Sequence record: NC_048047.1
Length of the DNA: 64,000 nt
Strand: one strand, 5' to 3'
Every line of letters begins with the position of its first letter. Positions within the stretch are counted from its first letter, which is position 1. The notes below the pieces were generated by a model, which made no database searches, had not been told where the DNA came from, and saw nothing but the letters and a program-made list of their open reading frames with translations. Positions 1 to 64,000 of this stretch are shown here, in pieces. The position numbers and the translations under genes are program-made.

Positions 1-2
1 CC

Positions 3-365
3 GACATCGTCTCGTTCGAGAACGCCGTGGCCGGCATGGTCGCCAAGGACACCACGCAAAACCAGTTCGACGCCATGGTCGCCTTTGCGTTCAACGTGGG
101 CAAGACGGGCCTGTCCAAGTCGTCGCTGCTGCGGCTCCACAACGCCGGCAAGCGCGCCGTGGGCACGCTCGACGTCGCCAACCTGATCGCCACCTCCAAG
201 GCTCAGAAGGCGCCGACCAACATCCCGCAAGGCTTCACCTCCTGGTCGTATGCGGCCAAGAAGTGGACCCGTGGCCTGTTCCGTCGCCGCTGCTCCGAAG
301 CCCTGGTCTATGGCGGCATGCCCGGCGCCCAGGCCTTCAAGCAGGTCCAGGCCTATGCCGCCTAA
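3..365 (+). CDS. Endolysin, phage lysozyme (GH24-like), 5' truncated by window edge
   Basis: C-terminal lysozyme motifs 'QNQFDAMVAFAFNVG' and 'GLFRRRCSE'; first gene of a lysis cassette. Confidence 0.85.
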   Translation, partial: DIVSFENAVAGMVAKDTTQNQFDAMVAFAFNVGKTGLSKSSLLRLHNAGKRAVGTLDVANLIATSKAQKAPTNIPQGFTSWSYAAKKWTRGLFRRRCSEALVYGGMPGAQAFKQVQAYAA

Positions 366-372
366 CCGCCGC

Positions 373-666
373 CTGAGCGAGAATTCGGTCAGCCGTGTTC
401 GCCGGGCGATCTTCGCCTTCTTCCTGACGCTGCTCTGCTGGGCCAGCATCATGACTCTGGCGCGCTTCCCGGTCCCGGTCAACCAGGAGATCGTCAACAA
501 GGCGATCGACACCCTGGGCTTCTTCGCCACCGCCATCGGTCTGGGCTACATTGGTGGCTCTGTCGTCGACTTCTCGGGAATGTTCAGCGCGATCGGCGGC
601 AAGTTCGGCATCAGCATCCCGCAGGCCCAGCCCCAACCCCGCAACGACGAGATCGGAGGCGTCTAA
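373..666 (+). CDS. Putative holin (2 TM segments); start uncertain
   Basis: Small protein with two hydrophobic stretches between endolysin and spanins. Confidence 0.5.
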   Translation: MSENSVSRVRRAIFAFFLTLLCWASIMTLARFPVPVNQEIVNKAIDTLGFFATAIGLGYIGGSVVDFSGMFSAIGGKFGISIPQAQPQPRNDEIGGV

Positions 667-1196
667 TGCTTGGCTTCCTCTTTGGACACTTCGATCTCCT
701 GGGATTCATCTTCGGGCATCCGAAGGTGATCCTAGGCGTCATCGTCCTGGCCTTGGCCGCCGGCCTGATCATCTTCAAGGGCGCGTTTCTGAAGTTCATC
801 ACCAACGCCCGCGTGCTGTTGGTGATCGCCGTCGCCGTCGGCGTCCTGTCGGTGGCGAGCGTCAGGCGGGACATGGCCACGCTTGAAGCCAAGAACGCCC
901 ATTTGACCGAGCAGGTCCAGGCCGTCACCGACGGCGCCAAGGCCGTCACCCATAAATCCGAGGCGCAGCGCGTGAACGCCCAAAACACCGCGCGCCTGCA
1001 CGAGGTAATTTCCCATGCAAAGCCCGACCAAGCCCTCGACGACGTCCTCGACGAGATCGCCCTTCAGCAAGGCCAGAACGTCCCTGGCGGCGCTGGCGGT
1101 GATCCTGTCGCTCAGCCTGTCGGCGTGCGCAACGACGTCCCAGCCGCCCATCAGCCCGGAAGCATTGATCCCAACGACATTGACCGTCTGCGCTGA
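666..1196 (+). CDS. Inner-membrane spanin (Rz-like)
   Basis: N-terminal hydrophobic segments then predicted coiled coil; overlaps a lipoprotein gene in another frame. Confidence 0.75.
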   Translation: MLGFLFGHFDLLGFIFGHPKVILGVIVLALAAGLIIFKGAFLKFITNARVLLVIAVAVGVLSVASVRRDMATLEAKNAHLTEQVQAVTDGAKAVTHKSEAQRVNAQNTARLHEVISHAKPDQALDDVLDEIALQQGQNVPGGAGGDPVAQPVGVRNDVPAAHQPGSIDPNDIDRLR

Positions 1197-1401
1197 CGCG
1201 CCGAAGGTCCCTGAACGGATCAGCCCCGGTGAACCGCGTTCCGACGCGGCCCAGGCCAACTACGTCGTGGGCCTCTATGACGCCTACAAGGACTGCAAGT
1301 CCACCGTTGAGGCCGTCAAGGTCCGACGCCAGTCCCTGGATCAGCGCGAGTTCGAGGCCAAGCCCTGGTACCAACGCCTGTTCAAGAAGGCGCCCAAATG
1401 A
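1015..1401 (+). CDS. Outer-membrane spanin lipoprotein (Rz1-like)
   Basis: Signal peptide with lipobox 'LSLSAC', Pro-rich mature region, overlaps 3' part of the i-spanin gene. Confidence 0.8.
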   Translation: MQSPTKPSTTSSTRSPFSKARTSLAALAVILSLSLSACATTSQPPISPEALIPTTLTVCADAPKVPERISPGEPRSDAAQANYVVGLYDAYKDCKSTVEAVKVRRQSLDQREFEAKPWYQRLFKKAPK

Positions 1402-1730
1402 TCCCGCATCTCCGACAAGACCCTGACGATCTCCTGGCGCGCATCGCTGCACTGGAGGCCGAGGTCGAGAAGCTGAAGAACGCCCTGTTCCTCCGCCATC
1501 CCGACCCCGTGATCCCGCTGCCGGCCCGGCCGATCCCCTCGCCCATGGTGCCATACACGCCCCAACCGTTCGATTATCCGACGGTCGTGCCGATGACGCC
1601 CATGGTGCCGCTACAGCCGGGCTTCCCCAACTACCCGTCGTATCCGAGTCTGGACCCGACGACGCCTTACGCGCCCTGGCTCACGCCCATCACCATCTGC
1701 GCGGCCACCAGCGCCTCGGACGCGGCGTAG
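1398..1730 (+). CDS. Hypothetical protein, short coiled coil plus Pro-rich tail
   Basis: ATGA overlap with the spanin stop; no recognised motif. Confidence 0.55.
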   Translation: MIPHLRQDPDDLLARIAALEAEVEKLKNALFLRHPDPVIPLPARPIPSPMVPYTPQPFDYPTVVPMTPMVPLQPGFPNYPSYPSLDPTTPYAPWLTPITICAATSASDAA

Positions 1731-2722
1731 GCCGCGCCCCGCGCTTCGATCGCCTTCAGATAGTCCTCGCCGGTCAGGAAGACTTCGACGTTTTCCTGGT
1801 CGTCGCCCTTTTTGATGTCCTTCATGTTGGACTTCAGGACCGACGCGTGTTTGGTCAGCATATCCATCTCGCCGGAGCCGTCGCGCTTGATGACCTCCGT
1901 GCGGACGGCGCCGGCGGTCTTGCGGACGTCTTCGATCGGGCGGTCGATCAGGACGTAGGCCACCTTGACGCCCTTGGGCGCCAATTTGGCGAGCGCCACG
2001 CGGTCGGCGCGCCGGATGTTGGTGGCGTCCACCACCGTCGGCAGTCCGCCTTCCATACGCGCCCCAACCACCTTATGGACAGCGGCAAAGACAGCCGCGT
2101 TGCGGTCCTGGATGTGCGGTGAGCCGGTCAAGAGCCGACGAAAAGCGTCCGACGCGACGATGGTCGCCGGATCGAAGTGCCGACTGGCGAAGGTCGACTT
2201 GCCCGCGCCCGAAATCCCGATGATCACCGTGAGCAGCGGCACACCGCCGTCGACATAGACGCCGTAGGGCCGAACCATCGGCGGTTCGTCAAAATCACCC
2301 GGCGCGACCTGGAAGCAAGCCACGCCATTGGCGCGCCACATGTCGACGACCTTCTGGCGATCATCGAAGATCGCGTCAGGCTCGTTGCCCAGGGCGCGCT
2401 CCTCCAGCAACCAGGACAGCTTCAGCTTCTCGTCGGGCGTGTTGTCGCCTTCGACGCGCATGCGCTTGAGGTGGATTCGATCGATGCCTTCGGCTTCCAG
2501 CCAGACCGCCGATTTCTCGAAGACGATGTCGCTGCGGCCCGACCAGATTTCAACACGGTGGCCGGCGCGGATCAGGTCTTTCATGACGTTGAGCACGGCA
2601 TGGACCGGCTCGTCCCGGTCGCAGGCCTGGAAGAACTCGTCCCACTTCTTCATCGCCACCAGATGGCGACGATGATCGATCCAGGCGATCGTGCCGTCGA
2701 AATCGAAGATGTAGTAGCCCAC
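1667..2722 (-). CDS. Polynucleotide 3'-phosphatase (HAD) / 5'-kinase fusion, phosphatase first
   Basis: N-terminal HAD motifs 'IFDFDGT' and 'IFDDR'; C-terminal P-loop 'GISGAGKST' and 'VVDATN'; AGGAG RBS before GTG. Confidence 0.85.
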   Translation of the reverse strand: MGYYIFDFDGTIAWIDHRRHLVAMKKWDEFFQACDRDEPVHAVLNVMKDLIRAGHRVEIWSGRSDIVFEKSAVWLEAEGIDRIHLKRMRVEGDNTPDEKLKLSWLLEERALGNEPDAIFDDRQKVVDMWRANGVACFQVAPGDFDEPPMVRPYGVYVDGGVPLLTVIIGISGAGKSTFASRHFDPATIVASDAFRRLLTGSPHIQDRNAAVFAAVHKVVGARMEGGLPTVVDATNIRRADRVALAKLAPKGVKVAYVLIDRPIEDVRKTAGAVRTEVIKRDGSGEMDMLTKHASVLKSNMKDIKKGDDQENVEVFLTGEDYLKAIEARGAAYAASEALVAAQMVMGVSQGA

Positions 2723-2870
2723 GCCCGTCTCCTATGAGGTTTGGCCGGGACATTATCCACGACACGGACACACGTCAACGAAAACCGTGGCGCATTTCTT
2801 GACACGGTGACGTGGATCGTGACATGGACGTGCCATGCTCCTCTCACCCGCCGTCCGCAAGGACCCGTCC

Positions 2871-3476
2871 ATGCTCGGGCAGCAGCATTATGCGCGCTCT
2901 GAGCATGATCACTATCCCACGCCGCCTAAGGCGACCCAGGCGTTCCTCGACCATCCCTATGTCGCTTCCCTGATCGCCGACCGCGTGATCTGGGAGCCGG
3001 CGTGTGGAAACGGGGCCATCGTTAAGGTTATCGCCCCGCAGGTCCGCGCCACCTATGCCACCGATTTGGTGGTCTATCCAGGCGACTTCGAGCCGGATGG
3101 CCTGGGAGACTTCTACGCCATCAAGGACCTTCAACGAGACCTGTCCTTGGTGGTGGGCAGGACCATCGAAGCCCCCGACGGCATCGTCACCAACCCACCG
3201 TACGGCAAGGACGCCGAGCGCTTCGCCCGTCACGCGCTCGAACTGATGCGCCCCGTTGGTGGCTTCGTGGCCATGTTGTGCCGGCACGAATGGGACGCGG
3301 CCAAGGGTCGTAAGGACCTTTTCGACAGTCCCGCCTTCGCCGCCAAGATCACCCTGCGCTTTCGTCCGCGCTGGTTCGAGAACACCACCGGCGCGCCGCG
3401 CCACTCGTATGCTTGGTACGTCTGGTCCTGGGCCAAAGACGCTGCCACGCCCCCGATGACCCTTTACGCAGGCTGA
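2871..3476 (+). CDS. DNA amino-methyltransferase (N6-adenine/N4-cytosine type)
   Basis: Motif I 'WEPACGNG', motif IV 'TNPPY'; AAGGA RBS before ATG 2871. Confidence 0.8.
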   Translation: MLGQQHYARSEHDHYPTPPKATQAFLDHPYVASLIADRVIWEPACGNGAIVKVIAPQVRATYATDLVVYPGDFEPDGLGDFYAIKDLQRDLSLVVGRTIEAPDGIVTNPPYGKDAERFARHALELMRPVGGFVAMLCRHEWDAAKGRKDLFDSPAFAAKITLRFRPRWFENTTGAPRHSYAWYVWSWAKDAATPPMTLYAG

Positions 3477-3482
3477 GTACCC

Positions 3483-5375
3483 ATGGGCTGGCTTTACCCC
3501 CAATACGACCAAGAACCGGCGCCTGAGCCGCGTGAGTACACCGAAGCCGAGGCGCTCGCCGCGCGGACCCGCATGGAGGAAGCCCGTGTGGAACGCGCCG
3601 AGGAAATCCTGGACTGGCTGACGAACGGCCCCAACCATCATCGCCCTAGCGAAGCTGAAGTCGCCGCTGCTGAGACCCCTTCGGTGGAAGACGCCCCGCG
3701 CAAGGTCAAGCTCGAAGGCCTGACCCTCACCGAACTCGCCTCCCTGGCGCACACCGAAATCCTCGCCCTGGTCAAGAAGGCCGGCGGCCAGCGTGCCTTT
3801 GCACGCAAGACCGGTATCCCGCGCACCACACTGCAAGGCTACCTCAACAAGTCCCGCGAGGACCCGTTCGGCCACCGCCCCGCCCCCGAGCCGGTCGAGA
3901 TGATCACCGACTTTGGTCCGGCGATGCGTCGTGTGGTGCGTCGGTTCATCCTGACCTCGGCCCAGGACGGCACCAAGGTCCACGAGCCGTTCCTACGCAA
4001 CCTGGAGGCCTATGTCTCCTACCTCAACACGGACGAGGGCGACACCTGCGAACTCTTCGTCGCCGGCTTCACCTACAACAAGTCGCTGTTCGAAGATCAC
4101 TCCAAGCAGAAGGTCTTCTGGCCTGAGTCGATCAAGAAGTACATGCGCGACGAGCGCCTGCGCTTCAACGATCGCGTCGACTTCTGCGCCGAGATGAACA
4201 CCCTGCCGACCGCCGTCTCGCCGCTCTCGGGCTTCGATGGCTACACCCATGACAAGTGGGGCATCTTCCCCCATCCCAAGGTGCAGTTGGTCTCGGTGCC
4301 GACCATGGCCCACAAGCCGGCCAAGATGAACATGACCACCGGCGCGGTGACCATGCCCAACTATGTGCCCAAGAAGGCCGGGCTCAAGGCGGCGTTCCAC
4401 CACATCATCGGCGCGGTGATCCTGGAGATGGACGTGCGTGGCCGGTTCTTCTGCCGCCACCTGATCGCCGACGAGGCCGATGGCAGCTTCTACGATCTGG
4501 ACCGCTTCGTCTTCGACGGCGAGGTCACCACGGGCCATCGCGCCCGCGCCCTGACCCCCGGCGACGTCCACGTCTTCCAGATCGATCCGATGGTCTCGGC
4601 CGTCACCTTCGGCATGTCGCCGACGACGATCGAGCATGAGGAACACGGCCGCGTCTGGGAAGCGACCGATCAGGTCTCGATCGTCGATCGCCTGCGCCCC
4701 GAGTATCTCTTCATCCACGACGTGTGTGACTTCAGGGTTCGCAACCACCACTCGATCGCCGACCCGCTCGATCGCTTCCGCCTGTTCGTCGACGGCACCG
4801 AGTCGGTCGAGGACGAGTTGAAGGAGGTGGCGTTCTTCCTGTCGACCGTGGGCCGCGAGGACATGCAGACCGTGGTGGTCGAGAGCAACCACGATCTGGC
4901 GCTCAAGAAGTGGCTCAACACCGCCGACTACCGCCATGACCCGGTCAACGCCCTTTTCTTCCTGCGCTGCCAGACGGCCTCCTACGAGGCTGTGGCCAAC
5001 CGCGTCGATCACTTCTCGATCTTCGAGCACGTGATGAAGACGTCGTTCGCCGAGTACGACTGCCAGGACGTCGTCTTTCTGCGTGAGGACGACACCTTCG
5101 TGGTCGACGGCGTCGAGATGGCCAACCACGGCCACAACGGAGCCAACGGCTCTCGCGGCAACATCAAGCAGTTCTCCAAGGTCGCCTCCAAGGTGACGAT
5201 CGGGCACTCGCACTCGGCCGGCATCAACGACGGCGCGGTCCAGACCGGGACCTCGACCAAGATGAAGCTCGGCTACAACAAGGGGCCGGGCTCCTGGTCC
5301 TGGTCGCATGCGCTCCAATACCAGAACGGCAAGCGCACCTTGCTGACCATCCAAGACGGCCTCGCCTATCTGTGA
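3483..5375 (+). CDS. HTH plus calcineurin-like metallophosphoesterase phage protein
   Basis: 'GDVH', 'HDVCD', 'ESNHD', 'NHGH', 'GHSH' motifs in order; N-terminal HTH-like 'GGQRAFARKTGIPRTTLQGYL'. Confidence 0.65.
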   Translation: MGWLYPQYDQEPAPEPREYTEAEALAARTRMEEARVERAEEILDWLTNGPNHHRPSEAEVAAAETPSVEDAPRKVKLEGLTLTELASLAHTEILALVKKAGGQRAFARKTGIPRTTLQGYLNKSREDPFGHRPAPEPVEMITDFGPAMRRVVRRFILTSAQDGTKVHEPFLRNLEAYVSYLNTDEGDTCELFVAGFTYNKSLFEDHSKQKVFWPESIKKYMRDERLRFNDRVDFCAEMNTLPTAVSPLSGFDGYTHDKWGIFPHPKVQLVSVPTMAHKPAKMNMTTGAVTMPNYVPKKAGLKAAFHHIIGAVILEMDVRGRFFCRHLIADEADGSFYDLDRFVFDGEVTTGHRARALTPGDVHVFQIDPMVSAVTFGMSPTTIEHEEHGRVWEATDQVSIVDRLRPEYLFIHDVCDFRVRNHHSIADPLDRFRLFVDGTESVEDELKEVAFFLSTVGREDMQTVVVESNHDLALKKWLNTADYRHDPVNALFFLRCQTASYEAVANRVDHFSIFEHVMKTSFAEYDCQDVVFLREDDTFVVDGVEMANHGHNGANGSRGNIKQFSKVASKVTIGHSHSAGINDGAVQTGTSTKMKLGYNKGPGSWSWSHALQYQNGKRTLLTIQDGLAYL

Positions 5376-5395
5376 CGTTATTCTTGACATGGACG

Positions 5396-5403
5396 TTAAC
5401 CAT
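5396..5403 (+). promoter_or_regulatory. CtrA-type TTAACCAT box (representative copy)
   Basis: Exact TTAACCAT at 5396, 8862, 16397, 19025 and 30746, all intergenic near TTGAC -35 boxes. Confidence 0.6.
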
Positions 5404-5438
5404 GTCATGAATGGCGTCACCAAAGCCCCCGGACATCC

Positions 5439-6425
5439 ATGACCTTTCGCTACCTGACGACCTGCTCGGGCGTCGAGGCGGTGACGCTCGGCTGGGCGCC
5501 GCTCGGCGCCCGCGCCGTCGCCTATTCCGACTACGATCCCGACAACGACTTCCCCTCGCGCTTCCTCAAGGAGCGCTTCCCAGAAACCCCCAACCTCGGC
5601 GACATGCTGAAGATCGACGGCCGGCTCTGGCGCGGCCGGGTCGATGTGCTCTGGGGCTCCACGCCTTGCCAGAGCTTCAGCCTCGGCGGTCTGCGTAAGG
5701 GCATCAAGGACCCTCGCGGCGCCCTGACCCCCGCCCTGGTTGGCCTCGCCAACGAAATCGCCCCCAAGGTTCTCTGCTGGGAGAACGTCGATGGGGTCCT
5801 CACCGACGGAGACAACGCTTTTGGATGCTTTCTCGCAGCGCTGGCCGGAAGCGATACTGTCCTCGTCGCTCCAGGGAACAAATGGCCAAGTGCAGGTTAC
5901 GTTGTTGGACCCGAACGCCGTGTTGCGTGGCGACTCCTCGATGCCAAACACTTCTTCCTCCCCCAGCAGCGCCGGCGAGTGTTCCTTGTCGCGTGCCCTG
6001 TTGACGGACCCGATCCCCGAGAAGTTCTATTTGAAGGCTTCGCGCCTTTCGACACTCTTGGCGAACGCCGAGAAAGCTGGGCGCCAGTTGTCGAGCGCCG
6101 CGATGTCAGCGCTGACGCTTACGCCTGCGCGATCCGAGGCCGCAAGCACGGGCAGCAGTTCGAGCAAGGCGGCCTGATCGCCAACTGCCTGCGCGCCAGC
6201 CAGGGCGGCTCCGACAAGCCTCAGGTGCTTGCCAAGGAGGCCGGCGAGCAGTGGCGGGTGCGCAACATGACCCCGGTCGAGGCCGAGCGGTGCATGGGCA
6301 TGCCCGATGACTGGACCCTGATTACGGGCGCCTCCGACAGTGATCGCTACCACGCGATCGGCAACAGCCTCGCCGTCCCCTGCGTCCGCTACATCGGCGA
6401 ACGCCTCCTCAAAGTGCTCGGGTAA
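5439..6425 (+). CDS. DNA cytosine-5 methyltransferase
   Basis: Motif I 'CSGVEA', IV 'STPCQSFS', VI 'WENV', VIII 'QQRRRV', IX 'TPVEAERCMG', X 'IGNS'. Confidence 0.92.
   Translation: MTFRYLTTCSGVEAVTLGWAPLGARAVAYSDYDPDNDFPSRFLKERFPETPNLGDMLKIDGRLWRGRVDVLWGSTPCQSFSLGGLRKGIKDPRGALTPALVGLANEIAPKVLCWENVDGVLTDGDNAFGCFLAALAGSDTVLVAPGNKWPSAGYVVGPERRVAWRLLDAKHFFLPQQRRRVFLVACPVDGPDPREVLFEGFAPFDTLGERRESWAPVVERRDVSADAYACAIRGRKHGQQFEQGGLIANCLRASQGGSDKPQVLAKEAGEQWRVRNMTPVEAERCMGMPDDWTLITGASDSDRYHAIGNSLAVPCVRYIGERLLKVLG
5791..6177 (+). CDS. Putative +1-frame polypeptide nested in the C5-MTase gene (M.EcoHK31I beta-like)
   Basis: Open +1 frame with GGGAG RBS 7 nt before ATG 5791; contains 'CSLSRALLTDPIPEKFYL...AEKAGRQL'; main-frame codons lose GC3 bias over much of the overlap. 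Confidence 0.6.
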   Translation: MGSSPTETTLLDAFSQRWPEAILSSSLQGTNGQVQVTLLDPNAVLRGDSSMPNTSSSPSSAGECSLSRALLTDPIPEKFYLKASRLSTLLANAEKAGRQLSSAAMSALTLTPARSEAASTGSSSSKAA

Positions 6426-6522
6426 GACGCACCCCGTCAACCCGGCCTCCTGGTGCTGCTGAAGCGCCGACACCTGCCTATCCGCGATGGAAATGCGCGG
6501 CCCTGGGCCTGGAGCCAAGACC

Positions 6523-8799
6523 ATGAAACTGCGCCGCCGCCGGCTCATCTGGGACATCGAAACCGATGGCCTGCTTCACGAACTGACTCGCGTTCACGTC
6601 CTGACGATCCGCGACATCGACACCCGGCAGACCTACATCTTCCGCCGCAACGACGTGATGGACAACATCCGCGACGGCCTGAAGATGCTCAACGAGGCTG
6701 ACCTGATCGTTGGCCACAACATCATCGGGTTCGACAACTACGCGCTGTGGAAGGTCTACGGCGACGAGTACAATCCCCAAGGCACCATGCGCGACACGCT
6801 GATCATGTCGCGCATGCTCTACTCGCAGATCAAGGACGACGACTTCCGCCTGTGGAAGCGCGGTACCCTGCCCGGCGAGTATATCGGCAGCCACACCCTG
6901 GGCGCCTGGGGCGCCCGTCTGGGCTTTCCCAAGGACGATTACGCCGCCCGTCGCAAGGCCGAGGCGACCGAGAACTGGCAGACGGTCTGGGGTCTGCCCG
7001 ACCAGTTCGACAACAACCTGAAGTCCTACATCCACTGGTACACCTGGGCCAACTGGAACCAGGACATGGAAGACTACGGCGCCCAGGACCTGGACCCGAC
7101 TGAGGCCTTGTGGCTGAAGATGGAAAAGGTCGAGTGGTCCGAGGACGCCACGATCCTGGAGCACATGATCTGCGACCTGATGGCGCGGGTCGAGCAGAAC
7201 GGCATCAATTTCGACCGTACCCTGGCCCTCCAGATGGAGGCCGAACTTCGCGCCGAGTATGACGCCAAGACCAAGGAAGCTATCGAGCACTTCGGCAAGT
7301 GGTTCACCGCCACCAAGTGGCGCAAGGGCGAGCCGCCGCGTCACGAGTACGGCGAGGACGACAGTCGTTTGAACTGGGGCGAGGTCACCGTCCCCAAGCG
7401 GTCGATCAAGTTCAAGGACCCCATGTCCAAGGGCGGCGACAAGACCGAAGGCTGCGCCTACTGCCCGATCGTTCTGAAGGAGTTCAACCCCAACTCGCGT
7501 CCCATGATCGTCAACCGGTTGGAGACGATCTACGAGTGGGTGCCGGAGCGCTTCACCGAGAAGAACACGCCCATCGTCGACGACGAGGTGCTGCGTAACC
7601 TTGGCCTGACGATCCCGATTTGCGTCGAACTGGCCGAAATCTTCTACTACAAGAAGCGCCTGGGCCAGCTAGCCGATGGCGCGGAGTCCTGGCTGCACAA
7701 CTGCGATGACGAAGGTCGCATCCACGCCCGGATCAATCCGGGCGGCACGGTGACAAACCGGGCCAGCCACTCCAAGCCCAACATCGCCCAGGTCCCCCGC
7801 GTCGTCTACAAGAAGCTCCTGCAATGGCAGGAGGAAAACGTCACGATCCGCTGGATCGGTGGCAAGATCGCCTACGGCGTCGAGAAGATCGACAAGCGCT
7901 CCGGCGAGAAGTTCTACGACCAGAACCTCACGCCGCTGCTCGATCCCGATGGTCAGCAGTTCGTCGGCGTGCCCGTACGCGACAAGGAGACCGGCGAGTA
8001 CGTCCTGGACCGCGACGGCACGATCAAGACCAAGCCGACCCTGCTGAAGGGCCGCGCCGGCGATCACGGCTGGGACAGCCGCAATCTCTTCATGGTGCCC
8101 GAAGGATGGGTGCTGATGGGCGCCGACCAGAAGGGGATCGAGCTTCGCGCCCTGGCCCACTTCATGTGGGAGTTCGATGACGGCGAATATGCCCAAATCC
8201 TGCTCGAAGCCGACATCCACGACGCCCACACCGCCGCCATGGGCCTGGACTCGCGGGACAAGGCCAAGACGTTCATTTACGCGATGATCTACGGGGCGCA
8301 GGACTTCAAGCTCGGGGTCACCATCGACCCGACGCTCGAAAACTACCCCACCAAGGCCAAGGCCCTGGGCGCCCAGATGCGCGAGCGTCTGATGTCCAGA
8401 TATCCCGCCTTGCGTAAGCTGATCAAGTCGGTGCAGCGCACGGCCAAGAAGGGCTATGTCGACGCCCTGGATGGACGTCAACTGTTCGTCCGGGCCAAGC
8501 ACAGCGCGCTCAACACCCTGCTGCAAGGCGCGGGCGCGACCCTGGCCAAAATCTGGTGCGTCTCGTTCGAGTCGTTCATGGAAGAGGCCGGCTTCAAGCA
8601 TGGTTGGGATGGCGATTTCGTCATCCTGGCGTGGATTCACGACGAACTCCAGGTCGCCGTGCGTGACGATCCGGCCGTCAAGATCGCCGCAGAGCGCTAC
8701 ATCACCGAGGCCGCCACCTACTCCGGCGAGCGCGTCAATTTCCGCCTGCCGGTCGAGATCGACGTCAAGTGGGGCACGCGCTGGAGCCATACCCACTAA
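6523..8799 (+). CDS. DNA polymerase family A, T7-like, with 3'-5' exonuclease
   Basis: ExoI 'WDIETDG', ExoII 'GHNIIGFD', motif A 'DQKGIELR', B 'KTFIYAMIYG', C 'IHDELQ'. Confidence 0.97.
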   Translation: MKLRRRRLIWDIETDGLLHELTRVHVLTIRDIDTRQTYIFRRNDVMDNIRDGLKMLNEADLIVGHNIIGFDNYALWKVYGDEYNPQGTMRDTLIMSRMLYSQIKDDDFRLWKRGTLPGEYIGSHTLGAWGARLGFPKDDYAARRKAEATENWQTVWGLPDQFDNNLKSYIHWYTWANWNQDMEDYGAQDLDPTEALWLKMEKVEWSEDATILEHMICDLMARVEQNGINFDRTLALQMEAELRAEYDAKTKEAIEHFGKWFTATKWRKGEPPRHEYGEDDSRLNWGEVTVPKRSIKFKDPMSKGGDKTEGCAYCPIVLKEFNPNSRPMIVNRLETIYEWVPERFTEKNTPIVDDEVLRNLGLTIPICVELAEIFYYKKRLGQLADGAESWLHNCDDEGRIHARINPGGTVTNRASHSKPNIAQVPRVVYKKLLQWQEENVTIRWIGGKIAYGVEKIDKRSGEKFYDQNLTPLLDPDGQQFVGVPVRDKETGEYVLDRDGTIKTKPTLLKGRAGDHGWDSRNLFMVPEGWVLMGADQKGIELRALAHFMWEFDDGEYAQILLEADIHDAHTAAMGLDSRDKAKTFIYAMIYGAQDFKLGVTIDPTLENYPTKAKALGAQMRERLMSRYPALRKLIKSVQRTAKKGYVDALDGRQLFVRAKHSALNTLLQGAGATLAKIWCVSFESFMEEAGFKHGWDGDFVILAWIHDELQVAVRDDPAVKIAAERYITEAATYSGERVNFRLPVEIDVKWGTRWSHTH

Positions 8800-8814
8800 G
8801 GCTTCGTGGCGCCA

Positions 8815-8843
8815 AAAATATCCTGTGACGCAATTCTTGACAC
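8815..8843 (+). promoter_or_regulatory. GTGACG-N4-TCTTGACA promoter class (representative copy)
   Basis: 28/29-nt identity with 33333-33361; related copies at 2787, 5372, 16356, 19006 and 30761-30777 (- strand). Confidence 0.75.
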
Positions 8844-8893
8844 CGTCTCAGGCCTCCTCTATTAACCATGACAACGGGAAGGGGCTGACGCCC

Positions 8894-9253
8894 ATGACCA
8901 CCAACTCCACCACCAGCAAGCCGGAATTCTTGGCGGCCAACCCCGCCACGGCAAACCTCTTCGACATCGCCCGTGTCGGTGCGCCCTTGCTGGTGCTCGG
9001 TGCGGCTGTCTCGATCTTCGCGGCGCTGCTCACCTTGGGCCTGCACGCCTGGGTCAACCCCTCCATCCCTGTCGTGGGCTTTGGACCCGCCGCGTTCTTC
9101 GCGGCCGTCCTGGTCCTCTACATCAGCCTGCAAAGCCTGATCGCCTCGACGCTGCTGAGCGTCCTGGGCGTGGCCGGCGAAGTCATGGCTGCCGGGGAGC
9201 AGGCCAGAACCGTGTCGTCGGAAGACGTCAAGAAGTTCTTGAGCCTTCGCTGA
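8894..9253 (+). CDS. Hypothetical membrane protein (2-3 TM)
   Basis: Long hydrophobic stretches; promoter directly upstream. Confidence 0.6.
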   Translation: MTTNSTTSKPEFLAANPATANLFDIARVGAPLLVLGAAVSIFAALLTLGLHAWVNPSIPVVGFGPAAFFAAVLVLYISLQSLIASTLLSVLGVAGEVMAAGEQARTVSSEDVKKFLSLR

Positions 9254-9312
9254 TCGGCGACGCCGATCGGTCACGAACAATCGCCAAGTCTAAGTCCAAT
9301 CGAAGGCTAAGT

Positions 9313-9900
9313 ATGCTCCTCTTTTTCGACACCGAAACCACGGGCCTGTGGAACAAAGGCCTGCCGATGGGCTCGCCCGAGCAGCCCAAGATCGTCCAGA
9401 TCGCCGCCCTCCTGACCGAGGATGACGGCACCGAGGTTCAGAGCCTGAACTTCATCGTCCGCCAGGACCACGTGCCCGAAAAGGCCGCCGCCGTCCACGG
9501 CATCACCACCGACGTCTCCCAGCGCCTGGGCCTCAACGAGGGCACCGTCCTCACCGTGTTCGAGGAACTGCTGATGCTGGCCGACGTCGTCGTCGCCCAC
9601 AACGACGAGTACGATCGTCAGGTCGTCCTCAACGCCATCGCCCTGATCGACCAGAAGATTTCCGACCCGTTCGCGGGCAAGAAGGCCTTCTGCACGATGA
9701 AGGCCTCCACGCCGATCTGCAAGATCAAGGGGCCGCGCGGCTACAAGTGGCCCAAGCTGATCGAGGCCCACCAAATCCTCCTCGGCGAAGGCTTCGACGG
9801 CGCCCACGACGCCCTGGCCGACGTCCGCGCCTGCAAGCGCGTCTTCTTCAAGCTCCAGGAAATCATCGCCGAGCGCATCGCTGCGCAGAAGGCCGCCTGA
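9313..9900 (+). CDS. DEDDh 3'-5' exonuclease (DnaQ-like)
   Basis: 'FFDTETTG', 'AHNDEYD', 'AHDALADV'. Confidence 0.92.
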   Translation: MLLFFDTETTGLWNKGLPMGSPEQPKIVQIAALLTEDDGTEVQSLNFIVRQDHVPEKAAAVHGITTDVSQRLGLNEGTVLTVFEELLMLADVVVAHNDEYDRQVVLNAIALIDQKISDPFAGKKAFCTMKASTPICKIKGPRGYKWPKLIEAHQILLGEGFDGAHDALADVRACKRVFFKLQEIIAERIAAQKAA

Positions 9901-10001
9901 TGCCCTGGTTCATGGTCATCACGATCATGATCGGCGTCACCTGGATGATCCTGCCGCCGGGCGGGGACCCGCCCAACAACTCTGGCCTCGCGCCTGTTTA
10001 A
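9900..10001 (+). CDS. Small membrane peptide (33 aa)
   Basis: TGATG coupling to upstream stop; hydrophobic 'MPWFMVITIMIGVTWMIL'. Confidence 0.45.
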   Translation: MPWFMVITIMIGVTWMILPPGGDPPNNSGLAPV

Positions 10002-10010
10002 GACCTCCAT

Positions 10011-11102
10011 ATGACCGCTATCAACTTCGCCAAGGGCTTCGACGAATATGTCGCCGCCCACCAAAAGAAGTGGCGTCACGACCGCTCTAAGAGCGTGGGC
10101 GCGTCCGAAGCCTTCGGGTGCCTGCGCAAGGCGTGGTTTGGCAAGCACAACACGCCCAAGGATCGCAACCACAAGGACGACTGGGGCGCCCTCAAGCGCG
10201 GCGACGTGATGGAGGAGCACTGGGTCGAGCCGGTCGTCAAGTGGTACCTGGACCAGCTTCCCGGCAACGTGCGGCTGATCTGGGGCGGCAAGCATCAGCG
10301 CACCTTGGTCGGCAAGACCGCGCCGGCTTCGGCCACGCCGGACGGGCTCATCATCGACGCGGATGATGACGCCCTGGCGCTCTACGGTATTCCGAGCCTT
10401 GGCGGTACGGGATGCTTCAATTTCGAAATCAAGTCCATCGATCCGAGAGTAAATCTCAAGGAAGAGAAGGGCATCCATCGCGGTCAGACGATCATGCAGA
10501 TGGGACTCACTCGTGAGTTGACTTCGTATCGCCCGAACTATGCTCTGATCATCTACGTAGATGCGTCGTTTTACAGCGACATGAACTTCTACGTGATCCC
10601 GTTCAGCCAAGAAACCTTCGAGGCGGGCAAAGAGCGCGCCAAGCAGGCCTTCGAGGTCAAGAGCGTCGCCGACATCTTCCCGGAAGGCAAGCTGGACGGC
10701 TCGTGCGACTACTGCCCCTACACCACCGCCTGTTCGGTCGCCAATGGCGAGGCCACCCCGACCGACGGCGTCACGACGGAGACGAACACCCCGTCCCCGA
10801 TCGTCAAGGAATTCGAGGACCTGATTTTCCTGGAGCGAGAGCTTTCGGCGGAGAAGAAGGTCGCGGAGAAGGCCCACAAGGAGGCCCAGGAACGGCTCAA
10901 AGAGCTTTTCCGAGAGGTCGGCACCCGGCGTTTCCAAGTCGGAGACATCAAGGCGTCGATCACCTGGAACAAGGGCAAAAAGTCCTTGGACCGTAAGGCT
11001 ATGGAAGAAGACGGCATCGACCTGTCTCCCTACGAAAAGGAAGGCAATGGTTTCGACACCCTGCGGATCACCGAAAAGGGGTCCGGGGTCGACGACACCT
11101 AA
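10011..11102 (+). CDS. Cas4/RecB-like PD-(D/E)XK exonuclease
   Basis: 'TPDGL', 'FEIKS', 'GQTIMQM' and Cys cluster 'C...CDYCPY..AC'. Confidence 0.75.
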   Translation: MTAINFAKGFDEYVAAHQKKWRHDRSKSVGASEAFGCLRKAWFGKHNTPKDRNHKDDWGALKRGDVMEEHWVEPVVKWYLDQLPGNVRLIWGGKHQRTLVGKTAPASATPDGLIIDADDDALALYGIPSLGGTGCFNFEIKSIDPRVNLKEEKGIHRGQTIMQMGLTRELTSYRPNYALIIYVDASFYSDMNFYVIPFSQETFEAGKERAKQAFEVKSVADIFPEGKLDGSCDYCPYTTACSVANGEATPTDGVTTETNTPSPIVKEFEDLIFLERELSAEKKVAEKAHKEAQERLKELFREVGTRRFQVGDIKASITWNKGKKSLDRKAMEEDGIDLSPYEKEGNGFDTLRITEKGSGVDDT

Positions 11103-11106
11103 CGCG

Positions 11107-11320
11107 TAAGAGCACGGTAAGCGTACTCTAAGCTAAGCCAAGCTAATCCCAGACTAATGTCACGGTAAGCTAAGCCAAAGCTACGTCTAAGACCATCTAC
11201 GATAAGAACAAGTCCAAGCCAAAGCTAAGACTGCACTAAGCCTAAGACGAAGGCACCTCCACCAAAATTTAAGACCACCCTGCCGGCGGCATGTCGCCGC
11301 CGGCCAATCCCAAGGATAAG
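11107..11320 (+). repeat. Cluster of 13 same-strand TAAG motifs in the leader of the SSB-like gene
   Basis: TAAG counted by eye at 11107, 11118, 11129, 11134, 11166, 11171, 11188, 11203, 11226, 11237, 11243, 11270, 11317; CACGGTAAGC twice. Confidence 0.85.
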
Positions 11321-11321
11321 T

Positions 11322-12176
11322 ATGTCCACCCAACTCACCACCACCTCGTCGAGCTTCATCGCGGCCACCGACGACGCCTTCGCCCTGCTGTCGGAAGTCG
11401 CCAATGAAATGGGCGGCGGCTCGGGCGTCTTCCTGAAGTTCAACGGCAATGACGGCCTGTTCACCTACGGCGCCACCGGCGACGAACTGCCCCTGGGCTC
11501 GCAACTGGCCTTCAACGGCATGTCGCTGGAACGCGGCTGGATTTGCTGGAAGGACGAAGAAGTCGTCGGCGAGGAGATGGTCTCGTTCCTGACCGGCAAG
11601 CCGAAGGACAAGAGCCAACTGCCCGACAACGGCCCCTACGAGTCCAACCAGGACGGCTGGCAGGAGCAGATGGCGGTCACCTTCAAGATGACCGAGGCCC
11701 CGTTCCACGAACTGTCGTTCAAGGCCACCGGCGTGACCAAGCTGAACGCCGTCAAGCGGCTGGTCCAGGACTACATCAAGTCGATGAAGGCCAATCCGGG
11801 CCTGATCCCGATCGTCGAGATCGATGAGACCGAGTTCGAGTCCAAGGCCAAGGGCGCCCGTGGCGCGCGCAAGCACGCCCCGGTCTTCAAGATCGTGGCC
11901 TGGGTCACCGAGCAGCAACTGCTGGACGCCCAAGAAGGCGCTGAAGGCGAGTACGAGGCCGAGCCGGAACCCGCGCCGGCGCCGAAGGCCCTGGCCGCCC
12001 CGAAGGCTGCTGCTGCCGCCAAGCCGGCCGCTCGCCGCGCTGCGCCGGCTCCCGAGCCGGAACCGGTGGCTGAAGAAGACGACGCCGGCGCCTACGAAGA
12101 CGAGGCCGAAGCCGAACCGGCCCCCGCGCCGGCGCCGAACCCGCGTCAAGCCGCCGCCCGTCGCGGTCGCTTCTAG
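11322..12176 (+). CDS. Putative single-stranded DNA-binding protein
   Basis: Aromatic beta-rich core, very acidic Ala/Pro tail ending in Phe, located among replication genes. Confidence 0.6.
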   Translation: MSTQLTTTSSSFIAATDDAFALLSEVANEMGGGSGVFLKFNGNDGLFTYGATGDELPLGSQLAFNGMSLERGWICWKDEEVVGEEMVSFLTGKPKDKSQLPDNGPYESNQDGWQEQMAVTFKMTEAPFHELSFKATGVTKLNAVKRLVQDYIKSMKANPGLIPIVEIDETEFESKAKGARGARKHAPVFKIVAWVTEQQLLDAQEGAEGEYEAEPEPAPAPKALAAPKAAAAAKPAARRAAPAPEPEPVAEEDDAGAYEDEAEAEPAPAPAPNPRQAAARRGRF

Positions 12177-12199
12177 GCCTTAGCGCCCACTACCCCGAA

Positions 12200-12230
12200 G
12201 GCCCGTCCACTCCGGTGGACGGGCCACCTT
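12200..12230 (+). terminator. Hairpin terminator
   Basis: GGCCCGTCCAC-tccg-GTGGACGGGCC after the SSB stop; weak U-tract. Confidence 0.6.
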
Positions 12231-12260
12231 CTACCCCGACAATTTGAAGAGAGGACTCCC

Positions 12261-12845
12261 ATGACGACGTTCGTGGCGTTTCCCAAGATCGCGCGTCTGA
12301 ACCGCGAGATCGTGATCACCGAAAAGCTCGACGGCACCAACGCCCAGGTCGAGATCAACGATGCTGGCGACGATATCGTCTCGGCCGGCTCGCGTAACCG
12401 CTACATCACCCCCGAGATGGACAACCACGGCTTTGCGCGCTGGGTGCGCGACAACCGTGACGAACTGATCAAGCTCGGGCCGGGCCGCCACTACGGTGAA
12501 TGGTGGGGCAACGGCATCCAGCACGGCTACGGCCTGGGCAAGGGCGACAAGCGCTTCTCCCTCTTCAACGTCAGCCGCTGGGAAGACCCCGAGACGCGCC
12601 CGGCCTGCTGCGGCGTCGTGCCGGTCCTCTACCGTGGCCTGTTTTCGGAAGACGCCATCCAGGCTGCTGTCGAACGCCTGCGCACCGAAGGTTCGGTCGC
12701 CGCGCCCGGCTGGATGCGCCCCGAAGGCGTCATCGTCTATCACACCGCTGCTGGCACCCTCTTCAAGGTCACCCTGGAGAAGGACGCCGCGCCCAAGTCC
12801 ACCTACGACGCCGAGCACGCGGCGCGCATCGCCCAGGCGGCCTAG
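12261..12845 (+). CDS. RNA ligase, Rnl2-like nucleotidyltransferase domain
   Basis: Motif I 'EKLDGTN', 'GEWWG', motif IV 'EGVIV', motif V 'FKV'. Confidence 0.8.
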   Translation: MTTFVAFPKIARLNREIVITEKLDGTNAQVEINDAGDDIVSAGSRNRYITPEMDNHGFARWVRDNRDELIKLGPGRHYGEWWGNGIQHGYGLGKGDKRFSLFNVSRWEDPETRPACCGVVPVLYRGLFSEDAIQAAVERLRTEGSVAAPGWMRPEGVIVYHTAAGTLFKVTLEKDAAPKSTYDAEHAARIAQAA

Positions 12846-12846
12846 C

Positions 12847-13041
12847 ATGAGCACCGCTGCCTGGATTGACGCCATTTTCGGCGACGGGTTCGTCGACACG
12901 CGCACCCCCTCTCAGAAGAGGATCGACGACATCATTGGTGGTGTCGCCATCGTCGTGGCCCTGGCTGTCTCCGCCACGCCCTGGCTCATCGGCATCTTCG
13001 TGATCCTCCGCTGGCTGGCCAAGCTCGGAGGCGTCATCTGA
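12847..13041 (+). CDS. Small membrane protein
   Basis: C-terminal hydrophobic helices; tightly packed between neighbours. Confidence 0.55.
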   Translation: MSTAAWIDAIFGDGFVDTRTPSQKRIDDIIGGVAIVVALAVSATPWLIGIFVILRWLAKLGGVI

Positions 13042-14363
13042 TGCAGCTTTCCGGTCAACAGGAAGAGGCGATCAAGGTTATCGTCAAGCGCCTCGCCGGC
13101 GACTACCCCGAGCCCCTGACCTATCTGGCTGGCTATGCCGGCACGGGTAAGTCGACCATTCTGCCGTTCATCATCGCCTCGCTGAGCTTTGATCCCAAGG
13201 ACATCGCCTTCTTGGCGCCGACGGGCAAGGCCGCCAAGGTCATGACCCAGAAGCTGATGGCCCAGGGTTTCAAGCTCTCGGCCGCCGCCACGATCCACTC
13301 GGCGATCTACCGTGCGCGCCCCGCGCCGATCTCGCAACTGGAGGCAGAGCTTTACGAGGCCCAGACCAGTCGTGAGCGCCTGAAGCTGAACGGCGGGCAA
13401 CCCGAGGCGATCAACGCGCTGACGCGCACCATCAATCGCCTGGAGAAGGAACTGGACGACCTCTACACCGAGGAGAAAATCCACTTCCAACTCAACCCCG
13501 ACAGCATCGTCAAGGACAAGAAGCTCATCGTCGTCGACGAAGCGTCGATGGTGGGTCGCAGCATCGCCGACGATCTGCTCTACTTCGGCGTACCGATCCT
13601 GGCCATGGGCGATCCGGGCCAGCTTCCACCGGTCCAGGACGATGCGGGCCTCACCGCAGGCGAGCCGGACTACTTCCTGACCGAAATCCACCGTCAGGCG
13701 GCCGACAACCCGATTCTGCAACTGGCGACCATGGCGCGCCAGGGCAAGATTCTGGTCCCCGGCGTCTACGGCGATGGGCGTGCCGTGGTCATGAAGCGCC
13801 GCGACTTCAACAACGGGCATTTTGACTGGGACGCACCGGCGCCGCAGTTCATCGTCGGAACAAACGCCACGCGCTGGCGCGTCACCAAGATGCTGCGCCA
13901 GGGCTACTGCGTGCCTGGAGCGGAGCACCCCAATTCCGGCCCGCAGGAAGGCGAGCCGCTGATCATCTGCAAGAACAACCGCGCCTATCCGACCCTGGTT
14001 AACGGCACCGAGGTCGACGCGGTCGCCTCGCACATGCTCCACAAGGGCCAGACCACCTTCCCGTTCAAAATCCAGGACGAGGACGGGCGCAAGTACGAGA
14101 TCAATGCCTTCCAGGGCCTGTTCGAGGAGCACTACGCCGGCAAGAAGAACGCCTTCTCGTCGACGTCGCGCTCGGCCTTCAAGGCCCGCAAGAACTCCGT
14201 CGAACTGGACTGGGGCTGGGCGATCACCTGCCACAAGTCTCAGGGTTCCCAATACCCCGAAGTCGTCGTCATCGACGAGAGCGGGGTCTTCCGCGACGAC
14301 AGCGCCAAGTGGGCCTACACGGCCATCACCCGCGCGGCCGAAAAACTCACCATCCTGGTCTAG
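13041..14363 (+). CDS. SF1B helicase (Dda/RecD-like)
   Basis: 'GYAGTGKST', 'APTGKAA', 'VDEASM', 'GDPGQLPPV', 'ITCHKSQGS', 'YTAITRA'. Confidence 0.93.
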   Translation: MQLSGQQEEAIKVIVKRLAGDYPEPLTYLAGYAGTGKSTILPFIIASLSFDPKDIAFLAPTGKAAKVMTQKLMAQGFKLSAAATIHSAIYRARPAPISQLEAELYEAQTSRERLKLNGGQPEAINALTRTINRLEKELDDLYTEEKIHFQLNPDSIVKDKKLIVVDEASMVGRSIADDLLYFGVPILAMGDPGQLPPVQDDAGLTAGEPDYFLTEIHRQAADNPILQLATMARQGKILVPGVYGDGRAVVMKRRDFNNGHFDWDAPAPQFIVGTNATRWRVTKMLRQGYCVPGAEHPNSGPQEGEPLIICKNNRAYPTLVNGTEVDAVASHMLHKGQTTFPFKIQDEDGRKYEINAFQGLFEEHYAGKKNAFSSTSRSAFKARKNSVELDWGWAITCHKSQGSQYPEVVVIDESGVFRDDSAKWAYTAITRAAEKLTILV

Positions 14364-14374
14364 GGATTTTCTCC

Positions 14375-14917
14375 ATGCAAATCATCGCCTTCAATGGCAA
14401 GAGGGGCGCCGGCAAGGACACCGCCGCCGACGTCCTGGTCGAGCAGGGCTACACCCGGTTCGCGCTCACCGACCTGACGAAGGCGATCGTTCGTGACGTC
14501 TTTGGCGTCACGGTCGAGGAGCAGACCGATCGGGTCCTCAAGGAAACGCGCCTCAAGCGCTACCCGTACAAGAGCCCCCGCGAACTCGACAGGCTGGTGG
14601 CCGAAGAGATGTTCCGCGAGGTCTTTGACCCGGACGTCTGGTGCCACTACGCCGTACGCGAAATCCGCAAGCTGAAGGCCGCTGGCGTCAAGAAGATCGT
14701 GATCCCAGACGTGCGGCGCCCCAACGAGGCGGCGTTCCTGCGTGACGCCTTCGAGAGCGCCGTGACGATCATCAAGATCGTCAATCCGCGCCTGCGCAAC
14801 AACGACAGCCATCCCTCGGAAACCGAGGTCGACGACGTGGTGCCCAACATTACGATCTACAACGAGCGGGCCGTCAACGACCTCAAGCAGGCCGTCCTGG
14901 CCATCACCGAGGACTAA
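14375..14917 (+). CDS. Deoxynucleoside monophosphate kinase
   Basis: 'IIAFNGKRGAGKDTAA', 'IPDVRRPNEA', 'HPSE'. Confidence 0.85.
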   Translation: MQIIAFNGKRGAGKDTAADVLVEQGYTRFALTDLTKAIVRDVFGVTVEEQTDRVLKETRLKRYPYKSPRELDRLVAEEMFREVFDPDVWCHYAVREIRKLKAAGVKKIVIPDVRRPNEAAFLRDAFESAVTIIKIVNPRLRNNDSHPSETEVDDVVPNITIYNERAVNDLKQAVLAITED

Positions 14918-14923
14918 GGCCTC

Positions 14924-15853
14924 ATGTTCACCTCCAAGCAAGACGCCTCCAAGGCAATCTCGATCACCGCCTCGATCCTTCCCAATGGCGTTCGGGTCGA
15001 TAGCGCCCAGCTTCGCTACTGGCGACCGATCCACGGCGAGTTCATGACCCACCGGGATTTCTCGCGCAACGGCGCCTCGGGACGGGCGGTGCCTGTCGGC
15101 GCGGTCCTGGCGCGTGACGAGGTCTACATCCCTCAGTTCAAGCACAACAAGCCCGGCATGCAGCCGGGCGAGTACCTATCGCCCGAGAAGCAGGCGCGCG
15201 CCGAGAAGGCGTGGCTGAAGGCCGTCGGTGCCTGCCGCGAGATGGCCGCCGTCCTTTCGGACAAGGACGACCTCAACGTCCACAAGCAGTGGCCCAACCG
15301 CATGATCGAGTGGTTCGGCTGGATCGATGTGCTGGTGACCTCCACCCGCTGGTCCAACTGGGACGCGCTGCGGATGCACCCCGAGGCCCAGGACGAGATC
15401 AGGTTCCTGGCCGAAGCCCTCTACGAGGCGCGCCGCGACGCCAAGGTTCAAATCCTCAAGCCGGGCGAGTGGCATAAGCCCTACGTCCGCGAAGAGGATG
15501 GCGAGACGGTCGACAGGATGCTGCGCAACCAGGACCTGCCCGATGACGTGCGCGAGGCGCTCCACCTGATGGACACCCGCGACCTCAAGGACGTCTCGGT
15601 GCGTGAAAAGGTTCTCCTGGCGATCTCGGCCGCCCGCGCCTGCCGCGTCTCCTACGCCAAGATGGATGGCTCGCCCACCACCCTGGCCGACGACATGCGC
15701 CGCTTCCTGCTGCTGGCCAAGTCCAAGCCGATGCACGCCAGCCCGCTGGAGCATCAGTGCCGTGAACTGACCATGTTCGACTCGCCGCGCCTGCAAGGCA
15801 ATCTGCTGGGCACGGTGCAGTTCCGCAAGTGCTTCCCCCACGAGTGCCAGTGA
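14924..15853 (+). CDS. thyX: FAD-dependent thymidylate synthase
   Basis: 'FMTHRDFSRNGASGRA' ThyX motif; 'ARACRVSY' and 'HASPLEHQ' as in phage Thy1 proteins. Confidence 0.88.
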   Translation: MFTSKQDASKAISITASILPNGVRVDSAQLRYWRPIHGEFMTHRDFSRNGASGRAVPVGAVLARDEVYIPQFKHNKPGMQPGEYLSPEKQARAEKAWLKAVGACREMAAVLSDKDDLNVHKQWPNRMIEWFGWIDVLVTSTRWSNWDALRMHPEAQDEIRFLAEALYEARRDAKVQILKPGEWHKPYVREEDGETVDRMLRNQDLPDDVREALHLMDTRDLKDVSVREKVLLAISAARACRVSYAKMDGSPTTLADDMRRFLLLAKSKPMHASPLEHQCRELTMFDSPRLQGNLLGTVQFRKCFPHECQ

Positions 15854-16194
15854 TGAGCGGGCTCCAACAGCGCCTCTGGCTCTGGTTCCACGCCGCCTTT
15901 GGCGGCCGATGGAGCACACCTCAGGACCGCGCGCTGCGCGTTTTGGAGGAGGCGGTCGAACTGGCCCAGGCTGTCGGCATCATCCGAGGCGTGGCCCAGC
16001 ACATGGTCGAGCATGTCTACGACCGCCCGCCCGGCGAGCCTATCCAGGAACTGGCTGGTGTCCTCAACACCGTGCTGCTGACCGCCCAGGCCATGGGTGT
16101 GGATGCCGAACATGCCGGCGAATATGAACTCCAACAAGCCTGGGGCCGGATCGATGAAATCCGGGCCAAGCAACCCGGCAAGGTGATGCTGTGA
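15853..16194 (+). CDS. MazG-like NTP pyrophosphohydrolase
   Basis: All-helical 'RVLEEAVELAQA...QELAGV' EExxE pattern. Confidence 0.6.
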   Translation: MSGLQQRLWLWFHAAFGGRWSTPQDRALRVLEEAVELAQAVGIIRGVAQHMVEHVYDRPPGEPIQELAGVLNTVLLTAQAMGVDAEHAGEYELQQAWGRIDEIRAKQPGKVML

Positions 16195-16337
16195 TCTGGT
16201 GGCTCCTCGGTGGCGCGGTCGGCGTCGGCATCATCTGGTGGCTCGTCCGCGTTGGCGCGGGCCTCTTCCTGCTGGAGGTCGCTGGCGAAATTCTCGAAGG
16301 TCTCGCCGACTGCCTGGGCGACATCAGCTTCGACTGA
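16191..16337 (+). CDS. Small membrane peptide (48 aa), absent from the ORF track
   Basis: Manual translation MIWWLLGGAVGVGIIWWLVRVGAGLFLLEVAGEILEGLADCLGDISFD; GTGA overlap with upstream stop. Confidence 0.55.
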   Translation: MIWWLLGGAVGVGIIWWLVRVGAGLFLLEVAGEILEGLADCLGDISFD

Positions 16338-16436
16338 AGAAAGTACGCGCGTCTCGTGACGTTGGGCTTGACCCGTGTCACGAACTGCGTCACACATTAA
16401 CCATAAGGCCGGAAAAGCCTTTCTGTTCGGTAGCGT

Positions 16437-16721
16437 ATGACCCTCGACACCCCCCAAGACGTTCACGTCCCCGAATTTGGCCTTGCGATCTATAAGATCG
16501 AGGGCGCCGAGTTCGATCAGGCCGCCCTGGACGTCCACGTCCCGGAATTTGCCTCGACGGAGGAACCGGCCTCGGCCGCACTCCTGCACGGGCTCGGCAT
16601 CATGATCCTCGACCACCAGGGCGAAATCGCCCGCATGGTCGATCTCCTCTTCGGCGACAAGCGGCCCTCCGAGGCCGAAGCCGTCCGCATGATCAACTCC
16701 CTGCTCCTGAAAGCCGCCTGA
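16437..16721 (+). CDS. Hypothetical protein
   Basis: Phage-like codon usage; first gene after a promoter. Confidence 0.6.
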   Translation: MTLDTPQDVHVPEFGLAIYKIEGAEFDQAALDVHVPEFASTEEPASAALLHGLGIMILDHQGEIARMVDLLFGDKRPSEAEAVRMINSLLLKAA

Positions 16722-17023
16722 TGTCCCAGCGTATCCCCGAAGCCATTCTCACCATTCATGACGATCTCGGCCAGCCCGGCAGCGTCCTGTTCTCGCTCGA
16801 TCTCGACATGGAGACCAACCCCGACAGCGAGGTCATCCCCTACAGCGACGTGGTCGCCCTGACCCTGTTCAACATCGCGCGGCGCCAGCCGGAGGCCTTC
16901 ACCGAGACCTACCTGCAAGTCCTGGGCTGTCTGGCGGAATTCGCCGAGGAAGTCCAGGGCGGCGCCGATCCCGAAAAGCTGGCGGCGATCCGCCAAAAGT
17001 GGGGCATTGAACTCCGTGCGTAA
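16721..17023 (+). CDS. Hypothetical protein
   Basis: TGATG coupling. Confidence 0.6.
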   Translation: MSQRIPEAILTIHDDLGQPGSVLFSLDLDMETNPDSEVIPYSDVVALTLFNIARRQPEAFTETYLQVLGCLAEFAEEVQGGADPEKLAAIRQKWGIELRA

Positions 17024-17459
17024 GCCAGACCTTGCTCTGATGCGTGCGAGCTTCGAGCAAGAGTTCGGAAGCGACGACGACGCGCTCGACATCGACGAGT
17101 TCGATAGCCAAGACGACATCGTCGATGTTGCCGAACCGGCCTCCGACATCGACTTCGACGATGAGGACGATGAGGACGAAGCCCCCGCAAAGGGGCGCAA
17201 GTCCAACCTTTCCAATCGCCTCCCCCGCGAAGACTTCGCTCCGGTCGCCTTCTTCGACGACCGCCCACCGCTGATCGAGCGTTGCCAGGAAATCCTCAAG
17301 GATCGGCTGAAGATCAAGAACGGCTGTTTCTTCCTGGATCGCAATCCCGTCCACACCGACAAGGTTGTGGAGGCCGCAGGCCTCCAGTACCTGGAAGACG
17401 AGGCGCCAATGCGCTCACCGCCGCCGCGCCGGCCTAAGCGTCGACGCAAGGTGCTGTGA
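17007..17459 (+). CDS. Hypothetical acidic protein with basic C-terminus
   Basis: D/E-rich N-terminus, 'RRPKRRRK' tail. Confidence 0.6.
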   Translation: MNSVRKPDLALMRASFEQEFGSDDDALDIDEFDSQDDIVDVAEPASDIDFDDEDDEDEAPAKGRKSNLSNRLPREDFAPVAFFDDRPPLIERCQEILKDRLKIKNGCFFLDRNPVHTDKVVEAAGLQYLEDEAPMRSPPPRRPKRRRKVL

Positions 17460-17752
17460 TGATGGGCTGGGAACCCATCTACGCCCTCATCGGCCTTCTG
17501 GTCTATGTCGGCATCATCGCCTATCTGCTGCTCGATCCGTCCGAAGACGACGAGAAGTGGCAGTTCCTGCTTTGGGGCATGGTGATCGGCCTCATGTGGG
17601 GACCGCTCCTGGCGCTGGCCATCGTCTTCGGCGTCATCCCGGAGGGTTTCAAGGCCCTTCATCGGTGGATTCACAAGGATCGCAGCAAGCCCATCCCGCC
17701 GCCGCCCAAGAAGGTGACGCCGGCTGGTAAGCTCGCGATCGATAAGGACTAG
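17456..17752 (+). CDS. Hypothetical membrane protein (2 TM)
   Basis: Two hydrophobic helices; overlap with upstream stop. Confidence 0.6.
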   Translation: MMMGWEPIYALIGLLVYVGIIAYLLLDPSEDDEKWQFLLWGMVIGLMWGPLLALAIVFGVIPEGFKALHRWIHKDRSKPIPPPPKKVTPAGKLAIDKD

Positions 17753-17756
17753 GTCC

Positions 17757-18038
17757 GTGGTGGAGATCACCCGCAAGACCGTGGTCGTCAATGTCAACCG
17801 GCAGACGATCGACGCCAACTCCAAGAAGGCCCGCCTCGGCGAGCCTTCGGAGCCGGCCGCTCCCATCCGTGTCCAGAAAGGCAAGAGCGGCAAGGCCACC
17901 TATGGTTCCGAGGTGGCCATCCTGGACGCCCAGGGCGAGGAAGTCGCCCGTTTCATCTACAACCCGCAAGGCGCTCTTGTCTCCTGCGGCGCCCGGCTGG
18001 TGCTGGTCGCTCACCACGGGGCCAAGGTGGTCGCCTAG
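17757..18038 (+). CDS. Hypothetical protein
   Basis: Phage-like codon usage, operonic spacing. Confidence 0.6.
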   Translation: MVEITRKTVVVNVNRQTIDANSKKARLGEPSEPAAPIRVQKGKSGKATYGSEVAILDAQGEEVARFIYNPQGALVSCGARLVLVAHHGAKVVA

Positions 18039-18050
18039 GAAATCTCAATC

Positions 18051-18242
18051 ATGTTCAAGCTCCTCCTGGCCATTCTGTCGATCCTCTCCGGGATCGCTGC
18101 GATCGCCATCCCCGTCGTGGCGTGGTTCACGCACGTCATCCATTGCCTCATGACCCATGACTGGGTGTTCCTGATCGTCGGCGCCCTGGCCTTCCCCGTG
18201 GCCATCATCCACGGCATCGGCATCTGGTTCGGTCTCTGGTAG
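18051..18242 (+). CDS. Small membrane protein
   Basis: Almost entirely hydrophobic 63 aa. Confidence 0.6.
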   Translation: MFKLLLAILSILSGIAAIAIPVVAWFTHVIHCLMTHDWVFLIVGALAFPVAIIHGIGIWFGLW

Positions 18243-18438
18243 AGGCCGTCACCGACGACCGCCTGAGGCGGGAGTTCAAGAAGCTCCTGACCCAGGGGTT
18301 CTACGTCGTCGACGAAGACGGCGTCGTCCTGGAGGGCGAGGCGCATGACGCCGCCCTCCAGATCACCAAGCTCTGGCGAGGCGATCTCTGGAAAGCCTTC
18401 CGCCGATTGGAAGACCGGCTTTGGCCGGATCAAGCACC

Positions 18439-18906
18439 ATGATCTGCCTTCTCCTCATTCTCTGTACTGCCGCGATCATCCTGGCCGCCGTCGTCGTGCC
18501 GCTGGTCATTCTATCCTCCGACGAAGCGCCGCATACGATCACCCGCATGCCCGGCGGCGCCAACATCCAACCGACCTATCGCTCGACCGTCACCTACACC
18601 CCTGTCGAGCGTCCCAAATCCGCTAGTTCGGGGGGATACGCGCCGGCTCAGAAGCTCTCGACCAGCAAGCCGCCGACGGCCGCCAAGAAGGCTCTGAGTA
18701 CGACGAAGACGTCGCTCCGCAAGTCGTCCAGCGGGTCTTCGTCCAGCTATTCGTCGACGTCCGACGACAGCTATCTCTATGCCGCCGCAGCGGCAGCTTC
18801 GAGCTACGATTACGGCTCCTCGTACGACTCGTCCTCGTCGAGCAGCTACGACTGCGGATCGTCTTCATTCGACGGCGGTTCCTGCGACTCCTCGGGCGGC
18901 TTCTAG
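18439..18906 (+). CDS. Membrane-anchored Ser/Gly-rich low-complexity protein
   Basis: N-terminal TM; tail 'SSYDSSSSSSYDCGSSSFDGGSCDSSGGF'. Confidence 0.55.
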   Translation: MICLLLILCTAAIILAAVVVPLVILSSDEAPHTITRMPGGANIQPTYRSTVTYTPVERPKSASSGGYAPAQKLSTSKPPTAAKKALSTTKTSLRKSSSGSSSSYSSTSDDSYLYAAAAAASSYDYGSSYDSSSSSSYDCGSSSFDGGSCDSSGGF

Positions 18907-19069
18907 CCCGACTCCAAAGCCCTGGAGATACAAGCAGTTGTGTCTCCAGGGTCTACGACGCCCTCAGTCTGGTGGTGGTTCGTACTATGTCAAGCTGCGC
19001 GTCACGTGACGCGAATCTTGACTTTTAACCATGTTTCAGGCACCTTGCCAAACCCTCTCGAATGAACCT

Positions 19070-19094
19070 AAAGCCCCGTTCCGGGGCTTTTCTT
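19070..19094 (+). terminator. Hairpin with U-tract in the nrdA leader (terminator or attenuator)
   Basis: AAAGCCCCG-ttc-CGGGGCTTTTCTTT. Confidence 0.5.
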
Positions 19095-19108
19095 TGCGGA
19101 CCCCCTAA

Positions 19109-21880
19109 ATGCCAGTTTCTCCTGCTTCCGTGCGGATCGATTCCGCGCGCGACTCTCGTTTGGACGATTTTTCGAAGCAGACCCTCAAGGAACGGTATCT
19201 CCTCCCCCACGAAACCTCTCCCCAGGAGGCCTATGCGCGCGCCTCGGCGGCCTTTGCCGACGATGCTGAGCACGCCCAGCGTCTCTACGACTATGCCTCC
19301 AAGGGTTGGCTGTCCTTCGCCACCCCCGTGCTGTCGAATGGCGGGTCCGAGCGTGGGCAGGCGATTTCCTGTTTCCTGACGTCGGTCGAAGACAGTCGTC
19401 AAGGCATCTTCGATCACTGGGACGAGATCGGCTGGCTTTCCAGCGTTGGCGGAGGCGTCGGCGCCAACTGGTCGGAACTGCGCGGCAACGGCGAGAAGAC
19501 TTCTCGTGGCAGCCAGTCGACCGGCATCATCCCCTTCATTGCGGTCACCGACCGCATCATCCTGTCGGTCAGCCAGGGCGGTACGCGCCGGGGCTCCCTG
19601 GCCGTCTATCTCGATGTCGATCACCCCGAGATCGAGGAGTTCATCGTCGGGCGCAAGCCGACCGGCGGCGACCAGAACCGCAAGTTCACCAACCTGCATA
19701 ACGCGGTGAACATCACCGACGCGTTCATGCATCACGTGATCTCGGGCGCGCCGTTCCCTCTGCGCTCGCCCAAGACCGGCGAGATCATCCGCACGGTCAA
19801 TCCGCGTGAACTCTGGAAGCTGATTCTTGAGACGCGCATGCAGACCGGCGAGCCGTATCTGCATTTCATCGACACGACCAACCGCCACCTGCCGGAAACC
19901 CAGAAGGCCAAGGGCCTGAAGGTGCGTCAATCCAACCTCTGCGTCACCCCCGACACCGAGGTCCTGACCAACACCGGCTACCTGCCGATCGAGGCCCTGG
20001 CCGGCGGCAAGCACAAGGTCTGGAACGGCGAGGCCTTCAGCGAGGTCGAGGTGGTGCAGACCGCGCTTTCGGCCGAACTGGTGCGCGTCTGGTTCAGCGA
20101 CGGTTCGTATCTGGACTGCACCCCCTACCACAAGTTCTACGATGAGGACGGGGTCGAGCACCGCGCCGGCGAACTGGCCAACGGTCTTGTCCTGGAGGCC
20201 ACCCGCCACCCGGTCATCGAAGGGGGTGTCGTGGTGTCCGACGAGAAGGCCTACGCCGCCGGCTGGGCGACCGTGGCCGGCTTCGAAGACGACAATCGCA
20301 CCGCCGTCTTCGTGCCGGGCAAGCCGCGCCCCGAGCAGGCGCGCCGTCTGGTCGTCCATTCGCTGGACAGCACCGTCAGCGAGGACGGGCTGCTCGTGCG
20401 TTTCGAACCCCTGGCGGTGCCTGCCGGCGTTGTCCCGGCCCATTGGTCGCGGCGCGCCCGTGAGATGTGGCTGGGTGCGGCCCTGGATGCGATTGGCGAG
20501 TGGGTCGATACCGAGCACGGCCCGATGCTGGGCTTCGTCTCGCCTGATCCTGATCTGGTCAAGGAAGTGCGCCTGCTGGCCAAGACCCTGGGCCTGAACC
20601 CGATCATTCGCCTGACGGATGCGGGCAATGCTTTCCTGCTGCCGGCCGGCGATGGCAACAGCCTGATCACCCGAGGCTATGTCTGCATGCACGAGCATGC
20701 CGACATCGTCACGACCGCCCAGTACATCGAGCCCACGGTCAGCGTGGTCGATGTTCACGCGTTGCCCTACCAGACCGCCACCTACTGCTTTACCGAGCCG
20801 CAGCGCAATCGCGGCACGTTCAACGGCGTCCTGACGGGCAACTGCACCGAGATCACCCTGCCCACCGGCCGGGACGATCAGGGCAAGATGCGCACGGCCG
20901 TCTGCTGCCTGTCGTCGCTGAACGCCGAGAAGTACCGCGAGTGGCGCCACCACCCGACCTTCATCGAAGACGTCTTCCGCTTCCTGGACAACTGCCTCCA
21001 GGTCTTCATCGAAGATGAGACGCCGGGCCTGGAAAACGCCCGCTACTCTGCTTCGATGGAGCGTTCGGTCGGTGCGGGCCTGCTGGGCTTCCACTATCTC
21101 CTCCAGTCCGAGAACATCGCCTTCGCCAGCGAAGATGCGCGCGCTCTGAACCAGGAGATTTTCGCTCACTACTCGGCCGAGGCCACCAAGGCGTCGCTGA
21201 AGCTCGGCGCCGAGCGCGGCGAAGCTCCCGACATGATCGGCACCGGTCACCGTTTCGCGCACCGCATGGCCGTGGCGCCCAACGCCTCGACCTCGATCCT
21301 GCTCAACACCAGCCCCTCGATCGAGCCTGTCCGCGCCAATGTCTTCCTGCACAAGACGCTGTCGGGCAGCTTCCGGGTCCGTAACCCCTATCTCCAGAAG
21401 CTGCTGGAGACGATCGCTATCGAGAAGGCCCCCGAAACCGAGGGCAACACCGATGAGGACCGCGCCGCCTGGGTCGAGGCCCAGTGGAAGCTGATCAACG
21501 CCGATGAAGGCTCCGTCCAAGGCCTGGACTACCTCTCCGAACACGAGAAGGCGGTCTTCGCCACGGCCATGGAGATCGACCAGGAGTGGGTGATCACCCA
21601 TGCTGCCGATCGCCAGCCCTACATCGACCAAGCCCAGTCGGTGAACCTCTTCATGAAGGCCGGCACCAACGCCGTCGACCTGATGAAGGTCCACTACCAA
21701 GCCTGGGCCAAGGGCCTGAAGTCGCTTTACTACCTGCGCTCGACGACCGCCAAGCGTGGTGAGAACGTCAACTCCAAGGTAGAGCGCAAGGACATGTCCG
21801 AGCACAATCAAGTGCTGGACGTCGAGAAGGGTCCAGCCAGTCCGATCGAGGACAGCGCCTGCCTGTCCTGCGAAGGATAA
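19109..21880 (+). CDS. nrdA: Ribonucleotide reductase class Ia alpha subunit, intein-containing, no ATP cone
   Basis: 'SFATPVLSN', 'ISCFL', 'QSNLC...CTEI', 'APNASTS', 'KSLYYLRS', C-terminal 'CLSCEG'. Confidence 0.96.
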   Translation: MPVSPASVRIDSARDSRLDDFSKQTLKERYLLPHETSPQEAYARASAAFADDAEHAQRLYDYASKGWLSFATPVLSNGGSERGQAISCFLTSVEDSRQGIFDHWDEIGWLSSVGGGVGANWSELRGNGEKTSRGSQSTGIIPFIAVTDRIILSVSQGGTRRGSLAVYLDVDHPEIEEFIVGRKPTGGDQNRKFTNLHNAVNITDAFMHHVISGAPFPLRSPKTGEIIRTVNPRELWKLILETRMQTGEPYLHFIDTTNRHLPETQKAKGLKVRQSNLCVTPDTEVLTNTGYLPIEALAGGKHKVWNGEAFSEVEVVQTALSAELVRVWFSDGSYLDCTPYHKFYDEDGVEHRAGELANGLVLEATRHPVIEGGVVVSDEKAYAAGWATVAGFEDDNRTAVFVPGKPRPEQARRLVVHSLDSTVSEDGLLVRFEPLAVPAGVVPAHWSRRAREMWLGAALDAIGEWVDTEHGPMLGFVSPDPDLVKEVRLLAKTLGLNPIIRLTDAGNAFLLPAGDGNSLITRGYVCMHEHADIVTTAQYIEPTVSVVDVHALPYQTATYCFTEPQRNRGTFNGVLTGNCTEITLPTGRDDQGKMRTAVCCLSSLNAEKYREWRHHPTFIEDVFRFLDNCLQVFIEDETPGLENARYSASMERSVGAGLLGFHYLLQSENIAFASEDARALNQEIFAHYSAEATKASLKLGAERGEAPDMIGTGHRFAHRMAVAPNASTSILLNTSPSIEPVRANVFLHKTLSGSFRVRNPYLQKLLETIAIEKAPETEGNTDEDRAAWVEAQWKLINADEGSVQGLDYLSEHEKAVFATAMEIDQEWVITHAADRQPYIDQAQSVNLFMKAGTNAVDLMKVHYQAWAKGLKSLYYLRSTTAKRGENVNSKVERKDMSEHNQVLDVEKGPASPIEDSACLSCEG
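19940..20842 (+). mobile_element. Intein in NrdA (301 aa) with degenerate LAGLIDADG region
   Basis: Begins 'CVTPDTEVLT' after QSNL, ends 'FNGVLTGN' before C-TEI; removal restores SNLCTEI. Confidence 0.93.
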
Positions 21881-21899
21881 TATCCGACTTCGCTTCGTA

Positions 21900-21938
21900 G
21901 AGGCCGCCCTAGATGGGCGGCCTCCGACCTCTTTTTCT
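21900..21938 (+). terminator. Intrinsic terminator after nrdA
   Basis: GAGGCCGCCC-tagat-GGGCGGCCTC followed by a T-rich tract. Confidence 0.6.
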
Positions 21939-21953
21939 TGATCTGGATTACCT

Positions 21954-23237
21954 ATGAGCCTCCTTGAGCCCCGCGACTACTATAAGCCCTTCGCCTACCC
22001 TTGGGCCTACGACGCCTTCAAGAAGATGCGCGCCATGGCCTGGGAGCCGCACGAGGCCCCGATGGCCGACGACGTGAAGGACTGGAATCAGCGACTCACC
22101 AATGACGAGCGTGAATTCCTCACGCAACTTTTCCGTTTCTTTACCCAGGCGGACATCGACATCGCCAAGGGCTACCGGAGCAAGTACATGCCCCGGTTCG
22201 AGCACGCTGAAATCCAGATGATGTTCGCCGCCTTCGTCGACGCCGAGGCCAACCACATCGACGCCTATTCGACGCTGATGGAGACCATCGGCATCTCGGA
22301 AGGCGAGTACAAGGCCTTTCACAACTACGCGGCCATGCGCGAGAAGCACGAGTACCTGTTCGAGCGCGCCCAGGGTAAGAGCCTCGCCGATCTGGCCGTC
22401 GACATCGCCGTCTTCTCGGCTTTCGGCGAAGGCATGCAGCTTTTCTCGTCGTTCGCCTTGCTGATGAGCTTCCAGCGTCGCCCCGGCGGCCTGATGAAGG
22501 GCATGACCACGATCGTCGAGTGGTCGATCCGCGATGAGACCCACCACGTCGAGTCGATGATCAAGCTGTTCCACGAACTGGTCAAGGAACACCCGCGTAT
22601 CTGGAACGACGAGACCAAGCAGCGGGTCTACCAGACCTGTCGTGACATGGTCGACCTGGAAGACGCCTTCATCGACCAAGCCTTCGGCATGACTAAGATC
22701 GAAGGCGTCACGGCGGCCGAGACCAAGGCCTACATCCGTTACATCGCCGATCGGCGCCTGCTGCAACTGGGCCTCAAGCCCAACTACGACCAGAAGACCA
22801 ACCCGTTCGAGTGGCTGGAGGAGATCATGAACCTCCCCACCCACACCAACTTCTTCGAACAGCGCTCGACAGAATACTCCAAGGGCGAGATCGAGGGCTG
22901 GGACGAGGCCTTCGAACTGATGAGCCACGGCTTCACCCTGCCGCAACTCAAGCCCCAGGTCGAAGCCTTCTCCCTGGTCCCCAAGATCGCCTACATCGTC
23001 CACACCAAGCCCGGCTGCCCGCACTGCGACCGCGCCAAGGCCCTGCTGGACGCGCGCAAGATCAGCTACGTCGCTCAAGTCCATGACGATGACGAAGGCC
23101 GGTTCAACCTGTTGACCCAGATCAAGGACCAGTTTGGTGTGCCCTGGCGCACCTTCCCGGCCATCATCGCCCTGGGCGACACCGCGCCACGTTTCGTCGG
23201 CGGCGCCGATGCCCTGACGCAGGAGCTTGCCCAGTGA
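21954..23237 (+). CDS. nrdB: Ribonucleotide reductase beta subunit fused to a C-terminal glutaredoxin
   Basis: 'FFTQADID', 'EANHIDAY', 'FGEGMQLFSSF', 'SIRDETHH', 'NFFEQRSTEY', then 'TKPGCPHCDRAK...TFP' Grx domain. Confidence 0.93.
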   Translation: MSLLEPRDYYKPFAYPWAYDAFKKMRAMAWEPHEAPMADDVKDWNQRLTNDEREFLTQLFRFFTQADIDIAKGYRSKYMPRFEHAEIQMMFAAFVDAEANHIDAYSTLMETIGISEGEYKAFHNYAAMREKHEYLFERAQGKSLADLAVDIAVFSAFGEGMQLFSSFALLMSFQRRPGGLMKGMTTIVEWSIRDETHHVESMIKLFHELVKEHPRIWNDETKQRVYQTCRDMVDLEDAFIDQAFGMTKIEGVTAAETKAYIRYIADRRLLQLGLKPNYDQKTNPFEWLEEIMNLPTHTNFFEQRSTEYSKGEIEGWDEAFELMSHGFTLPQLKPQVEAFSLVPKIAYIVHTKPGCPHCDRAKALLDARKISYVAQVHDDDEGRFNLLTQIKDQFGVPWRTFPAIIALGDTAPRFVGGADALTQELAQ

Positions 23238-23674
23238 CGGCGACTGCGTCCTTCCGTAAGCTCACCCCGACGGCGACCCTCCCCACCAGGGGGTCGCCGC
23301 AGGCGGCTGGCCTCGATCTCTATTACGACGGCGCCAAGACTGTTCAACTCTGGGCAGGCCAGATGGTAATGCTGGGAACGGGCATTGCCGTTGAGGCCAT
23401 GCCCGAAGACTGTTATGGTCGTGTCGCACCCCGATCGGGCATGTCGATCAAGGGCAGTGACGTCCTGGCCGGCGTGATCGATGCAGACTATCGCGGCGAG
23501 TTGAAGGTCGTTCTGCTTGGAGTAAACTTCGAGCGTGGCGCGATCACCATTGAGCCCGGCGACCGCATCGCCCAGTTGATTTTTGAGCGATACACGCATG
23601 CGGAAGTGCTTGAAGTCTTCGACACGAATGATACACAACGAGGCGCCGGCGGGTTCGGTTCCACCGGGACGTGA
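23234..23674 (+). CDS. dut: dUTPase (trimeric)
   Basis: 'AGLDL', 'PRSG', 'GVIDADYRGE', 'GDRIAQL', 'RGAGGFGSTG'. Confidence 0.97.
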   Translation: MTATASFRKLTPTATLPTRGSPQAAGLDLYYDGAKTVQLWAGQMVMLGTGIAVEAMPEDCYGRVAPRSGMSIKGSDVLAGVIDADYRGELKVVLLGVNFERGAITIEPGDRIAQLIFERYTHAEVLEVFDTNDTQRGAGGFGSTGT

Positions 23675-23803
23675 AAGGTACATCCTTTTGTAGAAAGTCG
23701 CGTCTATTTGACGCGATACTTCAATTTTCGCTTGCACCTAGTTGGTGACGTGATACACGACGTAGGTCATGTACCGTGACACACAACTCGGAGGTGAAAA
23801 ATA

Positions 23804-24517
23804 ATGGTTGCAAGCGCTGCTTTGAGGACCGCTCCGGCGGCCTCCTCGCGGACCACTGCCCAAAAGGCTCCGGCCCGCGCCAAGTCGTCCCGCATGACCA
23901 ACGTCTGGATGCGCAACGGCGATGAGTCCACCATTCCCGGCCGCCTGACCTCGCGTCGCGTGCAACTGGGCATGGACCAGATCGACGTCGCCAACAAGAT
24001 GGGCGTGGCCCGTGCGGCCTATTCCCAGTACGAGACCGGCAAGGTCACCCCCACGCTCGACAAGATCATCAAGGCCGCCGAGGCCCTGGAGACGACGCCG
24101 CAGTGGATCGCGTTCGGCGGCATGAACCACGAAATCCCGATCCTGACCTACAACTCGTCCAACCGCACCTGGGTCAGCACCGACCAGACGTGGCCTGTGC
24201 CGGCGTCCTGGATCAAGGACCGCCTGTCCAACGTCGATCCCCACAAGCTCGATGCCTACGAAGCCACGACCAGCAGCCCCAGCGCCATGGTCCAGGCCGG
24301 CGACGTCGTGCTCGTCGATCGCGAGGAAAAGCCGGGCACGCGTCTCTACCAGGAGTTCGTGTTCGCGATGGATGGTGAATGTCTGACCGACAACCTGCGC
24401 AAGACCGATGGCGGCTATCTCGTCGGCCTCGCCGAGGAGGGCAAGCAGCCCGTCCTGGTCAACACGCGGGCCATCCGAATTCTCGGCAAGGTCGTCGCCG
24501 TCTTCGGCGCCCCCTAG
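23804..24517 (+). CDS. XRE-HTH / S24-like transcriptional regulator
   Basis: 'RRVQLGMDQIDVANKMGVARAAYSQYETG' HTH; C-terminal 'AGDVVLVD...RILGKVV' S24 fold. Confidence 0.75.
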   Translation: MVASAALRTAPAASSRTTAQKAPARAKSSRMTNVWMRNGDESTIPGRLTSRRVQLGMDQIDVANKMGVARAAYSQYETGKVTPTLDKIIKAAEALETTPQWIAFGGMNHEIPILTYNSSNRTWVSTDQTWPVPASWIKDRLSNVDPHKLDAYEATTSSPSAMVQAGDVVLVDREEKPGTRLYQEFVFAMDGECLTDNLRKTDGGYLVGLAEEGKQPVLVNTRAIRILGKVVAVFGAP

Positions 24518-24540
24518 TCTCCGTTGCTCATGGTACATGG

Positions 24541-24573
24541 AAAAGGCCCGCCAGATCGCTCTGGCGGGCCTTC
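24541..24573. terminator. Probably bidirectional terminator
   Basis: AAAAGGCCCGCCAGA-tcgc-TCTGGCGGGCCTT. Confidence 0.7.
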
Positions 24574-24986
24574 CTGTAGGTCATCCGTAGACGACTAGAC
24601 CGGTTTAGGCGAAAGCGCCCAGGTCACCCGGAACCTGACTCCGACTCGCACTCGCTCGGCCATCCAGCCTCGCTTCTCCGCACTCCGCGTGATCCCATCT
24701 CCGATGGGCGGCGCCTGCTCTCCCTTTCAGTCGGATCGGAGCAGGACAGGGACGCGTCACAGCGCCCTTGATAGCCACACCTTAGCGCCGACTTTCTCCA
24801 TGTCAAGAAATGCGACATGGAGAAAGTGCGCTTGACGCACAGGTCTAGCTCGGCCATCCTCGACCTGCATCGACAACCCTGTCTCTAGCACGTCAGGACC
24901 GGATTGCGAGCGTGGGGCGCTTCGGCGCGCTGGACTTCGGCGAAGCGCCCCTCGCTGACAAAATTCACGTCCCGCCGACACAATGC

Positions 24987-25015
24987 TTGACATGGAAAAC
25001 GAGGTAGGTTACAGG
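24987..25015 (+). promoter_or_regulatory. Sigma70-type promoter for the tmRNA/tRNA island
   Basis: TTGACA at 24987 about 30 nt upstream of the tmRNA acceptor piece. Confidence 0.55.
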
Positions 25016-25019
25016 TCAG

Positions 25020-25400
25020 GAGTTGTCGGCTGAAGGGTCCTTCGGGACCTGGATGACGGAATATACGGAGACTGAACTGGACCGGGGTGCGATTCCCCGC
25101 GCCTCCACCACCAAGTCTCCCGGCCGGTCCCCACCCAGGGACCTGGGCGTCGCCTTCAGCGACGGCGCCCGATCTGAACGGCGCGGGAGACTTTGTTCTG
25201 GGGGCGATCAGCATCGACAGGCAGGGTAAGTAGAAGACGCGACACGGCATGGCTGCCGGTTCCTTCGGGAGCGCTCGGCCCACTTTGACAAATGTCAACG
25301 CTGCAAACGACAACGACGTCGTGGTTTCGACCATGACCTCGGTCAAGCTGGCCGCTTAACGGCTCGGGGTTCAGGAGGCGCCTTTTCACCCAAGGTCTCC
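25020..25400 (+). ncRNA. ssrA: Circularly permuted two-piece tmRNA: acceptor piece ~25020-25110, intervening segment 25111-25199, coding piece from 25200; tag ANDNDVVVSTMTSVKLAA at 25303-25359
   Basis: 3' T-arm and CGCCTCC-A-CCA lie upstream of 5' GGGGGCG; 7-bp acceptor stem with G3.U70; tag starts ANDN and ends LAA-TAA; outer ends approximate. Confidence 0.92.
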
Positions 25401-25455
25401 AGCTTGCCCTAAGGGGCTTAGAGGACAGGCGGCGTAAGCCGCGCGATCAACACCA

Positions 25456-25607
25456 GGGGGCGGCCTGGGTCCCGAAACCGCCCACCCTCCTGCTTTCGCA
25501 GGTGGGATCAGAAGGTCGGCCTCAAAATAGGCGATCTGTCGGAAGAAACCCCGTTTCGCCGGCTTTCTGATCCCATCTACGAAAGCTGGAGGTTCGGTGC
25601 CGCCCTC
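25456..25607 (+). ncRNA. Unassigned structured RNA (long irregular hairpin)
   Basis: Nested pairings GGGGGCGGC/GCCGCCCTC, CCTCC/GGAGG, GCTTTCG/CGAAAGC, AGGTGGGATCAGAAG/CTTTCTGATCCCATCT; no ORF. Confidence 0.55.
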
Positions 25608-25632
25608 GGGAGGCGTCGAGCTTTCACAAAGT

Positions 25633-25709
25633 TGCGGGGTGGAGCAGTCCGGTAGCTCGTCTGGCTCATAACCAGAAGGTCAAGGGTTCAAATCCCTTCC
25701 CCGCTTCCA
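25633..25709 (+). tRNA. tRNA-Met(CAT), initiator-like
   Basis: Cloverleaf, encoded CCA, 1:72 mismatch (U:U), A11:U24. Confidence 0.9.
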
Positions 25710-25711
25710 TT

Positions 25712-26052
25712 TGCTGGGCTATACCAGCGAATAGACAAGGCCGCTGAACCGGCGTCTTCAGGCGTCGATGAAAGGTCTAACCTCGCGTCGCTCCCCGGTC
25801 AGTAGGGGAGTGGCAGTCAGAGCAGATAAGGCGGGCGCGCTGCGGCCGAGATAATGGCTTTGACTAGTCGGCCGGCGGGCTAGAGGGATGAGAGGCCAGA
25901 TGTCTCCTGCCGGAGGGACGCTGGCCGCCACCGATCTGTTTTCCAGGCCTCATGCTCGGCCCCGATCAACGGGGTCAGGGATTGAGGCTAGGTCCCGGCG
26001 AGACGCCTGTAGCAGGCTCACAAGCTAGGGCATGCGGCCTGGAAACCAGATC
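25712..26052 (+). ncRNA. Unassigned structured RNA(s) between tRNAs
   Basis: No ORF; many stems, a possible H-type pseudoknot (25815-25874) and a multibranch domain closed by GATCTG..TTCCAGGCC/GGCCTGGAA..CAGATC. Confidence 0.5.
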
Positions 26053-26054
26053 GG

Positions 26055-26131
26055 GGTGGTATAGCTCAGCCCGGTAGAGCGGGAGGCTCATTCCCTCCTT
26101 GTCCTAGGTTCAAATCCTAGTGCCACCTCCA
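26055..26131 (+). tRNA. tRNA with CAT anticodon (elongator Met or Ile2), atypical loop
   Basis: Cloverleaf GGTGGTA/TGCCACC, GCTC/GAGC, GGAGG-CTCATTC-CCTCC, CTAGG-TTCAAAT-CCTAG, encoded CCA. Confidence 0.85.
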
Positions 26132-26233
26132 ACCATAGCAGCGCCGTTCCGGTCACTGGGCATTGCGTCCCACACCCACGGCTCAAGGCCCGGCGCCAGG
26201 GCCTTGACGGGGTTGTCCAGACCCGGCACAAGG

Positions 26234-26282
26234 GCAAAAGGAACCCAGCCCCAGGTACGCCTCGGGCTGGGTTTTCCTTTTT
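26234..26282. terminator. Strong hairpin, possible terminator or processing stem
   Basis: AAAAGGAA-CCCAGCCC...GGGCTGGG-TTTTCCTTTT. Confidence 0.55.
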
Positions 26283-26285
26283 ATG

Positions 26286-26362
26286 GATGCCGTGGACTGA
26301 ATGGTTTAGGCGCGAGACTGCAAATCTCGATCATGCGGGTTCGAGTCCCGTCGGCATCTCCA
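26286..26362 (+). tRNA. tRNA-Cys(GCA)
   Basis: Cloverleaf GATGCCG/CGGCATC, CGAGA-CTGCAAA-TCTCG, U73 discriminator, encoded CCA. Confidence 0.92.
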
Positions 26363-26378
26363 CCTCTTCAGGACGACT

Positions 26379-26636
26379 ATGCCGCCCATCCCCAAGCCAT
26401 CTCCTGAGTTCCTGGCCTCGCCCGAGGGGCAGGCCTTGGAAGCGCGTTTCGCTGCGATCAGGGAGAAGCATCGACCGGCCATGGACGCGGTGATCGCGAA
26501 AGCCGCAGCCTACCGGCGCGAAGCGCTCGCCACCCTCAACTCGATCACCGACAAGGCCTTACGCGAGAGCGTGGAGTCCGCGACAGGTTTCACCTTGCCG
26601 GTCAGGATCGTCCTACCGATCCCAGGGTTCAAATGA
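26379..26636 (+). CDS. Hypothetical protein
   Basis: AGGA RBS; followed by a terminator. Confidence 0.55.
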   Translation: MPPIPKPSPEFLASPEGQALEARFAAIREKHRPAMDAVIAKAAAYRREALATLNSITDKALRESVESATGFTLPVRIVLPIPGFK

Positions 26637-26667
26637 AAGCCGCCGACCTCAGGTCGGCGGCTTTTCG
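26636..26667. terminator. Bidirectional terminator between convergent ORFs
   Basis: AAAGCCGCCGACC-tca-GGTCGGCGGCTTTT. Confidence 0.75.
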
Positions 26668-26894
26668 TCTTTCAGGCCTAGGAACTCATCCAGGCTGCCG
26701 GGCGGCCAAGGCTGCATGATCGGGTCAGCCCCGCCGGCATAGAACTTCCCCTGAAGGCTGGGCGAGAACGCCCCCTCGATCCCCGTCGCCAAGGCCATGA
26801 GGTCGAAAGCGTCTCCAGGGCTGAATTTGATCGTCCCCGCCATGGGCTCATCGCTGATGCGACCGCCAGATGGGCGCATATCCTTGATGTTCAT
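26649..26894 (-). CDS. Hypothetical protein
   Basis: GGAG RBS before MNIKDM. Confidence 0.55.
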   Translation of the reverse strand: MNIKDMRPSGGRISDEPMAGTIKFSPGDAFDLMALATGIEGAFSPSLQGKFYAGGADPIMQPWPPGSLDEFLGLKDEKPPT

Positions 26895-27087
26895 GATGTT
26901 CTCCGTCCGCGACCGCCTTACCCGATCTGGGCTCGCCGCGCCACCAGAAATCCGCATTTCACAGAGGGTTCAAGCAGCCGAAGGCTTCCAAAGGGCATTT
27001 CCGCAATAGAAACAGGTACTTGAAGTATTTTTCAGGCTGTGCTATAGTCTCTTCAAGGTCAAAGGGTGGCTTTGACCGTAAGCATGA

Positions 27088-27630
27088 GTGAAAATGATGA
27101 AGGAAGAACGTGATAGCCAGAAGTCTAAGCTCTATAAGGCCGAAAAGGTCTTAAACGATGTGAGCAAGAGACTTGAGACAGTGCCTGAAATTGAAACCTT
27201 TCTTGCCAAGGTCCTTGCGAGGGCGCCTTTACAGGCTCGCTACCCGAAGGAACTGCGCCGCGAGATCGAGGTGAGGGATGGCCGGCGCTGCCGAGCCGCT
27301 CAGGCCTGGACCAATTGGATCAAGATGCCGCGTTGGGCGCGCTGCGAGCACATTGTGCTGCATGAGGTCGCCCACAGTCTGACGATCCGACGCCACGGCT
27401 ATCATGTCGCCAGCCATGGATGGCAGTACGCCGCGATCTACCTGGACCTCGTTCGCTTTGGCATGGGCGTCGAAGCCCATAGGATGCTCAAGGAGAGCTT
27501 CAAGGCCCACAAGGTGCGCTGGACACCCAAGAAGACGCGCACGGCCTCTCCTGAAGTCCTGGAGCGGCTGGCCAAGGCGCGGGCTGCGATGGCGCAACGC
27601 AGGAAGGACCACACGGCAGACGCCGTATAG
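27088..27630 (+). CDS. Putative HExxH zinc metallohydrolase (SprT-like)
   Basis: 'IVLHEVAH...HG..Y' motif. Confidence 0.65.
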   Translation: MKMMKEERDSQKSKLYKAEKVLNDVSKRLETVPEIETFLAKVLARAPLQARYPKELRREIEVRDGRRCRAAQAWTNWIKMPRWARCEHIVLHEVAHSLTIRRHGYHVASHGWQYAAIYLDLVRFGMGVEAHRMLKESFKAHKVRWTPKKTRTASPEVLERLAKARAAMAQRRKDHTADAV

Positions 27631-27853
27631 CCCTCAGGGAGTATCTTCGTCAGGGTCTATGAGGAGAGATGCGCGACCGGCGAGCGGGCGAAGCCCGTGA
27701 GGTGGGAAGCGATCAGGAAAAGGCCTCCCACGACAGTTCCGTGTCGTTGAATGGGGAAACGCCATTCGTGGGAGGCCTGCTTGTCTCAGCGGACAGGCTT
27801 TGCAGTCCAGGCCGCATCGGGCCTGGGCTGTCTAGGGTGAAGCTCCGAGGCTG

Positions 27854-28453
27854 TCAACCCGGCGCGCGGACGATGAGATCGTCCTGGCTCACCATCACCA
27901 GGACACGTGGCTCGTGCTTCAAGGTCGAGGTTTCCCCGCCCCGCACCTGATCGCCCGGAAGGGTCAGTTCCACGTAGCCCATCCTCCAGTCACCGGCGAC
28001 CTCGGCGCCATCGCCGATGTCTCGCTCACCACCAGGATGACCCTTGAGCTTGGCGCGCTGCTTGGTGGTCAGCATCACCTGGAAGTAGGGGAACTCATAG
28101 GCCAGTTCCGCCAGGAATCCGGTGTGCTTTGAGGGATAGTGGACGTTCCCGCCGGGAGTGCGGAAGACCCAGACTTCTTGGTCGCCCAGGCGCTCGGGGA
28201 CCATCAATGCTTTGCGCGCCCGCTCGCGCTCGATGGCCACGGTCTCACGCAGCGCTTCCATCTCGACGAGGGTGGATTGACGAAGGCGCGTCTGTTCGCG
28301 CAGGTCCAGGAACTCGTTGACCGCGTCGAACCGCTCCTGCACTCGCTTTTTGACGCGCTCATAGAGCTTGAGGTCCTGGACCTCGGGCGGCGCGCACAGC
28401 GTCTTGGTCACGTCTGCGAGCTTATCCGCCAAGTCGGCATAGGCATGGCTCAT
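27854..28453 (-). CDS. Hypothetical protein
   Basis: ATGA overlap with the helicase stop; phage-like codons. Confidence 0.6.
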   Translation of the reverse strand: MSHAYADLADKLADVTKTLCAPPEVQDLKLYERVKKRVQERFDAVNEFLDLREQTRLRQSTLVEMEALRETVAIERERARKALMVPERLGDQEVWVFRTPGGNVHYPSKHTGFLAELAYEFPYFQVMLTTKQRAKLKGHPGGERDIGDGAEVAGDWRMGYVELTLPGDQVRGGETSTLKHEPRVLVMVSQDDLIVRAPG

Positions 28454-30330
28454 CCGATGGTCTCCACGATGTTGTCTTCCTTGACCTTCAGAGCCTGGGC
28501 GATGCGTGCGTCCAGCGAGCCGTTGGCCACGAGGTAGTAGATGAAAATCTTGTCGGAGGTCTGCCCGATGCGGCAGACGCGGTCTTCGCACTGCTCCATC
28601 ATCGCCGGCGTCCAATCCAGTTCGACGAACGCCACGTCGTGAGCCGTGGTCAGGGTGTGACCAACGCCCATGGCGTGGATGTTGCCGATGATCACGCGGC
28701 ATCGATCGGTCTGCTGGAAGGCGTCCACCATGTTCTGGCGTTCGCGTTGCGGGACCTTGCCGTAGATGTAGGCCGGGTTGTACTTCTTCAGCCCCTCGAT
28801 CAGGGCCTCGACGACGTCCGTATGGTAGGCGAAGACGACCAGTTTTTCGCCGCCGTCCAGGAAGGTCTTGATCCAGTCGATCGAGGCCTTGACCTTGGCC
28901 ATGCCTAGTTCGCGGCGGACCTGGGCGATCTCCTCAAAGTCGATCTTGACGGCCGGCGGCTCCAGACCCAGGACGGCAGCCGCAAAGTCCATGTTGAGCT
29001 TGCGCGCGTCGGTCTTCTGCTCGCCATCGCCCATCGCCATGTCCAGGCCAAGGGCCTTGGCGCGGTCGGCGATCATCTGGCCCTGGAAGGCCTCGTAGTC
29101 CTCGACGCTGTTGAAGACCTTGTTGGGGTCAGGCGCCGCCATCATGTGTTCGAACAGGCGCAGGCTTTGGCCCAGTTCGTCTTCCTTGGTGACGAGGTCC
29201 CTGATCTCGGCGCTGTCGAGCGCCACGATCGAGCGCGTCTTGGGTGGAAGCTCGGGCAGCACCTCGCGCTTGAGGCGCCGGATCATGAAGGACCGGCGCA
29301 GCTTCTCGCCCAGTTCCTTCAGGTTGGTCGCGCCCGAGGTGTCCAGGCCGTGATGGGTGCGGTAGGCGCCGCAGTAGCGGTAGTAGAACGCCTCCTGATT
29401 ACGTCCCAGGCCTGTTGGATCGAAGGCCTTGACGATCGACCAGAACTCCGCCGGCCGGCTCATCATCGGCGTGCCGGTCAGGAAGACGCGACGACGCGCC
29501 TCGATCGGCTTCCAGGTGACGGGTAGGCGTCGGCCTTTCTTGAAGTCCGCCGGCTGCACACCGCCGCAGATGAACAGGGTCCGCTGGCTATCGGGGGTCT
29601 TCAGCGCATGAGCCTCGTCGCAGACGAGATAGTCCCACTCGCGCTCCTTGATCCTCGGCGTGAACCGATCGAGGATTTCGTAGTTGATGATCACCACGTC
29701 GGTGTCGGGCCAGACGTCGACGCGCTTTACGCGCTTGAAGCGCGGCTTACCGTTCTTGAAGTGACCGTCGGGCACCTTCTCGATGAAGCTCGCCTCGGCG
29801 ATGCCTACGGTCAGGCCCTGGGTCTGCCACTTGACCCATTCGCGGCGCCAGTTCTCCTTCAGCGAGGCTGGTACGACCACGAGCGCGCCGGTGATGGGCG
29901 CATCATCGGTATAGACGCCGATGCTGTTGCCGCCCAGGATCGCCTGGATGGTCTTGCCAAGACCCGGCTGGTCGCCGACCAGCGTGTCCTTGCGCATCAG
30001 GATGTATTCGACGCCCGCCTTCTGGAAGGGGAATGGTCCAATGCCCTGGTCCTTCAGGGCCTGGGGGATAGGCGGCTCGAAGTCGGTGAAGGCCTGATAG
30101 CTGCGCTCCAGGCTGTCGATGGAATGGGAGCGTTGCAGGGATGCGGCGGACATCGCCGCCTCGGTCCACACCACGCCATCGACGGCCGTGGCGATGTCGA
30201 GATTGGCCGCCACCCAGGCGCGCGGTTTGGAGTTGGCGTCCAGGGTGAAGCCGGCCTTCTGCCAGATCGTCCGTTCTTCGTAGGTCCCCAGGCCGACGAA
30301 CCGCCCGTCGCGGTAATCAATCCTGGCCAT
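28450..30330 (-). CDS. SNF2-family (HARP-like) SF2 helicase
   Basis: 'GDQPGLGKT', 'VCDEAH', 'LTGTP', 'MIRRLK', 'MGVGHTL', 'QCEDRVCRIGQ'. Confidence 0.92.
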   Translation of the reverse strand: MARIDYRDGRFVGLGTYEERTIWQKAGFTLDANSKPRAWVAANLDIATAVDGVVWTEAAMSAASLQRSHSIDSLERSYQAFTDFEPPIPQALKDQGIGPFPFQKAGVEYILMRKDTLVGDQPGLGKTIQAILGGNSIGVYTDDAPITGALVVVPASLKENWRREWVKWQTQGLTVGIAEASFIEKVPDGHFKNGKPRFKRVKRVDVWPDTDVVIINYEILDRFTPRIKEREWDYLVCDEAHALKTPDSQRTLFICGGVQPADFKKGRRLPVTWKPIEARRRVFLTGTPMMSRPAEFWSIVKAFDPTGLGRNQEAFYYRYCGAYRTHHGLDTSGATNLKELGEKLRRSFMIRRLKREVLPELPPKTRSIVALDSAEIRDLVTKEDELGQSLRLFEHMMAAPDPNKVFNSVEDYEAFQGQMIADRAKALGLDMAMGDGEQKTDARKLNMDFAAAVLGLEPPAVKIDFEEIAQVRRELGMAKVKASIDWIKTFLDGGEKLVVFAYHTDVVEALIEGLKKYNPAYIYGKVPQRERQNMVDAFQQTDRCRVIIGNIHAMGVGHTLTTAHDVAFVELDWTPAMMEQCEDRVCRIGQTSDKIFIYYLVANGSLDARIAQALKVKEDNIVETIG

Positions 30331-30730
30331 GGGCCGCCTGCTGCGCGCGCGAGGCCAGGATCAGGGCTTCGAGCTTGGTCTGGAGGTATTCGAAGGTGGT
30401 GGGCGCGGTGATCGCCATGCGCGCGCGGTTGGTGCCCACGCCATCGGCCGGCCACACCACGATGCCGCCCTGCTGGACATGCTTGAAGAGGCGGCGCATG
30501 TCCTGGTCGATCATCTTCTTCTGGGCTTCGGTCTCCAGCGGCGCCTCGACGAAGTACATCTCGCCGGGGGTGTACTTGGTGCGGATGCCCACGGCGTTGG
30601 GCTCGCCGCGAAGCTCGGCGGCTTGGCCGCCGTAGCCCTTGCGAGCCACGTTGTCGCCGAAGGCATAGAGCAGGTACGGGTTTCGGCGCGCGTCTTCGCG
30701 CTTGATGATCTTCTGGAAGATGACGGGCAT
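30317..30730 (-). CDS. Conserved phage hypothetical protein
   Basis: 'FGDN...GGQAA..RGEPNAVGI' recalled as a widespread phage family of unknown function. Confidence 0.65.
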   Translation of the reverse strand: MPVIFQKIIKREDARRNPYLLYAFGDNVARKGYGGQAAELRGEPNAVGIRTKYTPGEMYFVEAPLETEAQKKMIDQDMRRLFKHVQQGGIVVWPADGVGTNRARMAITAPTTFEYLQTKLEALILASRAQQAAHGQD

Positions 30731-30836
30731 GCCGCCACCTAAGCGTTAACCATGTTCCGTGTCAAGAATTGCGTCATGAGTAAGGAGGGTTGACTTGGGT
30801 CACATTCCTTGACATGGTGGGGTATTTCGGCCATGC

Positions 30837-31343
30837 TTGCCGGATGAATTGTACTTGCCAGGAGCCCGGCCCGAAGCTGGACCTGATCGAGATTTTCGAT
30901 CGGGATGGCAACCGCGTATGGTATGCGAGGAAGACGTGTCCAATCCACAACCTGATCCTCGCGGTGAGCGAGAAGACCGTGCCGATGACCTCGGACGCCG
31001 AGCCGCCGTCCTCCGCCAAATCCTCGACGACGAGACCCCAGACGGAAGACTGGTCCAGCGTCCGAGCAACCGTCAGAAGGTCGAACAAATTTGCCGAATC
31101 GTCGGCGGAAAGCCCGACCAGTTCGACCTGACCGACGATTTCGACTTCGACCGGCTGATCAGGACGCTCAGCGTCGACAACGCCGTCGCCGGCCTTTATC
31201 TCGCCGACCTGCGCGCCCAGTTCCACGGCCGGCTCCAGGAGTCGCAGGAAGAAGCGGTCAACGAGTGGTGGTTTGAGCAGTTCGATAACATGCTCATCCT
31301 CCTGCGCACCGGGGACGCTCCGCCCAAGAAGCGCCTGCACTGA
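30837..31343 (+). CDS. Hypothetical protein (start uncertain)
   Basis: 3' half has phage-like codon bias; TGATG coupling to next gene. Confidence 0.5.
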   Translation: MPDELYLPGARPEAGPDRDFRSGWQPRMVCEEDVSNPQPDPRGEREDRADDLGRRAAVLRQILDDETPDGRLVQRPSNRQKVEQICRIVGGKPDQFDLTDDFDFDRLIRTLSVDNAVAGLYLADLRAQFHGRLQESQEEAVNEWWFEQFDNMLILLRTGDAPPKKRLH

Positions 31344-31741
31344 TGTCTGTCAAAAAGAACCTGATCCTCTACGCCGATCACGAGACCGGCGGCCTCAAAG
31401 CGCGCGTCATCGGCTCGTTCATGCGTAACGGCCAGACCTTCAACGTCATCGCCCCTGGCTACGACTCCCAAGGACGTCGGCGCCAGTCCTGGACCCAGGT
31501 CTGCGTCGACGACGTGCCTGTGTGGGAATGGAAGCTCAAGGCGCCCGTGGCCGACGTCCTCAAGCAGTTCGACAAGCTGATGTCCAAGTCGATCGGCAAG
31601 AACAAGAAGCTCCTGAAGGCCGCCATCGCCCAGACCCAGGCCAATCGTCGCTCGCGGTTCAGGGATGGTGTTTCAGGTGTAGAGCCCGCGCCGGCCCTGA
31701 CCAGGGACGGGCGCGAAGCGGGTCCCAGCTACGTGGCATAG
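31343..31741 (+). CDS. Hypothetical protein
   Basis: Phage-like codons. Confidence 0.6.
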   Translation: MSVKKNLILYADHETGGLKARVIGSFMRNGQTFNVIAPGYDSQGRRRQSWTQVCVDDVPVWEWKLKAPVADVLKQFDKLMSKSIGKNKKLLKAAIAQTQANRRSRFRDGVSGVEPAPALTRDGREAGPSYVA

Positions 31742-31822
31742 TTAATTCTGCCAGAAGTCTGTTGACTCCTGTCACGAAAGCGCATACCTCTGCTTCACGA
31801 AACGTGACACGGAGACACCCGT

Positions 31823-32551
31823 ATGCGCCCAGCCGCCGATATCGTCCATCTCAACCAGTTGCGGCGCCACGCCCGCCCTTCGACCCTGGCGGCTGCGCGC
31901 CGCGAGCCGGCCAAGACCAAGAAGGGCGTCCTGCACCGCGCCAAAATCCTCACCCCCGCCCAGTTCCAGGAACTGCGGGGTCTGGTCGAGGAAGACAGCA
32001 AGACGCCTGAGCGCGATCTGGTCGGCATCCTCCTGTCCTTCTACTGCGGCCTGCGCGCCCAGGAGATCGCCTACCTGGAATGGGATCGCCACATCCTCGA
32101 CGCCAAGGGCCGCTTCCGCACCACCGTCCTGGAGGATGGCACGGTCCAGCACACGATCTTCATCTCGGGCGACATTGGCAAGCGGGGCCGCGAGCGCACC
32201 CTGCCGATCCCGCCCCAGATGGTCCAGGCGCTGAAGGAACTGCGCGCCCTGCGCCAGACCGACGTCCATGTCTTTCACCGCCTGGACTGCCCTCCTGGCT
32301 ACGGCCCGCTGCTGGCCAACTCGGTGGCCAAGTGGTTTGGGCGCATCTACGAGCGCTACAACTACGACGGTTGCTCCAGCCACAGTGGTCGGCGCACCTT
32401 CGTCACCCAGGCCGCCCGCAAGATGCAGTTCGCCGGCTGCTCGCTGCGCGATGTCCAGATCATGGCTGGCCATGCCAGCCTCGCGACCACGCAGGCCTAC
32501 ATCGAGCCTTCCGAACAGCAAGGCGCGCTGGTATCGAGCCTCTACGACTAA
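31823..32551 (+). CDS. Tyrosine recombinase (catalytic domain only)
   Basis: R in 'GLRAQE', K in 'GKRG', 'HSGRR', 'AGHAS', Y in 'TTQAY'. Confidence 0.9.
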   Translation: MRPAADIVHLNQLRRHARPSTLAAARREPAKTKKGVLHRAKILTPAQFQELRGLVEEDSKTPERDLVGILLSFYCGLRAQEIAYLEWDRHILDAKGRFRTTVLEDGTVQHTIFISGDIGKRGRERTLPIPPQMVQALKELRALRQTDVHVFHRLDCPPGYGPLLANSVAKWFGRIYERYNYDGCSSHSGRRTFVTQAARKMQFAGCSLRDVQIMAGHASLATTQAYIEPSEQQGALVSSLYD

Positions 32552-32574
32552 GTTCCCTCCAAGCAGGAAAGCAC

Positions 32575-33267
32575 ATGAAGGAAGTCCACGGCTACTACGT
32601 CCCAGACAGCGAAACGCGTCTGGACGAAATCTTCAGGGATACGATCGCCCTGGGCCGCCCTGCCTACCAGCACCATAAGCTGGAAGCGGCCCTGGTGCTG
32701 ACCAAGCGCCGGCGCAACGCCATCGACGTCGGCAGCCACATCGGCATGTGGTCGATGCAGCTACTGAGCCACGGCTTCGAGCACGTCTACGCCTTCGATC
32801 CCGATCCGCAGAAGGCCGCGTGCTTCACGGCCAATCTCAAGGCCCATACCCCGGCCCTGGCTGGCGTCTCGCCGGGCGGCTTCCGCCACGTGACCGCTTA
32901 TGGCGTGGGACTAGGCGACAAGCGCCAGAACGTCAGCCTCGTCCAGAAGACCGACACCACCCTGAAGACCCACGTCAAGCCCGATCCGGCGGGGAGCTTG
33001 CAGATTGTGCCGCTGGACGAGTTCGCCTTCCGCGACATCGACTTCATGAAGATCGATGTCGAGGGCTTCGAGACGTTTGTCGTCGCGGGCGCCGAGCAGA
33101 CCATCCGCCATAACCGGCCGGTGATCATCGTCGAGCAGAAGAAGAACGTCGCCGCCAAGCGCTACGGCATCGGCGATCGAGACGCCCTGGTGCTTCTGGA
33201 AGCCTGGGGCTACCGGGTCCACGCCGAGTTCAACGGCGACTTCATCATGGCGCCGCCCACCGCCTGA
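32575..33267 (+). CDS. FkbM-family SAM-dependent methyltransferase
   Basis: 'AIDVGSHIG', 'YAFDP', 'DFMKIDVEGFE', 'RPVIIVE'. Confidence 0.85.
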   Translation: MKEVHGYYVPDSETRLDEIFRDTIALGRPAYQHHKLEAALVLTKRRRNAIDVGSHIGMWSMQLLSHGFEHVYAFDPDPQKAACFTANLKAHTPALAGVSPGGFRHVTAYGVGLGDKRQNVSLVQKTDTTLKTHVKPDPAGSLQIVPLDEFAFRDIDFMKIDVEGFETFVVAGAEQTIRHNRPVIIVEQKKNVAAKRYGIGDRDALVLLEAWGYRVHAEFNGDFIMAPPTA

Positions 33268-33273
33268 ATACCG

Positions 33274-33304
33274 CTCGGAGCCACCTGGAGTGGCTCCGAG
33301 TTTC
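33274..33304 (+). terminator. Intrinsic terminator
   Basis: CTCGGAGCCAC-ctgga-GTGGCTCCGAG-TTT. Confidence 0.65.
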
Positions 33305-33433
33305 CTGTCGTTTCCGACGTCACATGACGCCGAAAATATCCTGTGACGCAAATCTTGACACGGACGCGGAAGTGGTAAATGGTGCCACCCGCAGTGAGGT
33401 TGTCGTACCGACGCCTCCCAGAAAAGTTCCCGC

Positions 33434-36400
33434 ATGTCCGATTTGCTCGATTTCGCCGGAGCCCTCACGGGGCTCTATGACGGCCCGATCGCCTTCGATC
33501 TGAATGGCGAGCCGTACCCCGCCTCGGAAGCCGAGGCCATTACCGCCCAAGAAGGGCAACTCTACATCCAGGCCCTGCAACAAGACGGCACCGTGCCGTT
33601 CGTCTGGGGCATCCAGGACGAGGCCTCGCCGACCGACTGGAACGCCTGCCGCCTGAAGCCGACGGCTGTCCTGCACCAGGACGGCACGATGATCCTGTTC
33701 TGGGCCTTCGACACCCCGATGCCGGCCGAGGCCCTGGGCTGGGTCGAAGAAGCCTTCGACATGAAGCTCGACGAGCCGGTGCCGACGCCCGGCGCCAACG
33801 GCTGGGAACTCGTGCGCCTGGACGCCGAGACCTTCTACACCTTCGAGGACTTCGAACGCGCCTATGGCGACCCAGCGCCCTCGGACGGCGCGATCTATGC
33901 GGCCGTGTCCAAGGCCGACGCCGAGAAGGCCGCCCAGGCCGAGATCGAGGCGCTGGCCGCTGAAGTTCAGGCCGAGCCGCAAGCCAAGCCCAAGAAGAAG
34001 GCCGCCGCCAAAAAGAAGCCGGCCGTTAAGGTTAACGCCGAGGACGAGGCGCCGTGGGACGAGGAGCCGGTCAAGTACGGCGACGCCTTCGTGCGGTCGT
34101 CCTACGACGAGAGCAACCCGGTTCTGCATCAGGACATCATCGTCACCGTCGGCGCCAATGCCGAGACCTACAACTGGAAGCCCCAGTCCATCAAGCTTGG
34201 CCAGATGATGGCCATGCTCTGCCAGCACAAGGAGGGCAAGAAGGACGGGCTGGCCTGGGTGCTGGGCGACATGGTCGCAGGCAAGCGCGGCATCAACTCG
34301 GTCAAGACCCTGACCTCGGTCGGCCTCGACATCGACACTGGCATGAGCGGCGCGGACCTGGACAAGGCCCTGAAGAAGCTCGGCCTGATGGCAGTGCGCT
34401 ACACCACCCACAGCCACATGAAGTCCCGCACCAAGGTGCGTAAGGACATCATTCTGAACTGGATCGAGAAGAATCACGCCGGCCTCGATATCGAGGACCC
34501 CGAGACGATTCAACTCTATCTGGTCGAGGCCAAGAAGTACGAGCCCCAGGTCGTCACCGACGCTCGTATCGTCAGCTACGACCACTCCGATCGCGGCATC
34601 GAAGCCGTCATCGAGCACATGCCGATGCCCAAGCACCGGATCGTGCTGCCGATGGCCGAACCCTACGACATCGCCGAAGAGTCCAAGGGCACCTCGCAAA
34701 AGGCCGCCCTGGAAAAATGGCGTCTGATCCCCAAGGCCCTGGCCCGCGACCTGGGCGACCTGCCGATCGACAAGACCGGCAGCGATCCCAACCGCCTGTT
34801 CTATCTGCCGCGCCACGAGAAGGGCGCACCGTTCGAGATCAGCCTGTTCGGCGGCGACCTCTTCGACTGGCGCACGATGCAGCTTGTCGACAGCGGCGAA
34901 GAACTGGACAAGTTCCTGAACCAGGGCAAGTCCAAGTCGACGACGCCCGAGGGTCGTGACCTGGGCCGTTGGTCGATCAAGCGCGCCCACGGTTTCCAGA
35001 TCGCCGACATGGTGCGCAGCTTCGCGCCCGAGCGTATCCGGTCGGATACGGGGCTGAAGATCGAGATCGAGTGCCCGTTCGACGAGCATCACTCCAACCC
35101 CGGCGATCCCGAGGACCGGGCCTGCATGGCCGTCAACGCCGGCGATGGCCCGAGCGAAATCTTCACCGTCTCGTGCCGTCACGAGTCGTGCCAGGAACGC
35201 ACGAACCTGGACATGGTCGGTAAGATGATCGCCGACGGCTGGTTCGAGCGCGAGGACATCGAGAAGGAGGACTTCAACGCCGTTCTCGACGAGGACGCGG
35301 TTGAGAACGCCACGCCCCAGCAGGCCAAGCGCATCGAAGAAGCCACGCGTATCGAGATTGAGGACACCGCGCGCGAGGAGTACCAGATCAAGGCCGAGGC
35401 GATCACCTCAAAGTCGTCGGCCGGCGAGATCGAAGACGCCCTCAAGACCATCCTCGAAGCCAACCTCTCGTCCCTGGACGAAGCGCGGGCCATCGAGATG
35501 ATCCAGAAGAAGCTGGGCCTGTCCTCGCCGCGCTTCAAGGCCGAACTCAACCGCATCAAGCGCGAGATCACCGCCAGCAAGGACAAGAAGGGCCAAAAGC
35601 AGGTCAAGTTGGACGATGGCAAGCGCCTGATGTTCACCTATTCGGGCGAGATCGACTTCCACGAAGCGACCGAAGCCTGCTTTGGCATCCTGCGGGCCAA
35701 GAACGAGGAAGAGGGTCTGCCCCACTTCGCGTCCCTGGAGCACCGCCCCGTCCGTCTGACCCACTCCAAGACGGGCCGTACGCGCTACGACGAAGTCTCG
35801 TCCAAGACGCTGTGGTCGGAACTGAACAAGTACATCACCTTCGTCCGCACCACGGACGATGGCGGGTACGGCCCCCGCTCCCCGGTTCCCAAGGAAGTCG
35901 GAGATCAGGTCTACGAGACCGTCTACGAGGAAATGCCCTACGCGCCGGAGATCATCTACACCCCGATCTATGACAGCAAGGGGCGCCTGATCTCCGAACC
36001 GGGCTACTACGAAGACGAGGGCCTGCTGATCCCGTCGCTCGACTTCGAGGCGCCGAACGTCCCCGATGCCCCTACGGAAGAAGAGGTCAAGGAGGCCGTG
36101 CGCCTCCTGGCCGACGAGATGCTGATCGACTTCCCGTTCTCGGACTACGACAGCAAGGGCGTCGAGCGTCGCGAGCCGTCCAGGGCCAACGCCCTGGCCA
36201 TGATCCTGACGCCGTTCATGCGCCGGATGATCAACGGCTGCACGCCGGTCTTCTTCGTCTCCAAGCCGGTCCCCGGCACGGGCGGCACCTATCTCGGGAA
36301 GATTCCCATCCTCCTGTTCGACGGGGAAGAGGGCGCTCCGATGATCTACACGGAGAACCCGGACGAAATGGCCAAGGCCCTGCTCGCAGGCGCCCTGGCG

Positions 36401-37138
36401 GCCAAGTCCCACATGTTCTTCGACGACGTCAAGAGCTTCAACAATCGCGAGATCATGCGCGCGATCACCTCGTCCCAGGTCGGGGGTCGCGTCCTGGGCG
36501 CCTCGCGCAACATCGAAGTCGCCAACCGGTTCAACTGGATCGCGACCGGCAACAACCCGGACATCAAGCCGGAAATGGGCCGGCGCGTAGTCACCATCCG
36601 ACTGAACCTGAAGGACGAGGAGATCAACAACCGCGTCTTCAAGGGCCACCCTAACCTCCACGAGTGGCTCAAGGACAACCGCTCGCAGATCATCGGCGCC
36701 ATCCTGACGTTGATCCAGCACTGGCTGGTCAACACCAAGTCCAAGCCGTTCAAGGACCGCAAGCTCGCCTCGTTCGAGGACTGGGCCGAGAAGGTCGGCG
36801 GCGTGCTCCAGGCAGCCGGCGTCGAAGGCTTCCTCGACAATCGCAAGATGGCCGAGGCGGACATGGACGAAGCGGCGACGCGTATGTTGGTCCGTGACTG
36901 GTTCAAGAAGTATTCGGATCGCCCGGTTACGGCGAATGACCTGTTCGGTCTGGCCGAAGACAACAGTAACGATTTGATCGACGGCAACCCTGAAGACAAG
37001 CGTACGCGCAACAAGTTCTTCAAGCACCTCAATCACATCGAAAACCGCGTTTTCATCATCGGCGCCGCGCGCGTTGTGGTCATCAAGACCATCGACGAGC
37101 AGTTGCAGCCGGTCTTCATCCTGCAAATCCAGGACTAA
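33434..37138 (+). CDS. Large primase/helicase-like replication protein
   Basis: N-terminal primase-like regions ('LDID', 'RYTTHSH', 'HRIVLP', 'RLFYLP'), Zn-binding 'CPFDEHH...C...C.H..C', C-terminal P-loop-like 'PGTGGT...FFDD...ATGNN'. Confidence 0.7.
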   Translation: MSDLLDFAGALTGLYDGPIAFDLNGEPYPASEAEAITAQEGQLYIQALQQDGTVPFVWGIQDEASPTDWNACRLKPTAVLHQDGTMILFWAFDTPMPAEALGWVEEAFDMKLDEPVPTPGANGWELVRLDAETFYTFEDFERAYGDPAPSDGAIYAAVSKADAEKAAQAEIEALAAEVQAEPQAKPKKKAAAKKKPAVKVNAEDEAPWDEEPVKYGDAFVRSSYDESNPVLHQDIIVTVGANAETYNWKPQSIKLGQMMAMLCQHKEGKKDGLAWVLGDMVAGKRGINSVKTLTSVGLDIDTGMSGADLDKALKKLGLMAVRYTTHSHMKSRTKVRKDIILNWIEKNHAGLDIEDPETIQLYLVEAKKYEPQVVTDARIVSYDHSDRGIEAVIEHMPMPKHRIVLPMAEPYDIAEESKGTSQKAALEKWRLIPKALARDLGDLPIDKTGSDPNRLFYLPRHEKGAPFEISLFGGDLFDWRTMQLVDSGEELDKFLNQGKSKSTTPEGRDLGRWSIKRAHGFQIADMVRSFAPERIRSDTGLKIEIECPFDEHHSNPGDPEDRACMAVNAGDGPSEIFTVSCRHESCQERTNLDMVGKMIADGWFEREDIEKEDFNAVLDEDAVENATPQQAKRIEEATRIEIEDTAREEYQIKAEAITSKSSAGEIEDALKTILEANLSSLDEARAIEMIQKKLGLSSPRFKAELNRIKREITASKDKKGQKQVKLDDGKRLMFTYSGEIDFHEATEACFGILRAKNEEEGLPHFASLEHRPVRLTHSKTGRTRYDEVSSKTLWSELNKYITFVRTTDDGGYGPRSPVPKEVGDQVYETVYEEMPYAPEIIYTPIYDSKGRLISEPGYYEDEGLLIPSLDFEAPNVPDAPTEEEVKEAVRLLADEMLIDFPFSDYDSKGVERREPSRANALAMILTPFMRRMINGCTPVFFVSKPVPGTGGTYLGKIPILLFDGEEGAPMIYTENPDEMAKALLAGALAAKSHMFFDDVKSFNNREIMRAITSSQVGGRVLGASRNIEVANRFNWIATGNNPDIKPEMGRRVVTIRLNLKDEEINNRVFKGHPNLHEWLKDNRSQIIGAILTLIQHWLVNTKSKPFKDRKLASFEDWAEKVGGVLQAAGVEGFLDNRKMAEADMDEAATRMLVRDWFKKYSDRPVTANDLFGLAEDNSNDLIDGNPEDKRTRNKFFKHLNHIENRVFIIGAARVVVIKTIDEQLQPVFILQIQD

Positions 37139-37144
37139 ACCTAC

Positions 37145-38308
37145 ATGTCCACTTTCCCGCTGATCGAGCATATCGATCAGCTTCTCCCGGCCCTTACGGG
37201 TCGGGAGGAGTTTGTTGTGGCCAAAAAGGACGGCTACACGGTCATCGACTACCGCTACGTCCTGGCCGACAGCTTCGACGAGCCGCTGCGCCGCGAGTGC
37301 CGGGGCATCAAGTTCGACGAAGAGGGCGTGATCATCGCCCGCCCGCTGCACAAGTTCTTCAATTGGGGTGAAAAGCCCGAGACGGGGTTGCAGCAGGTCG
37401 ACTTCGGCAAGCCTCATGTCGTCATGGAGAAGATGGACGGATCGATGATCCATCCGGCCTTCGTCAAGGACAGACTGGTCTTCATGACCCGCATGGGCCG
37501 CACCGACGTGGCCCTGGAAGCCGAACGGTTGTTCCTGGAAGGCAACGACTATCTTCGCCAGGGCCTGATCGAGAGCCTCGTCAGCGGCTTCACTCCGGTG
37601 TTCGAGTACATCGGCCCGGACAACCGCATCGTCGAGGCCTACGACCAGCCTGAACTGGTCTTGCTCCAGGCGCGCGACATCGCCAACGGCGACTACCTGT
37701 CCTTGGACGCCTTGCAGGTCCTGTCCATCGAATACGGCGTGCGCGTCGCTCCGACCTATCCGGCCTTCTCCAGGCACGAGGATGTCCTGGCAGTCCACAG
37801 CCGCGCCGAGGGCGGTGAGGGCGTGGTGCTGGTGTTCGAGGACGGTCTGTTCGTCAAGATCAAGACCGACGAGTATCGGCGCCTGCATCGGATCAAGGAC
37901 GACGTCAGCCGTGAGCACGATCTGGCCCGCCTGATCCTGGACGGCCAGATCGACGACGCCCTGCCGTTGTTCGACGAGCGCACCCGCGCCCAGGTCGAAG
38001 CCTTCGCTGGAACCCTGATGTCGGCCTATGCCGGCCTGGGCGATTGCGTCCAGACCTTGGTCACGGCCGGCCAGGACGTCGACCAGAAGACCTTCGCCAC
38101 CGTCACCTTGAAGGATGCGCCCCATGGCGTGCGTTCGTGCGCCTTCAGCCTGCGCAAGGATAAGACCGTTGGCGCCGGCAAGGTGGTCCACGACTTCCTG
38201 ATCGCCCACACCAAGGACGCCAAGGCGTTCGACTCGGTGCGCGACATGCTGGGCGGCGTGCGCTTCGAGGGCAAGGTCGCCCGCATGGAGGCCGGCTGCC
38301 CATGCTGA
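37145..38308 (+). CDS. RNA ligase, T4 Rnl1-like
   Basis: 'RECRGIKF', 'HKFFN', 'EKMDGS', 'FEYIG', 'EGVV', 'VKIK'. Confidence 0.88.
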   Translation: MSTFPLIEHIDQLLPALTGREEFVVAKKDGYTVIDYRYVLADSFDEPLRRECRGIKFDEEGVIIARPLHKFFNWGEKPETGLQQVDFGKPHVVMEKMDGSMIHPAFVKDRLVFMTRMGRTDVALEAERLFLEGNDYLRQGLIESLVSGFTPVFEYIGPDNRIVEAYDQPELVLLQARDIANGDYLSLDALQVLSIEYGVRVAPTYPAFSRHEDVLAVHSRAEGGEGVVLVFEDGLFVKIKTDEYRRLHRIKDDVSREHDLARLILDGQIDDALPLFDERTRAQVEAFAGTLMSAYAGLGDCVQTLVTAGQDVDQKTFATVTLKDAPHGVRSCAFSLRKDKTVGAGKVVHDFLIAHTKDAKAFDSVRDMLGGVRFEGKVARMEAGCPC

Positions 38309-38757
38309 TGGTCATCACGGGACCTCGGGTCAAGATCACCAAGACACAGGTCCACACGGTCCTGGACGCGGTGTTCCCCGACCCGCCGGCGATCACCCTG
38401 ATTTCCGGTCGGGCGAAAGGTGCGGATCAGTTTGGTGAGCTTTGGGCGCAGGCCCGAGGCGCCGGGTTGATCCGCGTCCCGATCGACCACGCCTATGATG
38501 GCCACGACCCCTACGCCGCGCCCAAGAACCGAAACCAGCGGATGGTCGACATGAAGCCTAGGCTTTGTGTCGGCTTCCCCGGCCACAACGGCACCAACGA
38601 CATGCTGGCCCGCTGCCACAAGGCCGGCATGACCGTCTGGGAAGTCGAGTTCGACGACGCGGGCAACTACTCGGTCTGGCAATGGCCAAACCGAGACGAA
38701 CCCAAGGCCCGGCTCATTGCCGCTGGCTCTCTCCAACCGACCGAGACGACACCATGA
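38302..38757 (+). CDS. SLOG-superfamily (YspA/DUF2493-like) protein
   Basis: 'VITGPR', 'ISGRAKGAD', 'RNQRMVD', 'FPG..GT..M'. Confidence 0.7.
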   Translation: MLMVITGPRVKITKTQVHTVLDAVFPDPPAITLISGRAKGADQFGELWAQARGAGLIRVPIDHAYDGHDPYAAPKNRNQRMVDMKPRLCVGFPGHNGTNDMLARCHKAGMTVWEVEFDDAGNYSVWQWPNRDEPKARLIAAGSLQPTETTP

Positions 38758-39938
38758 CCACCGACACCCTCATCGTGGGGCCGCCGCTCTACAAGTTCGA
38801 CAGCAAGGGCAAGCTTCGCGTCTGGCGCATGGAGCAGGAAGGCTCCAAGCACCGCACCGTCGCGGGCCTGGACGGCGGCGCCCTGACCACCAGCGAGTGG
38901 ACCCAATGCGTGGGCAAGCAGAAGCGCTCCGACGAGGAGCAGGCTGCCTTCGAGATCGCTTCGGGCTACGAGTACCAGTTGAAGCGCGAATACTTCGAGA
39001 CGCCCGAGGCGGCGGCCGGCGAAGCGCGCTTCTTCAAGCCGATGCTGGCGCAGAAATGGAGCGATCTGGGCTGGGAAGGCGCCCAGAAGCGTCTGAAGAA
39101 GTCCGGCTGGACGCCGCGCTTTGACGGCGATACCGGCGTCTACGCCCAACCCAAGCTCGACGGCTTCTGCTGCATCGCCCAGAAGACCGGCCTGACCTCG
39201 CGCGAGGGCCAGCCGATTGTCGCCGTGCCGCATATCATGGAAGCCCTGGCCGGCTTCTTCGAGGAATATCCCGACGCGGTCCTGCATGGCGAACTCTACA
39301 ACCACGTCTTCAAGGACGACTTCGAGACCCTGGTCTCGATCCTGAAGAAGCAGAAGAACATCTCCGAGGAGCAGTATGCCCTCGCCCGCGAGATGGCACA
39401 GTTCCATCTCTACGACTATGCCGCCCCGCATGTGCGCGACGATCGCTACCCGGACCGCTACGAGGCCCTGGTCGAGCAGACCGCCGAGCACGTCGAGTTG
39501 GCCGACGGCATCCTGCACATCGTGCCGCTGGAGCCGATCACCAGCGCCGAACACCTGGAGCAGCACCGCTCCGAGCAAGTCGACCTGGGCTATGAGGGCC
39601 AAATGCCTAAGCTTGATCTCTGCGGCTATGAGCAGAAGCGCTCCTGGAGCGTCCTGAAGAACAAGGTCTTCGACGACGGCGAGTTCGAGGTCGTCGACAT
39701 CATCGAGGGCAAGGGCAACTACAGCGGCTACGCCAAGCGCGTCACCTGCCGCCTGCCCGACGGCCGCACCTTCGGCGCCGGTATCAAGGGCGGCCAGTCG
39801 AAGTTCAACAAGGACCTGCTGGGCGAGGCCGGCCAGGAGCAGAAGGTGGTGACCATCACCCACTTCGGCTGGACTGGCGAAGGCATCCCCCGCATGGGCG
39901 TGGCCACCAAGTGGCACGGCGCCGAACGCACCCTTTAA
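38754..39938 (+). CDS. ATP-dependent DNA ligase
   Basis: 'PMLA', 'QPKLDG', 'HGELY', 'YEGQM', 'KNK', OB-fold C-terminus 'GIPR'. Confidence 0.9.
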   Translation: MTTDTLIVGPPLYKFDSKGKLRVWRMEQEGSKHRTVAGLDGGALTTSEWTQCVGKQKRSDEEQAAFEIASGYEYQLKREYFETPEAAAGEARFFKPMLAQKWSDLGWEGAQKRLKKSGWTPRFDGDTGVYAQPKLDGFCCIAQKTGLTSREGQPIVAVPHIMEALAGFFEEYPDAVLHGELYNHVFKDDFETLVSILKKQKNISEEQYALAREMAQFHLYDYAAPHVRDDRYPDRYEALVEQTAEHVELADGILHIVPLEPITSAEHLEQHRSEQVDLGYEGQMPKLDLCGYEQKRSWSVLKNKVFDDGEFEVVDIIEGKGNYSGYAKRVTCRLPDGRTFGAGIKGGQSKFNKDLLGEAGQEQKVVTITHFGWTGEGIPRMGVATKWHGAERTL

Positions 39939-39949
39939 GGAGCACCACC

Positions 39950-40324
39950 ATGGGTTACGACTACGCCTACAGCGGCACCATCACGATCACCCCCGAAGTC
40001 TCGATGAAGAAGGCCAAGGAGGTCAACCGCTATAAGGACGGCCACAACGATCGCTACGCTCCCCAGCAGTGGTGCGGGCTGGAGATCAACGAGGACGGCG
40101 AACTGGAATACACCGCCGGAGAGGGCCAATGCGAAGTGGCCGCCTGGATCGGTTACTTCCTCGACGGTCCGCTCAAGGGCTACACCCTCAACGGAACGAT
40201 CACCGAGACCTGTGGTGATTTCCAGTCCCAGACCGACATCGAGGTCGAGAACAACGTCATCTACACCATCGACTACGAAATGCAGCCTGGACCCAGGGTC
40301 CGCTACCCGCCCGAGCCGGTCTAG
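39950..40324 (+). CDS. Hypothetical protein
   Basis: TAAGGAG RBS. Confidence 0.7.
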   Translation: MGYDYAYSGTITITPEVSMKKAKEVNRYKDGHNDRYAPQQWCGLEINEDGELEYTAGEGQCEVAAWIGYFLDGPLKGYTLNGTITETCGDFQSQTDIEVENNVIYTIDYEMQPGPRVRYPPEPV

Positions 40325-40332
40325 CATCCACA

Positions 40333-40368
40333 AGAAAGGCCCCAGGATCGCTCCTGGGGCCTTCTTTG
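40333..40368. terminator. Bidirectional terminator at the main strand switch
   Basis: AAGAAAGGCCCCAGGA-tcgc-TCCTGGGGCCTTCTTT between convergent gene blocks. Confidence 0.75.
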
Positions 40369-40391
40369 TATCCTGCCGCTGGGTCGCTAGC

Positions 40392-40595
40392 CTACGCCTT
40401 CCTAGCCGCCTCCTGGGCGGCGTTCCAGCCCTTGCCCCAAGAGACTGCCTTGGCGTGTTCGTCGAGGGCGCCAAACAATCGATAGGGCCGAGCCGCCGAG
40501 GCGTCGTCAACCGACGTGACTCCGCGCTCGTAGCAGGCCTTACCTTCGTCGAAGCAGTCCTGATGGAAAGGCAGACTTTTCGTCCGTCGCGCCAT
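40392..40595 (-). CDS. Hypothetical protein
   Basis: TAATG coupling to upstream stop. Confidence 0.55.
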   Translation of the reverse strand: MARRTKSLPFHQDCFDEGKACYERGVTSVDDASAARPYRLFGALDEHAKAVSWGKGWNAAQEAARKA

Positions 40596-40960
40596 TAGGC
40601 GGCCTGCTTGGCTTCAGCCTTGGCCGCGTTTGACGCGCGGCGCTTGGCGCGGGCGACCGCTTCCTTGTCGCCGTTGGCCACCAGAACCGCCTCGCGGATC
40701 AGATCGGCGGCGGCCTGCGACTCGAAGCTCCCTGCCTCAGGCATGCCCGGCAGGTTCAGGATGTCGGCGAAGTTCGCCAGCTTGTCGATCACCGCCGGCC
40801 GGATGCGCTCGACCAGGGTCGGCGACATGGCGCGGGTGCCCGAGATGATCCGCGAGATCAGGCCCTTGTTGAGGTTGGTCGCGGCGGCGACTTCGGTCTG
40901 CCACATCTGCGCCCAGGCGCGCTGGCCGATTTCTTTCAGTTGCAGAGGCGTCATCATCAT
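40595..40960 (-). CDS. HTH DNA-binding protein
   Basis: 'WQTEVAAATNLNKGLISRIISG' HTH-like; AGGAG RBS. Confidence 0.6.
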   Translation of the reverse strand: MMMTPLQLKEIGQRAWAQMWQTEVAAATNLNKGLISRIISGTRAMSPTLVERIRPAVIDKLANFADILNLPGMPEAGSFESQAAADLIREAVLVANGDKEAVARAKRRASNAAKAEAKQAA

Positions 40961-40974
40961 TCGAGGTCTCCTTC

Positions 40975-41565
40975 TTAGGCGGCGAGGTTGCGGCGGATCA
41001 GGTCGGCGTGTTGGAAGAGGTTCGGCGGCTCAGACTGGCTACGATCCTTCCAGGCGTTGGAGGTCGAGCCAACCTGGACCATGACGCCTTCACCCCAACG
41101 TTCGGCCATCGCAAAGAGTTCACGACCCAAATCTGTGGGGTAGTAGCGGGCCGTGTAACCCTGCCAACCCAGGTGGGTGGCCTTGGAGCGAACGGCTTGG
41201 TTCTTGACCAGACTGGCGATCACCGACCGCACCTTTTCGGGTGGCAAGCAGGCGATCTCGGCGATGTCGCTGATCGAGGCGCCTGGATCGATCTCGCCCT
41301 TGGTGCGTCGGATCAGGTTGGCGCGGATCAGGGCGCGGAAGACAGGCACATGGGCGATCGTGACTTTAGCCACGCCCCAGGGCGCCCGGATCAGGAGGAA
41401 CTCGCGCCGCGCGCGGTCGCCGGCGGCCTGGACGCGCGCCATCCGGCCACCGATCGGCTCCTGGATCACCTCGTCGAGGCTTTTCGCAGGAACCCTGGCG
41501 CGGGAGGGACGATCGGTAACGACCTCGTGGGCGCCGTCGTCGAGAAGGTATGCGTCGGTGTTCAT
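40975..41565 (-). CDS. Winged-helix-like DNA-binding protein
   Basis: 'SISDIAEIACLPPEKVRSVIASLVKNQAV...Y.PTDLG' wHTH pattern. Confidence 0.5.
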   Translation of the reverse strand: MNTDAYLLDDGAHEVVTDRPSRARVPAKSLDEVIQEPIGGRMARVQAAGDRARREFLLIRAPWGVAKVTIAHVPVFRALIRANLIRRTKGEIDPGASISDIAEIACLPPEKVRSVIASLVKNQAVRSKATHLGWQGYTARYYPTDLGRELFAMAERWGEGVMVQVGSTSNAWKDRSQSEPPNLFQHADLIRRNLAA

Positions 41566-41613
41566 AGCGCCCTTTTAGACGGCATGGGACTGGATGTCAA
41601 CAGGTTTCTTGCT

Positions 41614-41748
41614 CAGGTCAACCAAATTATCAGGGGCGGTTTGCCGGGTCGCCGGACGACCTTGACGAGCCCCGCATCGATCGCGTCCGCATAGAGGACC
41701 TCGGGAGGCGGGATTTGGTGCTTGGGGTTCTTGCGTGGAGGGGGCACA
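41614..41748 (-). CDS. Small hypothetical protein (44 aa), absent from the ORF track
   Basis: Manual translation MPPPRKNPKHQIPPPEVLYADAIDAGLVKVVRRPGKPPLIIWLT. Confidence 0.35.
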
Positions 41749-41750
41749 GG

Positions 41751-41833
41751 AGGCCTTTTATAAGCTATAAAGACAAAACCCTGGGATCAGTTAAAATCCC
41801 AGGGAAATCAGAGTGTTTGATCTTTATAGGCCT
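41751..41833. repeat. AT-rich nested inverted repeat
   Basis: AGGCCT..CTATAAAGA..CCCTGGGAT-cagttaaa-ATCCCAGGG..TCTTTATAG-GCCT. Confidence 0.75.
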
Positions 41834-41849
41834 ACCGCTCTCGAAGGCT

Positions 41850-42359
41850 TCACGCCTGAAGCTTCATCTGCTGGATGTGGAAGTCGTAATGCCCCGTCAA
41901 CCCCTCGGCGGCGATCTCCGCCTTCTCCTTGGCCATGCCGTTCTCGGCCTCGGCGCGGTTGATGTAGATCGAGTCGACGGTCAGGCAGTCATTGGCCCGG
42001 TCGTATTCGATCAGGGCGTAGACGATCCCGTCTTCGGCGATGTCGCCGGCAATATGGTTCTGGTAGAACTCGAAGATGCTGTCGCGATCACACGCCGCCT
42101 CGAAGGCCTCGGCGGCCTCATAGGAGCGGAAAGGGTCGTGGATCGTCATCACCCTGTCGCCATCATTGGTGATCTCGATCGGCACCCAGCACGACGTCTC
42201 CGGGCGCTGGATGCGATCATAGGAGACCCGATGCCCCAGGCGGTTGAGGATCATGTCGGCGACGACTTCGGGACCTCCATTGCCCATATAGCGGGGACTG
42301 TCGGCCGCCTCTTCGTAGAGGATTTCGATGATGGCGTCGCGGGCTTCGTCACGAGTCAC
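41850..42359 (-). CDS. Hypothetical acidic protein
   Basis: Phage-like codons. Confidence 0.6.
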   Translation of the reverse strand: MTRDEARDAIIEILYEEAADSPRYMGNGGPEVVADMILNRLGHRVSYDRIQRPETSCWVPIEITNDGDRVMTIHDPFRSYEAAEAFEAACDRDSIFEFYQNHIAGDIAEDGIVYALIEYDRANDCLTVDSIYINRAEAENGMAKEKAEIAAEGLTGHYDFHIQQMKLQA

Positions 42360-42552
42360 GGGGCACCTCGTCTATAATGCGGGCAGAGCCGAGCGCCAGA
42401 TCGCAGTGGGCGACGATCTGGCGGCGTCGCACGGTGTTGGGGGTGAGGCCGTCCGAAGCGGCGACCAGTTCCACCTCGTCTCGCGCATCTCGCAGCGCGT
42501 GTCGAAGCTGATTGATCACCGTCTCGTACTGGACGCTGGTTAGGACGGCCAA
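42349..42552 (-). CDS. Hypothetical protein
   Basis: Operonic spacing. Confidence 0.5.
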   Translation of the reverse strand: MAVLTSVQYETVINQLRHALRDARDEVELVAASDGLTPNTVRRRQIVAHCDLALGSARIIDEVPRDS

Positions 42553-42554
42553 GG

Positions 42555-43280
42555 TCAGACTTCACCGTTCAGGATCGCCACGAGGCGGTCCAGGCCGATG
42601 GCGACCTCGAAGCAGGTGAGCTTGCGCGCGCCGTTGATCTCGGGGAAGTCGGTGCGGCGAGAGGTCGACGCCACTTCCTTCCACTCGCCCTTCCAGCCGG
42701 TTTCGATGTCGATCGTCTCGGTGGCGTAGGCCGGCAGGCGGTCACTGGGGATCAGGCGGCCCTGGTCACCGACGATCAGTTCGACTTCGCGCAGGACGCT
42801 TTCGCGCACCGGCGTGGCGTAGTCGGCCTTGGTGTCCTCGGCATAGAGGCACTGGAATTCCAGTTGCCAGAACTGGTTGAAACGCAGCTTCTCAGCCGTG
42901 GCGCCGTCGCTGCTCTCGCGGCGGAACGACGGACCAGCCTGCCAGACGCACAGCGGCGCCTTGTAGCCGGACTGGCGCAGGAGGTGCTCGGCGATTTTGT
43001 AGGTGCCGGGCGTGGTCTCCGCGCGCAACGCGAAAGGCTTGTCGCCCAGGACGCCGGCCAGTTCGAAGATGTCGCTGCCGTCATAGGCGCACGAGAAGTC
43101 TTCTCGCGGCATCATCAGCGGCGTCTCGACGCGTTCGAAGCGCCAAGCCGAGTTGAGATCGAGGAGGGGTCGCGAGACGGCCTCCAGGAGACGTGCGACC
43201 ATCTGTTCGCGCAGGAGGATTTCCCGCTGCGTCCAGAAGCGCAGGCCACCACTTTGTCGGTTGTAAAGGGCGTAGCTCAT
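42555..43280 (-). CDS. Class II aminoacyl-tRNA synthetase catalytic core, GlyRS (alpha2-type)-like, without anticodon-binding domain
   Basis: 'LRAETTPG', motif 2 'WQAGPSFRRE...RFNQFWQLEFQ', 'AY..ETIDIE', 'WKEVASTSRRTDF', motif 3 'EVAIGLDR'. Confidence 0.8.
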   Translation of the reverse strand: MSYALYNRQSGGLRFWTQREILLREQMVARLLEAVSRPLLDLNSAWRFERVETPLMMPREDFSCAYDGSDIFELAGVLGDKPFALRAETTPGTYKIAEHLLRQSGYKAPLCVWQAGPSFRRESSDGATAEKLRFNQFWQLEFQCLYAEDTKADYATPVRESVLREVELIVGDQGRLIPSDRLPAYATETIDIETGWKGEWKEVASTSRRTDFPEINGARKLTCFEVAIGLDRLVAILNGEV

Positions 43281-43312
43281 GATGCTCTCATGTCATGATC
43301 CACGACACGCTG

Positions 43313-43522
43313 TCAACCACCCGTACTGAGGGCGGCCAGGGCGTCGTTCAGCTTCTTGTGGATGTCCGGCCGATCCTGCGCGTCGGTCAGGCGCTTGGGC
43401 ATCCTCTGGGGCAGTCCCAGGTATTCGCGTCCGCGTCGGCGCAGTTCGGCCGGGTCGGTGATCTGGTCCTCGAAGAGGGCGCGCAGGAGCTTACCCACGC
43501 CGATCATCTTGCCGATCAGCAC
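43313..43522 (-). CDS. Hypothetical protein (start uncertain)
   Basis: 3' part of a longer open frame with phage-like codons. Confidence 0.4.
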   Translation of the reverse strand: MLIGKMIGVGKLLRALFEDQITDPAELRRRGREYLGLPQRMPKRLTDAQDRPDIHKKLNDALAALSTGG

Positions 43523-43541
43523 CGCCTCGACAACCCGCTTG

Positions 43542-43952
43542 CTAGGCGGCTTTCGATTCTCGAAGGCTTGCAGATCGAGACACAGATCGACCCAGACTGA
43601 GTTGGCGGAGTCTCTCACGCGCTGAGAGACGGTTTGGCTCCACCACTTTGGGGGCGGGGCGGAGGCTTCTTTGGATGAGGTCTTCATAGGCCTTGGCGCC
43701 GATCTCGATCTTGGTGTTGTCCATCCGGCGGTACTGCCGCTCGCAAAAGCCCCAGACCATGGCCCAGTCGGCATCCTCGCGGGTAAAGCCCAGGACGCCC
43801 AGGGCAAGATCGAGGTCGCCGACGGTAAAGTCCATCAGGCAGATGCGCTCCTCCGGGCAGGCCGCGTCAAAGCGAGCCAGTTCGGCGTCTCGCTCGGAGA
43901 CATAGCGATGCTCACGGGTGTTGAGGGAAGGACGCATGGTCGGAGCCTTCAT
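43542..43952 (-). CDS. Hypothetical protein
   Basis: GGAG RBS before MKAPT. Confidence 0.55.
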   Translation of the reverse strand: MKAPTMRPSLNTREHRYVSERDAELARFDAACPEERICLMDFTVGDLDLALGVLGFTREDADWAMVWGFCERQYRRMDNTKIEIGAKAYEDLIQRSLRPAPKVVEPNRLSARERLRQLSLGRSVSRSASLRESKAA

Positions 43953-44055
43953 GTCACGCTCCGTGACATGGGTCAAGAATCGCGCAGAGGAACCAGGAGC
44001 CAGATGATCCCGGTCAGGACCAGCGCCACCAAGAGGAGGATAGACGCCGGTTCCA

Positions 44056-44571
44056 TCACAAGGCTTTGGCGCAGGCCAGGGCCATCCGCCAACCCCGGTC
44101 CGTCGGCTCAAAGCGCGCCACCGGCGAGATCAGCTTGGGATCATTCAGGAAGTGGGGATCAAGCCACCCCTTGTTCTTCTTGGTGATCTCGTCCAGGCTG
44201 TAGGCCTGGAACACCAGCACCTTACGGCCCTCATAGTTCGTGCAGCCGGGGTAGTCGATCTCCAGGACAAGTCCCCGGCCGCTGCGCTGCTCTCGAATCA
44301 GCTTCCATTTGACCGGATCGGGATCGCCCGGTGTCAGCGACATGGGCGAAACCCCACCTCGCGTTCGCGGCGCACTACCAGGAGAGATCGAGCCGCGTAT
44401 CGGCTCGGGCTCCCGATAGCTGCTGCCGGGCGAGATCGACGACCTGACGGCGCGCGGCGCCCCGCCGATCGAGAAGGGCCGAGGACTAGCCTCGGTCTTT
44501 CCCGTCGACAGGATGCGCGGGCCGCTCGCCGCCCTGGGCGAGCGCCCGGAAGAGAACAGCCGCATGCCCAT
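44056..44571 (-). CDS. Hypothetical protein
   Basis: TGATG coupling to the NAMPT stop. Confidence 0.55.
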   Translation of the reverse strand: MGMRLFSSGRSPRAASGPRILSTGKTEASPRPFSIGGAPRAVRSSISPGSSYREPEPIRGSISPGSAPRTRGGVSPMSLTPGDPDPVKWKLIREQRSGRGLVLEIDYPGCTNYEGRKVLVFQAYSLDEITKKNKGWLDPHFLNDPKLISPVARFEPTDRGWRMALACAKAL

Positions 44572-45989
44572 CAGAACTGCGACGCCACCAGGGTGCGGAT
44601 GTCGTCCAGGTAGTGGGCGTTGAGGACGCGACCGGTATTGAAGCGCTCGACGAGCAGGTCGTCGGGACGCACTTCGCCAGCTTCGATGTTGACCGACTGG
44701 TAGCCGGTCGAGGGGCTGTAGATCAGCGCGAAGCGGCCGGCCTTGGAGGCCTTGCCAGGATCGGTGATCGGGTCCTTCATGATCGGCGTCTCGACGCCAT
44801 CGATCACGTGATTGGAGGCCTTCATCGCCCAGCGGTTCTTATCGCGGTCCATGTCGGCTGTCGCCATACCGCCGCCGGCCGCCGTCATCACGCTGTCGGG
44901 CGCGATGCCCAGCGTCTCGGCGACGTCGAACGGCTGCATGTGCGTCTTCTCGTTCATGCCGTCGCCGGTCAGCACCTTGACGCCATAGCGAATGACGTCG
45001 CGGCCCTTGGAGTTGCGATCGGTGCCGAACCCGCCGGCCAGGATGCGCAGAACCTCGGGATTGACCTCGAAGATTTCACCCGAGTCCGGCCGGCAGACCA
45101 TCGTGATGTTCTTGTTGATGATGGCCTCCTTGCGGGTGACCAGCGTCTTGGAGAACTCGAAGATGTTCCAGGTGTCGCCGACCAGCGACAGGATGGAGCC
45201 CTCGGGCACGCGCTCGATGGCGTTGTCGATGTAGTCGGCATCGTTGTCGCGGCCGAAACCGCACGAGATCGAGTGCTCGGACGCGATGACCGAGAAGCCC
45301 GACATCTCGTGGTGGTAGTAGTAATTGACATGGCGCACGGCCGGGTAGTTGTCCGAGCCCATGAAGTGGAACAGGTGCCCGATGCCGGCGAGGCACGAGT
45401 GATCGTAGCCCATGACGCCGCGCGACGAGAAGTCCAGGAACGCGAACGGGCTCATCGGAGTGTCGCTGCGGTCGACCCACGAGGCGTTGATGCGCTGGGC
45501 GATGTAGAAGTTCCGGGTCGCGATCGAGCAGGCCGTCCACAGGTCGCGCAGGATCATCGTCTCGAAGTAGCTGGTCAGCCAGTAGAGGTCCGGGTCCAGG
45601 TTCTCGACGGTGAAGAGGACGTTCTTGACCGGCACCAGGGTGCCTTCGGCGACGGCCTTGATGCGCAGCGGCAACCAGCCACCATAGACGTCGATGATCT
45701 TGCGCCAGCCGGCCTCGTTGAACGGCACACCATGCTTGGGCAGGTCGCGACGCAGTTCGTCGATATCGGCTTCGGTGACACGCTGGCCCAGCTTGGCATA
45801 GAGCAGCGGCTGGAGGCCGGCGAACATGATCGCCGGATAATGGCCGCCACGGCTCTCGATGTAGCTGTAGACGCTCGTCGTGCCCGTCCGGTAGATCAGG
45901 AAATGGCTGAACTTGTAGCTGTCGGTATCGGCGACGAGGTTATACCGCAGCGGCGGCATGTGCTCGGGCAGGCGTTCCTTGATGCGCAA
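44571..45989 (-). CDS. nadV: Nicotinamide phosphoribosyltransferase (NAMPT)
   Basis: 'DTDSYKFSH', 'YIESRGG', 'DFSSRG', 'ASEHS', 'VGDTWN', 'RPDSG', 'GDG'. Confidence 0.93.
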   Translation of the reverse strand: MRIKERLPEHMPPLRYNLVADTDSYKFSHFLIYRTGTTSVYSYIESRGGHYPAIMFAGLQPLLYAKLGQRVTEADIDELRRDLPKHGVPFNEAGWRKIIDVYGGWLPLRIKAVAEGTLVPVKNVLFTVENLDPDLYWLTSYFETMILRDLWTACSIATRNFYIAQRINASWVDRSDTPMSPFAFLDFSSRGVMGYDHSCLAGIGHLFHFMGSDNYPAVRHVNYYYHHEMSGFSVIASEHSISCGFGRDNDADYIDNAIERVPEGSILSLVGDTWNIFEFSKTLVTRKEAIINKNITMVCRPDSGEIFEVNPEVLRILAGGFGTDRNSKGRDVIRYGVKVLTGDGMNEKTHMQPFDVAETLGIAPDSVMTAAGGGMATADMDRDKNRWAMKASNHVIDGVETPIMKDPITDPGKASKAGRFALIYSPSTGYQSVNIEAGEVRPDDLLVERFNTGRVLNAHYLDDIRTLVASQF

Positions 45990-46000
45990 AGGGTGTCTCC

Positions 46001-47170
46001 TCAGAAGCTGGCGTAGCGGCCGATCATGAAGTCGGCGATGTGGGCGTGGTCCTCGAACGTGTCGGTCGGGTCGAGGTCGAACGTAGGCATCCAGAAGGCG
46101 GCCTTGGCGTCGTCCATCCCGATCAGGCGCGGCAAGCCATAGCCCTTGGGAATTTGGAAGAGGTGTGCTTCGGTGATCAGGTGCCCTCGACGCGAGCGGT
46201 TGGGATCGTCGAACCGGTGTCCTTCACCTTGGTGGAAGGACTTCAGCAGCGTGATCGCTTCGGTCAGGAAACCCGGCGCTGGCGGGGCCGGGCGGTTGGC
46301 GACGCGGGCTTCGTGGCACTCGCCCAGGTAGGCCTGGAACGCGGGCAGATCACGGTCTTCGATGAAGATGCCGGTCTCCTCGACACCTTCACGAGCCGCG
46401 CCGTCCAGCGTGCGCTCGTACGCGTTCAGGAAGCCACCGGGCAGCCCCTTCATGCCGGTGCCTTCTTCGCCACCGCGCGTGATCATGGCGATCTGGTCGC
46501 CGGCCAGGATGACCGGGTCGACCGTCTGGTGCGGACCGTCGCCCCACTTTTCGCGATAGGCGATCTCGGCCGCCAACTGCTTCATGAGGTAGGCGTAGAC
46601 AGGGCGGTCGCGGAACTTGCGCAGGAATTCGATGGTCGGACGCGGAACGGTGCTCCAGTCGAAGCCGTCGTTCCAGCCCTTGGAGTCGAAGTCGACCGCG
46701 CCGGTGAAGTAGGCTTTGCGGATCGCGGTGGCGTTCGTCCCGCTGTCGGGGACGGGCACATAATCCCAGGCGCGGAACCATGTCAGGTACTCGCTGGTGG
46801 CGTCGCGAATGTTGCCGACCAGGGAGACGCGAGGCCGTAGCGCGTTCGTGGCGCCTCGCACCGACGCGTTCACCGAATCGATCCAGCCCGCCTTGTCGTA
46901 GGGCCGGTCGTTCAGTGGCGCGAACGAGATGCGCGACATTTCACCGGGGCTCCAGCGCTCGCGCAGGCAGGCCTCCAGGACGTCGCGTCGTTCTTCGTAG
47001 GTGAAGGGGTTGCGCGTGTCGCGGGCGACGTTGGCCGACCCGAGCATCACGTGGACACGGTCGGAGACCTCCATGGCCTTGCCGATCACATCCAGATGCC
47101 CTTCTTGGGCACACTGGAAACGGCCGATGACGCCAGCGACGTCGTAAAGCGCGGTAGAGCGAGTGGTCAT
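46001..47170 (-). CDS. nadM: Bifunctional NMN adenylyltransferase / Nudix hydrolase
   Basis: 'IGRFQ...GH', 'RNPFTYEER', 'NATAIRK..F', Nudix box 'LPGGF...ERTLDGAAREGVEETG'. Confidence 0.9.
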   Translation of the reverse strand: MTTRSTALYDVAGVIGRFQCAQEGHLDVIGKAMEVSDRVHVMLGSANVARDTRNPFTYEERRDVLEACLRERWSPGEMSRISFAPLNDRPYDKAGWIDSVNASVRGATNALRPRVSLVGNIRDATSEYLTWFRAWDYVPVPDSGTNATAIRKAYFTGAVDFDSKGWNDGFDWSTVPRPTIEFLRKFRDRPVYAYLMKQLAAEIAYREKWGDGPHQTVDPVILAGDQIAMITRGGEEGTGMKGLPGGFLNAYERTLDGAAREGVEETGIFIEDRDLPAFQAYLGECHEARVANRPAPPAPGFLTEAITLLKSFHQGEGHRFDDPNRSRRGHLITEAHLFQIPKGYGLPRLIGMDDAKAAFWMPTFDLDPTDTFEDHAHIADFMIGRYASF

Positions 47171-47190
47171 GGAGGTCCCCGAGATGTCGA

Positions 47191-47601
47191 TTAGGCTTCG
47201 TCGGCGCCGGCGTCCGCCGCCGGGGCAGCTTCGGTCTTGGCGGCGCGGCCCTTGGCCGGCGACGCCTTCTCGGGCTCGCTGACCGCCGGAGCCGCCTCCA
47301 CCGGTTCGACAGCGGCCGGCGCGGCGCCGACTTCTTCGAACTGTTCGGCAAACACGGCCGGCGCGTAGATGTCGATCCGGTGCTTGTTGACGCGGACCAG
47401 GAAGTAGCCGTTCTGGGCCTCGTGGACCTTGCCTTCCGACGGCACCAGCAGGGTGCCGTAACCCGACATGCCGATCTTGGCCCAGGTGTTCAGCGAGGTC
47501 AGGCCCTCGAAGTCCTGCGCCCACTGCGGCCACGTCGATTGATCAGCATGACGGTCCCAGGCGAAGGCCTCGACGACGACGGGCTTACGTTGATAGGGCA
47601 T
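47191..47601 (-). CDS. Hypothetical protein with Ala/Pro-rich tail
   Basis: 'Y.RKPVVVEA...DIY....F...FE' phage-type core; AAGGAGG RBS. Confidence 0.65.
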   Translation of the reverse strand: MPYQRKPVVVEAFAWDRHADQSTWPQWAQDFEGLTSLNTWAKIGMSGYGTLLVPSEGKVHEAQNGYFLVRVNKHRIDIYAPAVFAEQFEEVGAAPAAVEPVEAAPAVSEPEKASPAKGRAAKTEAAPAADAGADEA

Positions 47602-47678
47602 CAGGCCCTCCTTGTTACAGATGCGGGGAGAGGTAGCACGGTCGTGACGCGAGAACTAGCCTCGCGCCACGAATTCTA

Positions 47679-48104
47679 TCACGCCGGTTCGATGACCTTC
47701 GCGAGGTTCTTGGCCAGTTGCGTGACCGCACGCTGGTTGGTCTGGTCCAGGCCCAGGTAGGATTCGGCCAGTTCCAGGCCGCCGACGGCGGCGAACTTGG
47801 TGAAGGTGTCGGGTTCGATGTCTTCCTCCAGATCGCTGACCGCCGGGAAGAAGTAGCTGACCGGCACTTGCAGGAACTTGGCGATGTCGTAGAGCTTGGA
47901 GGCCGAGACGCGGTTGGAGCCGCGCTCGTACTTCTGGACTTGCTGGAACGTCAGGTCCAGGGCGCTGGCCAGTTGCTGCTGCGAAAAGCCCATGATCTTG
48001 CGGCGCGCGCGGATTTTCTCGCCGACATGCTTGTCGACGGGCGCGGGCTGCTTCTCGGTGGAGCCGAGCGTGGTCGGCGGGACAGCGTTCGTGACTTCGG
48101 TCAT
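47679..48104 (-). CDS. XRE-family transcription factor, alphaproteobacterial type
   Basis: 'DKHVGEKIRARR...SQQQLA..LDLTFQQVQKYERGSNRVSASKL...VSYFF'. Confidence 0.92.
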   Translation of the reverse strand: MTEVTNAVPPTTLGSTEKQPAPVDKHVGEKIRARRKIMGFSQQQLASALDLTFQQVQKYERGSNRVSASKLYDIAKFLQVPVSYFFPAVSDLEEDIEPDTFTKFAAVGGLELAESYLGLDQTNQRAVTQLAKNLAKVIEPA

Positions 48105-48550
48105 CAGAGTTCTTTCCCTTCGGGATCGAGGATCGCCAGCTTGTAGCCGCAGGCCTTGAGCGTGGCGTTCAGGGTGGAAACCAGAGGACGCCGCGTGCGG
48201 TAATCCGTCCAGTTGCGGAGGGTCGTGGAGGACGCGCCGCCACGACGGGTGATCTCGGCCTTGGAGAGATCGGTGTCTCCCAGGACCGTGATGGTCTTGA
48301 CCAGCAGTCCGTCGATCTCGGCGACAGGCACGCGACGATCACGAGGCGGGGCGGGCGAGGTATTGCGGCCGATCGGGCCTTCCACCGGAGCGCCAGACGA
48401 GTTGACCAGTTTGGCCTGGGCCTTGACCTCTTCGGGTACGACCGCCAGGGGATTGTCCTTGGCGCGGCGCGTCACCAGCTTTGGACCGCCTCGCACCGTG
48501 TCGCGGCGCGAGGAAACCTTCCAGCCCTTCTTCTTCGTGAACGTCATCAT
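48104..48550 (-). CDS. HTH protein (XRE-like C-terminal domain)
   Basis: 'LSKAEITRRGGASSTTLRNW...RPLVSTL..TLKACG'. Confidence 0.6.
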   Translation of the reverse strand: MMTFTKKKGWKVSSRRDTVRGGPKLVTRRAKDNPLAVVPEEVKAQAKLVNSSGAPVEGPIGRNTSPAPPRDRRVPVAEIDGLLVKTITVLGDTDLSKAEITRRGGASSTTLRNWTDYRTRRPLVSTLNATLKACGYKLAILDPEGKEL

Positions 48551-48556
48551 GACCTC

Positions 48557-48793
48557 CTAGCTGAAGTCTTCCATGTCCTCGATCGCGGTGATCGCGACCA
48601 GAAACTGCTTATTTCCCGAGCCAATCCACCCCACCTTACCGCGCGGCGCCAGCACGTTGACGTTGACCCAGGACGGCCGCGCGACGGTGCGGATGGGCGT
48701 GTCGCCATAGCCTTCGGCGAAGACCGGCGTACCCTTCTTGATCCGCACCCGCGAACCGACCTTGATCCTTTTCTTGATCTCCGCCGGGCTCAT
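48557..48793 (-). CDS. Hypothetical small basic protein
   Basis: SH3-like 'KVGSRVRIKKG' pattern. Confidence 0.5.
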   Translation of the reverse strand: MSPAEIKKRIKVGSRVRIKKGTPVFAEGYGDTPIRTVARPSWVNVNVLAPRGKVGWIGSGNKQFLVAITAIEDMEDFS

Positions 48794-48999
48794 AGGAGTC
48801 CTCTGGCGACCAGGACCTTCTCCGAGCCCTCGACCGGTCGTAGCCGGCCGCAGGCCTCTTCCCCATCTTGACGTCGAGAGTTGCCCCAGGATTGCCAGAA
48901 TGGCTTGGGCTCGGTGCCGCTCTTGGGGCTGCGCGTACACAGGGCAGCGCTTGGGCACTCAAGATCGCCACACATCTCGAAGTCAGGCATGGGTGTCAC
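48790..48999 (-). CDS. Small Cys-containing hypothetical protein
   Basis: 'MC...ECP....C.R' possible metal site. Confidence 0.5.
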   Translation of the reverse strand: MTPMPDFEMCGDLECPSAALCTRSPKSGTEPKPFWQSWGNSRRQDGEEACGRLRPVEGSEKVLVARGLL

Positions 49000-49219
49000 T
49001 CAGGATTTCGCGGATCGCCTCCCCTTGCAGCCGCAGCGCTTGATGATCTTCATCCAGCACCTGTAGAGCATGGACGACAGACGCCTTGGTTGCAACAGGA
49101 AGTTCGCGATTTACGATCATCTCGATCAGGTCAGCGGTATCCGCGAGCAACTCCCGATAGGTAGCTGCCTTCTTCCTCGCGGCGCGCGCCGCGTCGAGGG
49201 AGAAGAGGACGGCGGTCAC
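48983..49219 (-). CDS. Hypothetical protein
   Basis: GTGA overlap with upstream stop. Confidence 0.5.
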   Translation of the reverse strand: MTAVLFSLDAARAARKKAATYRELLADTADLIEMIVNRELPVATKASVVHALQVLDEDHQALRLQGEAIREILSDTHA

Positions 49220-49488
49220 AGGTTCTTCATCGCCAGGGATTGGATGTTGGTCTTGGAGGTGTCGAGCACGCGTTCCAGGCGCTGGGCCGCGTCGACGATC
49301 CCCGGCGGAATCATGTCGCCCTGGGCAGCCAGTTCCTTGCTGGCGGCGATCAGACCCTCGATCTGATCGATATAGTCCTGGACCTGCTGTCGGCTCTCGG
49401 CCTTGGCTGCGGCCAACAGGTCGGCCAGCTTCGCACGCGGCGCCGGAGCGTTGGGATGCAGGGTCTTGACGTTGGCGGTAGCCGGCAT
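49216..49488 (-). CDS. Hypothetical helical protein
   Basis: AAGGA RBS. Confidence 0.55.
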   Translation of the reverse strand: MPATANVKTLHPNAPAPRAKLADLLAAAKAESRQQVQDYIDQIEGLIAASKELAAQGDMIPPGIVDAAQRLERVLDTSKTNIQSLAMKNL

Positions 49489-49504
49489 CGGGGTAATCTT
49501 CCTT

Positions 49505-49729
49505 TTACTTGTCGTTGGCGATGTCGATGTACTCGACGTCAATGGTGTAGCCCGTGATCTTGGGCTGCGGCCCGAAGATCAGATTGTCGTGTATCCCCTC
49601 GGAGAGGACCTCCGACTTGATCGAGCGCACGTCAGGGTCCATGGACAAGCGCATCAGCATGGCGTTGAACGCCTCGCCGGCCTGCTCCATGGTCCCGAAG
49701 GCGCCGCGAACGTCGAAGACCCTCTTCAT
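49505..49729 (-). CDS. Hypothetical protein
   Basis: AGGA RBS. Confidence 0.5.
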   Translation of the reverse strand: MKRVFDVRGAFGTMEQAGEAFNAMLMRLSMDPDVRSIKSEVLSEGIHDNLIFGPQPKITGYTIDVEYIDIANDK

Positions 49730-49733
49730 GGCG

Positions 49734-50297
49734 CTATCCTGCGATGTGGGACGACGGCACGTAGGCGAAGGGCTCCAGGTCATGGGCCTCCACCACGCTG
49801 GCCGCTTCGCCCGCCCAGCGGTTTTCCTGCTTGGTGATCCAGGCCGACAGCACGTCAAGGCCGGCGGTCAGACCCGGAGCCTCGCTCTCGGCGATCGCCT
49901 TGATGATCTCGCAGAAGAGGTCATTGACCTCAGGCGGCTGGACACGGAAGAGAGCAGCCGCCCGCGCCGGCTCGAAGGGCTCCTTGCCCGTCAGGCCCAT
50001 CACCACCACGGCGCGGGCATAGACGTTGACCGGCACGCCCGAGCCCCACGACCCGGCCAGGGCATAGAGGTCCTCGAACTCCGGGAAGATGTCCAGCATG
50101 TCCTCGGTCGCCGCGCCCTGGGTCACGACCGTCTCGCCGCTCTCCTGGCGATCGATGATCCGATAGCCCAGCATGAAGATCGGGTCTGGATTGCCCGAGG
50201 TTTGCGCCAGACCGCCCAGGGCTTGATAGAACTGGGTCGGCGAGGCCGCCGTCAGGGGCATTTCGGCCAGGATCGGGATGAGGACTTGGTCGGTCAT
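49734..50297 (-). CDS. Hypothetical protein
   Basis: GGAG RBS. Confidence 0.6.
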   Translation of the reverse strand: MTDQVLIPILAEMPLTAASPTQFYQALGGLAQTSGNPDPIFMLGYRIIDRQESGETVVTQGAATEDMLDIFPEFEDLYALAGSWGSGVPVNVYARAVVVMGLTGKEPFEPARAAALFRVQPPEVNDLFCEIIKAIAESEAPGLTAGLDVLSAWITKQENRWAGEAASVVEAHDLEPFAYVPSSHIAG

Positions 50298-50313
50298 GAG
50301 GTCTCCGGCGCCG

Positions 50314-50646
50314 TTAGGCAGCTTGGGTTTCGAAATTGAGTTTGCGGGCGTACTGGCTGCCACCCAGGTTGTCGCGCGGCAGGACAGCGGCCTCGGCTTC
50401 GGCCAAAGGCTCGATGTGCGAGCGGATGGTCGAGGAGGACGAGAACTTCTTGGGCACGTGCTCGCGGCAGCGACCCGGCGCGCCGCGTACGTACTTGTGG
50501 TCGGCGCGGCCGGCGTGGATGTACTTGTCGGTCACCTTGGTGACCGTCTCGGCGCGGATGTTGACCAGCTTGCCCGAGATCGCCGAGATCGCCACGTACT
50601 TGACCAGTTCGCCCACCTTGGGGTTCCACAGATCAGTCATCGTCAT
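50314..50646 (-). CDS. Hypothetical protein
   Basis: AGGAG RBS. Confidence 0.55.
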   Translation of the reverse strand: MTMTDLWNPKVGELVKYVAISAISGKLVNIRAETVTKVTDKYIHAGRADHKYVRGAPGRCREHVPKKFSSSSTIRSHIEPLAEAEAAVLPRDNLGGSQYARKLNFETQAA

Positions 50647-51469
50647 TGGCTCCTTTCGAAAATCGGGGGTTCTTGATCACGGTCTGCGGCTCGCCCTTGT
50701 AGGTCTCGTGCGCCGAGACCATCGCCTTGCCGGCGACCTCTGTGCCCTGGCGGATGTAGCGAGAGCCGAAATAGGTGAGCATCTGCCCGTCCACGATCCT
50801 GATCTTGATCAGGTAGCGACCGGACATCCACGAGGTGGCCTCGCGCAGGCAGCGCGTGTCGGCAACCACGCCGGCGAACTCCATCCGCTCGCCCACCACA
50901 CCGACATGGCGCGCATGGGCCAGCCGGGCGCGCTGCTCATTGTCCCGGTCGATGAACTTCTGGACGGCAGCGACCTGGGCCTCGGTAAGGTCCTGGTGCT
51001 GGATCAGCCGCCACATCGAGGTGAGAAACTCACCAGGGTGATCGCGCTCGTCTTCCGACACCGCCTTGCGGCCGTAGAGGGCCGAGAAGCTCTGGTAGAA
51101 GGGATCGGCCGCCAGCTTGTCCTTACGGGCCTCCTTCGCCTTTTCCTCAGCCTCCAGGCGCGCGGCCTGGGCAGCCTCGTAGGCGCCCCGCTTCTTTGCG
51201 CGCTGCCGGTCACGGACGTCGTTGAGCTTGGCCAGTTCTTCGGCGGTGTAGAGTCGCTCGTGGCGGGTCTTACCCCGGCCGTGACCACCGCACTGATAGC
51301 AGGTGTAGCCGGTCATCGCCCACTGCTCAGAGCGTCCCGCACCGCCGCACCGCCCGCAGGGGTACTGAACGGCCGAGACCGGGCGACCCTTGTCGTCGAC
51401 GCCGGTCTGGCGCGCGGCCTGACCTTCCCGCAGGAAGAGTTCGACGATCTGTTCGGCGCTCTGGGTCAA
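50633..51469 (-). CDS. Zinc-finger plus OB-fold-like protein
   Basis: 'CGRCGG.G...CYQCGG.G' and C-terminal 'HVGVVGER..F...TYF...H..YKGEPQT'. Confidence 0.6.
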   Translation of the reverse strand: MTQSAEQIVELFLREGQAARQTGVDDKGRPVSAVQYPCGRCGGAGRSEQWAMTGYTCYQCGGHGRGKTRHERLYTAEELAKLNDVRDRQRAKKRGAYEAAQAARLEAEEKAKEARKDKLAADPFYQSFSALYGRKAVSEDERDHPGEFLTSMWRLIQHQDLTEAQVAAVQKFIDRDNEQRARLAHARHVGVVGERMEFAGVVADTRCLREATSWMSGRYLIKIRIVDGQMLTYFGSRYIRQGTEVAGKAMVSAHETYKGEPQTVIKNPRFSKGANDDD

Positions 51470-51540
51470 GGTCAACTCCTTTCGTTGACCTGACCATAGG
51501 GTGCATCCCGCGAGGCTGTCAACCGATATCTCGCAGAATT

Positions 51541-51882
51541 TTACGGCTTGGCCTTGGGGTGGGTGTGGGCCGCGATCCAGGCGCGCACGTGCTGAGGGAA
51601 ACCTTCCAGTTCCTCCTCCGAGCAGCGCCACGGAATCCCTTCCGTCCCCACGCCGAAGGCGGTCCGCATGGGCACGATCGTGTACTGGTGCGCCAGCAGG
51701 TCGTGAGCGTAGGTGGCGATCGTGTCCTTGGTCCAACGGTCGTCGCCGTCGGTGGCTGTGTCGATGACGCCGTCCTTGCGGATGGCCACGATGATCACGG
51801 CGCGCAGATTGTGCTTCTCGCGTAGGGCGATGGCGTCGTCGGAGGTCACGATGCAGTTGGGATCGTCGCGTTCGGTCGGCAT
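51541..51882 (-). CDS. Hypothetical protein
   Basis: TAATG coupling. Confidence 0.55.
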   Translation of the reverse strand: MPTERDDPNCIVTSDDAIALREKHNLRAVIIVAIRKDGVIDTATDGDDRWTKDTIATYAHDLLAHQYTIVPMRTAFGVGTEGIPWRCSEEELEGFPQHVRAWIAAHTHPKAKP

Positions 51883-52148
51883 TAGGACTGATAACCTGAG
51901 AGGCGGGCTTCAATGTCTTCGGAGATGTGGGCCAGGATCAGTTTCCGAGCCTCGGTAGCGGCCTTGTCGACGAACTCCTCGGTCAAGGTCGCAGGGTCGA
52001 CGTCCAAGCCCACCGCGTCCAGCGCGGCAAAGACCAGGGGGTGAGAGAATTCGCGAAAGAGGCTGCGGATCGGTACCGGCGCGGCCTCGATGCGTTCGTG
52101 GCTCAGACCCGCATCGGTGAGGGTCTGATAGCGACTTGTGTCAAGCAT
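51882..52148 (-). CDS. Hypothetical protein
   Basis: Operonic spacing. Confidence 0.5.
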   Translation of the reverse strand: MLDTSRYQTLTDAGLSHERIEAAPVPIRSLFREFSHPLVFAALDAVGLDVDPATLTEEFVDKAATEARKLILAHISEDIEARLSGYQS

Positions 52149-53112
52149 TGGCCACCGCGATCTTCCAGTTGGGGATGACTGCCGTCAGCAGTCGGTCGGC
52201 TTCACCCACATCCTGGATGATTTGCATCTGAAGCGTATCGAACGAGGCGATCGCCGCCAATGCGGTTTGGGCTCCCGCCAGCAAGGTCCGGGTCCGATTG
52301 GACGCCAGCATCTGGTGCATGGAGTCCGTCAGGCTTTCGGAGGCCACCTGCATGGCCACGCAATGCAGTTGCAGGTTCTCGACCTTGGGCTTGATCGTCG
52401 TCATGAACGGACCGATCCGGCTCAGCAGGCTCTGGCACTGATCGCGAGCGCCCGTCAGCATCGACTCGTAGTAGCCGGGCTTGGACTTGCCGCTGATCCG
52501 ATCAAGAAAGCCCATGGGCTTGCTCGACGCTTCTTTGGTGTCGGCGATCCAGTTCTTGATCCGCGTGCCGCTATAGGCCTGCGCGATCTTGACCTGCTCA
52601 TCGGTCACACGGGCGTTGATCGCAAGATCGTCAGCACCCCAGTTCGTCCATTCGGTGACTGGGATGTCCAGGATTTCCCTGATCTTCGGCCGGATGCGCG
52701 GGTTGGCCCCGATGACCGGGTCCAGTACGAGCGCTCGCGCCGCCAGGGCGTCGATCCGGTCTGGAACGCGAGCCGGCGAGACGGCGGGGACCGCCGACGA
52801 GATCGGGGATGCGAAAGAGGCAGCGGGCGGCCACGTCGAGGTTTGTTCGAAGTAGGGCGTGCGCTCGGGCTCGGGAGAGGAAGCGATGGTCCGCCCCTGA
52901 GGGGTGGAACGCGGGGCCGCCTGAGGCTCCTCGGACGCGGCGATCTGGCGGCCGACCGGCGGACTGCGCAGAGGCGCTTCGGGCTCGGGGCTGCTGTTGA
53001 TGATCCTGGGACGCATGGAGGGTGCTGCCTTGGCGGGGTGGTCGACGATCGGCGAGGGCTCGATGGGAGCCCCCGCCGAGGCCGGCGTGATAATGCGAGG
53101 TCTAATCGCCAC
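52141..53112 (-). CDS. Pro-rich N-terminus plus helical (TelA-like?) protein
   Basis: AAGGA RBS before GTG; C-terminal helical region 'WG..DL...GFLDRI'; last gene of the Ter/Tel cluster. Confidence 0.5.
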   Translation of the reverse strand: MAIRPRIITPASAGAPIEPSPIVDHPAKAAPSMRPRIINSSPEPEAPLRSPPVGRQIAASEEPQAAPRSTPQGRTIASSPEPERTPYFEQTSTWPPAASFASPISSAVPAVSPARVPDRIDALAARALVLDPVIGANPRIRPKIREILDIPVTEWTNWGADDLAINARVTDEQVKIAQAYSGTRIKNWIADTKEASSKPMGFLDRISGKSKPGYYESMLTGARDQCQSLLSRIGPFMTTIKPKVENLQLHCVAMQVASESLTDSMHQMLASNRTRTLLAGAQTALAAIASFDTLQMQIIQDVGEADRLLTAVIPNWKIAVANA

Positions 53113-53129
53113 GCGGTAGTCCTTACTGG

Positions 53130-53759
53130 CTAGGCGACGGCGCCCGGCAGGTAGCTGTTGATGATGTCCTTGATCGTCGCCTTCTGGCCGACGTCCAGGG
53201 CTTGGAAGCGCCACTGGTTGTCCTTCAGGTACAGCGAGCCGAACTGGAGGGCGTTGTAGCGCGAGTAGTCTTCGGTCAGGTCATAGCGCAGGATGACCTC
53301 GCCGGTCAGCGGCTTGCCGTTCTCGTCCAGGGCCACGTTGCCGGCGGCATCGCGCAGGCCCTTGTAGAGGCGGCAGTAGGCGTTCTTGACCGAGCCGAAG
53401 TTGATGCCGGTGTCGTAGATGTTGACCCACAGGTCGAGTTGGTCGACGCCGCCGGTCAGCCGGCCCAGGTCCAGAATGATGCGCTCATCGTCCTGGTCGG
53501 ACGCGTTGCCCTGGCCGGTGCGGTTGTCGCCGGTGTGGATGATGGCGCGGTCCGACGATTCGAGTTGGCGGAAGTAGATGGCGCCGGGGTTGCCGATGCA
53601 CTTGGCCGGCTCGTCGTTCGGTTGCTGCTTGCACAGGAAGACCGACGAGTCGAGGTCGGCTTCCGTGGTCCAGCCGATGCCCAGGATGAAGAGGGTCTCG
53701 CCGCCGGCTTCCTTCTGGATGTTGATCCGCTCGCCCTTTTCGACGCTCAGAGTAGTCAT
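53130..53759 (-). CDS. terD: TerD-family stress protein
   Basis: 'DLDSSVFL', 'HTGDNRTG.G..D.E.I', 'FG.V.NAY.R', 'W.F.A.'. Confidence 0.88.
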   Translation of the reverse strand: MTTLSVEKGERINIQKEAGGETLFILGIGWTTEADLDSSVFLCKQQPNDEPAKCIGNPGAIYFRQLESSDRAIIHTGDNRTGQGNASDQDDERIILDLGRLTGGVDQLDLWVNIYDTGINFGSVKNAYCRLYKGLRDAAGNVALDENGKPLTGEVILRYDLTEDYSRYNALQFGSLYLKDNQWRFQALDVGQKATIKDIINSYLPGAVA

Positions 53760-53828
53760 GGGTGTCTCCTTAAAATCCGTTGTCAGGGAGGTAGAGGGGC
53801 GAGGCCGTGAAGGCCTCGCCGCAGGGAG

Positions 53829-54860
53829 TTAGGCCGAAGCCAGCAGGCCGTCGGCCTGTTTCTTGTTCTCGATCAGCGACGTGATGAACGCCGCGCCGAT
53901 GATGATAGCGCCCAGCAGGCCCGTGATCCACTCGGGAACCTCGAACACCGGCGAGATCAGCATCAGGCCGCCCAGGGCGATGATCGCCCAGAAGGCGCCG
54001 TGCTCCAGGTGCGGATAGGCTTGCAGCGTGCCGCGATCGACGGCCAGTAGCGTCAGTTCCCGCACCGCGAAGGCACCGACGAACAGGCCAACGGTGATCC
54101 AGATGATGTTGTTGGTCAAGGCGAAGGCGCCGATCACGCCGTCGAAGCTGAACGAGGCGTCCAGGACTTCGAGGTAGATGAAACCGCCGATGCCGGCCTT
54201 GATCACCTTGTCGGCGACGTCGCCGCCACCGGTCGCCAGGGTGCCAACGGCCTTGGTGGCCAGATAGGTCACCAGACCCAGGGCGCCAGCGAAGATGTAG
54301 CCGTAGCGCTCATCGGCGGGCAGCAGGCCAGCCAGGGCCAGGACGGCGATCAGCACGATCATGATCTCGGCCGAGTCCAGCATGCCGATCTTCGACAGGA
54401 AGCGTTCGATCGGGCCGAGCCAGTGGTGGTCCTTCTCCTTGTCCAGGAAGTGGGTCAGGCCCACCTTGAGCAGGAACACGCCGCCGAAGGCCGCCACCAT
54501 GTAGTGGACGCCGGTCAGGGTCGCGGCGTACTTGGCCGGATCGGTCAGGGCCATCACGGTGGCGTCGACGGGCGACATGTGCGCGGCGACCGACACGATG
54601 GCGATCGGGAACAGCAGACGCATGCCGAAGACGGCGATCAGGATGCCCCAGGTCAGGAAGATTTTGCGCCACTTTTCGTCCCAGTTCTCCAGGACGTGGG
54701 CGTTGACCACGGCGTTGTCGAAGCTCAGCGAGACTTCGAGGATGGCCAGGACGGCGACGGTGATCGCCATCGCCGGGCCGGCGATGATGAAGGCGGCGAT
54801 GACTGCCAGCACGAAGGCCAGGATCGGCAGTCGGAAGTAGTGGAATACGGGCTTGTGCAA
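53829..54860 (-). CDS. terC: TerC-like integral membrane protein (DUF475 type)
   Basis: 'LEVSLSFDNAVVNA', 'YLEVLDASFSFDGVIGAFA', 'HLEHGAFWAI'; about 9 TM. Confidence 0.88.
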   Translation of the reverse strand: MHKPVFHYFRLPILAFVLAVIAAFIIAGPAMAITVAVLAILEVSLSFDNAVVNAHVLENWDEKWRKIFLTWGILIAVFGMRLLFPIAIVSVAAHMSPVDATVMALTDPAKYAATLTGVHYMVAAFGGVFLLKVGLTHFLDKEKDHHWLGPIERFLSKIGMLDSAEIMIVLIAVLALAGLLPADERYGYIFAGALGLVTYLATKAVGTLATGGGDVADKVIKAGIGGFIYLEVLDASFSFDGVIGAFALTNNIIWITVGLFVGAFAVRELTLLAVDRGTLQAYPHLEHGAFWAIIALGGLMLISPVFEVPEWITGLLGAIIIGAAFITSLIENKKQADGLLASA

Positions 54861-54926
54861 GGGGTCCCCCTGTTTGCCGTGGATGGGAAAGGCGTCGGGT
54901 CCAGGGGGACCCGAGCCCGACGCGGT

Positions 54927-55673
54927 TTACTTGCCGCCGATCTTCTTGGCGAAGGTGGCGAACTCGGGCGTGAACAGCGACGCGTACATCGCCTCGTCCG
55001 AGATGTTCAGGTCACGGATGGCGATGAAGCCGACGTGGTCGTACTTGTCCGCCATCTGTTGCAGGAACGGGAACGTCGTGGCCGTGCCCACACCGACCAT
55101 GAAGAAGTAGATCGGCTTGTCGGCGCAGGCCTTGATCGCGGCTTCAGCTTCGCGAGCGTCGCTGTTGTCGCCGTCGGTCAGGAAGAAGATCACGGCCGGT
55201 TCGTTCGAGGGCGCGGGCGCAGCCTTCGGAGCCTCGGGCTTCTTGCCAAAGAGGCCGCCGAACATGCCGGTCGGCTTGACCGCCGCCGGAGCAGCCTTGC
55301 CCAGGAAGAGATCGCCGACGAGCAGATTGATGATGGGCGCGTACGAAGTCGAGCCCCACAGGTGCTGGTCGCCCACCTTCAGCAGCTTTTCGCGCATGAA
55401 GGTGCCGAAGTCCTCCGCCGTCGCCGAAGTGATCTTCAGGGCGCGGTGATCGAAGATGTAGGAGTCGAGGTTGCCGTCGTCGTCCAGGCGCACGGCGGCG
55501 CCGAGAAGCTGGTCGAACGACTTCTGCATGGTCCCGTTCTCGAACATCCACTTGGCCGAGTACGAGACATCGAACACGGCGCCGGCGCGAACCGGCGGAA
55601 TCGAGGTGATGCCGATCTTCTCGATGGCGAGGCCGGCGGCCTTGGCTTTCTTTTCGACGCTGAGTTGCGACAA
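54927..55673 (-). CDS. vWA-domain protein (TerF-associated vWA type)
   Basis: MIDAS-like 'FDVSYS', 'GSTSYAP', 'FLTDGDN', 'FFMVGVG'. Confidence 0.8.
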   Translation of the reverse strand: MSQLSVEKKAKAAGLAIEKIGITSIPPVRAGAVFDVSYSAKWMFENGTMQKSFDQLLGAAVRLDDDGNLDSYIFDHRALKITSATAEDFGTFMREKLLKVGDQHLWGSTSYAPIINLLVGDLFLGKAAPAAVKPTGMFGGLFGKKPEAPKAAPAPSNEPAVIFFLTDGDNSDAREAEAAIKACADKPIYFFMVGVGTATTFPFLQQMADKYDHVGFIAIRDLNISDEAMYASLFTPEFATFAKKIGGK

Positions 55674-55684
55674 GGTGTGTCTCC

Positions 55685-56779
55685 TTAGTGGGTGCGGGCG
55701 AGCGCGGTCGAGACCTGCGAGGTCAAGGCGGCGATCTGCGGGGCTTCGGCGGTCAGGCGCGCGGCCATGTCCGAGCGAATCTTGGCCATGTCGTCGATCG
55801 CGCCGACGACGCTGGCGGTGACGGCTTGCAGCGAGGCCATGTCGACGCTGCTGCGGGCCATGGCGTTGCCGATCGCGACGGTGTTCTGGCGCGTGAGGTC
55901 GGCGTTCTTGACGATCGCTTCATTGAAGGCGTCGTCGATGTTGTTGGCCAGTTCGGCGCCCTTTTTCTGCTCCATCTGGATGATGTAGAGGGCGAACTGG
56001 CGCTTCATGGCCGGCAGGGTGTTGGCCTTCAGGTCCTTGAACTTCTCGGTCAGCAGAAACGAGTTGTTCTTGACTTGGGCCAGTTGCGGGCCTTGCAGCA
56101 GGCACAGGGTGCGCGTGCGCTCCAGGTCGTCGACCTTCTTCTTGGCGAAGGCGATCGCGTCGTTCCAGTTCGACACGGCCTGCGCCGAGGTCGGATCGTT
56201 CGGATCGACGGCTGGGACATTGGCTTCGGCCCAGGCGATGCGCTCGTTGGCGGCGATCACCACCTGCCCCAGGGCGTCGTAGAGCTTCTTGTTCTCTTCT
56301 TCCAGGCCGGTGATGTCGCCGATCCGGCGCTCGAACAGGCCGATCTGGGACTGGACTTGATTGACCAGCTTGTCGACGTTGTCGTTGACCGACGAGACGT
56401 GCGCGTCGATCTGCTTGGAGCCCCAGCGCTTGAGGAAGCCGAAGGGACCCTTGTTCCACTTCGACGGATCGTACTGGCGCGCGGTGTCCAGCAGCGTCAG
56501 CAGGCCCTTGCCCAGGTCGTCCATGTCCTGGGCCTTGGCGATGCCCGTGACCTTGTCCGAGATCGTCGTCGCCCGGCTCATCTCGCCGGCGCCCAGGGAG
56601 CCGATCTCCGACAGCGTGAACGCCCGTCCCGAGGCCGGCACATAGGCCGGAGCGGCCGGGACGACCGCCTGATTGACCGGCGACGTCAACGGCGGCGCGA
56701 AGTCAGTCTTCGTTGCTTGGATCGGCGGGGCCGCTGCGGGGGCTTCGGACGCGCCAAGAGTGCGAGGTTTCGGGGGCAT
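55685..56779 (-). CDS. telA: Toxic anion resistance protein TelA family
   Basis: Long helical protein 'FGFLKR...V...VD.L', 'QG.Q...V..N...L..K', 'N..I..NA.L..QN..AI', 'VD...L'. Confidence 0.8.
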   Translation of the reverse strand: MPPKPRTLGASEAPAAAPPIQATKTDFAPPLTSPVNQAVVPAAPAYVPASGRAFTLSEIGSLGAGEMSRATTISDKVTGIAKAQDMDDLGKGLLTLLDTARQYDPSKWNKGPFGFLKRWGSKQIDAHVSSVNDNVDKLVNQVQSQIGLFERRIGDITGLEEENKKLYDALGQVVIAANERIAWAEANVPAVDPNDPTSAQAVSNWNDAIAFAKKKVDDLERTRTLCLLQGPQLAQVKNNSFLLTEKFKDLKANTLPAMKRQFALYIIQMEQKKGAELANNIDDAFNEAIVKNADLTRQNTVAIGNAMARSSVDMASLQAVTASVVGAIDDMAKIRSDMAARLTAEAPQIAALTSQVSTALARTH

Positions 56780-56847
56780 GGGTTCCACCTAGTTAGAATA
56801 CGTGAACTCGTGTCACGACCCGCGTCACGGGTCAAGCGAAAATTGTG

Positions 56848-57492
56848 TCAGATGACCGGCGCAACACCTTGCGACGTCAGCCACGCCAGGAGCGCCTCTT
56901 TCGTATCGAAGCCGTGGGCTTCGATCGAATTGGCGTCTTCGTCTTCGATCAGGCACGACCAACGCAGGTCCTCATCGTACTCGATGTCGAAGGCCGACAA
57001 GGCCGAGCCTGAATCAGTGTCGAACGCCTCGACGAACGCGACATAGATGTCATCGCCCGGCTCCAGGACCTTTTCGTTGAACGCATTGGTTTTCACCGAA
57101 AGCACTCCTTTCACCGCCTGCTGAAATTGGGGATTTGAGTGAAATCCAAGCTCCTCGGCGATCGCGTCGGCGACGGCGCTGTGATGGGCCTCGAATTCGG
57201 CGGTGTAGCTGAAGACCGCCGGATCGCCTTGCACCTCGCCGACCGCCGCCATCAACGCGGGATCGCGCGGCAGCTTGCAGTTATTGCGGTAGTGGATCAG
57301 CGACCCCGCGCACATGGCCGGCTTTGCGCCCGCCTCCAGCGTCAGGTGGCAGGGGATCGGTTTTTCGGCGCGAACCGAGTCGGTGAAAGCCGCTGCGGGG
57401 TAGCCGCCCAGGAAACCTGGAGCCGAACTACGTCGCCACGGACATTCGCGACACGGGTTCCTGTGCCGAACCGGAGGAACTGTGTCGATCAA
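56848..57492 (-). CDS. Cys-rich hypothetical protein (DUF6283-like N-terminus)
   Basis: 'PCRECPWRR...CH...CAG...CK'. Confidence 0.55.
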   Translation of the reverse strand: MIDTVPPVRHRNPCRECPWRRSSAPGFLGGYPAAAFTDSVRAEKPIPCHLTLEAGAKPAMCAGSLIHYRNNCKLPRDPALMAAVGEVQGDPAVFSYTAEFEAHHSAVADAIAEELGFHSNPQFQQAVKGVLSVKTNAFNEKVLEPGDDIYVAFVEAFDTDSGSALSAFDIEYDEDLRWSCLIEDEDANSIEAHGFDTKEALLAWLTSQGVAPVI

Positions 57493-57698
57493 ATCGCCAC
57501 AAGTCCTTCTTCGAGCAGTTCGCCAAACACCCAGTCGATTCGGTCACAGCCCTCGATCACGAAGGCGCCGTTGTGCTTGGGGGAGTCCGGTGAGACGTTC
57601 TCATCGAACCAGCGCCGACCGCCGTAGGTGATCGGCTTCATGAGGATCAGGCCCGGCTCGACCGGGGTGACGTCGATATCGATCTGCATGCCTGACAT
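57489..57698 (-). CDS. Hypothetical protein
   Basis: TAATG coupling. Confidence 0.5.
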   Translation of the reverse strand: MSGMQIDIDVTPVEPGLILMKPITYGGRRWFDENVSPDSPKHNGAFVIEGCDRIDWVFGELLEEGLVAI

Positions 57699-58111
57699 TA
57701 CCGCAGGGTGACGCCGTTGGTCTTGTCGGCGCAGCCGAAGGCGCCCAGCATTTCCTTGCCGATGTTGCGGTTGTAGAGCCGGCCTTCGTGCGTCCTGGCC
57801 TTGTCGCCGGTGTTCATGATGAAGACCGCGCTGCTACCCAGCGTCCCGTAGACGCCGCAGTAGGTATAGGAGCCGTCGGTCTCGGCGAACAGCGACACCA
57901 TCAGGATGCGCGCCGGCTGTCCGATCTGGGTTTCGATCATTTCTTCGGCGCTGCGGGCCAGGACCGGACGCTTGTGCTCCGGCACGAAGATGGGAGATCG
58001 CAGCGCGTAGGGCGGCAGATAGTCGACACCCTTGGGCGGGACGAACTCGGTCGCCTGGGCGGTGCTGGCCATCAAGAGAGCGGCGGCGAGCCCGAACAAC
58101 GAGCGTTTCAT
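57698..58111 (-). CDS. Secreted hypothetical protein
   Basis: Signal peptide 'MKRSLFGLAAALLMASTAQA'; AGGAG RBS. Confidence 0.65.
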   Translation of the reverse strand: MKRSLFGLAAALLMASTAQATEFVPPKGVDYLPPYALRSPIFVPEHKRPVLARSAEEMIETQIGQPARILMVSLFAETDGSYTYCGVYGTLGSSAVFIMNTGDKARTHEGRLYNRNIGKEMLGAFGCADKTNGVTLR

Positions 58112-58229
58112 GGGTGTCTCCTTTTCTAGTGCAGGAGCCAGAGGACGAGGCAGCAGATCAGGAAAGTGATCAGTCGCATGTCGTCCTCCGTCTCAACGTT
58201 GCCCTAGTCGTAGAGGCCCATTCTCAGCC

Positions 58230-58244
58230 TGTCAACTGTTTTCT
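58230..58244 (-). promoter_or_regulatory. Early-type promoter, AGAAAAC(A/T)GTTGACA class
   Basis: Same 15-mer at 58230, 61306, 62591 and 63672, variant at 41595, all intergenic. Confidence 0.7.
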
Positions 58245-58252
58245 TGTGGAAA

Positions 58253-58747
58253 TCAGCGGGTCTCGGTCCAGATGTCTCCGATGCGGTGACGCACCTCGTG
58301 CAAGTGGTCAAGCATCTCCAGGCCGTAGCGCTGGGCCACCACTTGGACGTTGCCTCGCCGCCAGTAGCCTTCGGGGCAGACGATCAGGCACTTTTTGGTG
58401 CGGCAGGTCAGGCCCAGTTCGAGGAGCGTCACGGGCGCCTTGCCGGCCGGATCGAAATAGAAGACCACGACGTCGGCCGCGTCCAGGTGATCGATTTCCC
58501 AGGTAACCTGCTCAACGAACGGCTCGCACGAAATGTCTTGCACGAGCGCGGAGTCAAAGTCGGCCCGGCGCGGATTGAACACCGAGATTGGCAGGTCCGA
58601 CAAAAGTTCGATCAGGTAGGTCTGCCACTCGACAGCCTTGCCCATGTCGATGCTGCCGGCCAGGAAGACTTTCAGGCGATCGGACTGGGTGACGACGCGC
58701 GGATCGTACTGCGGCGCCGTCAGGACCCTAAATGCGGGGTGTGACAT
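58253..58747 (-). CDS. Nucleoside 2-deoxyribosyltransferase-like protein
   Basis: 'VFLAGSI', 'WQ', 'FNPRR', 'Q..WE...L..AD', 'TLLELG'. Confidence 0.82.
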   Translation of the reverse strand: MSHPAFRVLTAPQYDPRVVTQSDRLKVFLAGSIDMGKAVEWQTYLIELLSDLPISVFNPRRADFDSALVQDISCEPFVEQVTWEIDHLDAADVVVFYFDPAGKAPVTLLELGLTCRTKKCLIVCPEGYWRRGNVQVVAQRYGLEMLDHLHEVRHRIGDIWTETR

Positions 58748-59048
58748 ATTCGGTTGTCTCCTTGGCCGGATCGCCGCCTTCACGGGTCCGACCGGTCTTG
58801 GGGTGTTTGTGCCAGCCCTGGGGCTCGCCGTCGAATCCTTCGACGGCCCAGGCGTGCATGGCGGCGCTGGCCAGTTCACGGGTCTGATAGCACCAGCGAT
58901 CGACATAGCTCCACTCGTTATCGATCTCGCCGGTGTGCATCGTCCAGTGAAACATCAGCCGCTTGACGCCTACCCACATGCCATTGCCCATGTCGAGAAA
59001 CTCGACATAGCCGTTGTCGTGCAGGAAGGCGTCGAAAGTCGGCGTCAT
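58728..59048 (-). CDS. Hypothetical protein
   Basis: Trp/aromatic-rich phage-type small protein. Confidence 0.55.
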   Translation of the reverse strand: MTPTFDAFLHDNGYVEFLDMGNGMWVGVKRLMFHWTMHTGEIDNEWSYVDRWCYQTRELASAAMHAWAVEGFDGEPQGWHKHPKTGRTREGGDPAKETTEYVTPRI

Positions 59049-59506
59049 AGACCCCCGCGCTTGCCGTTCAGGAAGATGATCTCGCCGGCCAAGGCATACC
59101 CGTTTCCGGGCTTCTCCAGCCAGCGCATGATCTTCAGGATCGACCCGGTGGGACTGCTATGGACCTTCGGAGCCTTCTGGAGCCGCTTGTCATAGTAGGC
59201 TGGCGAGTCCAGGCGTGGGTTGACATGCACGTCAATCCAGCGCTCGAAGCTCTGCTCGGCGAACTGACCTCGTCGGCCGCCATAGAGTTCGCGCAGGAGA
59301 GCTTCGCTGGGGCGCCCCGCCTGATAGTCCACACACCAGAGATAGGCGTCACGCCCGATGATCTTGATCTCGCTGTCACCGTATTCGTCCTGGTAGACGA
59401 CAAGGTAGGCAGGACGAGGCCCAGCGCGTGCGGGCTTAGGCTGACGCTCCGTCTCGGGTTCTGCGCTGAACCTCAAGGTGGCGCGGGTGTCTTCAGGCGA
59501 CTTCAT
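59045..59506 (-). CDS. Hypothetical protein
   Basis: Operonic overlap. Confidence 0.5.
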   Translation of the reverse strand: MKSPEDTRATLRFSAEPETERQPKPARAGPRPAYLVVYQDEYGDSEIKIIGRDAYLWCVDYQAGRPSEALLRELYGGRRGQFAEQSFERWIDVHVNPRLDSPAYYDKRLQKAPKVHSSPTGSILKIMRWLEKPGNGYALAGEIIFLNGKRGGL

Positions 59507-59975
59507 GGGCCTCGGGCGTGTATCGGAAGCCCGAGAAGTTGCCGCCTGCCGCCTTGTGCGCCCGCAGACGCCCCGCGACTTCCTGGCCCAGGGGCGTCAG
59601 ATGCAGCACCTCGCCCGGCTCCATCTCCTCGATCAGGGGCAGGATGAGATCGCGGCGACGCACGCCCATCAACCCGGCGTGGACCATGTCCTGGACGCAG
59701 TGCCAGTCGTCATGGTTTTCGATGAAGGTGCCGTTGTTCAGGCGCGACCCGAATTCAGGCTTCATGACGGCGCCGTCGTGACCACCGTTGACCCGCCGGG
59801 GTCGGCGGCACTGCTCGTGCATGACGCGGAAGTGCTGGCGGCCTTGCCGCATGCGCGCGTCATAGCCAACCTGGAAGCCCTGGCAGTCGACCATGACGAC
59901 TTCGGCATAGGCCAACATCGACCAATGGTCCTTGCCAAAAAGGGTGATCGGCACGTAGCCGTCGTCGAGCGTCAT
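59493..59975 (-). CDS. Hypothetical protein
   Basis: AGGAG RBS. Confidence 0.6.
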   Translation of the reverse strand: MTLDDGYVPITLFGKDHWSMLAYAEVVMVDCQGFQVGYDARMRQGRQHFRVMHEQCRRPRRVNGGHDGAVMKPEFGSRLNNGTFIENHDDWHCVQDMVHAGLMGVRRRDLILPLIEEMEPGEVLHLTPLGQEVAGRLRAHKAAGGNFSGFRYTPEAHEVA

Positions 59976-59983
59976 GGAGGCTC

Positions 59984-60346
59984 CTAGAGCTTGGGTTCGT
60001 AGGAAAGGTCGTCGAAGACGGCCACGCGGAAGGTGCGCTCGGGACCTTCGCCCGTGCGCCTGAAGTTCAGGACCGCGATCTCCATGCGCCTGCCTTCGAA
60101 CTTCTTCTTGTCGGCCTCCGAATAGCGCGACGCGTGCCCGTAGGTGAACCGCGCGCCTTCCCAGCCGAGTTTGGCGGTGAAGGTCGAGGCCTCGCGGATC
60201 GCGCGCAGCATCACGGCCAGGACCACTTCATACGACCAGTCGCCGTACTTGGCCTTCTGGGGTTCACGGTTGGCGATCGCCACCTCGTGGGCCAGCTTGA
60301 AGATTTCGTCGCCCGGCAGGGTGAGGGTGTGCATGGGTTCGGTCAA
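59984..60346 (-). CDS. Hypothetical protein
   Basis: AAGGAG RBS. Confidence 0.55.
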   Translation of the reverse strand: MTEPMHTLTLPGDEIFKLAHEVAIANREPQKAKYGDWSYEVVLAVMLRAIREASTFTAKLGWEGARFTYGHASRYSEADKKKFEGRRMEIAVLNFRRTGEGPERTFRVAVFDDLSYEPKL

Positions 60347-60717
60347 CGGCTTCTCCTTTTGTCTCGGGCGAACGGGGAGGGTTTGCCTCGATGTTTGGCC
60401 TGCTCGGCCTTGCGTTCGGTCATGGCGGCCTTCACGGCGCCGGCCTTGGTCTTGTAGAGCTTGGTCCAGGCGCTCGAACCATTGACCCGTGCCGCCCAGC
60501 CCTCCTTGCGGGCGTAGGCATAGACTTCGCCAGCGCGGACGAACGGCACGAAGGAATCGGCCGTGACACCGTCGCCGAACGGATCAATCTGGTCATGAAG
60601 GAGCGAGATGCTCTTGCCGCCGATCAGGGTCGCTTCCCAGAAGGAGGCATAGACGAACTGGATGCCGTCGATGCTCTCGAAGGGACCAAACGAGCGAGGA
60701 TTGAGCGTGTCGGTCAT
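60343..60717 (-). CDS. Hypothetical protein
   Basis: ATGA overlap with upstream stop. Confidence 0.55.
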   Translation of the reverse strand: MTDTLNPRSFGPFESIDGIQFVYASFWEATLIGGKSISLLHDQIDPFGDGVTADSFVPFVRAGEVYAYARKEGWAARVNGSSAWTKLYKTKAGAVKAAMTERKAEQAKHRGKPSPFARDKRRSR

Positions 60718-60953
60718 GCCAGAACCCTTTGGCAGATGTGGGCGAACGCCGCCTGGAACGAGCCGAACAACTGGTCGGTCTCGTAGAGATGGGCATAGGC
60801 CGGCCGCTCGGGGCGGTCGATGCGGATGAACCACACGCCGGTCGGCTGAAACTTGTCGTCCAGGCGGCTGCGGATCGCGGCGATCCGGCCACGCTCGTCA
60901 CAGACGTCCCAGGCGTCCTCGCCGCGCTTGTGGATGGTGATGTAGTCCAGCAT
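60714..60953 (-). CDS. Hypothetical protein
   Basis: Operonic spacing. Confidence 0.55.
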   Translation of the reverse strand: MLDYITIHKRGEDAWDVCDERGRIAAIRSRLDDKFQPTGVWFIRIDRPERPAYAHLYETDQLFGSFQAAFAHICQRVLA

Positions 60954-60955
60954 GA

Positions 60956-61258
60956 TCAGCGCACCCGGATGTTCTGGTCGAGGCCTCGGAGGGCCTCCTT
61001 GCGGGTGTAGTAACCGCCGAAGCGCTTACCCGGCCCGTGCGCCACCGACTCGTAGTACCAGCGCATCGAGTCCCAGGACGAGGCGATGACGCGCTGTCCG
61101 GGGATGCCTTTTTCTTGGCGCTCCATGCGCTGGCCGACCCAGCCGATCACGGCGCCGTCGACGCTCACCGCATAGCGATGCAGCTTCTGCTGCTTGCCGC
61201 CCTTGATGAGCACCGGCGAGAAGATCGCCGGGACGGCCGTCAGAACGTGTTCGGTCAT
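60956..61258 (-). CDS. Hypothetical protein
   Basis: GAGGAG RBS; promoter upstream. Confidence 0.6.
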   Translation of the reverse strand: MTEHVLTAVPAIFSPVLIKGGKQQKLHRYAVSVDGAVIGWVGQRMERQEKGIPGQRVIASSWDSMRWYYESVAHGPGKRFGGYYTRKEALRGLDQNIRVR

Positions 61259-61324
61259 GGGGTCTCCTCTGTTCGATGCCCTTGCTTAAGCTGCCCTCAA
61301 GAAGGTGTCAACAGTTTTCTTGCA

Positions 61325-61612
61325 CTAGATCAGTAGATTGGTTGACGAACCGCCATAGCCGGACTGGTGTGGCTTGATCGGGTCCTCATGCCACCAGACC
61401 CCCGCCATCATCTCATGGTCGGGACAACCGCCGGCCTTACGGACGGTGATGTCAGGCATGTGGCCCGTGCTGATGGTGATGGTCTTCTGCCGATGGCGCT
61501 TCAGGCAGTAGAAGCCCTCGTCCCAGAGCTTGCAGTTGTTGCATGGCTCCCCGTACACCTTGCTGGCGTCTGGGATGCTGTCATGGGCTTCGCTGACTCG
61601 CCGGGAGACCAT
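61325..61612 (-). CDS. Small Cys/His-rich hypothetical protein
   Basis: 'CNNC...C..RH...C..H' possible metal site. Confidence 0.45.
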   Translation of the reverse strand: MVSRRVSEAHDSIPDASKVYGEPCNNCKLWDEGFYCLKRHRQKTITISTGHMPDITVRKAGGCPDHEMMAGVWWHEDPIKPHQSGYGGSSTNLLI

Positions 61613-61827
61613 CAGGACTTCTCGTAGTTGTCGTCGACCTCATCCAGGAGTTCGCGCAACTCCCGGCGGGCTTCGTGGTTGTTCATGATCTTGAGAAGGA
61701 GCATGGCGGCGCTGTCCTGGGTGGTCTTGCCCAGCTTTTGGCTAAGCAGGTTCCCGGTCCAGGCCACCAGCGTCACGTACTTGAGGACCCCTCGGAAGGT
61801 GATCAGAGGTCTAGGAGCCGGATGCAT
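61612..61827 (-). CDS. Hypothetical protein
   Basis: 3' part of an open frame; TGATG coupling downstream. Confidence 0.45.
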   Translation of the reverse strand: MHPAPRPLITFRGVLKYVTLVAWTGNLLSQKLGKTTQDSAAMLLLKIMNNHEARRELRELLDEVDDNYEKS

Positions 61828-62542
61828 CGTCGTCCTGAGGTGGTTCGGGCTGGAAGGCCACCGCGAGCACTTCCTGGGCCTGGGCGCCGTTGAGGACGCC
61901 CTTGGCGACGGCCGCAGCCAGGGCGCGCTCGCCCAGGTGCCGCAGGCCCAGGTCGAAATAGGCTTCGACCTCGGCAGTGGCGCGGTCGCGGTACTTGCTG
62001 GCCTCTTCGGAGGCGCGTTCGACGACGTAGGGCAGGTTCGCGGTCGCCTCGCGCAGCGCCGTTTCCAGCAGCTTTTCAAGGTCGCGTAGGTCGCCCTTCT
62101 TGGGCGCGCCGCCGGCCAGGATCGTTCGACATAGGTCGCGCGCATCCTTCGTGGCTTGCAGCGCCGTCGCCGCGTCTTCGGCGATCGCCTTTGACGCCAG
62201 ATTGGCCGCGTCTTCCTTTGCGCTCGTCGGGGGTTCAGCCATGCCGACATATCGGCCTTCGCCGACCCAGCGGCGTTGAATGGTGCAGGGAACGCCCATG
62301 GTGCCCACGCCGGTGATCAGTTGTGCGAACTGCACTTCCGACAAGGCGACCTTGATGATCTCCTTGTGCCCGAAGAACCGCTGCTCAACGCCACGCGTAT
62401 AGCGCTCGGCCTCCACGACCGTGAGGGTCAGGTAGTGTCCCGTGGGCCACTCGCAGCCGACGAGATTACGTTCGCCCGAGGTGCGCAGGATTTGCACCAT
62501 CCCATAGGACTCGTGGGCTTCCCTGATTTCATCGTCGGCCAT
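61811..62542 (-). CDS. Hypothetical protein
   Basis: AAGGAG RBS; promoter upstream. Confidence 0.65.
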   Translation of the reverse strand: MADDEIREAHESYGMVQILRTSGERNLVGCEWPTGHYLTLTVVEAERYTRGVEQRFFGHKEIIKVALSEVQFAQLITGVGTMGVPCTIQRRWVGEGRYVGMAEPPTSAKEDAANLASKAIAEDAATALQATKDARDLCRTILAGGAPKKGDLRDLEKLLETALREATANLPYVVERASEEASKYRDRATAEVEAYFDLGLRHLGERALAAAVAKGVLNGAQAQEVLAVAFQPEPPQDDDASGS

Positions 62543-62636
62543 GGGGTCTCCTTTTCCGTTCGGGAGAGGTTTAGGACAGCCCTGAAAGGCTGTCAACAGT
62601 TTTCTTGCGCGTCCGCCGTCCAGGGACCAAGGACGC

Positions 62637-63044
62637 CTAGTAGTGCTTGGACAGTAGCCCACGCTGGTCCCAGATGTTAGGACGGGGCTGGTTGTAGGGA
62701 TTGCGCGGATCGTCCCAGGCCAGGGTGTACTCCAGGCCGATGAGCTTGGCGCAGTCGGCGCCGATCAGGAACCAACCCATGTCCGAGCCGTGCCGGGGCC
62801 AGCCGTCGCGCGGTTCGGGATAGGGCTCGACTTGCGCGAAAAGGTCTGTGTCATCCGGGTGGAGCGCGTAGGGTCCTCCGCCGACCGTGTGAACCACCCG
62901 GCGCGGCTGACCTTCCTTCATGTCCTTCTGGCAGCGGCAGCAGAAGTGATTGGTCTTCGGATCACGGCGGTAATCCGGCTCCATCCACACTGCCCGGTAC
63001 GGGACGTTGGGCATGAACTCCTGCACGAATGTCGCCTTAGCCAC
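62637..63044 (-). CDS. Hypothetical protein
   Basis: 'CCRC...H...GADCA' possible Zn site. Confidence 0.5.
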   Translation of the reverse strand: MAKATFVQEFMPNVPYRAVWMEPDYRRDPKTNHFCCRCQKDMKEGQPRRVVHTVGGGPYALHPDDTDLFAQVEPYPEPRDGWPRHGSDMGWFLIGADCAKLIGLEYTLAWDDPRNPYNQPRPNIWDQRGLLSKHY

Positions 63045-63342
63045 GCTGGCGGGCCTTCCAGCGCGCGTCGAGGTCTTCCTTGGTCACGAAGATGCGCTCG
63101 GCCTCGGCGCCGCCATAAGGCTGCTCACAGACGAACACCGTGCCGGGCGTCGCCAAGGCGATCTCTGTGCCGTGGTCGCCACCACCCTCCGAGCCGTACT
63201 GGCTCATGTGGTAGGGCGAGACCTCGAAGGCTTCGGCGGCCTTGGCCTTCGAGGTTGTGGCCACGTAGGCTGCGCCCTGGCGCGAATTGCCGGGGATCGC
63301 CGGGTGGTAGAAGGTGAGGCTGTAGACCTTGAGCTTGGCCAT
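63037..63342 (-). CDS. Hypothetical protein
   Basis: TGATG coupling. Confidence 0.55.
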   Translation of the reverse strand: MAKLKVYSLTFYHPAIPGNSRQGAAYVATTSKAKAAEAFEVSPYHMSQYGSEGGGDHGTEIALATPGTVFVCEQPYGGAEAERIFVTKEDLDARWKARQRG

Positions 63343-63623
63343 CAGTCGATCACCGCGATGAAGTCGCTGCGGCGCCGCTTCCAGATGGCCGGACGTTCCG
63401 AGGCTTCCAGTTCAGCCGCCACCTCGGCGGTCACCGGCAGGTAGCCGATCTTGTCCCAGGTGGTGTACTCATGGGGCGTAGGACCGGTCTGCGAGGCGGC
63501 GTAGTCCTTCAGCCACGCGTCGGCGGTCGCTTCGGTGCGCAGGATCATGAAGCCGTCCGGGCGTTGGCCCCAGCCGCTCTCATGTTCGGTGCCTACGAGA
63601 ATGAAGAGGAAGGAGTGGGTCAT
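63342..63623 (-). CDS. Hypothetical protein
   Basis: AGGAG RBS. Confidence 0.55.
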   Translation of the reverse strand: MTHSFLFILVGTEHESGWGQRPDGFMILRTEATADAWLKDYAASQTGPTPHEYTTWDKIGYLPVTAEVAAELEASERPAIWKRRRSDFIAVID

Positions 63624-63673
63624 CGGTCTTTCTCCTGGTTGTCGCTCCATTTAGGCGACTGCCTGGAGTGGTG

Positions 63674-64000
63674 TCAACTGTTTTCTAGCACTCGCCGCTC
63701 GATATAGGCGCGCATCGCCGCCGAGGAGGCATAGCGCCATGTCCAGGGCGCCTTGTCAGGATCAGCGCCGTTGAACTGGCAAAGCCACAGATAGCCGGCC
63801 TCGGTGTGCGGGAACTGCTCGGCGGCGGCCGAAAACCCGGTCAAGCGGAAACAAGCCGCGACCTCGGCGGGTGAGAGGTTTGGCGGACGCACGTGGGTCA
63901 GCTTGACCTTCACCTCCTGCGGGGCAGTCGGGGGTGGCGGCTCGACCTCGTAGCCGGCCTTGCGCAGCAGCTTGATCGCCGCTGCGATTTCGGGTGACGG
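63674..64000 (-). CDS. Hypothetical protein, 5' truncated by window edge
   Basis: Frame stays open to the window end. Confidence 0.5.
   Translation of the reverse strand, partial: PSPEIAAAIKLLRKAGYEVEPPPPTAPQEVKVKLTHVRPPNLSPAEVAACFRLTGFSAAAEQFPHTEAGYLWLCQFNGADPDKAPWTWRYASSAAMRAYIERRVLENS

Follow-up and report, generated by a model that had tools for sequence, protein, structure and literature searches.

Does a phage gene for a cytosine methyltransferase encode one protein or two? The question is raised by a locus in sequence record NC_048047.1, of which a stretch of 64,000 nucleotides, here called the window, was analysed; it is part of a 322-kb phage genome. A methyltransferase gene lies near the beginning of the window, and one of the other frames of the same strand stays open over a large part of that gene. 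A first-pass annotation, made from the letters of the window, had seen in this frame a second coding sequence and in the enzyme a heterodimer. We here come to a related reading. The gene is probably dual-coding, and its nested +1 product would be an overprinted accessory polypeptide that acts together with the methyltransferase. We give this reading a probability of about two in three.

The main frame is complete. Its motifs were located in an alignment with 15 relatives:

5439-6425, plus strand: coding sequence of a C5 DNA cytosine methyltransferase, frame 0, 328 amino acids (open reading frame list, PF00145, TIGR00675)
about 5463-5480, plus strand: methyltransferase motif I
5664-5672, plus strand: motif IV (PCQ)
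5781-5789, plus strand: motif VI (ENV)
5964-5990, plus strand: motif VIII
6261-6317, plus strand: motif IX
6360-6380, plus strand: motif X

The frame-0 product matches PF00145 with an E value of 2e-36 and TIGR00675 with one of 1.5e-31. Motifs I, IV, VI, VIII (QxRxR), IX (residues 275-293) and X are all present, in order and in a single frame, and the invariant residues are kept (C9 S10 G11, P76 C77 Q78, E115 N116 V117, Q176 R178 R180, R275..G287 and G308 N309 in alignment A1). With all its canonical motifs in place, the enzyme may be active on its own. A frameshift artefact or a pseudogene is ruled out by the conservation of frame 0 across the whole region in relatives. An internal sigma-70 promoter in the gene is not supported.

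The nested frame and its most obvious start are these:

5728-6177, plus strand: open +1 stretch of 149 codons plus TGA 6175-6177, the maximal nested open reading frame (ORF), covered by a profile of +1 peptides
5791-6177, plus strand: nested ORF from ATG 5791 to the same TGA, 128 codons
5779-5783, plus strand: GGGAG, a Shine-Dalgarno-like site provided by the motif VI codons for W114 and E115, with a spacing of 7 nt to ATG 5791

No stop interrupts the +1 frame between 5728 and 6174, and the nested ORF lies wholly within the methyltransferase coding sequence, in the other frame; counted from the alternative start TTG 5740 it has 145 codons. The 128 codons from ATG 5791, the GGGAG provided by motif VI and the string quoted from the nested peptide had all been named in the first-pass annotation and can be read directly from the sequence or its translation. 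The length of the ORF alone, however, is not significant. When the methyltransferase gene is shuffled synonymously, 149 open codons are reached in 69% and a 128-codon ORF with ATG in 45% of trials (P 0.45-0.69). Nor are long off-frame ORFs uncommon in this 64-kb window, which has 63% G+C and in which 6 of the 47 long ORFs are open in +1 over 145 codons or more. Any signal beyond chance therefore comes only from comparison with relatives. By its length, the nested frame might be a decaying relic or a chance opening in a G+C-rich gene, functionless now.

The relatives speak clearly. Openness was assessed in 46 non-redundant relatives, less than 65% identical in pairwise comparison, with codon shuffles as expectation; all 128 sequences were also run. 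At codons 122-199, no +1 stop is observed in the 46 relatives, where 47.6 are expected. The depletion is seen in each part of this region (0 versus 20.8 expected at codons 122-160, 0 versus 9.7 at 161-181 and 0 versus 17.1 at 182-199), whereas the observed/expected ratio is 0.7-1.5 in control regions and in the +2 frame. Codon choice tells the same: before a codon beginning with A, stop-forming codons for leucine or valine are used 8 times out of 104 in codons 118-199, as opposed to 647 out of 1127 outside.

Part of the open frame is also under selection at the level of its peptide:

5982-6108, plus strand: segment of +1-phase purifying selection, codons 182-223 family-wide; 6018-6108 in the window's own clade
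5802-6220, plus strand: low-divergence tract relative to the sister phage L084, 2 differences in 419 nt

Only at codons 182-223 does nucleotide diversity peak at main position 1 and fall to its minimum at main position 3. The window's own clade of 18 members shows the same phase switch, at codons 194-223. At codons 200-223 the +1 peptides have an amino-acid identity of 0.46, compared with 0.22 for frame 0 and 0.24 for +2; in the window's own clade, the figures are 0.43 for +1 and 0.22 for frame 0. Base composition shifts as well. G+C by codon position is.77/.57/.51 in the phase-switch segment and.67/.52/.74 elsewhere, and the main-frame GC3 is reduced there in 24 of 24 high-GC relatives. In the window itself the drop in GC3 that the first-pass annotation had described is real, with values of 0.43-0.70 in 90-nt windows over about 5754-6158 versus 0.80-0.90 elsewhere in the gene.

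Comparison with close phages adds to this. Against L001, position-3 changes amount to 0.12 per codon at codons 182-246 versus 0.26-0.32 elsewhere, and the changes are mostly conservative in +1 and radical in frame 0. Against L002 there is little drop in position-3 changes. Against L084, about 28 differences would be expected in 5802-6220 from the 7-kb mean (14 per 210 nt); the tract contains the two longest difference-free gaps within 7 kb. On either side of the module described below it reaches past the ORF, and it could in part be a recombination tract. Public runs that carry the window sequence are metagenomes only (DNA or RNA contigs), and four metagenome runs hold only short fragments of an L084-like strain.

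Such a stretch of very low divergence from a sister phage might also be explained by an RNA structure or a DNA site that constrains synonymous positions without any second protein. We consider this barely credible. The constraint has the three-base periodicity of the +1 frame, the peptide and not the nucleotides is conserved across a GC range of.39-.71, and the same peptide occurs in frame elsewhere; the predicted folding of 5960-6130 is unremarkable (z -0.68), and there is no Rfam match. A functionless relic or chance frame is likewise very unlikely. Its case draws on the insignificant length, on a start codon private to the window phage and on the divergence of the window's module; the window's own clade, however, keeps both the +1 phase switch and the higher +1 identity, the changes relative to L001 follow the +1 peptide, and in the module region of the window lineage all three codon positions evolve slowly while the core hydrophobic positions are kept. 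The claim of a second coding sequence in +1 has thus held up: the frame is open, main-frame synonymous change is reduced as had been anticipated, the periodicity is in the +1 phase, and a family profile matches. That the window ORF is a real second coding sequence is strongly supported by these comparisons.

Where its translation would begin is less clear, and the 5' boundary of the nested ORF must be called uncertain. ATG 5791 is private to the window phage: the 99% identical L084 has ACG in its place (5792 T>C). Just past it, at codon 121, the +1 frame is interrupted by a stop in 8 of 18 clade relatives. Stops in close homologues had been named in advance as an argument against the nested gene; they do occur in its first 10 or so codons, but from codon 122 on the frame is open in 46 of 46. 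There the clade shares another candidate:

5802-5823, plus strand: start zone shared by the clade (main codons 122-128), represented in the window by TTG 5821-5823 with GGAG 5808-5811 nine nt upstream

An ATG, GTG or TTG is present at codons 122-128 in all 19 clade members, and in most of them a Shine-Dalgarno-like motif lies 6-12 nt upstream. ATG codons of the +1 frame number 99, compared with 89.9 in shuffles, which is no enrichment. With ATG 5791 private and +1 ATGs unenriched, the start has to be argued from the zone of TTG, GTG or ATG codons and from stop depletion. A 'conserved ATG' with an MQLTLF N-terminus was rejected as start evidence, the N-terminal likeness being off-frame shadows of motifs IV, VI and VII-VIII.

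The conserved part of the nested frame is its C-terminal module:

5977-6120, plus strand: conserved +1 module, CSLSR.LL...IPEKFYLK...L..LL.NAEKAGRQL......SAL., colinear with 99 other modules
6037-6117, plus strand: two predicted module helices, model residues 33-46 and 52-59 (AlphaFold2, alignment A6)

In the alignment with the 99 others, the hydrophobic core varies little or not at all, and the window retains it. The family pattern is SLS..L...P..Y.LS...C.GIL.RA..RG..LP..L..AL. The window's version is divergent, with NAEKAGRQ where most relatives have a basic RRAEKRGK. AlphaFold2 models the module with a pLDDT of 79-91 for residues 21-60 (mean 70.6); the confident part corresponds to 6001-6120. 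The same helix is confident in the model of a beta chain, although that model, with a pTM of 0.30, is too poor for fold comparison. Similarity to known domains was sought widely. The window +1 peptide has no match in Pfam, PHROGs, NCBIfam or PDB sequences, and none of the 120 homologues closest to the enzyme matches it in frame; the nested peptide does not match PF00145, and the module's motif strings were not found in literature text. The module is also not a diverged motif IX, as the likeness of LS.KAC.GIL to LT.REC.RLQ might suggest: hhalign against the motif IX-X region returns a probability of 0.06%.

The module might also be reached without a free small protein. A +1 frameshift or transcriptional slippage near motif VIII could instead yield a truncated enzyme consisting of motifs I-VIII plus the module, which indeed follows directly after motif VIII; the missing ATG enrichment would be accounted for, and in split relatives (see below) such a shift would restore a single chain with all motifs. 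We nevertheless hold this to be quite unlikely, since a shift at motif VIII would not need an open frame upstream, and the 60 or more codons that precede the module are stop-free in 46 of 46 relatives (0 versus 30.5 expected at codons 122-181). Moreover, the motif VIII codons (CAR CGN CGN ...) lack a slippery run, no conserved nucleotide site is evident over the GC range of.39-.71, and in thousands of cases gene callers find a start for the ORF and predict it as a gene by itself. An independently started nested protein stays our preferred reading.

How far does this protein extend beyond the window? A profile built from distant relatives only matches the window +1 peptide with an E value of 5.5e-13 (Z=1e6), a score that partly reflects shared frame-0 homology; it matches 125 of 128 +1 peptides and zero +2 controls. 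With a profile of the relatives' +1 peptides, the nested ORF is the only six-frame match in the 64-kb window (E 4.7e-16). The ORF of the family covers motifs VI-VIII, running from about codon 57, 97 or 122 to about 223-247, and ends 5-45 codons past the module; the window ORF, spanning main codons 97-246, fits. A profile search of the database returned 6,210 representative clusters, all unnamed, with E<=1e-3, and of these 1,046 have E<=1e-30; the nested protein P0128 as query found matches in 142 GenBank phage records. The +1 position within an annotated methyltransferase coding sequence was confirmed for Omega, P1, a P1-like phage, Vibrio K453 and CobraSix; in these five checked records, P1 dmt included, the nested ORF carries no separate annotation. 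In P1 it lies at NC_005856 66713-67201, and roughly 490 dmt genes of the P1-like kind occur in genomes of E. coli.

The family is not entirely absent from the databases. Proteins of 147-220 amino acids that match the entire nested protein are gene-caller predictions of the same nested ORF. The relatives' +1 peptides match PHROG 16143 ('DNA methyltransferase', a 139-position profile) with E values of 1e-7 to 8e-11, while the window's own divergent peptide stays below the threshold. Neither this PHROG entry nor the unnamed 'hypothetical proteins' carry a description of the overlap or of a function.

What the module might do is suggested by relatives that carry it in other places. Among the 128 relatives, L004, L007 and L010 alone have the module in frame 0 (profile E 1e-11 to 8e-14), at residues 367-444 or thereabouts, after motif X; they are also the only relatives whose +1 frame is closed (4-5 stops). 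Nested ORF and in-frame C-terminal module are mutually exclusive across the 128. Fused-module enzymes occur in Bacteroidota, P0392 of Flavobacterium being one. A word-index protein search with the L007 module returned the query alone. A second architecture is that of split enzymes. In L200 and L201 the alpha chain comprises motifs I-VIII in frame 0. The beta chain, in +1, starts with the module, followed by the target-recognition region and motifs IX-X, and its ORF shares about 470 nt with that of alpha. A sequencing error does not explain this architecture: L199 breaks in a G run, but L200 recurs as the same protein on 33 contigs and L201 on 19. The first-pass annotation had described the element in the nested peptide as resembling one that is usually found in frame in such enzymes. 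The element is there, yet in this family its normal place is +1, and it is in frame only in split beta chains and C-terminal fusions.

Because relatives build the same module into the enzyme, we infer an accessory-subunit role for the free version, and the idea of a heterodimer of two chains from one locus is supported indirectly, by these fusions. Of course, selection on the +1 frame and conservation of the ORF demonstrate a function and not which one. The nested product could be translated without being an enzyme subunit, e.g., as a regulator of the expression or timing of the methyltransferase or as a separate overprinted phage function. The frame-0 enzyme keeps all its motifs, and in most relatives the module is a short basic helical pair that would suit nucleic-acid binding too. 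There is some chance of this, albeit a small one. Against it stand the covalent presence of the module in the enzyme in two independent architectures, beta chain and C-terminal fusion, and the mutual exclusivity of nested and in-frame forms, a pattern typical of physically cooperating parts. Most likely, the nested product of the window works as an unrecognised partner of the methyltransferase.

The mechanism may then be pictured as follows. One mRNA would give rise to the full-length enzyme, with motifs I-X in frame 0, and to a protein of about 12-13 kDa from the nested +1 ORF, which would run from 5791 or 5821 to 6177. An internal ribosome start would be placed in the zone around codons 118-128. 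The N-terminal 60-70 residues of the small protein would be a weakly constrained off-frame reading of motifs VI-VIII, and the C-terminal 45-50 residues (nt ~5977-6120) the conserved small helical module, which overlies the hypervariable linker of the enzyme between motif VIII and the target-recognition region. The small protein would bind the methyltransferase as an accessory subunit. That its module contacts the catalytic and recognition domains, or DNA, is a guess.

Embedded genes whose products cooperate are not without precedent in phages. In the Rz/Rz1 spanins of lambda and its relatives, one gene lies within the other, in its +1 frame, and the products form one complex; in different phages the spanin genes are embedded, overlapped, separated or fused. 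The likeness lies in the +1 embedding and in the range of architectures, with the difference that the complex is established for spanins and would be presumed here. The proteins are unrelated, and the function of spanins is lysis.

Closer in function are two-chain C5 methyltransferases. In M.EcoHK31I, motif IX comes from beta, and motifs I-VIII and X come from alpha, which also has the target-recognition domain (PMC2836561, PMC3404938). As judged from the published description, M.EcoHK31I and M.EaeI resemble the present case in that the methyltransferase gene contains, in another frame, the entire coding sequence of a second polypeptide. EcoHK31I beta can do without its N-terminal ~42 residues (PMC2836561), which is what one would expect of a weakly constrained nested N-terminal part. 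In a search with a protein language model, the named cluster closest to the nested protein is 'EaeI methyltransferase beta subunit family' (score 0.71-0.73), which is a lead only. The difference is a clear one. In the window, frame 0 keeps motifs IX and X, as the first-pass annotation had noticed and the alignment bears out, and the nested chain does not supply motif IX; because both motifs stay in the main frame, the system is analogous to, and not the same as, M.EcoHK31I. M.AquI is split between an alpha chain with motifs I-VIII and a beta chain with the recognition region and motifs IX-X (PMC3404938). The relatives L199, L200 and L201 are split in the variable region and match this description, except that the beta of split relatives overlaps alpha in +1. 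The window enzyme, unlike M.AquI, is unsplit, one continuous frame-0 ORF with all motifs.

In a wider formulation, an ancient overprinted +1 gene would reside in phage-type C5 methyltransferase genes, and its product would be an undescribed, required accessory subunit. Taken as a whole, this is an even bet. It would embrace phages and mobile elements of Proteobacteria, Actinobacteria, Firmicutes and Cyanobacteria, with P1 and P7 dmt/dam, gp127 of mycobacteriophage Omega and the 322-kb phage among its members. If it is true, many methyltransferases annotated as single-chain consist in reality of two chains, and evolution has shifted the module among nested, N-terminal-of-beta and C-terminal-fusion positions. 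The curiosity of EcoHK31I would then be an instance of something more general.

Outside small viruses, it is rare that purifying selection can be demonstrated for long overlapping genes on the same strand, and pipelines for annotation drop such overlaps. The candidate seen in the window is backed by thousands of independent sequences, and its host gene encodes a member of an enzyme family that is among the most studied; even for P1 dmt, a model phage gene, the detailed annotation omits the nested ORF. If the nested product is a subunit, recoded (codon-optimised) expression of the annotated ORF silently deletes the partner, and the loss of this partner could explain inactive or altered phage methyltransferases. 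Gene callers that choose the nested ORF would likewise be cutting the real enzyme short, as happens in L198. The series of nested, split and fused forms would then be a natural experiment in which an overprinted peptide turns into a domain.

The phage genome that contains the window comprises 322,272 bp (IMG/VR contig UViG_2974566622_000001). Its C5 methyltransferase (MTase) gene lies within the replication module, preceded by the gene of a 630-aa protein of unknown function without a confident Pfam match (3483-5375) and followed by a family A DNA polymerase (6487-8799); in the relative L001 the neighbourhood of the MTase includes an RNase T-like exonuclease and a PNKP-like gene. Two reading frames matter here.

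5439..6425, + strand: C5 DNA cytosine methyltransferase CDS, frame 0, 328 aa (PF00145, E 2e-36)
5728-6174, + strand: stop-free stretch in the +1 frame of the MTase gene, closed by TGA 6175-6177

The nested open reading frame (ORF) measures 145 codons from TTG 5740 and 128 from ATG 5791. A GGGAG at 5779-5783, which is part of the codons for W-E of motif VI, ends 7 nt before this ATG, and the main-frame GC3 is 0.43-0.70 over ~5754-6158 versus 0.80-0.90 in the rest of the gene. The first-pass annotation, which had reported the 128-codon ORF, the spacing of the GGGAG and the GC3 drop, was thus correct in every observed particular.

The length of the nested ORF alone proves nothing. The window has a G+C content of 63%, and among its 47 long ORFs 6 are open in +1 for 145 codons or more. 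When the codons of the MTase gene are shuffled synonymously, 69% of the trials reach 149 or more open +1 codons, and 45% contain an ORF that starts with ATG and is 128 codons or longer. The point is illustrated by a 652-codon antisense ORF (3993-5951, minus strand) that overlaps both the gene upstream and the 5' half of the MTase gene, a shadow ORF typical of G+C-rich coding DNA. Nor did the +1 peptide of the window find any sequence match in Pfam, PHROG, NCBIfam or PDB.

Dual coding of the MTase gene is nevertheless strongly supported by a comparison of 128 homologous CDS, no two of them identical, drawn from genomes, metagenomes and viral contigs (24-100% amino-acid identity, G+C.32 to.71). 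In 117 of them MTase codons 118-199 are free of +1 stops; codon shuffling predicts 36. Among 46 sequences with a mutual identity below 65%, not a single +1 stop was observed in codons 122-160, 161-181 and 182-199, where 20.8, 9.7 and 17.1, respectively, were expected, while the observed/expected ratio was 0.7-1.5 in the gene flanks and in the +2 frame. Codons for Leu or Val that would form a stop before an A-initial codon make up 8/104 inside the region, as opposed to 647/1127 outside. Stops in close homologues had been named as an argument against coding: codon 121 is indeed stopped in eight members of the window's clade, but codons 122-199 are open in 46/46.

Synonymous-site constraint, which had been proposed as a check, tells the same: nucleotide diversity peaks at position 3 throughout the gene, except in codons 182-223 (nt 5982-6108), where main position 1, i.e., the third position of the +1 frame, is the most variable and main position 3 the least. 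Over codons 200-223 the mean pairwise peptide identity is 0.46 in +1, 0.22 in frame 0 and 0.24 in +2. The G+C content by codon position is.77/.57/.51 in the phase-switch segment versus.67/.52/.74 elsewhere, and main GC3 is reduced there in 24/24 high-GC relatives; the GC3 clue is therefore a family trait. An RNA or DNA element instead of a second protein is excluded as the cause of the constraint, as the periodicity is in +1 phase, the RNA fold is unremarkable (z -0.68) and no Rfam match was obtained. A frameshifted pseudogene was likewise rejected, since relatives conserve frame 0 well across the overlap.

The window's own lineage behaves alike. In its clade (18 members, including CcrColossus-like phages) the phase switch is also present, at codons 194-223, with a peptide identity of 0.43 in +1 versus 0.22 in frame 0. 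The 99%-identical sister phage (L084) differs at 468 sites over 7 kb, on average 14 per 210 nt, yet in two bins over 5799-6218 the counts drop to 2 and 1, and these bins also harbour the two longest gaps without any difference in the 7 kb. Relative to L001 (87% amino-acid identity), codons 182-246 carry 0.12-0.13 position-3 changes per codon, versus 0.26-0.32 outside, with no fall in position 1 or 2 changes. A profile of distant relatives' +1 peptides recognizes the window peptide with E 5.5e-13, its sole match in a six-frame search of the 64 kb. That the nested ORF is a dead relic in the window phage is, in view of the clade-level selection on the +1 frame, highly improbable.

In the upstream part of the +1 product, a large share of the apparent conservation mirrors enzyme motifs: EEPPANHSALP, for instance, is an off-frame reading of GGxPCQxFSxAG, GKTSP one of WENVPG. 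The portion under selection in its own right is a C-terminal module of about 50 residues with the pattern SLSDILE.G.VPQRYYLS.KAC.GILRRAEKRGK.LP..L..AL.

5977-6120, + strand: window copy of the module, divergent but colinear, hydrophobic core positions retained

AlphaFold2, fed with 100 aligned modules, predicts two helices with a pLDDT of 79-91 for the residues from 6001-6120; in a beta-chain model the corresponding helix is confident, the remainder poor. By hhalign, a weak 20-column match (probability 2.6%) was seen between frame 0 of the window at 5850-5927 and distant relatives' +1 peptides. It pairs a clade-specific frame-0 insert (GED..LVPPG..W..AGYV, residues ~137-156) with DG.L.PSS..W.NSGMG, a +1 string of relatives lacking this insert, and could reflect either chance or a segment that has switched frames.

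A start at ATG 5791, as originally suggested, is doubtful. Despite its good Shine-Dalgarno site, this codon is private to the window phage; the sister phage has ACG in its place and no TTG at 5740, and the stop at codon 121 in the eight clade members lies downstream. Codons 122-128 contain ATG, GTG or TTG in 19/19 clade members, usually with a Shine-Dalgarno-like motif 6-12 nt upstream.

TTG 5821, + strand: window counterpart of this start zone, GGAG 9 nt upstream

As ATG codons are not in excess over shuffles, independent initiation rests on the at least 60 stop-free codons upstream of the module. They also make it very unlikely that the module is reached by programmed frameshifting without an independent small protein: a shift at motif VIII would not need any open +1 stretch upstream.

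The module occurs in three architectures. In the window and most relatives it is nested: frame 0 comprises motifs I-X and the +1 ORF ends soon after the module. In split relatives frame 0 (alpha) ends after motif VIII, and the +1 ORF (beta), overlapping alpha by ~470 nt, encodes the module followed by the recognition region and motifs IX-X. Recurrence of the same beta proteins on 33 and 19 contigs rejects an assembly error. In the fused form, found in three low-GC Bacteroidota relatives (L004, L007 and L010), the module is in frame, in a C-terminal extension beyond motif X.

L200:2287-3409: split MTase, identical protein on 33 contigs of a ~45-kb phage
L201:2323-3529: split MTase, identical beta on 19 contigs
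L199:2838-4113: split MTase, alpha (motifs I-VIII) plus overlapping +1 beta
L007:3001-4368: fused MTase of Flavobacterium sp. DG1-102-2, module in the C-terminal extension

Only these three fused relatives have a closed +1 frame (4-5 stops), and only there does the +1-peptide profile match the frame-0 protein (E 8e-14 to 1e-11); nested ORF and in-frame module are thus mutually exclusive. In their module DNA the other two frames are stop-rich and show no trace of motif VII-VIII. Gene fusion is a classic ground for assuming physical cooperation. With the module covalently part of the enzyme in two architectures, we infer that the nested product cooperates physically with the MTase, and a heterodimer of the two is plausible. 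A role as regulator, or another non-subunit function, is unlikely.

A search of 1.84 billion proteins with the profile yielded, at E<=1e-3, 6,210 representative clusters, nearly all of them 150-220-aa "hypothetical proteins" without Pfam domains. Their number is explained by gene callers that at times choose the nested ORF and cut the enzyme short: at the relative's locus L198:2817-4193 the nested ORF (166 aa) and a 231-aa C-terminal piece were chosen and the intact 458-aa MTase was missed. The suggested search for overlapping ORFs in phage MTase genes was rewarding: tblastn located the nested ORF in 142 GenBank phage records beneath MTase-annotated genes, and in five (Omega gp127, Vibrio phage K453, Enterobacter phage CobraSix, a P1-like phage and P1) the match was confirmed to lie in +1 relative to the annotated CDS.

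NC_005856 66713-67201 (L208:1801-2289): nested ORF of P1, ~163 codons, within dmt (66412..68676)

None of the 535 features of the P1 annotation corresponds to it. In the whole, longer dmt genes of P7, SJ46 and JK004 the nested ORF is the longest +1 open stretch. In E. coli it resides on P1-like plasmids in 493/5,426 complete genomes, and the annotated features beneath the matches are methyltransferases only. The dmt of Escherichia phage vB_EcoM-Ro157c2YLVW (L205:6-3221) carries, between C and Q of motif IV, a ~330-aa insert that looks like an intein (...GGTPC / ... VVHN / CQAFS); the nested ORF begins downstream of it. In Mycobacterium phage Omega (L204:1194-2498) the MTase is annotated as gp127 and gp128, two CDS of one frame with a stop between them (1937 and 1944); with the nested +1 ORF (1369..1842, 157 aa) inside gp127, three ORFs serve one enzyme. 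Within the literature library searched, no paper had the motif strings of the module or an account of such a nested ORF.

The known precedent is M.EcoHK31I, whose beta chain is encoded wholly within the alpha gene in another frame and provides the motif IX that alpha lacks (PMC2836561, PMC3404938). The window MTase, in contrast, retains motifs IX and X in frame 0, as had been surmised, and the module bears no similarity to motif IX. M.AquI is split, as are L200 and L201, whereas the window enzyme is not. A language-model search gave as nearest labelled neighbour an "EaeI methyltransferase beta subunit family" cluster (0.71-0.73), which is a lead only. We file the nested gene as a further variation on the known dual-coded or two-chain C5 methyltransferase theme, and one that appears to be ancient, widespread and previously undescribed.

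Follow-up and report, generated by a model that had tools for sequence, protein, structure and literature searches.

A UA(A)G-rich leader 5' of a candidate SSB gene is maintained among relatives of the Caulobacter jumbo phage CcrBL9 and may act as an RNA-level operator

Introduction

What does a dense array of one short motif, carried on the coding strand only, do directly in front of a gene in the replication gene cluster of a jumbo phage? This question is raised by the Caulobacter phage CcrBL9 (NC_048047.1; genome of 322 kb), of which we analysed one stretch of 64 kb, referred to here as the window (genome 124001-188000, + strand). Positions below are those of the window unless genome positions are named. 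The element, which we call the leader, occupies 11103-11321 (genome 135103-135321), the intergenic gap between gp510 (10011-11102) and gp509 (11322-12176). A sequence-only reading of the window had offered two explanations for it, a gp32-like autogenous operator of SSB translation on the one hand and an iteron-like replication origin or primase start zone on the other.

That an SSB can control its own synthesis through the leader of its mRNA is textbook knowledge, drawn mainly from T4-type phages, and a second, independently built example in phages of high-GC alphaproteobacteria would tell whether such control is of general use. The periodic UAG core of such a leader would also provide a clean, mutable target for studying how a non-specific nucleic-acid binder selects one RNA. 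The phiCbK-like phages are standard Caulobacter tools, and our analysis indicates both their missing SSB, misannotated as a nucleotidyltransferase in many records, and a conserved control element 5' of its gene.

Gene context and transcription unit

The replication gene cluster has the order T7-like DNA polymerase, DEDD exonuclease, gp510, gp509, RNA ligase and Dda-like helicase. Around the leader, we recognised the following features:

8825-8842, + strand: promoter-like motif GTGACG-NN-ATTC-TTGACA 5' of gp512, with 8 copies in the window against 0.01 expected
10011-11102, + strand: gp510, a RecE/Cas4-like PD-(D/E)XK exonuclease (phrog_434, E 3e-38; weaker Cas4-type matches)
12200-12225, + strand: hairpin 3' of the SSB gene, lacking a T-run in CcrBL9 and represented in RB23 by a canonical T-run terminator

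The TTGACA...TTAAC layout of the motif at 8825-8842 is also present in CcrColossus and phiCbK. Judged by its sequence, this motif likely marks the start of a unit comprising gp512, the DEDD exonuclease, the RecE-like exonuclease and the SSB, for which it would serve as promoter. Scanning 8700-12400 for E. coli-type promoters and terminators returned neither a promoter nor a + strand terminator in the leader. Since the nearest clear promoter-like motif is the one at 8825-8842, the SSB gene probably stands fourth in a transcription unit that starts near gp512, and the leader would be transcribed within a polycistronic mRNA. The end of the unit is probably marked by the hairpin at 12200-12225; in RB23, the unit closes at the canonical terminator directly 3' of the SSB gene. 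The many canonical terminators of CcrBL9 are built as AAGGCCCGCC...GGCGGGCCTT and then a T-run. Among public sequencing runs, none contained the CcrBL9 leader and none was an RNA run of this phage, and four metagenome runs yielded scattered short contigs of relatives, none of them across 11019-11339.

gp509 is the best candidate for the phage SSB

The gene that follows the leader encodes a protein of the following kind:

11322-12176, + strand: gp509, 284 aa, SSB-like OB-fold in an AlphaFold2 model, with a disordered, partly acidic C-terminal tail whose last residue is Phe

In public records, gp509 is annotated as a "nucleotidyltransferase", and its sole family match is a PHROG of the same label. 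Single-sequence and profile searches against Pfam and PDB gave no match, and gp509 has no sequence similarity to gp32. The AlphaFold2 model, built on 18 homologues, consists of a core (residues 33-205, pLDDT about 90) with a disordered N-terminus and a long disordered tail. Among solved structures, phiC31 gp3 matches the model best (9teh chain I; Z 8.6 across 147 aligned residues, rmsd 4.4), with a Foldseek E value of 1.6e-4. Further matches are the BRCA2 OB (Z 5.5), T4 gp32 (4.7) and RB69 gp32 (4.5), with many SSBs and RPA or telomere OB folds below them. The TG1 homologue of gp3, TG1 RDF, binds ssDNA and not dsDNA, adopts a gp32-like fold and has been compared with BRCA2 and gp32 (PMC11795197). 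phiC31 also shares the gene order of exonuclease, small gene and gp3. The nearest named Atlas cluster to gp509 is Gp3-like, only at 0.84, which we take as a lead. No Pfam match was obtained between gp509 and the Gp3-like family PF18897, a weak test given that the control search with PF18897 also found nothing anywhere.

The Pfam families of SSB, gp32, Enc34-type and Gp3-like proteins were without match in the CcrBL9 genome, and the founding genome paper on phiCbK-like phages detected no SSB (Gill et al. 2012, PMC3556154). The match of the modelled fold, the absence of other SSB families and the gene context together make gp509 the best candidate for the phage SSB. The sequence-only reading, which had called this gene SSB-like, was therefore right at the level of the fold, against the annotation as a nucleotidyltransferase. 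Likeness to gp32 itself is confined to that level (Z 4.5-4.7).

The leader of the candidate SSB gene

The leader and the start of gp509 comprise the following parts:

11103-11281, + strand: unstructured A/C-rich array; 12 of the 13 UAAG motifs lie here, each followed by A or C and mostly preceded by C (from motif positions and RNA folding)
11159-11187, + strand: best-conserved block of the leader, unchanged among CcrBL9, CcrSC and RB23; possible weak host RpoD-type promoter (GTCACGG, 14 nt, GCTACGTC)
11282-11304, + strand: stable hairpin (-20.7 kcal/mol), stem of 9 bp, all G-C, loop of 5 nt, no T-run on either strand, 17 nt 5' of ATG
11305-11324, + strand: translation initiation region with CAAUCCC, the Shine-Dalgarno sequence AAGGA (11312-11316), the 13th UAAG (11317-11320) and AUG (11322-11324)

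TAAG occurs 13 times on the + strand of 11103-11321 (starts at 11107, 11118, 11129, 11134, 11166, 11171, 11188, 11203, 11226, 11237, 11243, 11270 and 11317) and not once on the - strand, which confirms the count and strand given earlier for this A-rich non-coding stretch of about 220 nt. The whole 64-kb window holds 93 copies on both strands together. No part of the genome has a denser cluster of TAAG than the leader, where 13 copies fall within 220 nt; the runners-up have 8 and 5, and the cluster of 8 is a different repeat, TAAGGTTAAC, in the terminal repeat. Density on the + strand is about 59 per kb in the leader against 2.4 per kb in other non-coding DNA, in agreement with the earlier estimate that fewer than one copy would be expected. 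The base preceding the motif is C in seven copies (4 CTAAGC, 3 CTAAGA), G in three, A in two and T in one, and the base following it is A or C in 12 of 13 and G in none. The one longer sequence that had been described as repeated is indeed found twice, as CACGGTAAGC at 11113 and 11161. Motif spacings are 5, 6 and 11 nt and multiples of these, a decayed run of CTAAG pentamers is detectable at 11128-11146, and the longest imperfect repeats measure 23-27 nt at 63-78% identity. With A at 0.34, the leader has the highest A content of all genome gaps of at least 120 nt.

How strong the motif excess appears depends on the background. Dinucleotide shuffles of each leader mostly absorb it (z 0.4-3.1) because they preserve the counts of TA, AA and AG, and the TAAG excess is clear only against the genome and intergenic background. 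Runs of at least three UA(A)G at 5-7 nt spacing number 4 in the genome and 4 in shuffles; without enrichment, no wide regulon was found. No other gene of CcrBL9, structural genes included, has a comparable leader.

As + strand RNA, the 176-nt repeat part folds at a minimum free energy of -35.0 kcal/mol, compared with a mean of -65.8 +/- 9.4 for 1704 non-overlapping genome windows of the same length, none of which folds more weakly (0/1704). The - strand of the same part is ordinary (-53.8 kcal/mol), and the other very weakly folding genome windows lie inside coding regions. Set against its own dinucleotide shuffles, the repeat part is not less structured and if anything slightly more so (z -1.6), so that its openness comes from base composition, with A and C abundant and G and U scarce.

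The hairpin arms at 11282-11290 and 11296-11304 form G-C pairs at nine of nine positions. The GC hairpin that had been placed at 11282-11303 thus stands, with its end shifted by one base to 11304. It is ruled out as an intrinsic terminator, having no T-run on either strand, in contrast to the phage's own terminators. The 13th UAAG sits between the Shine-Dalgarno sequence and AUG. An Rfam scan of 10800-11600 at a permissive threshold returned two chance-level matches only and no family. By eye, no pseudoknot was found, a structure that the fold tool does not model; the leader instead has the simple 9-bp hairpin, 3' of most of the repeats.

Leaders of related phages

We compared 13 leaders from three named genera and from unclassified and metagenomic phages. 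They share a common design in which UA(A)G motifs, mostly 6 nt apart, flank a hairpin of about -20 kcal/mol on either side and run up to the start codon. The repeat unit differs between lineages as follows:

Bertelyvirus: CUAAG(C/A)
Colossusvirus: CUAGAA
CcrColossus and CcrPW: CTAGAA, TTAGA
Shapirovirus: CCUAG
phiCbK-type: CCTAG, TCTAAG
Several uncultured relatives: CTAG, ATAG, TTAG
Brevundimonas phages: UUAGNN, with 32 motifs in 274 nt in Gurke

When the 13 leaders are pooled, the modal distance between motifs is 6 nt, and 5-7 nt separate the motifs in 52 of 118 cases, compared with 26.8 +/- 4.1 under random motif placement, where 0 of 2000 trials reach 52. Spacer bases vary across leaders and the motif core is retained. 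At least one UA(A)G lies between hairpin and AUG in 11 of the 12 lineages examined, and the Brevundimonas phage Domovoi has four hexamers directly 5' of AUG.

In each lineage, a GC hairpin with a stability of -20 to -23.5 kcal/mol is located 17-40 nt 5' of AUG, and the position of this hairpin follows AUG and not the upstream stop codon. From one lineage to another, the stems have unrelated sequences and remain paired. G.U pairs occur in these hairpins only when they are read as + strand (three in the relative L010 and one each in L014, L015 and L054); on the - strand, the same positions would be A.C mismatches. Compensatory changes are seen between phiCbK and its close relative L015. RNAalifold found no consensus in a MAFFT alignment of 12 leaders, in which the stems were misaligned, and the hairpins were for this reason compared case by case, which is not a formal covariation test. 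The leaders of nine relatives, hairpin included, are among the least structured segments of their own loci.

Within the genus of CcrBL9, the leaders of CcrSC and RB23 can be aligned with that of CcrBL9; their stems are identical, their loops differ, and each has 11 TAAG. Leader identity to CcrBL9 is 0.86 for CcrSC and 0.67 for RB23, while identity at four-fold synonymous sites of the flanking genes is 0.83-0.89 and 0.62-0.78, respectively. Six of the 13 TAAG positions are shared with RB23, which has new copies elsewhere. The exact sequence of the leader drifts at about the rate of synonymous sites and its motif content is maintained, so that any constraint would act on motif content and not on position. 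In the syntenic comparison proposed with the sequence-only reading, motif cluster and hairpin design are kept across genera in changed sequence. We conclude that the leader is a real, strongly non-random and evolutionarily maintained feature.

A UAG array is not a general trait of the genes of gp3-like SSBs, since the leader of phiC31 gene 3 consists of a terminator and a promoter and has no UAG repeats.

Proposed function of the leader

The location of all motifs on the coding strand, the G.U pairs of the hairpin and its compensatory changes point to an element that acts as RNA on the + strand, and this element most likely serves to control SSB synthesis post-transcriptionally. Given that its anatomy is closest to that of the T4 gene 32 operator, we tentatively favour the view that the leader is an RNA-level operator for SSB translation, most likely serving SSB autoregulation as in T4 gene 32. 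While ssDNA is plentiful, SSB would reside on DNA and the open A-rich initiation region would be translated well. Once ssDNA is saturated, free SSB would bind cooperatively to the leader, the least structured RNA of the phage, with the hairpin and the repeated motifs supplying binding specificity or a starting point. The bound protein would then cover the Shine-Dalgarno sequence and AUG and shut off its own translation, as T4 gp32 does. For gp32, low structure of the leader was reportedly proposed as the source of target specificity by von Hippel et al. in 1982. We infer both that a protein binds the leader and that this protein is SSB. A filament of SSB with a site size close to 6 nt could be the binder, as could a different protein.

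The T4 gene 32 operator consists of a folded element followed by more than 40 nt of less structured RNA that contain UUAAA/UAAA repeats and the ribosome-binding site (PMC535899). The leader described here is similar in that it belongs to the SSB's own gene and overlaps the ribosome-binding site, combines a folded element with a long unstructured stretch of short UAA-containing repeats, and precedes a gene whose predicted product has a gp32-like OB-fold. However, the T4 operator has a pseudoknot 5' of its unstructured region where the present leader has a plain GC hairpin, most repeats lie 3' of the folded element in T4 and 5' of it here, the motif is UUAAA/UAAA in the former and UA(A)G at a spacing of about 6 nt in the latter, and leader length is about 70 nt in T4 compared with 110-270 nt in these phages. 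The element is thus a variant of the gp32-type operator and not a member of that family. The earlier proposal of a gp32-like autogenous operator is partly supported, as the SSB-type OB-fold, the least structured RNA, the stable folded element with repeats reaching the ribosome-binding site and the preserved design all fit it. Autoregulation by SSB is further opposed by the very stable hairpin 3' of most repeats, an obstacle that a protein filament would have to pass or melt as it spreads, by the plain form of that hairpin, and by the periodic sequence-specific motif, which a non-specific SSB does not need and which could equally indicate another RNA-binding protein.

The main rival makes use of the same anatomy and dispenses with SSB feedback. 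The leader would be an intercistronic module for processing, stability and translation, in which RNase E cuts the A-rich run and so parts the SSB message from that of the exonuclease 5' of it, the hairpin, then close to the new 5' end, protects the SSB mRNA and the A-rich start, largely free of a Shine-Dalgarno sequence, acts as a standby or enhancer site for high-rate synthesis of an SSB required in quantity or, in a variant, another phage or host protein reads UA(A)G; we regard this as possible, if on the unlikely side. Intercistronic stabiliser hairpins and processing sites are known from the Rhodobacter puf operon, E. coli papBA and processed T4 gene 32 transcripts. The leader resembles puf/papBA-type elements in its stable hairpin without a U-run, placed between two genes of a unit beside an open A-rich stretch accessible to RNase E, and such an arrangement would permit different levels of two co-transcribed genes. 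A module of this kind is consistent with the extreme lack of structure in the leader, with a hairpin tied to AUG and not to the upstream stop, and with the absence of a promoter consensus, which fits a need for post-transcriptional uncoupling. It also accords with the A-rich start regions without a clear Shine-Dalgarno sequence in many relatives and with the distant relatives L037-L051, which retain only the hairpin and the 24-30 nt before AUG. However, neither an enhancer nor an RNase E entry site needs a 6-nt periodic UAG core kept across genera, puf/papBA-type elements have no periodic array of short motifs, and the restriction of such a leader to this one phage gene argues against a general high-expression device. 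A periodic, sequence-specific motif would suit the dedicated RNA-binding protein of the variant better than a non-specific SSB, but no TRAP or HutP homologue was found in the phage (PF02081 and PF09021, searched in the CcrBL9 genome only). By analogy with those two proteins, the UA(A)G arrays could represent a sequence-specific RNA operator not yet described in phages, in which each subunit of an oligomer or filament, covering about 6 nt, reads one UAG, the reader being a gp3-like SSB with gained RNA specificity or an unknown phage or Caulobacterales protein; this we consider unlikely. Bacillus TRAP reads (G/U)AG repeats with spacers of 2-3 nt, and HutP reads UAG repeats with spacers of 4 nt. 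Their leaders are similar to the present ones in having many UAG-type triplets on one strand of an mRNA leader, with a period of 5-7 nt and variable spacers, and in repeats that adjoin a hairpin and overlap the translation start. The TRAP/HutP-type pattern calls for at least six (G/U)AG at regular spacers of 2-4 nt, and the spacings pooled over the 13 leaders agree with it, with CcrBL9 itself carrying UAAG and being less regular. Unlike in TRAP/HutP leaders, the hairpin here is not a terminator or antiterminator (no T-run) and the Bertelyvirus motif is UAAG; to our knowledge, neither protein is known in alphaproteobacteria, the hosts of these phages. If correct, this analogy would imply a small post-transcriptional regulon in phiCbK-like jumbo phages, comprising the SSB, the DEDD exonuclease and perhaps gp558.

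Control at the level of transcription appears improbable, be it through an internal host-type promoter in 11159-11187, with the repeats as -10-like or pause elements, or through a Rho-dependent attenuator that would govern read-through into the SSB gene. The conserved block is similar to the RpoD consensus of Caulobacter given in PMC8144410, with one mismatch to GCTANAWC, and some distant relatives have a clear TTGACA or TATAAT promoter directly 5' of the SSB gene. The -35 part of the block, however, matches at only 5/7 positions, and a promoter there, proposed from the consensus match, is speculative. An array of -10-like promoter elements was rejected, as only 2 of 13 repeat units are within one mismatch of the -10 consensus, which is itself common by chance in coding DNA. 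The leaders of CcrBL9 and phiCbK are C-rich, G-poor, untranslated and unstructured, like Rho loading sites, but G exceeds C in the leaders of Gurke, L011, L014 and L054, so that this composition is not general. Moreover, the motifs reach within 5 nt of AUG, where promoter or pause elements would make little sense. It is very improbable that the leader lacks a specific function and is a spacer grown by replication slippage of pentamers or hexamers, its hairpin being a remnant or a weak structure at a transcript end. A short tandem run of CTAAG does remain visible, and identity between relatives at synonymous-site level, with motif turnover that leaves 6 of 13 copies in RB23, would agree with such an origin. 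Yet motif number is steady at 13, 11 and 11 despite this turnover, the same design recurs with different units across genera whose SSBs are only 40-50% identical, the UAG core is kept while spacer bases vary, and hairpin stability stays at -20 to -23.5 kcal/mol while stem sequences change. Least probable of all, to the point of being hardly credible, is action as DNA in the form of an iteron-like origin or a one-strand primase start zone, the second explanation of the sequence-only reading. In its favour, the leader lies within the replication gene cluster in the locally lowest-GC stretch (about 0.50), shares with iteron-type plasmid and phage origins the clustering of direct repeats in non-coding DNA inside such a cluster, and carries, in its one-strand repeats, CTA, a trinucleotide that some bacterial primases use. 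Iteron-type origins, however, have repeats of 17-22 bp; the units of 4-6 nt found here are too short for double-strand iterons, and no initiator gene is adjacent. An AT-rich unwinding element is missing, as 200-nt GC never falls below about 0.49-0.50, and cumulative GC skew follows gene orientation only, with no turn at 135 kb, which is weak evidence because many phages have no replication skew. The motif also differs between genera with conserved replication proteins, and the element always abuts the SSB start codon and has a hairpin in which G.U is tolerated on the coding strand only. Within the genome, the TTAAC arrays of the terminal repeat and the gap at genome 291.1-291.7 kb look more origin-like. 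The short one-strand units, the missing unwinding element, the absent skew turn and the + strand-only G.U pairs together speak against the origin or primase zone that had been suggested.

A similar start context at the DEDD exonuclease gene

Within the same probable transcription unit, the DEDD exonuclease gene has a small counterpart of the SSB leader:

9254-9312, + strand: short leader of the DEDD (RNase T-type) exonuclease gene with a small hairpin and two CTAAG; start context CCAATC..AAGG-N-TAAGT-ATG, as at the SSB gene

The 13-nt start context AAGG-N-TAAGTATG has exactly two copies in the genome, one at the start of the DEDD exonuclease gene and one at the start of gp509, and the start context that had been described as common to these two genes is accordingly found nowhere else. 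The small TAAG patch noted earlier at 9290-9311 corresponds to copies at 9291 and 9308. If the leader of gp509 is an operator of SSB translation, as we tentatively favour, the DEDD exonuclease gene may be co-regulated with the SSB gene. The start context of the DEDD exonuclease gene is conserved in RB23, where it is accompanied by 3 TAAG.

Promoter-like motif class

The motif GTGACG-NN-ATTC-TTGACA occurs eight times across the whole window, against 0.01 copies expected, with one copy ahead of gp512, the probable first gene of the SSB unit (window 8825).

Copies of the GTGACG-NN-ATTC-TTGACA motif (window positions)
2787, + strand
5372, + strand
5403, - strand
8825, + strand, ahead of gp512
16376, - strand
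19006, + strand
30760, - strand
33343, + strand

A TTAAC-type element lies about 17 nt 3' of the motif, and the same arrangement of TTGACA motif and TTAAC element is found upstream of replication genes of CcrColossus and phiCbK, relatives from other genera. The motif probably represents an early or middle promoter class of the phage, with an upstream factor site.

Annotation of gp509 and gp511

Two genes of the putative SSB unit carry public labels that appear to be erroneous. The product of gp509 (window 11322-12176), labelled 'nucleotidyltransferase' or 'polyribonucleotide nucleotidyltransferase', is predicted by its structural model to be an OB-fold SSB. Upstream, gp511 (window 9313-9900) encodes a 195-aa RNase T/DEDD exonuclease and is publicly annotated as 'DNA polymerase III alpha subunit'.

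UA(A)G leaders and associated elements

The untranslated UA(A)G-repeat leader preceding the SSB gene takes its most extreme form in two Brevundimonas phages. In Gurke (L058 177-450), 32 UA(A)G motifs within 274 nt flank the hairpin both 5' and 3', most of them being UUAG with a hexamer period, and in Domovoi (L057 242-447) the hairpin is duplicated in tandem and followed by (UUAGNN)x4 and then the AUG. Directly 3' of the leader hairpin, most lineages carry a C-rich stretch of a few nucleotides (AAUCCC, AACCCC or CCCCUC; window 11305-11311 in CcrBL9), which is also present in distant lineages that lack the UA(A)G repeats.

Beyond the SSB gene, the hairpin of RB23, a relative from the same genus, is a canonical T-run terminator (L003 about 3880-3915), whereas its CcrBL9 counterpart (window 12200-12225) has lost the T-run. 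Judging from this difference, transcription past the hairpin into the RNA ligase gene may differ between these close relatives.

Other repeat-bearing regions of the CcrBL9 genome

Further UA(A)G runs lie outside the window. The small gene gp558, just past two tRNA genes, has (TAAGNN)x3 immediately ahead of its AUG (genome 78603-78619), and four UA(A)G motifs spaced 5-7 nt apart occupy an A-rich gap near 90.6 kb (genome 90614-90636). Whatever factor recognises the SSB leader may also target both.

Also outside the window, a 600-nt gap (genome 291076-291675) exceeds its surroundings in A and T content and contains ATAA 15 times and CATA ten times; it resembles an origin more closely than the SSB leader does. 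The terminal repeat, likewise outside the window, includes a 1.4-kb non-coding stretch (genome 1463-2917, copy at about 301.5-302.9 kb) with eight occurrences of TAAGGTTAAC, long GGGTTAACCTTAA...TTAAGGTTAACCC-type palindromes and, within these elements, CtrA-box-like TTAA-N7-TTAA sites. CtrA-site clusters of this class have already been published for phiCbK-like phages (PMC9437464).

Follow-up and report, generated by a model that had tools for sequence, protein, structure and literature searches.

A circularly permuted tmRNA gene of host type in the jumbo Caulobacter phage CcrBL9 and its homologues in related phages

The window analysed here is a stretch of 64,000 nucleotides from record NC_048047.1, the genome of the jumbo phage Caulobacter phage CcrBL9; positions in the window equal record positions minus 124000. 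ARAGORN calls a permuted tmRNA (tmRNA*) on the plus strand at 25018..25450. The Rfam family RF04321 (tmRNA_permuted) matches 25054-25359 over its full model (1-213), with 73.3 bits and E = 3.6e-12, which places the gene in that family, as the curated gathering score is 47. The permuted order can be read directly: the CCA end at 25110 lies upstream of the GGGGGCG start at 25200, with 89 nt between them. For a second family, RF01849 (alpha_tmRNA), the gene reached 45.2 bits against a gathering score of 50, in an alignment confined to the tRNA-like core (model positions 82-177), and so falls outside it; the tmRNA of phage CcrPW scores 66.8 bits on the same model. We attribute the sub-threshold score to the absence of the alphaproteobacterial motif GGCAACAGAA, and the two observations together indicate a divergent derivative of the alphaproteobacterial type rather than a typical member. 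CcrBL9 thus carries a phage-encoded, circularly permuted tmRNA gene of the alphaproteobacterial type found in its host. An earlier note on this DNA had proposed a two-piece permuted tmRNA, to be checked with ARAGORN or the Rfam alpha model. ARAGORN and RF04321 both bear this out, while the alpha model stays below its threshold. The positions given there for the acceptor stem, G3:U70 pair, T-arm, CCA and closing helix all proved correct on direct reading. The features of the locus are collected in Table 1.

Table 1. Features at and around the permuted tmRNA gene of CcrBL9 (window positions).
Feature	Position	Strand	Basis
Promoter-like element: -35 TTGACA (24988-24993), 17-nt spacer, -10-like TACAGG (25011-25016)	24988..25016	+	sequence
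5' leader hairpin of acceptor piece (AGGGUCC-UUCG-GGACCU)	25034..25050	+	read from sequence
Helix P2, 5'-side strand, predicted to join acceptor piece to coding piece	25054..25079	+	RF04321 alignment
T-arm: CGGGG, loop UGCGAUU, CCCCG	25083..25099	+	sequence and RF04321
Acceptor 3' strand CGCCUCC (25100-25106), discriminator A (25107), CCA (25108-25110)	25100..25110	+	sequence and RF04321
Intervening segment, 89 nt; closing helix 25113-25124 with 25182-25194 around two hairpins	25111..25199	+	fold
Coding-piece 5' end: acceptor 5' strand GGGGGCG (25200-25206), then D-loop-like AUCAGCAUCGA	25200..25217	+	sequence and RF04321
Helix P2, 3'-side strand	25218..25244	+	RF04321 alignment
Pseudoknot PK1; loop 3 with extra hairpin 25259-25272	25245..25280	+	by eye
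Frame-setting AAAU and probable resume codon GUC (Val, 25294-25296)	25290..25296	+	ARAGORN start, comparison
Tag reading frame VNAANDNDVVVSTMTSVKLAA, then UAA	25294..25359	+	sequence, ARAGORN
Helix 5 (GGCCG, CUUAA, CGGCU), stop UAA 25357-25359 in loop	25350..25364	+	fold
Coding-piece 3' domain: divergent pseudoknot-like region, then hairpins GCCC-UAAG-GGGC and GCGGC-GUAA-GCCGC	25365..25450	+	ARAGORN end 25450, fold
Long hairpin between tmRNA and tRNA-fMet (CUUUCGCAGGYGGG ... UCUGUCGG ... CCCRUCUWCGAAAG)	25489..25589	+	consensus fold
tRNA-Met(CAU), labelled tRNA-fMet in record	25633-25709	+	ARAGORN, Rfam, record
tRNA-Met(CAU), downstream of tmRNA	26055-26131	+	
tRNA-Cys(GCA), downstream of tmRNA	26286-26362	+	

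All seven pairs of the acceptor stem form (25100-25106 with 25200-25206), and G25202:U25104 is the G3:U70 pair; in a consensus fold of seven phage sequences, U:G is present here in every one. Together with the discriminator A and a T-arm whose loop has 7 nt, this makes up a tRNA-Ala-like domain, whose CCA is encoded in the genome and forms the 3' end of the acceptor piece. Of the five T-arm pairs, the consensus fold shows two with changes on both sides and three that are invariant. The T-arm is identical in CcrBL9 and phage RB23, and the T-loop is the same in Caulobacter hosts. We see no difference between CcrBL9 and RB23 over 25200..25217 either, and the host equivalent, GGGGCCGATCAGCATCGAC, matches except for one acceptor-strand base. 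Like the leader of CcrBL9, the host gene has a UUCG hairpin (GUCCGGCUUCGGCCGAAC) at the equivalent place by alignment, where RF01849 also models one.

The segment between the two pieces has a folding energy of -50 kcal/mol (z = -4.87), which is matched by none of 200 shuffled sequences. In its closing helix, AAGTCTCCC (25113-25121) pairs with GGGAGACTT (25186-25194), and at least seven pairs change on both sides yet stay paired among the seven phage sequences. As much as 33.7% of the segment's positions differ between CcrBL9 and RB23, with the structure kept. The motifs CAGCGA and AUCUGAACGG are common only to Bertelyvirus, Colossusvirus and the uncultured contig L139. A metagenome scan with the intervening-segment pattern gave a single match (contig L142), which was rejected as chance: it lies inside a coding region, without a tmRNA.

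Helix P2 and pseudoknot PK1 stem 1 were read by eye. The six inner pairs of P2 (CUG 25077-79 with CAG 25218-20, and CUG 25072-74 with CAG 25222-24) are good, and at the inner position both sides are changed in CcrPW, to CAA/UUG. The outer part is imperfect, with mismatches or non-standard pairs in the RF04321 alignment. In PK1, which lies between P2 and the resume codon, CGGC (25245-48) pairs with GCCG (25255-58) as stem 1 and GGCU (25251-54) with GGCC (25277-80) as stem 2. The corresponding stems are UAGG-CCUA and GAUCU-GGGUC in CcrPW, GUGG-CCAC and GACCU-GGGUC in phiCbK, and CGG-CCG and GGCCC-GGGCC in the host; by eye, both stems are paired in all four despite the sequence differences. The consensus fold recovers stem 2, where two pairs change on both sides, but misses P2, including its outer part, and stem 1 because of alignment shifts (MAFFT displaces stem 1 by one column). 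The hairpin in loop 3 is missing in the host, whose loop 3 is simply UUUC. Helix 5 is also kept by eye despite sequence differences (GGCC-UAAG-GGCC in CcrPW, GCUGC-GUAAU-GCAGC in the host). Further downstream, the stretch 25340-25600 folds with z = -4.45, and within the 3' domain GGAGG/UCUCC in CcrBL9 is replaced on both sides by GAAGG/CCUUC in CcrSC. The 3' pseudoknot motif GGCAACAGAA, absent from CcrBL9, is kept in CcrPW, phiCbK, Colossus and Bajun.

The tag frame had earlier been read at 25303-25359 (ANDNDVVVSTMTSVKLAA, then a stop). The frame itself holds, but the resume codon is probably not GCA at 25303 but GUC (Val) at 25294, three codons upstream. The rule for frame setting is an A four bases upstream of the codon at which translation resumes (PMC2481249). 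For GUC 25294 this base is A25290, in the same AAAU context that precedes GCG in the host; for GCA 25303 it is a C, which breaks the rule. GUC is found in all 16 phage genes examined, with GUG in contig L139, and aligns with the host resume codon GCN, itself preceded by AAAU or AACU. In RB23 and BL47 the codon corresponding to 25303 specifies Ser, and the inserts between GUC and the NDN motif measure 0, 6 or 9 nt, all multiples of three. AT-rich IMG/VR contigs have the same AAAU-GUC context, followed by NDN. A valine resume codon would be unusual.

The encoded CcrBL9 tag has 21 residues, the longest of the phage set, and ends in SVKLAA directly before the stop. As had been noted, it is unlike the host tag ANDNFAEEFAVAA yet retains NDN near its start and Ala-Ala at its end. 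NDN is kept in every phage tag examined, and the ending [L/I/V]AA is common to the 16 genes from related phages of Caulobacter and Brevundimonas and to five of six additional uncultured viral contigs, the sixth (L148) having LVA. The long, rewritten tag that had been described is not special to CcrBL9 but a lineage-wide trait: the phiCbK tag, VAANDNDVVAFASAREAIAA, has 20 residues and NDNDVV in common with CcrBL9. Phage tags range from 13 to 21 residues, while those of 114 host loci are almost always 13, and the middle of the phage tag varies between genera with both ends fixed. The middle and end VSTMTSVKLAA are confined to Bertelyvirus, and an IMG/VR scan for the tag of this genus returned only CcrBL9 and CcrSC themselves. 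No position of 25306-25359 differs between CcrBL9 and RB23, though the genes differ by 13.4% overall.

One reading of these tag data is that the altered tag is the point of a functional tmRNA, in which the Val start and five to eight extra residues between NDN and LAA change how tagged proteins are handled. This could mean better simultaneous binding of SspB and ClpX, independence from SspB, or routing to a different protease, for instance Lon or FtsH. The greater length, the fixed ends around a changing middle and the invariant 54-nt core within Bertelyvirus all speak for it, and wider spacing is said to improve delivery, reportedly in work by Hersch and colleagues from 2004. Engineered E. 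coli tags with a 4-residue spacer (DAS+4) are well delivered by SspB (PMC9382460). However, a variable middle is equally compatible with relaxed constraint, nucleotide-level conservation of the tag could stem from RNA structure rather than from the peptide, and the C-terminal LAA argues for the ordinary ClpXP route. We therefore regard this reading as possible but unlikely.

Upstream of the gene, a (C)TTGACA/G box stands at the same distance in CcrSC, RB23, CcrPW, Colossus, phiCbK, Rogue and contig L139, as judged by alignment, and the element may function as a promoter. A generic promoter/terminator scan did not call this box, which we ascribe to its weak -10; the scan called only CTGACA..CACAAT at 24955-24984, and no terminator. 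Of the 26 pairs in the long downstream hairpin, nine have changed on both sides without loss of pairing across seven phages of three genera. Its motif occurs once in the window, against none expected, and it is present in phage loci and absent from the host ssrA loci examined except one (L057), where the match is probably due to chance. Rfam gave no family match for this hairpin, only spurious miRNA models. The Cys and Met tRNA neighbours of the tmRNA are the same in all related phages, and in CcrBL9, whose genome of 322 kb has more than 26 tRNA genes, the tmRNA gene lies within the phage tRNA gene cluster.

This setting bears on the idea of a counter-defence or stress back-up role. Host tmRNA in Caulobacter is degraded at a set point of the cell cycle by RNase R, and the phage RNA might replace it, or might rescue ribosomes stalled by defences that cleave mRNA or tRNA. 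A place inside the tRNA cluster would suit such a role, as would lineage-specific structures (intervening segment, PK1 loop hairpin, downstream hairpin) that could alter stability, and evasion of tRNA-targeting defences has been put forward as a function of phage tRNAs (PMC10264068). Against this, the phage RNA still needs host SmpB, which is itself regulated in the host, and no defence system is linked to the phage RNA. We consider a role of this kind distinctly unlikely.

Each of the 16 related phages of Caulobacter and Brevundimonas that were examined, all from the subfamily Dolichocephalovirinae, has a tmRNA homologue, and its genomic position is shared by Bertelyvirus, Colossusvirus, Poindextervirus, Shapirovirus and the Brevundimonas phages. 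CcrBL9 and RB23 do not differ at all in the tRNA-like domain (0%) or the tag core (0 of 54 nt), and differ by 34% in the structured spacer, a pattern that fits a working RNA. The CcrBL9 sequence is far from that of the host gene, indicating that any capture from the host was not recent.

These data can be set against the proposal that the locus is a non-functional relic, be it a piece of host ssrA from an integration site, a decaying passenger or a protein-coding region. Fragments of ssrA from integration sites are common in temperate phages (PMC9004378), three open reading frames of 68-153 aa overlap the region, and hypothetical proteins are annotated over it in the BL47 and BL64 records. However, both halves, a tag and a promoter-like box make the gene a complete one. 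It is conserved in at least five phage groups, and its distance from the host sequence led us to reject an integration-site fragment or recent capture. The protein-coding reading was also rejected: the overlapping frames have no Pfam match and no CDS in the CcrBL9 RefSeq record. Decay is contradicted by the conservation pattern, in which paired changes preserve structure and the tRNA-like domain is unchanged, and we judge a relic to be extremely unlikely. Very probably, the gene is instead a functional phage-borne two-piece tmRNA of Caulobacterales-like host origin, gained by an ancestor of the phiCbK-like phages and then vertically inherited beside the Cys and Met tRNAs.

The gene had been catalogued before. 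A survey of phage genomes lists 53 two-piece tmRNAs, that of CcrBL9 included, and enters it as 'Permuted' in its Table S1 (Buchholz et al. 2022, PMC9004378). With this entry, and with homologues throughout the subfamily, the novelty at first supposed falls away, and our result is a correct re-identification. Neither the GenBank nor the RefSeq record of CcrBL9 has a tmRNA feature at the locus, and the phiCbK genomics paper of Gill et al. 2012 makes no mention of tmRNA. The feature is missing from about 40 GenBank records of Caulobacter phages, the CcrBL9 RefSeq record among them, and some have spurious proteins over the gene. ARAGORN misses the tmRNAs of Rogue, Colossus, Kabachok, Kikimora and contig L139, all five of which are found by Rfam, so tmRNA counts based on ARAGORN are too low.

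The cellular counterpart of this gene, the chromosomal two-piece tmRNA (ssrA) of Caulobacter crescentus, was reportedly described by Keiler, Shapiro and Williams in 2000. It is well studied, as are SmpB, SspB, ClpXP and the cell-cycle control of them all. The CcrBL9 gene resembles ssrA of C. crescentus/vibrioides and other Caulobacterales in its permuted order, T-loop UGCGAUU, D-loop-like AUCAGCAUCGAC, G3:U70 pair and encoded CCA. Also alike are the 5' UUCG hairpin, PK1, the stop codon in the helix 5 loop, the AAAU context, and a tag that starts x-NDN and ends in Ala-Ala. It differs in its resume codon (GUC for Val, against GCG for Ala in Caulobacter host ssrA) and in its tag, where 21 residues with the middle DVVVSTMTSVKL stand against 13 with the middle FAEEFAV. 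Its intervening segment is 89 nt long and contains two internal hairpins, compared with about 30 nt in host ssrA (23-48 nt over 114 Caulobacterales loci, most commonly 30). The extra PK1 loop-3 hairpin, the divergent 3' domain without GGCAACAGAA and the sub-threshold RF01849 score also set it apart.

Among phages, the comparison covered the phiCbK-like phages phiCbK, Karma, Magneto, Swift, Rogue, CcrBL10, Colossus and CcrPW, and the Brevundimonas phages Bajun, Kabachok and Kikimora. Their tmRNAs have in common with that of CcrBL9 the site beside tRNA-Cys/tRNA-fMet, the TTGACA box, a long structured intervening segment, the PK1 loop-3 hairpin, GUC at the resume position, the NDN tag start, and an end of a hydrophobic residue and Ala-Ala. 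The OM43 phage Melnitz and the pelagimyophages also encode a permuted tmRNA of alphaproteobacterial type near an early promoter (PMC9004378). These marine phages differ from CcrBL9 in host and GC content, and the Melnitz tmRNA comes with a glutamine riboswitch, for which CcrBL9 is listed as 'none' in the table of the same paper and has none by Rfam. Reports of tmRNA genes in phages go back years, with mycobacteriophages and Bacillus phage G as examples (PMC4131195, 2014). Mycobacteriophages of the Bxz1 group and Wildcat are, like CcrBL9, large phages with many tRNAs and a tmRNA but no SmpB gene of their own; their tmRNAs have the one-piece, unpermuted standard form, whereas that of CcrBL9 is permuted, and the DS6A RNA lacks a tag frame.

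To look for a phage SmpB, E. coli SmpB was used as a tblastn query against 50,697 phage records, the search being validated by 100% identity to annotated SmpB. There were 68 records with a match and none among all Caulobacter phage records, which bears out the earlier statement that the phage carries no smpB. A tmRNA from these phages must therefore use host factors. In the mechanism we propose, host RNA polymerase would transcribe the gene from the TTGACA-type promoter near 24988, and the precursor would fold with the acceptor stem running on into the closing helix of the intervening segment. RNase P would cut 5' of G25200 and 3' processing would halt at the encoded CCA (25110), with the intervening segment excised and discarded during maturation. 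The acceptor piece (~25020-25110) and the coding piece (25200 onward) would then be held together by the acceptor stem and P2. Host AlaRS may charge the RNA via G3:U70, and host SmpB and EF-Tu would bring it to ribosomes stalled at mRNA ends. Resumption at GUC 25294 would add Ala-VNAANDNDVVVSTMTSVKLAA, whose C-terminal LAA would direct the product to ClpXP, leaving the NDN motif open to the SspB adaptor.

For the phage, the benefit would most likely be extra capacity for ribosome rescue and recycling: infection by a phage of 322 kb with over 26 tRNA genes would impose a heavy translation load, and mRNA decay would yield non-stop messages. The opposite effect can also be considered, with the phage RNA acting as a decoy that occupies host SmpB or competes with host tmRNA, so suppressing host trans-translation. 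The DS6A mycobacteriophage RNA, a tRNA-like domain alone, is thought inhibitory and has been proposed to act in this way. Such a domain by itself inhibits tmRNA in E. coli (PMC4131195; PMC11915505), and the authors of the Lacusarx study suggested that phage tmRNA counteracts host tagging (PMC5648845). But the CcrBL9 gene retains a full, strongly conserved tag frame with its stop, together with PK1, helix 5 and the context that sets the frame, all of them features for which a decoy would have no use. We judge this explanation very unlikely.

Returning to a tmRNA that works in rescue, a bolder version would be that phiCbK-like phages keep a distinct, old two-piece lineage re-tuned for infection. 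The Val start and the longer spacer between NDN, bound by SspB, and LAA, bound by ClpX, would cause tagged proteins to be handled differently from host-tagged ones, and the phage-specific RNA structures (intervening segment, PK1 loop-3 hairpin, downstream hairpin) would free production or stability from host cell-cycle control. We consider this combination improbable.

As a discovery the CcrBL9 gene is ordinary; of practical note are the missing tmRNA features and the spurious proteins in Caulobacter phage records. We know of no phage tmRNA with a demonstrated role in infection. For asking why phages carry tmRNA, the Caulobacter system is a good test ground, and its phages grow on the laboratory strains CB15 and NA1000.

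The 322,272 bp genome of Caulobacter phage CcrBL9 (NC_048047 / MH588546, genus Bertelyvirus, subfamily Dolichocephalovirinae) matches window positions 24000-27000 with 100% identity at record positions 148000-151000, so 124000 is subtracted from a record position to give the window position. ARAGORN places a permuted tmRNA on the + strand (25018-25450), and the Rfam tmRNA_permuted model RF04321 matches end to end at 25054-25359 with 73.3 bits (gathering score 47, E = 3.6e-12), far beyond chance. The Rfam alphaproteobacterial tmRNA model (RF01849), suggested as a check in the earlier note alongside ARAGORN, remained under its gathering score (45.2 bits vs 50), with an alignment confined to the tRNA-like core. 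The permuted tmRNA proposed from the sequence is confirmed as a real gene, correctly detected. The T-arm and both acceptor strands described there are readable in the sequence, all seven acceptor pairs are present, and both strands proposed to close the intervening segment, AAGTCTCCC and GGGAGACTT, were found. A protein-coding reading of the region was rejected; it yields overlapping ORFs with no Pfam match.

Features of the CcrBL9 tmRNA gene, in window positions
Feature	Position	Remarks
-35-like TTGACA	24988-24993	followed by 17 nt, then TACAGG
UUCG hairpin opening the acceptor piece	25034-25050	also in host
Inner helix P2	25072-25079 with 25218-25224	
T-arm	25083-25099	
Acceptor 3' strand CGCCUCC, A, CCA	end 25110	
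Acceptor 5' strand GGGGGCG	25200-25206	seven pairs including G3:U70
PK1, pseudoknot between P2 and the resume codon	25245-25280	stem 1 CGGC/GCCG, stem 2 GGCU/GGCC, additional hairpin in loop 3
Frame-setting context AAAU	25290-25293	directly before GUC 25294
Tag frame stop UAA	25357-25359	in loop of helix 5 (25350-25364)

Homologues occupy the same location, adjoining tRNA-Cys and tRNA-fMet, in Bertelyvirus (CcrSC, RB23, BL47, C1, C2, J4), Colossusvirus (CcrPW, Colossus), Poindextervirus (Rogue, BL10, RBC8), Shapirovirus (phiCbK, Karma, Magneto, Swift, BL57) and the Brevundimonas phages Bajun, Kabachok and Kikimora. In a consensus fold of seven sequences, 22 of the 64 pairs are altered on both sides with pairing kept, and all seven have the acceptor U:G pair. 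Reading the sequences of CcrBL9, CcrPW, phiCbK and the host, we see that PK1 and helix 5 also retain pairing despite differing sequence. CcrBL9 and RB23 differ by 13.4% over the whole gene, with no changes in the tRNA-like domain or in the final 54 nt of the tag frame, while 33.7% of positions differ in the intervening segment, where the fold is kept. Such a distribution of changes is typical of a functional RNA whose spacer is constrained by structure only. The conserved reading frame and the structure-preserving paired changes contradict two alternatives, that the RNA is a decoy and that it is a relic. RF04321 also detects five genes missed by ARAGORN, in loci of Rogue (L005, 2969-3287), Colossus (L006, 4408-4701), Kabachok (L137, 772-1027) and Kikimora (L138, 772-1117) and in an uncultured viral contig (L139, 5829-6046), so published tallies that relied on ARAGORN underestimate the number of two-piece tmRNAs in phages.

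The resume codon, the first of the tag, is probably GUC (Val) at 25294, and not GCA at 25303 as the earlier note had it, because four observations favour it. GUC sits exactly in the host resume-codon slot, after AAAU or AACU. For this codon alone the base four positions upstream is an A, corresponding to A86, the almost invariant base that sets the frame in E. coli tmRNA (PMC2481249). The codon directly before NDN varies between Ala, Asp, Ser and His (Ser in RB23). Finally, GUC and NDN are separated by inserts of 0, 6 or 9 nt, which in every case leaves the frame set by GUC intact.

Phage tags were accordingly read from the conserved GUC (GUG in L139). The host tag, ANDNFAEEFAVAA in C. vibrioides and other Caulobacter genomes, is AANDNFAEEFAVAA when the tmRNA-borne alanine is included (PMC9393093), and nearly all Caulobacterales tags have 13 residues (114 loci). 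The phage tags share an NDN close to their start and a final hydrophobic residue followed by Ala-Ala, and their middle is variable. The long tag with both ends kept and a replaced middle therefore stands as described from the sequence, as a trait of the lineage and not of CcrBL9 in particular.

Tags encoded by phage tmRNA genes
Source	Encoded tag
CcrBL9, CcrSC	VNAANDNDVVVSTMTSVKLAA
RB23, BL47	VNASNDNDVVVSTMTSVKLAA
phiCbK, BL57	VAANDNDVVAFASAREAIAA
Karma, Magneto	VADNDNDVVAFASAREAIAA
CcrBL10	VASNDNDVVAYASAREAIAA
Rogue, RBC8, Bajun	VAANDNAPFAVREAIAA
CcrPW	VNDNDAPVMEQRLAA
Colossus	VNDNDAPVMEQLLAA
Kabachok	VEAHNDNFAAGERVLLAA
Uncultured contig L139	VNDNHYQSHALAA

Alphaproteobacterial-type permuted tmRNAs were also seen in five unrelated-looking IMG/VR contigs (L145, L146, L148, L149, L151), several of them AT-rich, with the context AAAU-GUC followed by (AA)NDN and the tags VAANDNTVEFALAA, VAANDNNEVSYALAA, VNDNYNMELALVA and VNDNYNIVGKVLAA. 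The Val-started form may thus mark phage-borne tmRNAs far beyond Caulobacter phages.

The intervening segment spans 89 nt in CcrBL9, compared to 23-48 nt in Caulobacterales hosts (114 loci). It folds at -50 kcal/mol (z = -4.87), and in the seven-sequence consensus at least seven pairs of its closing helix are altered on both sides yet paired. The motifs CAGCGA and AUCUGAACGG lie within it (window 25111-25199; L007 4473-4553; L139 5869-5946) and are kept across Bertelyvirus, Colossusvirus and the uncultured contig, while the remainder differs by ~34%. Hosts have no counterpart of these motifs, which may act as a signal for processing or for protein binding. At the acceptor 3' end (25100-25113, CCUCC-A-CCA-CCA-AG), a second CCA abuts the encoded one; this doubling is present in Bertelyvirus and Rogue, and absent from CcrPW and the host. 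The hairpin in PK1 loop 3 is likewise a difference from host tmRNA, which lacks it.

The 3' region folds strongly (z = -4.45) up to the next tRNA. The GGCAACAGAA motif is lost from the Bertelyvirus 3' domain and retained in CcrPW, Colossus, Bajun and phiCbK. A long conserved hairpin separates the tmRNA from tRNA-fMet (window 25489-25589, + strand; L002 ~1972-2075, L003 ~1974-2075, L005 ~3367-3465, L130 ~770-868, L131 ~827-925, L134 ~874-975), with the base CUUUCGCAGGYGGG...CCCRUCUWCGAAAG and an invariant apical motif, UCUGUCGG. Across Bertely-, Poindexter- and Shapirovirus, 9 of its 26 pairs are altered on both sides and still paired. It matches no Rfam family and is absent from all host ssrA loci compared except L057, where the match is probably due to chance. 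It may mark a processing site or stabilise the tmRNA 3' end, or it may be an independent small RNA.

No Caulobacter phage is among the 68 records matched when E. coli SmpB was compared by tblastn with 50,697 phage records, in keeping with the earlier remark that no smpB is visible in the window. The phage RNA must therefore rely on host SmpB, AlaRS, EF-Tu and processing enzymes. Most likely, transcription would start at the gene's own putative promoter; an alignment places a comparable -35 box ahead of every related phage tmRNA gene compared. Other promoter-like boxes upstream are GCTTGACG (24829-24836) and CTGACA-18 nt-CACAAT (24955-24984), the latter directly 5' of the TTGACA box at 24988. 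In the precursor, the acceptor helix would join the helix that closes the intervening segment to make one long stem, RNase P would cleave at G25200, and the 3' end would be trimmed to the encoded CCA, with loss of the spacer. Held together by the acceptor stem and P2, the two pieces would be charged with alanine and enter stalled ribosomes with host SmpB. Translation would resume at GUC, adding a 22-residue tag ending LAA, and ClpXP would degrade the product. The phage, which is very large and has >26 tRNA genes, would probably benefit by gaining capacity to rescue and recycle ribosomes. An adaptive change in the handling of tagged proteins is a reasonable but less likely alternative, followed in rank by counter-defence or a back-up for unstable host tmRNA.

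Phage tmRNAs have been recorded since at least 2014, in mycobacteriophages and Bacillus phage G (PMC4131195), and a survey of two-piece phage tmRNAs counted 53 (Buchholz et al. 2022, PMC9004378). Table S1 of that survey lists CcrBL9, CcrSC, CcrPW, phiCbK, Swift, Karma and Magneto as 'Permuted', so the CcrBL9 gene was already known. The 2025 tmRNA database update processed RefSeq viruses too. The feature is absent from nearly all GenBank/RefSeq records of phiCbK-like phages (~40 Caulobacter phage records), for example at NC_048047 149018-149450 and NC_019405 ~103250-103690. The BL47 (gp217c) and BL64 records have hypothetical proteins annotated over the gene, and the sole phiCbK-like phage record with an annotated tmRNA is that of Brevundimonas phage Bajun. 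The phiCbK genome paper nowhere mentions a tmRNA, and we found no published analysis of the phage tag. Our small additions are the probable Val resume codon across the lineage, the tags with conserved ends and a variable middle, the motifs conserved within the large structured intervening segment, and two hairpins, one in the PK1 loop and a conserved one downstream. In short, the interest is modest overall, and comes mainly from the tractability of Caulobacter for studying the role of phage tmRNAs.
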